DNA of 20,000 bases, taken from NCBI GenBank assembly GCA_048213135.1, contig PS015033.1, positions 46,432 to 66,431 on the forward strand, given 5' to 3'. A program made the position numbers and the translations under genes. Below the pieces are notes generated by a model. It was not told where the DNA came from, made no database searches, and saw nothing but the letters and a program-made list of their open reading frames with translations. Every line of letters starts with the position of its first letter. The first letter of the stretch is position 1. This stretch comes from Reclinomonas americana ATCC 50394. Taxonomy: Eukaryota. This document shows positions 1 through 20,000 of the stretch, piece after piece.

Positions 1-3000
1 ATTCCTCGGTCTCTCGCCGCAGCTCTGTTGCGTGTCTCTCGCTTGAAGTGCCAAGTCAGTCTCTGTCTCACAGTGACGCACGCATGTGCACGCAGGGCTG
101 CTGTACATCAACATCGCGTTGTACGCGATTGCCTTTCAGTTTCGCGCTCACTCTCTCTCTCTCTCTCTTCCTCCTCCTCCTTCTTGCTCTTCCTGTTGTT
201 GTTGTTCTCTCTCTCTTCTTCTCCTCTTCGTTCTCCTGTGTCTCCTTGTCTTCATCTTCTTCATCTTCTTCTTCTTCTGATACTCTTTCATTTACTCACT
301 CCTCTCCTCTCCTCCTCCCTCTTTCTCCCTCTCTCTTTCTCCCTCTCTCTTCTTCTTCTCCCCCTCCTCTCTCTCTCTCTCTCTCATATTCCTCGTTCGC
401 AGGATGCAAATGCCTCTCTTACCGCACTTGTCCAAGCAACTCGGCGCCGACACCAGCGACTATGCGTACATGCAAACCGCCTTTGCGGTGGTGCAGTCTG
501 TGGGTGGAGTGCTGGCGGGACCGCTGATGGATCGCTTTGGGCCGAAGATTGTCGTTGAGTGGCGAGAGGGAAGGAGGGAGGGAGGGAGAGAAGGCGACTT
601 GACAATGAGAGCTCCATGCCCTCTTCGGCATGTTTCCTGCTGCCGATTGGTACAGTGGAGCATGCTTGGGGTTGTCTTCGCCCTTTCTGTTCGAGGCACC
701 TCTCTGCAGTGAGAAAGACTCTCAAGACGAGAGTCTGAACGTCTGTCTTGGTTGTCTCAGTCTCCACTGTTCAAGGCACCTCTCTGCAGTGAGAGAGAAA
801 CTCGATCTGGTCCTGCTACCTGCACCACTGTGACCAACAACTCGAGAGTGCCTTTGTTGTCTTTAGTCTCCGCAATGAGAAAGACCAGAGTCTGGCACGT
901 CTTTCTTGGTTGTCTCCACTCTCCGATGAGCTCTTTCTGTCTGTGTCGCCTCTCTGCAGTGAGAGAGAAACTCGATCTGCTCCTGCTTCCTGCGCCACTG
1001 TGGCCAACAAGCCGAGAGTGCCTTTGTTGTCTCGAGTCTCTTTAGATGTGCATTTTCTGTCGAGGCATGTGAAAGACCTTCAAGACTGGAGTTTGGCACG
1101 TCTTTCTTGGTTGTCTCCACTTTCCAACGTGCTCTTCTGTTCGTGTAACTTCTCTGCTGTGAGAGAGAACCTGTCATGTGGACTCCAGTGCCTTCGATAT
1201 GAAGTCAGTTCTGCATGCACTCAACCACTGAGGGAACATCTCTCTTTGTCGTGAGCACGTGCAGACCATCCTGTGCCACCAGCCAATCACATTGTTTCCT
1301 TTGCGTGCTGCCAGAGCACTACTTTCTAATCATCCCTCTCGCAGCTCCTGATGTCTTTCGGCTCAAGCGCCCTGTGCTACATGCTCACGGCCATGGCATC
1401 GTCAATGGTTCAGTCAACCCGCTCTCTCTTCCCCGTCGTCAATTTATTTCGCTGACAACCCTCTTCCCCTTCCGTCTTCCGTCCTCCTGCCTTCCGTCTT
1501 CCCCCTTCCCCTTCCCCCACTCTGTCTTCCCCCCTTTCCGTCTTCCCCCCTTTCCGTCTTGCCCCCTTCCGTCTTAACCCCGTCCTCTTCTCCCTCCCCT
1601 TTGCCCTCTTCCGTCCTCCTCCCTTCCGTCCTCCTCCCTTCCCCCTCCCCCTTCTCTTCCCACCTTTACCCCTTCCCCTTTTTCTCCCCCCTTTCCCTCC
1701 CCAGACCTGGCTGGTCCTCTCGCGCCTGCCAACACTCTTCCAGCACAGCTTCCTGGCCGGCAACGCACTGGTCACACTGCTCTCCGACGACAAGAACCGT
1801 GCCAGGCTGCTCGGCTACGTCGGTCTCGCCTACGGTATGCACCAACCGTCTCACTCCTCCCCTCCGTATTCTCATCGCCGTCTCTCCACGCACAGGTGTC
1901 GGCTTTGCTGTCGGTGTGTCTTTCACATGCGTCCCTCTTTGTGCAACTCGAAGCCTCACCACCCCCTTCTCATCACCAGGTCCGGCGATTGGCGGTATTC
2001 TGAGTGACATTTCGCTGCAGTTTGCGGCCTGGGTTTCGTCGGTGCTCTCCCTCGTGTCCATGGTGTGGATGACCGTGTCCATGGTCAACCCGGTGCCGGT
2101 GGCGCTCGCCACCCCCGGCAGCTCCTCATCGTTGCGCCCTTGGTCTTCAATGTCTACCGCACGCAGATTCTACATTGCTTACTCTCTCGCGCTTGCAGAC
2201 AAGAGATGCAGCCACTCACGGCGGGCGAGACCGATCAGGAAGTCGACGATGTCGCCAACGACCCGCCCAAGGCTTCCGCCACGAGCACTGGCGGTCGCCT
2301 CTCCGACATTCTGCGAGTGATGCGAACTGGCAATGTGCCGTCGCTACTCATCATCAAGATTGTCGTCGGGTACGTCTGTTATTGTGTCTCCCTTCTGCAC
2401 TGCTTGCCTAACTTACCGACCGTGCAGGTTTGCCACGGCACTCTTCCACTCCATTATGTCCATGGTGCTGGCTGTCGAGCCCTTCTCGCTCGGACCTCGT
2501 GAAACCGGTGCGTTGCGGACGTTGACGAGAGGCGTGTGCTGTCTTTGCTGACAATGTTTTGCAGGTTACTTGATGTCGTATGTGGGAGTGTTGGCTGGTA
2601 AGCTCTTCTTGTGTTCTCATTTCCCCTCTTCTTAACGGTTGTTGCATCGATGCATGATCCGTCGCCTTCTTTTTGTTCTTCTTCAATTTTTCTGTGATTA
2701 CCACTCACTGAAGCTCGTTGGGTGGTCAGCGGTGACACAGGGACTGGTGATTGGCTGGGCGACACGCCGATTCTCATTCAACAACATTGTCCGCGTGTGC
2801 ATCTTGGCACTGGCTGGCGCATGTTGCGTCTCATGTCTCGCGAGAGTTGAGACGAGATTATCGACGACTCATTCGCGGGATTGTGTGTAGACTTTGGACT
2901 CATCTACGCCACTAACGTGTGGTTCCTCGTCCTCGATATTATTCCCATGGTCATTGCCGGTTCGCTGTTGGCCAACGCCATCACAACACTGGTACGTGAA

Positions 3001-3399
3001 AGAGAGAGAGAGAGGGATGCGAAGCGGTCACTTCGCTCATTGTGCTCCTGCAGATGACCCTGAATGTTCCCAAGTCCAACGCTGGCACCGTGTCGGGCGT
3101 CGATATGGGGTCTCTATTGTCTCTCTTCGCCCCAACTTTAATCACATCTGACTCACCTTCTCTCGTCTCGCAGCATTTCGTCGGGCGTGCGCGTGTTCTC
3201 CCCAGCCGCCGGTGGCCTCATCCTCAGATACTTTGGCTTCTCGTACGTCGGCGGCATTTGCTCCATGCTCTCCCTCGCCACTTTCGCTCTGCTACAAGGT
3301 ACGGATGATGCCAGCTCCTCTGCCTTCCTCGCCATCTCCTCACACACTGGTACAGGTGGCGTGCTCAAGGTGGAGGCCACCGTCACGAAATCCGAATGA
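1..3399 (+). CDS. MFS transporter, SLC22A18-like (DHA1/tetracycline-efflux-type); 5' end outside window; 14 introns in window
   Basis: Frame-consistent exons <1-26, 96-138, 403-553, 1345-1407, 1705-1834, 1896-1913, 1980-2130, 2199-2369, 2428-2507, 2565-2597, 2730-2822, 2891-2991, 3054-3109, 3174-3298, 3356-3399. Translation ..LWLLYINIALYAIAFQMQMPLLPHLSKQLGADTSDYAYMQTAFAVVQSVGGVLAGPLMDRFGPKIVLLMS.. carries MFS motif A (GPLMDRFGPK), later RARLLGYVGLAYGVGFAVGPAIGGIL (motif-C-like) and multiple hydrophobic segments. SLC22A18 likeness is from recalled family sequence, not a search. Confidence 0.88.
690..1175 (+). repeat. Degenerate ~170-bp tandem repeat inside MFS intron 3
   Basis: CCTCTCTGCAGTGAGAGAGAAACTCGATCTG..GAGAGTGCCTTTGTTGTCT at ~780-860 and ~950-1030, with partial copies at ~700 and ~1150. 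Confidence 0.8.
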
Positions 3400-3477
3400 T
3401 AGATACGCACACACGCGCAGAAACGAGTCCGACGAACAGCAGCGGCTCATTACATGGATTCTTGTTCTCTTTTTTTG

Positions 3478-4951
3478 TTAAAAAAGCTTGAGCTTTCCTG
3501 TTACTGCGTCGATACGGCTCTTGTAGTCTGCGGAGGGATGATATGTCAAGGCAGAAAGCGAGGTGTGAAGATAGGGCGAGGAAAAGAGACGAACCAGGCC
3601 CGAATGCCACACTGCATGCACAGAATGATGAGTCTCTCGTGTGCATACTGATAAAACATAAGCAAACACAACGCACCACGTCAACGATCCCGATTCAACC
3701 TGCGACAATGGGAAAGAATGGGTGAGCTGTTGTATATTTCGAAGGGAGCACGGTGTCGGCATCTCACCTGCGTACGACCGGCATCGAAAATGGGGCACGC
3801 ACTCACTCCAGACCGCTCAGCGGCACTGAACAGCGCCATTCTGGTTTGCCGCAACGCATGAGACTCTGACGAGGATCGAGAAAAGGAAAGAACCGACATG
3901 AAACACGCAACAGTGTGCCCGCATTCCTCGTCCGCAACACGATGATTGGCTCGCCATTGACCTCCCAGTGCGACCGCAACAGTGCATTCGCTGCCTTGGC
4001 GCCACCCAACGCCGCATGACAGCACTGCGACGAAATCTTGCCCGTCGACTGCGTGCACAAAGAATGAGCACAGCACGACATAACATGCAAGCACAGGTCG
4101 ACGCTCACCATTTTCAAGTCTTCGCGCACAACGATAATCATCCGCACCTCGCCAGAACGCGGATCGTCGCCCTCACCCGCAGCCGGCGGCGGTGGTGGCG
4201 CCGCACCAGCCATCATCGACAACAACTGCGCGGTCAACGAGTCGAATCCTACTGCCCCGAATGGACAAGTCTGAGACAGAAGAAGAGAACAAACAAAGAA
4301 AGTATGAAAGGAAGTGAAAGAAAAGGAGAGAGAACGAAAGAGAGATAGAGAAAGAGAGAAAAAGAAGAGAGAAGGGCAGAGACAGATAGACAGACAGACA
4401 GAGAGAGAGAGAGAAGGGCAGAGAGAGAGAGAGAGCGAGAGAGAAAGATAGAAAGACATGGAGGCAAGAAGATGCCGCGAACCTCCAGGCGCCATGGATC
4501 CAGAAGCCGACGAGCCACCTGGTGGAGCTGGAGGAGGCCCAGAAGAGGCCTCGCCGGCAGGGGAAGCATGCTGCAACAAGTGACAAGCTCAGACAACTCG
4601 GGAAGGCCTCATTTGGTCATTCAGTCACTATCCGTTCTCAGTCTCTCTCCCTCAGCCCACTGTGCATGCTCCCATTGGTTTCTCTTCTCCCTTCATCTCT
4701 CAGACTCTTCCCTTGATCTCTGCTCCTCAGTCTCCCTTCGCCTCTCATTGCTGTGCTTCTACACTCTCTCTGTGCCTCTGTTGCTTTCTCTCTCTCTTCT
4801 CATTCTCTCAATGCCTGTCCCCTTTGCACCTTCTCTCCCTTCTCTCTCCCTCTCTCTCCCTCTCTCATTCCCCACCTGCATGAACTGCTCCTCATCCTCA
4901 TCCACCAGATCCTCCGCCAACGCCACCGCTGTTTGCATGCATGCAAGAGTG

Positions 4952-5033
<82 letters not shown>

Positions 5034-5248
5034 GTACGTACACGTACCGTACGTACCGTACGTACGTACCGTACGTCCGTACCGTACCGTACCGTACCGT
5101 ACCGTACCGTACCGTACCGTACCGTACCGTACCGTANNNNNNNNNNNNNNNNNNNNCCGTACCGTACCGTACCGTACCGTACGTACGTACGTACGTACGT
5201 ACGTACGTACGTACGTACGTACGTACGTACGACGACGACGACGACGAG

Positions 5249-5324
<76 letters not shown>

Positions 5325-5527
5325 ATCACTATCGCACCTTCCTCCACTGTGCTGGCCACAGTCGCCAACGCCTCAGACTTGGTTTGCGAAAAGCCCAACG
5401 CGATCAGCTCATTGTAAACCTCCACGCTCCTGTGTTATAACAATGAGACACAAGAGAGAGTGAGACTCTGCCTCTCTCACACACACACTGACCCACAGAA
5501 TGTCGACGAAGGCGGTGCTGATGCCAT
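3478..5527 (-). CDS. PTH2: Peptidyl-tRNA hydrolase 2 family protein with N-terminal UBA-like domain (~236 aa, 10 exons)
   Basis: Exons 5527-5493, 5429-5338, 4928-4876, 4570-4483, 4251-4109, 4048-3912, 3840-3768, 3699-3677, 3611-3595, 3527-3478. Hallmark motifs RMIIVVREDLKMSTGKISSQCCHAA, IIVLR, DAGRTQVESGSLTCVAFGP and IDAVTGKLKLF*. N-terminal exons are less certain than the PTH2 domain. Confidence 0.92.
4955..5322. repeat. Compound microsatellite (GA)n-(GTAC)n-(GTACC)n-gap-(GTACC)n-(GTAC)n-(GAC)n-(GA)n in PTH2 intron 2
   Basis: Read directly; N gap at 5137-5156. Confidence 0.95.
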
Positions 5528-5552
5528 GCTTTCTCTCTCAATCTTTCTTTTA

Positions 5553-6630
5553 TCAATCAGATGACAGTGACTCATCACTGCTCGGAGGTGACACTGGTCG
5601 CGTCTTGTTGCCCGATCGCGTCTTTGGTGGACTGCCACTGGCCATCGGCTTCTCCTTCTTCTTACTCGTCGTCTTCGTCTTCGCCTTTGTCGGTTTCTTC
5701 TTCGTCTTCTTCGTTGATGGTGGAGTTGTCTTGCGACGCTTGCGAGGTGGCGAGGCAGCGGCTGTTGTTGTCTCGGAGAAGACGGCGAAGCCTGATCCTT
5801 CAGAGTCCGAGTCGATGAGGTCTCTGGTCGACGTCGGTCGCTTCTGCTTCTTCTTCTTCTTCTTCGTTGCTGCTGCGTCTTCCTCCTCCTCCTCATCGTC
5901 GTCGTCCTCGTCGTCTGAGCCCAGCATGCCCTTGGCGCGTTGCTGCTCGAACCACTGCTGGTACTCCATCTCCACTTGCTCTGCAAGAGACTACAGGTCA
6001 GCAGGGAGTGGAAGACACAAGAGAGATGATGCCGTAACTGTTGCGTGCCGGCTGCTGCGCCGTGTCATCGTCCTCGTCACCACCGTCACTCTCGTCCTCG
6101 TCCTCGTCCTCGAATGTGTAATCAAAGTCGTACACTCGCTCACGCGCCTGCCGGCGAAGACGCTCGTCCACGTTCTCCTCCTCTCCTTCTTCCTCCTCAT
6201 CCGCAAAGTCGGACATGCTGCGTGTCGATGGAAACGCAGAGAGTGACGAGGTTGAGCCGTTGCGTTTTCGAGGAGGGCGAGGCGCGCGTGATGGGGCGCT
6301 GCTGCTGCCACGAGGGCGCGCACTGGAGCGCTGTGGGAAAGGTAAACAGAAATGGTCAGCAAAGGAGAGAGGGAAGGAGGGGAATAGGGAAAGGGCGAGC
6401 AAATGGGAGAGAGATGGGGGAGAGCAAGAGGGGGAGAGCGGGAGACCGAGAGTGAGAAGGTGGAGAGCGAGAGGGGAGAGCGAGAGGGGAGAGCGAGAGG
6501 GGAGAGCGAGAGGGGAGAGCGAGAGGGAGAGCGAGAGGGAGNNNNNNNNNNNNNNNNNNNNGTGGGGAGAGCGAGTGGGGAGAGCGAGTGGGGAGAGCGA
6601 GTGGGGGAGAGCGAGAGAGCGGGAGAGAGC

Positions 6631-6662
<32 letters not shown>

Positions 6663-8474
6663 GAGAGAAGAGCAAGAGAGAGCCATGAACTGCATGTCGC
6701 ACCGTGTTCTTCTTCAGCAGTCGGAAGAATGCACCCGCTCGCAGTCGACACAGCGTCGACTTATTCTCGGTGTGGCTGTACTCCAAGCGTGAACGACGGA
6801 ACTCCTGCAGCAGTGTTGAGTGCACTCTCTCGCGCACGCAAAGCCCAGCGCAACACACCTTGCCCTCGGCTTGCAATACATCCGAAATCGCCTTGGAAAA
6901 CACCGTGCCCGTGTCACCCAGGTCAGCCGCGGCACGCTGGCCCACCGTCTCCACCGCTGTGCGAGCAAGGAGATTTCAGTTCAAGCACCAATTTCACACT
7001 CAATCATGCTGACGATGACGCAACGCTGCGCCGCCAAGTGCCTCTTGGCCAACTCGTACGCCTCCGACGCATTCAACACCTGGCGCGGATCGAACAGGTC
7101 GCCACCGCACAACGCCTCCGAACCACGCAGTCGCGCACCGTCGCCCAGCAAGCAACCAATGGGCACCAGTGGATTCCGTTCGCTGATCACGGTGCGCGCG
7201 GCGAGCAGTGCATCGACCACCGACTCGGACGGCTGCTCGAACACGGGAGTCGTCGCGCCGAGAAGGACTCGTGGTGTCTCCTGTGGGTGTGACCAGAGAA
7301 GAGTCTGAGAGAGTGCGACATAGAGAACAAGGAGAAGGCGATGACAGGGAGAAGTGATCAAGTGAAGAGGCTGAATCCGATCCCACCTCGTACACGTACC
7401 TCCAATCCACCAAACGTGCGTACGCGGACCGCGGCCTCGTATTCCGGTGAAATGGTGCTGGATGGAGGCAATTGCGGTGGCGGTGGTGGTGGAGGAGGAG
7501 CCTCGACTGCTGCCGCCGCTGCTGCAGCCGCCGCCGCCACCGCCTGCCCCGCGTTCCGCTTCTCCTTCATACGCCGCCACTGCTCCAGTTGCGCCTCGTT
7601 CAGCAGCTGCTCGGCCGCCGGCTCCGGCAACTCCCGGCCCTTCTCCAAACACACTTGCACGAGCGGATGCGGTGGCATGCGCTGCGGTTCCGCCTGCACG
7701 AATCGCTCACCGCGTCGCTCCAGCTCCCTCACGAATACCTTGGATCGCGGATCACACAGTGCGCGCCACACGCGCAGCGCGTCCAGCATGCGTCGCTGCA
7801 TGAGCACCCGTCCCAATCGCTGCAGCTCCTGACTCAGCTCCACCGACACTGGAATGCGCAGTGGCGGCACCGACTGCTGCCCGACAAAGAACGCATAGAG
7901 GGCGTACAGAGCGCCGACTTTGACGCGCAGGTCGGCACTGATGCTCAGAAAGGCGGTGCATGTGTTGAACAGCTCGAACACGAATTGTCGGTCGTCCACG
8001 TTGTCGAGGGAGCTCACGTAGGGCATGAGGATGCCCATGTGGTGCTCACGCCACAGTCGTTTGAAGGTGGTGAAGGAGCAGTCGCCCTCCTGAGAAAAGG
8101 GAGAGGGGAGGAAGGGGGAAGGAAGGAGAAGGGTGAGGAGAAGGGGAAGGAGAAGGGGTGTGGAGAAGGGGGTGAGGAGGGGAAGGAGAAGGGTGAGGAG
8201 AAGGGGGAGAAGGGGAAGGGGGGAGAGGAAGGGGGAAGAGAAAGGGGAAGAGAAAGGGGGAAGAGAAGGGTAAAGAGAAGAGGGAAGAGTGGGGAAGAGA
8301 AGGGAAGGAGAAGGGGAAAGAGAAGGGGGAAGGAGAAGGGGGAAGACAAGGGGGAAGGAGAAGGGAGAAGAGGAAGGGGAAGAGAAGGGGGAAGAGGAAG
8401 GGGAAGAGGAAGAAGAAGAACATGGAAAAATGAGAGCAAATGAGTGATGAGAATGCAGAGTTGTCAGATGCAAT

Positions 8475-8527
<53 letters not shown>

Positions 8528-8679
8528 TTGTGTGTGAGTGAGAGAGAGAGAGAGCNNNNNNNNNNNNNNNNNNNNGAGACCTGTTCAAACTTGAGCAACA
8601 ACGTGCGAATATCCTTGACATGCGCCGGCACTCTTGCATCGTTAAAGTACGCGCGGAAGTTGATGCGCTCATCGCTCAT
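5553..8679 (-). CDS. SNAPC1: snRNA-activating protein complex subunit 1 (SNAP43-like), ~662 aa with acidic and Lys-rich low-complexity tail
   Basis: Exons 8679-8581, 8089-7400, 7304-7025, 6956-6859, 6804-6703, 6330-6039, 5980-5553, all in phase. N-terminus DIRTLLLKFEQEGDCSFTTFKRLWREHHM..LRVKVGALYALYAFFVGQ..LRIPV fits the SNAP43 pattern (D-I-x2-LL-x2-F, F-x2-F-x3-W, R-x2-VGALY-x-LY-x5-Q). C-terminal KKKK and RKRRK stretches are NLS-like. Confidence 0.8.
8092..8420. repeat. Polypurine/polypyrimidine tract in SNAPC1 intron 1
   Basis: About 330 nt of almost only G/A on the + strand with many GGG/GGGG runs. Confidence 0.9.
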
Positions 8680-8755
8680 TCCACCACACAAGACAAACAA
8701 AGAAGAGTTTTACATAAATTGTACACTTATGTTACAAAATGCACAAACAGAGGTG

Positions 8756-10965
8756 TCAGACTTCGATGGGAGCAAAGGCAAGCTTGCGCGTGCGCTGCTG
8801 CTGCTGCTGTGGCTGGAGGTACTGGTGCACAGCAACGGAGATAGGCGAGATGGTGGCGGACGGAGGCAGTGCCAGAGGCGAGGGCATGTCGACCGAAGTC
8901 ACCGGCTGCGGTCGCGGCTTGCGACCGGCCTGCAGGGCGACCACGGCGAGCGGGATGGCCTCGACAATCACCTCCTCGTCATCGTCGTCTTCGTCCTCCT
9001 CTGCATCATCATCGTCATCGTCATCGTTGCCGTCGAGGTCGGCGGCGATAAAGAGCTGCTTGGTGAAGTCGCGGAGGAGCGAGCGCGGGGCAAGTCGAGG
9101 CTGCGGTGTCACGGCCGGCGAGGGACCGGGGCCGCTGCGTGGCGGTGTCGATGTGTTGCTGTCGAGGCTGCTGGTCAGCGACGAGTAGCCGTGCGGTTGC
9201 GTGGACACGTCGGCGTGCTGCTCCTTGTTGGTGGGGGTGGCGATGGTGTTGTTGTTGTTGTTGTTGCCGTCGAGAAGCGCACGCAGAGCGGCGCCGGCGT
9301 TGGCCATGGCCTGAGCGGAGGGCGATGGCGGCTCGGTGCACGATCCGCGCGTGGCCTTGCCCGACGAGTGCTTGGAGGTCGCGGAGTCGTCGGTGTCGGG
9401 CTGCTGCTGTCGCCACTGGTCGAGCTCATACTGTGTGCCATACGTGAGGAAGCTCGTCGTTGGTGTGCGCGAATGACAAGCAGCTGAAAGACACTCACCA
9501 TAAACTCGAGTGCCTCCGAGTTGGTGTCAAACACCACAGGCGAGGCGCCGGCTCGCGAACTCTGCGTCGGCGTCAGGTAGCGCGCCGTGACCGCCGCCGG
9601 TCTCTTCGAGCGCCCGCTATTCGCCTGCGACGAGCACGCCATGGCCCAGTCGGACTCGGTCGCCGCCGTCGACCCGCTCTCCACCGTCTCCAGATCCGTA
9701 AACGACTCGAGCGCATACATGACCAGCCGTTGCGACTGGCGCGACGCATCCACACCGTGCGCCACCAGCATACGCCCATCCAGCACCACCGGCGACGATC
9801 GCCGCGGCGCACGCAGCACTCCAGCCACCATGCGCGGCAGAGGCACACTCGCGCGTCGCGGATCCTCCACCGACTCGCCACCGCACTGGCTTCTCGTCGA
9901 GGATATCTGCACACGGGGCGCACGATACATGAGAGACGTGATCGGACAAGCCCAGCACCAATCAACAATACACTTTAGCAGAACACACTCTTTCGCACAC
10001 ACACACACGCACACACACACAAGTGTGGGAAAGTGTGTGTTAGTGTGCGGAAGTGTGCGGCAGTGTGCGGAAGTGTGCGGAAGTGTGGGAAAGTGTGGGA
10101 AGTGTGGAAAAGTGTGGGAAGAGTGGAAATGTGTGGGAAGTGTGGGAAAGTGTGGGAAAGTGTATAGGAGTGCGTGGAAGTGCGTGGAAGTGCGTGGAAG
10201 TGCGCGTAAGTGCGCGGAAGTGTGTGGATGTGTGTGTGTGTGCACTATGTACATACTTTCCACGCACACACGCACACAATTACACACACTTTCCCACACT
10301 TCCATACACTTCCACACACTTTCCCACACTTCTACACACTTCCACGCACTTCTATACACTTCTAAANNNNNNNNNNNNNNNNNNNNCACACCCTTCCCCT
10401 TCAACACACCTTATCCTGATCATCCTCATCGTCCTCCTCCATCATGGCACACGACGAGCAGCGCGGCAAGGCGTCCTCCAGGGCCGCCGCACTCGCACGT
10501 CGCTGAGTCATCGCCGCCACCGCCGCCGCCGGCAAGTGCTGAAGGCGGCGACTGGCGCGCCGGCCAGTGCGCACAGGCAGAAGCAGCCATTGTGGCACCG
10601 GCATCTCTTGTTCCTCCTCGCGATCGACGGACTCGGATTGTGGCTGCAGCACCTCTGTGGGGAGAGTGTGGTGGTGGCGGTGACCGCCACTGGCTCGCCG
10701 CGTGTGCTGCTTGGCGGTTGCGGCGCTGCTGTGTGTATTGGGGACAGATGTGAGTGTCCGTTCCTGTTCTCTCTCTTCTCTCGCTCTCTCACACACACCT
10801 GTTTGTTGGCACTGCGGAGGCGTCTGTGTGTGTGGAAGGCGAGGCAGCGCTGTCGTTGTTGCTGCTGGAGAGCTTTTGTGGACTGTCATTGTTGTTGTTG
10901 GTGTTGTTGTTGATGTTGTGGAGGGGAGAGAGACGCGCAGTGGTGCGCGAGGATGAGCAGCCCAT
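8756..10965 (-). CDS. Hypothetical protein (~522 aa) with N-terminal myristoylation/palmitoylation motif MGCSSS and possible PH-like central domain
   Basis: Exons 10965-10799, 10728-10410, 9906-9499, 9430-8756 join in frame via GTGTGT/GTGAGT..CAG introns and end ..KLAFAPIEV*. Product not recognised. Confidence 0.7.
9996..10366. repeat. Intronic 10-mer minisatellite (AAGTGTGGGA-like) followed by its inverted complement (CACACTTTCC-like)
   Basis: 10021 AAGTGTGGGAAAGTGTGTG is the exact reverse complement of CACACACTTTCCCACACTT at 10283. Confidence 0.85.
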
Positions 10966-11588
10966 GGTTGTGTGTGTGTCTCTCTCTCTCTCTTTCTGCT
11001 TGTGTGTGCGTGTGTGTGTGAGTTGAGGAGTTGCGTGTGTCTGCTTCTTCGCGTTCGCGCAGGCGATAAAGTGTGAATGAGGGTGGTTTTTGGACGCCAT
11101 ACAACCACGCAACAAAGGCGAAAATTGCCAAACACAACCGACTGCTCGTTTTGCACATACGGGGACTGTCTGTCTTGTAGGCAGCAAGGTGGAGGAGGAG
11201 GGGGAAGAGAGTGGTGATGCGACGTTGCATCAGTCAGAGTGCTGCTCGTTTTCAGCCAAAGGTGGCCTCGTGAATTGGGATGTGGAGAGTTTTTCCGACA
11301 CCCAGACCCGTGCATGGTGAGTGCGTGCGAGTCATGATGGGGTGGCATATCTCCAGGAGCAGATTGGCGGTGTCGAGGTTGTGGGATTCGCGTCAGTTGG
11401 GTCACGTCCCTCAAAATCCCGACGCGTGTTCGGATTTCTGGCAAGCAATTCGCCTTCAAATGACATGAGCAACCGACCATGCAAGCGGTCGCCATCCGCG
11501 CGCACTTGGTGGGTTGAATGGAGGGAGAGAATCTTCCGCAAAAACGAAACATGGGGGACGAGCAGATCCGGATGGGAGGGAAGGAACG

Positions 11589-11892
11589 NNNNNNNNNNNN
11601 NNNNNNNNNNNNNNNNNNNNNNNNNNNNNNNNNNNNNNNNNNNNNNNNNNNNNNNNNNNNNNNNNNNNNNNNNNNNNNNNNNNNNNNNNNNNNNNNNNNN
11701 NNNNNNNNNNNNNNNNNNNNNNNNNNNNNNNNNNNNNNNNNNNNNNNNNNNNNNNNNNNNNNNNNNNNNNNNNNNNNNNNNNNNNNNNNNNNNNNNNNNN
11801 NNNNNNNNNNNNNNNNNNNNNNNNNNNNNNNNNNNNNNNNNNNNNNNNNNNNNNNNNNNNNNNNNNNNNNNNNNNNNNNNNNNNNNNNNNNN
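11589..11892. other. Assembly gap (304 N); 20-N gaps also at 5137, 6542, 8556, 10367, 15333
   Basis: N runs in the sequence. Confidence 1.
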
Positions 11893-12443
11893 CGCTGCGG
11901 AGAAGCAAGCGCGCGCGCGACGATTCATTGCAATTGAATTCGCTGCGAACTCGATCGCGAGACAGTCAGGGGCCGAAGCCCAGTGGCATAGCTGGTGCCC
12001 GAGGTGGAACCCCGGCTGCGTGGTGTGTCGCCGGTCGAGTGATCGATGAGCACAACCAACAACACATGTACACCATCGATATCGCGATCGAGATCGCGAA
12101 GTTGAAAACCCCTCCCGACGTCATCGCAGCAGTTGTTGCCCGATGCGGGAACGGTTCTCCACTTCATCCTGTTTCTGTGCGTCGACACCAGCGCGATCGG
12201 GCGTGTGGTTTTTGCCGTGCGAACGACGGAAGCATGGGTGACAGGACAACCAGCACCACAACAACACACACGCTACGCACACATACACCGCGCAACGCAG
12301 CCGCAAGAGCCTCTCTTGCTCTGCGTGTGTGTCATTCCTTTACGCGATATAGCCCCACGTACATTATCGCCAACACCCTCGCGCGCTTTTGCCAAAGCGC
12401 ACACAATGATGACCATGAATGTGCTCTCGTGATCGCCCACTAG

Positions 12444-12607
12444 CGATCCAGCAAGAGCTGTTCTTCTCCGCTTCGGGGAGTTGTCGACATCATCGCGTCA
12501 TGCTCACGTGGAGTCTGGCCAGCGACTTGTTCTCGATGTCAAGTCGCCCAGCGATCAGTGGGTAGCGCTGTCGTTGCCGGGTACGTACACGCTGTGTGTG
12601 CGTGTGC

Positions 12608-12666
<59 letters not shown>

Positions 12667-12818
12667 ATTGGAGGCATGCTTACGGCGAGTTTGGCCTTGC
12701 AGGGCGATGGGCGCAGGTGGAAGAGTCAGCTTTGCGGAGAGGAGGAGCTGCACAGAGCTCTCCAGCGGAACCGCCACCACATGCCTACGGGTCGCACCGA
12801 TATGCAGCGCCACCGTGA
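12444..12818 (+). CDS. 3' part of a spliced gene with a possible SH3b-like segment; 5' exons not resolved
   Basis: Exons 12444-12580 and 12703-12818 (intron GTACGT..TTGCAG) give DPARAVLLRFGELSTSSRHAHVESGQRLVLDVKSPSDQWVALSLPGRWAQVEESALRRGG..YGSHRYAAPP*. The inverted copy at 19967-20000 keeps frame and stop. Confidence 0.45.
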
Positions 12819-12835
12819 GCATCAACTGCGCATGC

Positions 12836-13790
12836 GAGAGAAGTTGCCTATCTTGCTTTTGGTTGGGCATGGTTCTCGCTGCGATGCTCGATATGTGAAC
12901 GTGCGTCTCCTTCTGTAAGTGTGATTCTGGTGAAGGAGTGCCCCTTGAGTGCCTGGTGTTGCTCTCTCCCTATCTTCTCTCCCCTCGCGCTGCGCATGTG
13001 AGAGAAGCTGCTTGTCTTCGTTGTTTTGTTGGGCATGGTTCTCGCTGTGCTTCTCTTTCTTCTTCTGCAAGAGTGAAACTTTTGCATGCACTTGTAGATG
13101 TTGCCTCTCTCTCTCCTCCAACCCTCTGCTTACGCCGTAGACAAGTGAGAGAGAAACCTGCTCGTCGAATTCTTGCTGTGTGTTGCGATCGCCGACAGTG
13201 CTTCTCGTTCTTCTCCTTCTGCAAGCGTGATGCTGGTGAAGGAGCGCCCTTGAGTGCCTGTTGTTGCTCTCTCTCTCTCTCTCTCTTCTCCCCCTTGCGC
13301 TGCTTATGCGAGAGAAGCTGCTTATGTTGTTTTTGGTTGAGCGTGTTTCTCGCTGTTCTTCTCTTTCTTCTTCTAACTGTTGCGTGCACTTGCCCTTGAG
13401 TGTTAGATGTTGCTTCTTCCTCTTCTCTCTCTCCTCCAACCCTCTGCTTACGCCGTACGCGTGGACAAGTGAGAGAGAAAACTGCTCGTCGAATACTTGC
13501 TGTGTGCTGCGATCTGCTGCCACTGCCGGCAGTGCTTCTCGTTCTTCTTCTTCTTCTGCAAGTGCGATGCTGGTGAAGGATCGTCCTTGAGTGCCTCGCT
13601 CCCTCTCTCTCTCTCTCTTCCTCTCCCCTCGCGCTGCTTATAATTATGTGAGAGAAGCTGCTTCTTGTTTTTGGTTAGGCATTGTTCTCGCTGCGATGCT
13701 CGATTGTTCCACGTGCTTCTTCTTGTTCACCTGCAAGAGTGAAACTGTTGCATGCACTTGCCCTTGAGTGCTAGATGCTGCTCTCCCTCA
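12836..13790 (+). repeat. Degenerate tandem repeat (~165-340 bp units); mirrored at ~19000-19960
   Basis: GAGAGAAG(C/T)TGC..TCTCGCTG recurs at ~12836, 13000, 13310 and 13650; CTTGAGTG and GACAAGTGAGAGAGAAA also recur. Confidence 0.8.
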
Positions 13791-14023
13791 CCTCCGCTCA
13801 TACCCTCATCTGCGTGTGAAACTGGTGCATGAGCGCTGCCTGGTGTGCGGGTGGATGAAGCATTGTGTTTCTTTCTCTCTTTCTCTCTCACACCTCTCTT
13901 CTCTCCGCTCATATTCTTCTCTTTGTGTGCGGCATGTTCTTGAGCCTTGGTGTGAATGAAGCTCTCACCTCTCGTGTGTCTCTGCTCGATTATACATGCG
14001 GTGTGTGAGAGAGAGAGAGCGAG

Positions 14024-14067
<44 letters not shown>

Positions 14068-15247
14068 CGTTGTCAAGATATCGGAGAAATCCTGTTTCAA
14101 GTGTCTCCTGCATGTGACACAGCGATGGTGGCACTGCTGTGCTTTCTGAGCAGTGGCTACGTCTGTGATTGGTGACCACGCTTTCGCCTCGAAGCACGTC
14201 GTGAAGACAAGTGCAACAGGAGAAACCAAACGCATGCCTTTTGGCTGTGTGCGTGGCAGCTTTCCATCCTTTCACACTGCATGCGACACTTAAACACGAG
14301 AGAGACACACACACGCCTCAGCGATCCTCCACACAGCAGTGAGGGATGACGTAATCGGGGGAAACAGGAAACCCAAAGTGATGCGCAGATTCGTTTCAGC
14401 AGTGCTCCATCACTGCGCGCACATGTGTGAAGGGCTTCTTCTGCCATCGCAGCTTGAGCATGTGACAGCAGGGTGGGGAAAGGAAGAAAAAGCAACAGAG
14501 GAGCAATGCACCAATGAATCTTGCATCCACATGCTGTGTACACGAAGCATGCGCTGCCACTCCCCACCAGACACATAGACACAAGGAGGTTGCTGGAGGG
14601 GCGTTCCTCGCTGTGCACACACGCACCACTGACAGAAATCGAACATGTTGTGGAGAAAAAGGGAATAGTCGACGACGTCATCAAGTTGTCTTCTTCCGTC
14701 TCCCTCTCTCTTCTCTGCAACACCACTGGCGACGGCGCAGTTTGGTATGACGCGCAACGTAGTTTGTAGGATACCTCAAGCTAGCGCTTCCGATTGGTGC
14801 AAGAGTGAAACGCAAGAGAGTGAGTGATCATGATATCACTGTGCGGTATCCCACAGTGCGTGCATGAAACATAGAGCTCGTGGTGGTGAGCCTGTCTTCA
14901 AAAGAAATCCTGTTGCTTGTCTTTTTTCCTGCTGACATGCAAGATTCACACGACGATTGGTGATTGGCTGCCTCGGACATGTTGGTGACAGCGCAGAGTG
15001 GCACTGTACTGTGTACAGTGTTGTGCCTCATGCACTCACGCGGTGAATGAAGCACAGAGAGGTGTGCATGGCATGAACAGCGTCTTGTGCAAGCAGCTAC
15101 GAATTCCCTTTTTTTATGCGAAATGCATCTCTGAAATGCCCTTCCGCCCGCGATGGCAAGTCTGGCCATTTTAGGCGAGTTGCCTTTGGCCCCACCATTT
15201 TCGGCCTTCCAAGTGCAAACTCACCCAAAAATGGCCATGCGCAGGGG

Positions 15248-15254
15248 TATAAAG
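15248..15254 (+). promoter_or_regulatory. Putative TATA box of Cys-rich gene copy A
   Basis: TATAAAG about 70 nt upstream of the ATG in GC-rich context; copy B has CATAAAG at 17442-17436. Confidence 0.5.
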
Positions 15255-15318
15255 CGTCCAATTTCCGACCTGTCACTTTCTTACTCGTTCCGAGAGCACA
15301 AACCACCTCCCCCCCATC

Positions 15319-15352
15319 ATGAAGATCGCTGTNNNNNNNNNNNNNNNNNNNN

Positions 15353-15403
<51 letters not shown>

Positions 15404-15893
15404 GCAATGTCACTGACTCTCCCTCTCCATGGCCAGGTGCGCTCCGTGCGCCAACGGCAACACCGGTGGCTGCAACCCGAATGGTGCTTGCAAGGCCAAC
15501 GGCTGGTGCGACTGCCACTACCAGTGCAAGAACTACGCGTCGGTGGCTGCTGGCGCTGCGTGCCCGCCTGGCGCCGACAACCTCGGCAACGGCAACTGCT
15601 GCAAGAAGGCATGGGGTGCTCGCTGCCAGTACACTCTGCCCGACACCTGGACTGGCACGCCGCCGCCGCCACCGCCGCCACCGGCTGTGTGCACCAACAA
15701 CCCGGGTGCCTGCAACCCGAACGGCAAGTGCAAGGCCGACAACACTTGCGAGTGCTACGCCGTGTGCCAGAACATCCCGGCCGTGGCCGCCGGCACGGAG
15801 AGCTGCCCTGGCACCAGCCAGAACTTGGGCAACGGCAACTGCTGTGGCCAGCAGACTGGCGCCAACTGCCAGATCTCGCCCTTCGACTCGTGA
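15319..15893 (+). CDS. Secreted Cys-rich protein with two 10-Cys EGF-like repeats and a poly-Pro linker (copy A; exon 1 cut by an N gap)
   Basis: ATG 15319 MKIA.., gap 15333-15352, acceptor CCAG then exon 15437-15893 CAPCANGNTGGCNPNGACKANGWCDC..PPPPPPPP..GANCQISPFDS*. Near-identical to the intact copy B. Confidence 0.85.
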
Positions 15894-16754
15894 GCACGAG
15901 TTGGGAGAAGGGTGATACCACAACAAGTGAGGACGAAGTGAAAGCTTTTCCAACCCGTGTGGTGATTGTGATGGGTCTCGTGTATGTTTTAGGCACGACA
16001 AAGTGCAGGCGCATTCATGAACACAAGAGGTGTCAACAAAACAGCACAGCGACAACAGGCTGGAAATGGAAACTTTCACTGATCACCAGTATTGTTGTGA
16101 TATCGAACATATCTGCGCGTGCACTGCGACATGACAAATCAACAACGGTAGTACTGATTCACGCTCCATCGCAGCTGCATGATGAACACCGGCACCGGCT
16201 GCCATGAGTGGAAACAGCGCTACGCCAGCGCTGGAGGTCGGCAGGACGGATGCAGATTGAGAAAAACACTTCAACAACAACAACAATTCATTCACCAACA
16301 AACAAGCAACAGCTGTCTTGATGACCAAGTTCAACCGTATCCAAAACATCAACACAGACACCAGTCTTGAGGCAGCACCACATTCCAATAATGCGACAAA
16401 TGTCCGATACGGAATGCAAGATGAAGACGGAAAGGAGTGGCGTGTGGCGAGGGAGTGGGTTGGAGAGGCAGCAGCAGAGAAGTGCAATGAAGATGGTCAT
16501 GTCGCAGTGCACTGTGGCTCTTCAGCAGTGCATGCGCAGATATCGGAGTTCAACAATACTGGTGATCAGTGAAAGTTTCCATTTCCAGCCTGTTGTCGCT
16601 GTGCTGTTTTGTTGACACCTCTTGTGTTCATGAATGCGCCTGCACTTTGTCGTGCCTAAAACATACACGAGACCCATCACAATCACCACACGGGTTGGAA
16701 AAGCATTCACTTCGTCCTCACTTGTTGTGGTATCACCCTTCTCTCAACTCGCGC

Positions 16755-17369
16755 TCACGAGTCGAAGGGCGAGATCTGGCAGTTGGCGCCAGTCTGCTGG
16801 CCACAGCAGTTGCCGTTGCCCAAGTTCTGGCTGGTGCCAGGGCAGCTCTCCGTGCCGGCAGCGACGGCCGGGATGTTCTGGCACACGGCGTAGCACTCGC
16901 AAGTGTTGTCGGCCTTGCACTTGCCGTTCGGGTTGCAGGCACCCGGGTTGTTGGTGCACACAGCCGGTGGCGGCGGTGGCGGCGGCGGCGTGCCAGTCCA
17001 GGTAGCCGGCAGAGTGTACTGGCAGCGGGCACCCCATGCCTTCTTGCAGCAGTTGCCGTTGCCGAGGTTGTCGGCGCCAGGCGGGCATGCAGCGCCAGCA
17101 GCCACCGACGGGTAGTTGCGGCACTGGTACTGGCAGTCGCACCAGCCGTTGGCCTTGCAAGTGCCATTCGGGTTGCAGCCACCGGTGTTGCCGTTGGCGC
17201 ACGGAGCGCACCTTCATGATCAGGAAGGAGAGAGAGAGAGAGAGAGAGTGTGTGTGTTAGCTATAGTGACGTTGCAGGAGAGAGAGGAGAAAGGAGAGAC
17301 AACACACCATTCGGCGGCAGCGACGGCCACGAGGAGGGCCAGGACGGCGACAAAGACAGCGATCTTCAT
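16755..17369 (-). CDS. Secreted Cys-rich protein with two 10-Cys EGF-like repeats (copy B, 172 aa)
   Basis: Exon 1 17369-17308 encodes signal peptide MKIAVFVAVLALLVAVAAAE-W; intron GTGTGT..GAAG; exon 2 17211-16755 is 457 nt, the same length as in copy A. Confidence 0.88.
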
Positions 17370-18647
17370 GATGGGGGGGAGGTGGTTTGTGCGCTCGGAA
17401 CGAGTAAGAAAAGTGACAAGTCGGATTCTTGGACGCTTTATGCCCCTGCGCCTGGCCATTTTTGGGTGTGTTTGCACTTGGAAGGCCGAAAATGGTGGGG
17501 CCAAGGGCAACTCGCCTAAAATGGCCAGACTTGCCATCGCGGGCGGAAGGGCATTTCGGAGATGCATTTCGCATAAAAAAAGGGAAGCTGCATACACAAG
17601 ACGCTGTTCATACCATGCACGCCCCTCTGTGCTTCATTCACCACGTGAGTGCATGAGGTACAGCACCGTACACAGTACTGTGCCACTAGGCGCTGTCATC
17701 AACATGTCCGAGGCAGCCAATCACCAATCGTCGTGTGAATCTTGCATGCATGTCAGCAGGAAATAAGACAAGCAACAGCGAGGATCTCTTTGAAGAGAGG
17801 CTCGCCCACCACGAGCTCTGTGTTTGATGCACGCACTGTGGGATACCGCACAGTGATATCATGATCACTCACTCTAGATCTCTTGCGGTTCACTCTTGCA
17901 CCAATCAGCAGCTTGAGGTATCCTACAAACTGCGTTGCACGCCATGCCAAACTGCGCAGTCGCCAGTGGTGTTGCAGAGAAGAGAGAGAGAGAGAGAGAC
18001 GGAAGAAGACAACTTGATGACGTCGTCGACTTATCCCTTTTTCGCCACAACATGTTCGATTTCTCCGCTGGAGTCAGTGGTGCGTGTGCACAGAGAGGAA
18101 CGCCCCTCCAGCGACCTCCTTGTGTCTGTGTATTTGCTGGGGGGTGGCAGCGCATGCTGCGTTCGTGTCCACAGCATGTGGATGCAAGATTCATTGGTGC
18201 ATTGCTCCTCTGGTTGCTTTCTCTTTCTCTTCCTTTCCCCACCCTGCTGTCACACGCTCAAGCTGCGATGGCAGAAGAGGCCCTTCGTGCGTGTGTGTGC
18301 AGTGATGGAGCAGTGAGGGAGTGAAACGAATCTGCGCATCACTTTGGGTTTTCCTGTATTCCCCCGATTACGTCATCCCTCACTTCTGTGTGGAGGATCG
18401 CCGAGGCGTGTGTGTGTCGCTCTCGTGTTTAAGTGTCGCACGCAGTGTGAAAGGATGGAAAGCTGCAGAGCGCAGCCAAAAGGCATGCGTCTGGTTTCTC
18501 CTGTTTCACACTTGTCTTCACGACGTACTGTGAGGCGAAAGCATGGTCACAGTGACGTAGCCACTGCTCAGAAAGCACAGCAGTGCTACCATCGCTGTTT
18601 CGCGTGCAGGAGACACTTGAAACAGGATTTCTCCGATGTCTTGACAA

Positions 18648-18714
<67 letters not shown>

Positions 18715-19966
18715 GCACGCACGCACACACACATACACACACATACCTCGCATGGGTTAACTGTTGAGCAGAGACACGAGGAGAGGGAGAAACAGCTTCA
18801 TTCACCAGCGCACCAAGGCTCAGAAACATGCTGCACACAAAGAGAAGAATATGAGCGGAGACGAGAGCGGTGGAGAGAGACACAATAGCTTCATCCACCC
18901 GCACACGAGGGAGCGCTCATGCACCAGGTTCACACGTGCACGCAGATGAGGGCGAAGGAGAAGTATATGAGCAGAGTGACAAGAGGGGGAAAGGAGAGGC
19001 AACAGAAGCAACAGTTTCATCCACCTGCTACTCAATTGCAAGGGCAAGTGCATGCACCAGTTTCACATGCAGAAGAAGGAGACACACACGGACTTGTCGG
19101 GCACCACAGCGAGAACCAAGACCAACAAAACAAGACAAGCAGCTCCTCTCACATAAGCAGCGCGAGGGGGGAGAAGAGAGAGAGAGAGAAACAAAGGGAT
19201 TCAAGAGCGCTCTTTCACCAGCATCTCACTTACAGAAGGAGAAGAACGAGAAGCACGTCGGTGATCGCAATAGATCGCAGCACACAGCAAGAATTCGACG
19301 AGCAGCTTTCTCTCTCACTTGTCCACGGAGTAAGCAGAGGGTTGGAGGAGAGGGAGAGACAAGAAGTAGAAGCACGAGCACTCAAGGGCAAGTGCACGCA
19401 ACAGTTTCACCCTGGCAGAAGAAGAAGGAGAAGCGCAGCGAGAACCATGCTCGACAAAGCAAGACAAGCAGCTTCTCTCGCATAAGCAGCGCAAGCGGAG
19501 AGTGTGCAACAACAGGCACTCAAGGGCGTTCTTTCACCAGAATGACACTTGCAGAAGAAGAAGAACGAGAAGCACTGTCGGCGATCGCAGCAGATGACAG
19601 CACACAGCAAGTTCGATGAGCAGCTTTCTCTCTCACTTGTCCACGACGTAAGCAGAGAGTTGGAGGAGAGAGAGAGAAGAAGAAGAAGCAACATCTAACA
19701 CTAAAGGGCAAGTGCATGCAACAGTTTCACCCTTGCAGCAGAAGAAAGAGAAGAACAGCGAGAAACATGCTCAACAGAAACGACAAGCAGCTCGTCTCAC
19801 ACGCGCAGCGCAAGCGGAGAGAAGATAGGGAGAGAGCAACAACAGGCACTCAACAGCGCTCCTTCGCCAGAATCACACTGACAGAAGGTGACGCACGTGG
19901 ACCTATCGAGCATCGCGCCCAACCAATAACAAGATAAGCAACTCCTTTCCCAAGCGCAGTCAATGC

Positions 19967-20000
19967 TCACGGCGGTGGCGCTGCATATCGGTACGACCCG
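19967..20000 (-). CDS. Last codons of the inverted paralog of the 12444-12818 gene (continues beyond window)
   Basis: Reverse complement reads GSYRYAAPPP* versus GSHRYAAPP* in the left copy (3-nt indel, same TGA). Confidence 0.4.
   Translation of the reverse strand, partial: GSYRYAAPPP

Follow-up and report, generated by a model that had tools for sequence, protein, structure and literature searches.

Two 5' splice-site classes in a window of Reclinomonas americana nuclear DNA: after exons that do not end in G, the donor motif lies one base further into the intron

In a 20,000-nucleotide stretch of nuclear DNA from Reclinomonas americana ATCC 50394 (the window), every modelled exon that does not end in G is followed by a donor of the form GTT...G, and these donors, together with a single one behind a G-ending exon, are the window's ordinary donor motif moved one base into the intron. 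Within the window, the link between the displaced motif and the lack of G at the exon end is strong. The most likely reading of the sequence patterns, which we favor with a little more confidence than doubt, is that 5' splice sites of this class would be recognized in a +1-shifted register.

The window is rich in introns and its donors are varied, the +3 base of the ordinary ones being G in 11 cases, A in six, C in two and T in one. The sample comprises 29 GT-AG introns from five independently modelled genes, listed here together with a further gene copy (a slash within a donor marks the exon-intron boundary):
2-3399, plus strand: MFS transporter gene, 15 exons and 14 introns, 5' end outside the window
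3478-4569, minus strand: PTH2 (peptidyl-tRNA hydrolase 2) gene, 7 exons, first exon and first intron uncertain
5553-8679, minus strand: SNAPC1-like gene with a long acidic and basic tail, 6 exons, in-frame model
8756-10965, minus strand: low-complexity gene G5, product starting MGCSSS, 4 exons, 3 ordinary G/GTG donors picked by appearance, in-frame model to the stop
16755-17369, minus strand: cysteine-rich secreted protein gene, copy B, 1 intron with a G/GTGTGT donor picked by appearance, in-frame model
15319-15893, plus strand: cysteine-rich gene, copy A, donor within a run of N

Homologues share as much as 37% of their residues with the spliced MFS model over an alignment of 387 positions (E 8e-78), the closest named ones coming from green algae. 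PTH2 is identified by Pfam PF01981 (exon 3914-4048, E 2e-6) and the SNAPC1-like gene by Pfam PF09808 (E 3e-16) and by Atlas matches to SNAP43 clusters; a Pfam search returned no family for G5. Word-index protein searches with single MFS or PTH2 exons gave no match, and metagenome scans with an MFS exon and a SNAPC1 exon found no relatives. All 29 modelled introns start with GT, end with AG and restore the reading frame on removal, in line with U2-type GT-AG introns, and all five spliced models are open to a stop codon.

An exon end of A, C or T was found at eight of the 29 introns, and all eight start with GTT and carry G at +6, while none has G at +5. The other 21 introns follow G-ending exons and have +5G in 17 cases; the four exceptions are two GTCTC donors (3110 and 8580), the uncertain first PTH2 intron (4518) and GTTCAGT at 1408, the only shifted-like donor in this group. 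With 1408 included, shifted sites make up 9/29 introns (about 30%) in the window. Viewed from the exon side, G at -1 is present at all 20 donors without the extra U and absent at eight of the nine that have it. The association between shifted type and non-G exon end is significant for all 29 introns (Fisher p = 2.1e-6) and also for the 12 homology-ranked MFS introns alone (Fisher p = 0.010). As a background, the five gene spans contain 490 non-G/GT sites on their sense strand, of which 29 combine +3T with +6G, a frequency at which eight out of eight would be expected by chance with a probability of about 1.5e-10. An earlier sequence-only reading of this DNA had listed eight heptamers and had claimed that a non-G exon end always goes with GTT and +6G. 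All eight heptamers lie where they had been placed (27, 139, 554, 2131 and 2823 on the plus strand; 3911, 6038 and 7024 on the minus strand), and our independent models return the same eight donors, 8/8. Its pattern is the same as ours and its totals are different (34 introns with 26 G-ending exons had been counted, as compared to 29 and 21 here); for its wording of a strict rule used by about a quarter of introns, the basis is five genes in a single 20-kb window. The nine donors are:
27-33, plus strand: shifted donor T/GTTGCGT, MFS intron 1 (27-95, 69 nt)
139-145, plus strand: shifted donor A/GTTTCGC, MFS intron 2 (139-402, 264 nt)
554-560, plus strand: shifted donor C/GTTGAGT, MFS intron 3 (554-1344, 791 nt)
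1408-1414, plus strand: shifted-type donor after a G-ending exon, G/GTTCAGT, MFS intron 4 (1408-1704)
2131-2137, plus strand: shifted donor C/GTTGCGC, MFS intron 7 (2131-2198, 68 nt)
2823-2829, plus strand: shifted donor T/GTTGCGT, MFS intron 11 (2823-2890, 68 nt)
3905-3911, minus strand: shifted donor T/GTTGCGT, PTH2 intron 3 (3911-3841, 71 nt)
6032-6038, minus strand: shifted donor A/GTTACGG, SNAPC1-like intron 5 (6038-5981, 58 nt)
7018-7024, minus strand: shifted donor C/GTTGCGT, SNAPC1-like intron 3 (7024-6957, 68 nt)

Several of these junctions are placed by protein homology. A search with one exon of the MFS gene gave 73 homologues, whose profile was used to rank all frame-keeping GT/GC-AG alternatives. 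The modelled junction came first for 12 of the 14 introns, including those at 27, 139, 554, 1408 and 2823. At 27 it is the best of three alternatives (440.1 bits versus 438.5 if a GC 3 nt downstream is taken as the donor), 17 of 21 homologues run gapless across the junction, and the split codon yields W as in the closest homologue row. The intron at 139 is the best of eight by a margin of 26 bits, with 22/22 homologues gapless and an FQ/MQxP motif common to them; 554 is the best of six (margin 6.7 bits, 25/25 gapless), 1408 the best of five (margin 10 bits, 24/25 gapless) and 2823 the best of ten, with 19/19 homologues gapless and a GC donor 3 nt downstream scoring 2.5 bits lower. The donor at 2131 lies in a variable central loop, where the profile prefers deletions and does not place the junction (24 alternatives), and its basis is the change of frame together with a good acceptor and an intron of typical length. 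Since the second PTH2 exon (24 aa) matched nothing in Pfam, in NCBIfam or among PDB sequences, the junction at 3911 can be judged by length only. The exon upstream of it matches PTH2 profiles to positions 58 of 115, 58 of 115 and 60 of 117, and also chain 1q7s_A; the 57 model residues from there to the stop equal the remainder of all three profiles, a length that only the model provides among 41 frame-keeping alternatives. For 6038 and 7024 the basis is frame and signal evidence only: the former is one of 23 frame-keeping pairs and has the motif of the ordinary donor at 3299, GTACGG, with a single T added, and the latter is the only one of 23 such pairs that joins a pyrimidine-rich CACAG acceptor with a typical length of 68 nt.

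These comparisons also bear on the idea that the class is an artefact of modelling and that other donors are really used, e.g., a GC 3 nt downstream at GTTGCG sites (GTT/GCGT, adding one residue) or an upstream G/GT at 6038 and 7024. The GC alternatives at 27 and 2823 are only 1.6 and 2.5 bits below the model, and frame-keeping G/GT alternatives do exist at 7079, 6083 and 6080. The latter, however, lack +5G and bring poor acceptors or a loss of coding-like sequence, and neither GT nor GC is available at +4 in four of the nine sites (139, 554, 1408 and 6038). An extra residue would, moreover, break the 19/19 gapless rows at 2823 and the length match of PTH2. We judge an artefact to be quite improbable. 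Far less credible still is that the cut always falls after the first G of the motif, which would turn these introns into UU...AGN with both ends one base downstream. Because the next exon begins with G at 27 and 139, the resulting product would be the same there, and at 2131 and 3911 the change would be synonymous; protein comparison therefore has no power against this possibility at those junctions. Yet it would break the GU-AG rule in nine introns, although 29/29 models fit GT-AG, and the acceptor is followed by A in five of the nine, by C in two and by G in only two.

Other known kinds of unusual introns were considered and rejected. The U12-type donor consensus is RTATCCTT; it occurs in 0/29 donors. 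Tandem donors of the GC-AG/GYNGYN kind are possible only at the five GTTGCG sites, score lower at 27 and 2823 and are impossible at 139, 554, 1408 and 6038. Introner-like repeats were assessed by core identity among 19 short introns, with a mean of 0.56 and a maximum of 0.63 between shifted introns versus 0.51 and 0.66 between other introns. The shifted introns do not differ from the others in length, phase or internal sequence and hence do not constitute a repeat family.

That the motif itself is displaced emerges from scoring with a matrix built from the window's own 19 ordinary donors. Register +1 outscores register 0 at all nine shifted sites (0.3 to 5.2 as compared to -8.5 to -0.7), 1408 included (1.71 versus -0.73), and register 0 scores higher at all 19 ordinary donors. 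The one-base displacement that had been proposed from the letters alone is thus borne out by the scores at 9/9 and 19/19 sites. In composition, positions +4 to +7 of the shifted donors mirror +3 to +6 of the ordinary ones. Just as a register model predicts, the -1 base of the shifted sites (two A, three C, one G, three T) is similar to the -2 base of ordinary sites (seven A, four C, two G, seven T).

The mechanism that we propose for these ordinary GT-AG spliceosomal introns with two donor classes is the following. The machinery of initial 5' splice-site recognition would read one seven-base motif, G-(G or U)-U-R-M-G-U, in both classes, and cleavage would be placed before the first GU within it. 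With G as the second base, the cut would come after the first G, giving the ordinary G/GURMGU with an exon ending in G. With U as the second base, the first G would become intron +1 (N/GUURMGU), leaving the exon end free to be any base. In about 30% of the window's introns, the recognition register would then be offset from the cleavage site by one base in the downstream direction. The reader would presumably be the 5' end of U1 snRNA. As in the human shifted register, the +1G of the intron would fill the slot that exon -1G normally holds, and U6 and U5 might then position the cut at the GU. It counts against the shifted reading, on the other hand, that a shift of U1 would also displace the contact of U6 with +5G/+6U from its register.

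Pairing energies were computed with a human-type 11-base U1 5' end, which may not be that of the host. With this human-type sequence, the shifted register gives 0 to -3.8 kcal/mol at the shifted sites, all registers together span 0 to -3.9 kcal/mol there, and ordinary donors reach -3.6 to -11.2 kcal/mol. The shifted register is strictly best at three of the nine sites and tied with a bulge register at two, three further sites give 0 in all three registers, and at 1408 the bulge register beats the shifted one; the human-type energies do not separate the two registers. U1 as the reader, a role already suggested for it, is thus a putative one, its pairing with a human-type 5' end being weak.

The bulge register deserves consideration in its own right. 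U1, and later U6, would pair with +1G and +2U in the ordinary way, one U of +2/+3 would be looped out, and +4 to +7 would pair like +3 to +6. The motif can equally be described as an ordinary donor with one inserted U, the extra U being present in 9/9 sites; +1G and +2U stay in place for U6, this register equals or beats the shifted one at three of nine sites with human-type U1 (best at 1408), and it has been predicted for 54-68 human sites (Table 3, PMC4856993). It leaves unexplained, however, the coupling of the inserted U to exon ends other than G. The penalty of a bulge should raise the need for a -1G, yet eight of the nine sites have no -1G to pair, whereas it is present at 20/20 donors lacking the extra U. 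On balance we regard a bulged U as unlikely, though less so than the other alternatives.

The very weak pairing of GUU sites with a standard U1 5' end in every register would also fit a dedicated factor, i.e., a second U1 variant (with one extra 5'-end base, for example) or a lineage-specific protein that reads GUU donors in an ordinary register of its own. Divergent GTGCGTG donors in Ostreococcus have led others to propose snRNA changes (PMC2483917). We find this explanation improbable, since the downstream halves of both classes are the same motif and one recognizer is simpler. An Rfam search of the whole 20-kb window identified no snRNA genes, the only matches being sub-threshold and on repeats.

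Shifted-register 5' splice sites of human genes were reportedly described by Roca and Krainer in 2009 and bulge +2/+3 sites by Roca et al. in 2012. Experiments have established the shifted U1 register at some human sites (PMC4856993; PMC11162779), and the validated non-canonical registers together are estimated to make up 1.5% of human 5' splice sites (PMC4856993). The donors of the window resemble the human shifted sites in that the cut lies at GU with the bases matching the recognizer one position downstream, and in that the exon need not end in G (the 'Shifted +1' test oligo has A before GU; Table 2, PMC4856993). They differ in being common (9/29 introns) instead of rare, in being tied to the exon end, and in keeping U in the slot that faces A7 of U1. 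With the bulge +2/+3 sites (PMC4856993, Table 3) they share a consensus with one U inserted after GU, but in that model exon -1 stays in its usual slot and eight of nine donors here have no -1G. Two major classes of 5' splice sites set by pairing with U5 or U6 (PMC11732430) and an association of exon-end G with +5G (PMC8283771) have also been reported. As in that system, there are two donor classes here and the intron supplies what the exon end lacks; there, however, a single register is used and weak exon ends go with a strong +5G, whereas here non-G ends have +5G in 0/8 cases and the whole motif is displaced. Ostreococcus has strict GTGCGTG donors (Irimia and Roy 2008, PMC2483917). GTGCGT is among the ordinary donors of our window, and shifted ones read GT+T+GCGT(G); in contrast to Ostreococcus, for which the accessible sections of that paper (PMC2483917) mention no shifted class, the window is intron-rich with varied donors. 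A literature search with most subscription journals outside its scope found human work and no lineage-wide shifted or GTT donor class.

Extended from the window to the genome, the sequence patterns would describe a eukaryotic lineage in which an obligatory recognition frame, G-N-U-R-M-G-U, is distinct from the site of cleavage; in roughly a quarter to a third of all introns the cut would fall one base upstream of its usual place in this frame, and the register shift would be part of the normal splicing code, probably with changes in U1, U6 or associated proteins; to this we give slightly less than even credence. If it holds genome-wide, this would be a natural system with a routine offset of one base between 5' splice-site binding and the position chosen for the cut; to our knowledge, studies of such a separation have been confined to a few dozen human sites and to engineered minigenes. 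What is a rare oddity in human genes would be a routine signal here and might offer a direct handle on how U1, U6 and U5 divide the definition of the cut. In this genome and in related ones, gene finders trained on G/GTRNGT would then mis-model roughly every third or fourth intron. Both motifs also occur within exons: in a sense-strand count over the genes, the tight form GTT[GA][CA]G is found seven times as a donor and three times within an exon, and the ordinary motif 16 times as a donor and ten times within an exon.

Gene models were built independently of the donors listed in the sequence-only reading, and the evidence base for all donor results is the 20-kb window plus homologous proteins. 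This eukaryotic nuclear DNA is rich in introns, has ~54% G+C and carries numerous microsatellites and N runs; five genes with 29 introns were modeled in the window:

2-3399, plus strand: MFS transporter gene, 14 introns
3478-4569, minus strand: PTH2 peptidyl-tRNA hydrolase gene (Pfam E 2e-6), 6 introns, the first uncertain (donor 4518)
5553-8679, minus strand: SNAPC1-like gene with a long tail (Pfam E 3e-16), 5 introns
8756-10965, minus strand: low-complexity gene, 3 introns
16755-17369, minus strand: gene for a cysteine-rich secreted protein, 1 intron

All five spliced models are open through to the stop codon, and all 29 introns are GT-AG. Two apparent genes were joined as the SNAPC1-like gene because junction 6703/6330 is in frame, and they are probably one gene. 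SNAPC1 is a subunit of the snRNA gene activating complex; the tail is acidic, then lysine-rich.

Within the window, the association between the last exon base and the class of the following donor is real and far beyond chance. It had been proposed that exons not ending in G are always followed by a shifted donor, i.e., a GTT...G intron start in which the usual motif is displaced by one base into the intron and +6G replaces +5G. The eight heptamers on which this was based were all found on the strands and at the positions assigned to them (27, 139, 554, 2131 and 2823, plus strand; 3911, 6038 and 7024, minus strand), and the rule held throughout the 29 introns: after exons ending in A, C or T, 8/8 donors have +3T and +6G and 0/8 have +5G. 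The totals of 34 introns and 26 G-ending exons given earlier became 29 and 21 here, with the same eight donors recovered. The 21 G-ending exons are followed by +5G in 17 cases and by a shifted-type donor in one (1408, plus strand, GTTCAGT); the exceptions already named for this group, 1408 and two GTCTC donors, reappeared, and the uncertain donor 4518 was added. Fisher's exact test gives p = 2.1e-6 across all 29 introns; restricted to the 12 MFS introns ranked by homology, p is 0.010. Within the five gene spans, +3T/+6G occurs in 29 of 490 sense-strand non-G|GT sites, and the probability of 8/8 by chance is therefore ~1.5e-10.

Backing by protein homology varies among the junctions concerned. 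A HMMER scan with a single 50-residue MFS exon as the query, without a profile, retrieved 73 homologues, with which the spliced MFS model aligns over its full length (best 37% identity over 387 residues, E 8e-78); the nearest named ones are green algal, so the source may plausibly be a prasinophyte-like alga. Using a profile from 31 homologues, with the model itself left out, we scored all frame-keeping, stop-free GT/GC-AG pairs within 36 nt (110 variants). The modeled junction ranked top in 12 of the 14 MFS introns, including those with shifted donors 27, 139, 554, 1408 and 2823, where 17/21, 22/22, 25/25, 24/25 and 19/19 of the covering rows in a 26-row alignment are gapless; the remaining two lie in a central, variable loop (2131) and in the C-terminal tail (3299). 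This gene also has an 18-nt micro-exon (1896-1913, plus strand) that encodes VGFAVG within a conserved glycine-rich motif, and both flanking junctions are gapless in 24/24 homologues. The PTH2 exon upstream of donor 3911 matches three family profiles to positions 58/115, 58/115 and 60/117 and chain 1q7s_A to residue 58, and the 57 residues from there to the stop are the exact remainder of all three profiles. Among 41 frame-keeping alternatives for this intron, the model alone yields a profile-fitting length; the second exon, searched by itself, is too short and gave no match. Donors 6038 and 7024, each one of 23 frame-keeping pairs, are preferred because their acceptors are better, their lengths (58 and 68 nt) are typical and coding-like sequence is kept, not on grounds of homology. 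Two lesser rivals move the cut itself. Use of GC donors 3 nt downstream at GTTGCG sites scores 1.6-2.5 bits below the model and is impossible at four sites. Cutting after the first G of the motif, which yields UU...AGN introns, is compatible with the protein comparison at four sites but violates the GU-AG rule.

Scored leave-one-out with a position matrix from 19 ordinary donors, all ordinary donors (19/19) fit better in place and all shifted sites (9/9) fit better one base downstream. The base counts agree position by position:

Base counts at corresponding positions of shifted (n=9) and ordinary (n=20) donors
Shifted -1: T3 C3 A2 G1; ordinary -2: T7 A7 C4 G2
Shifted +4: G6 T1 C1 A1; ordinary +3: G11 A6 C2 T1
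Shifted +5: C7 A2; ordinary +4: C8 T7 A4 G1
Shifted +6: G9; ordinary +5: G17 C3
Shifted +7: T6 C2 G1; ordinary +6: T13 C3 A2 G1 N1

The counts therefore describe a single frame, G-(G/U)-U-R-M-G-U, cut before the first GU. The rule that a non-G exon end requires a GTT donor is equivalent to saying that the frame must begin with G, and donor 1408 is a shifted site with G by chance at a free position. At the level of the sequence motif, and for this window, such a reading by register is well supported. In its tight form, the shifted motif marks donors about as specifically (7 donors vs. 3 exon copies) as the ordinary one does (16 vs. 10). The three exonic copies, apparently unused (3938, GTTGCGG; 3980, GTTGCGG; 6854, GTTGCGC; minus strand), all lack +7T, which is present in 6/9 real shifted donors. 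Both G|GTCTC donors (3110-3116, plus strand; 8576-8580, minus strand) lack +5G, fit the ordinary motif poorly and may represent a third, minor type; donor 3110 is top-ranked by the homologue profile, and donor 8580 enters an N stretch.

Recognition in the +1-shifted register, demonstrated for a few human sites (PMC4856993, PMC11162779), fits these donors best: the slot of exon -1G would be occupied by intron +1G, and the cut position would be set later, at GU. We infer that U1 may be what reads this register, a view that pairing energies do not strengthen. When paired in the shifted register with a U1 5' end of the human type, the nine shifted sites yield only 0 to -3.8 kcal/mol, and 8/9 yield 0 in the canonical register; ordinary donors reach -3.6 to -11.2 kcal/mol. 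Given these weak energies, either the U1 of the organism is not of the human type, or much of the recognition falls to proteins or U6, or nearest-neighbor energies are too crude for helices this short. The bulge +2/+3 register, already known and the main rival here, reaches 0 to -3.9 kcal/mol and accounts for the inserted U, but provides no reason why -1G is missing in 8/9 sites with the extra U and present in 20/20 others. Recognition of the GTT donors by a dedicated U1 variant is a lesser rival.

Validated non-canonical registers together are estimated at 1.5% of human 5' splice sites, shifted ones being a small share (PMC4856993). The two-class donor split described in PMC11732430 operates in one register and combines weak exon ends with strong +5G; the donors studied here show the opposite relation. 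GTGCGTG donors have been published for Ostreococcus (PMC2483917). No description of a lineage-wide shifted donor class was found in the literature searched, the coverage of which was incomplete.

Shifted and other introns do not differ in length (p 0.26) or phase, and a repeat family of shifted introns was rejected on comparison of 19 short introns. Nearly all 29 acceptors are CAG, followed by G in 11/29 cases (2/9 shifted introns, 9/20 others). Palindromic microsatellite blocks at 9985-10350 and 5040-5240 carry a GTGTGGGAAA-like unit opposite its complement and (CCGTA)n/(ACGT)n; their many microRNA matches in Rfam were all below gathering scores. By eye, MFS intron 3 (791 nt) contains tandem units of ~180-240 nt (640-1200, plus strand), and similar-looking repeats occupy 12.8-14 kb and 18.8-20 kb. 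A large inverted duplication (~14100-16100, plus strand; 16550-18650, minus strand) holds two near-identical genes for a cysteine-rich secreted protein with a proline linker (ORFs 15417-15893, plus strand; 16755-17213, minus strand), and the donor of copy A is masked by an N run.
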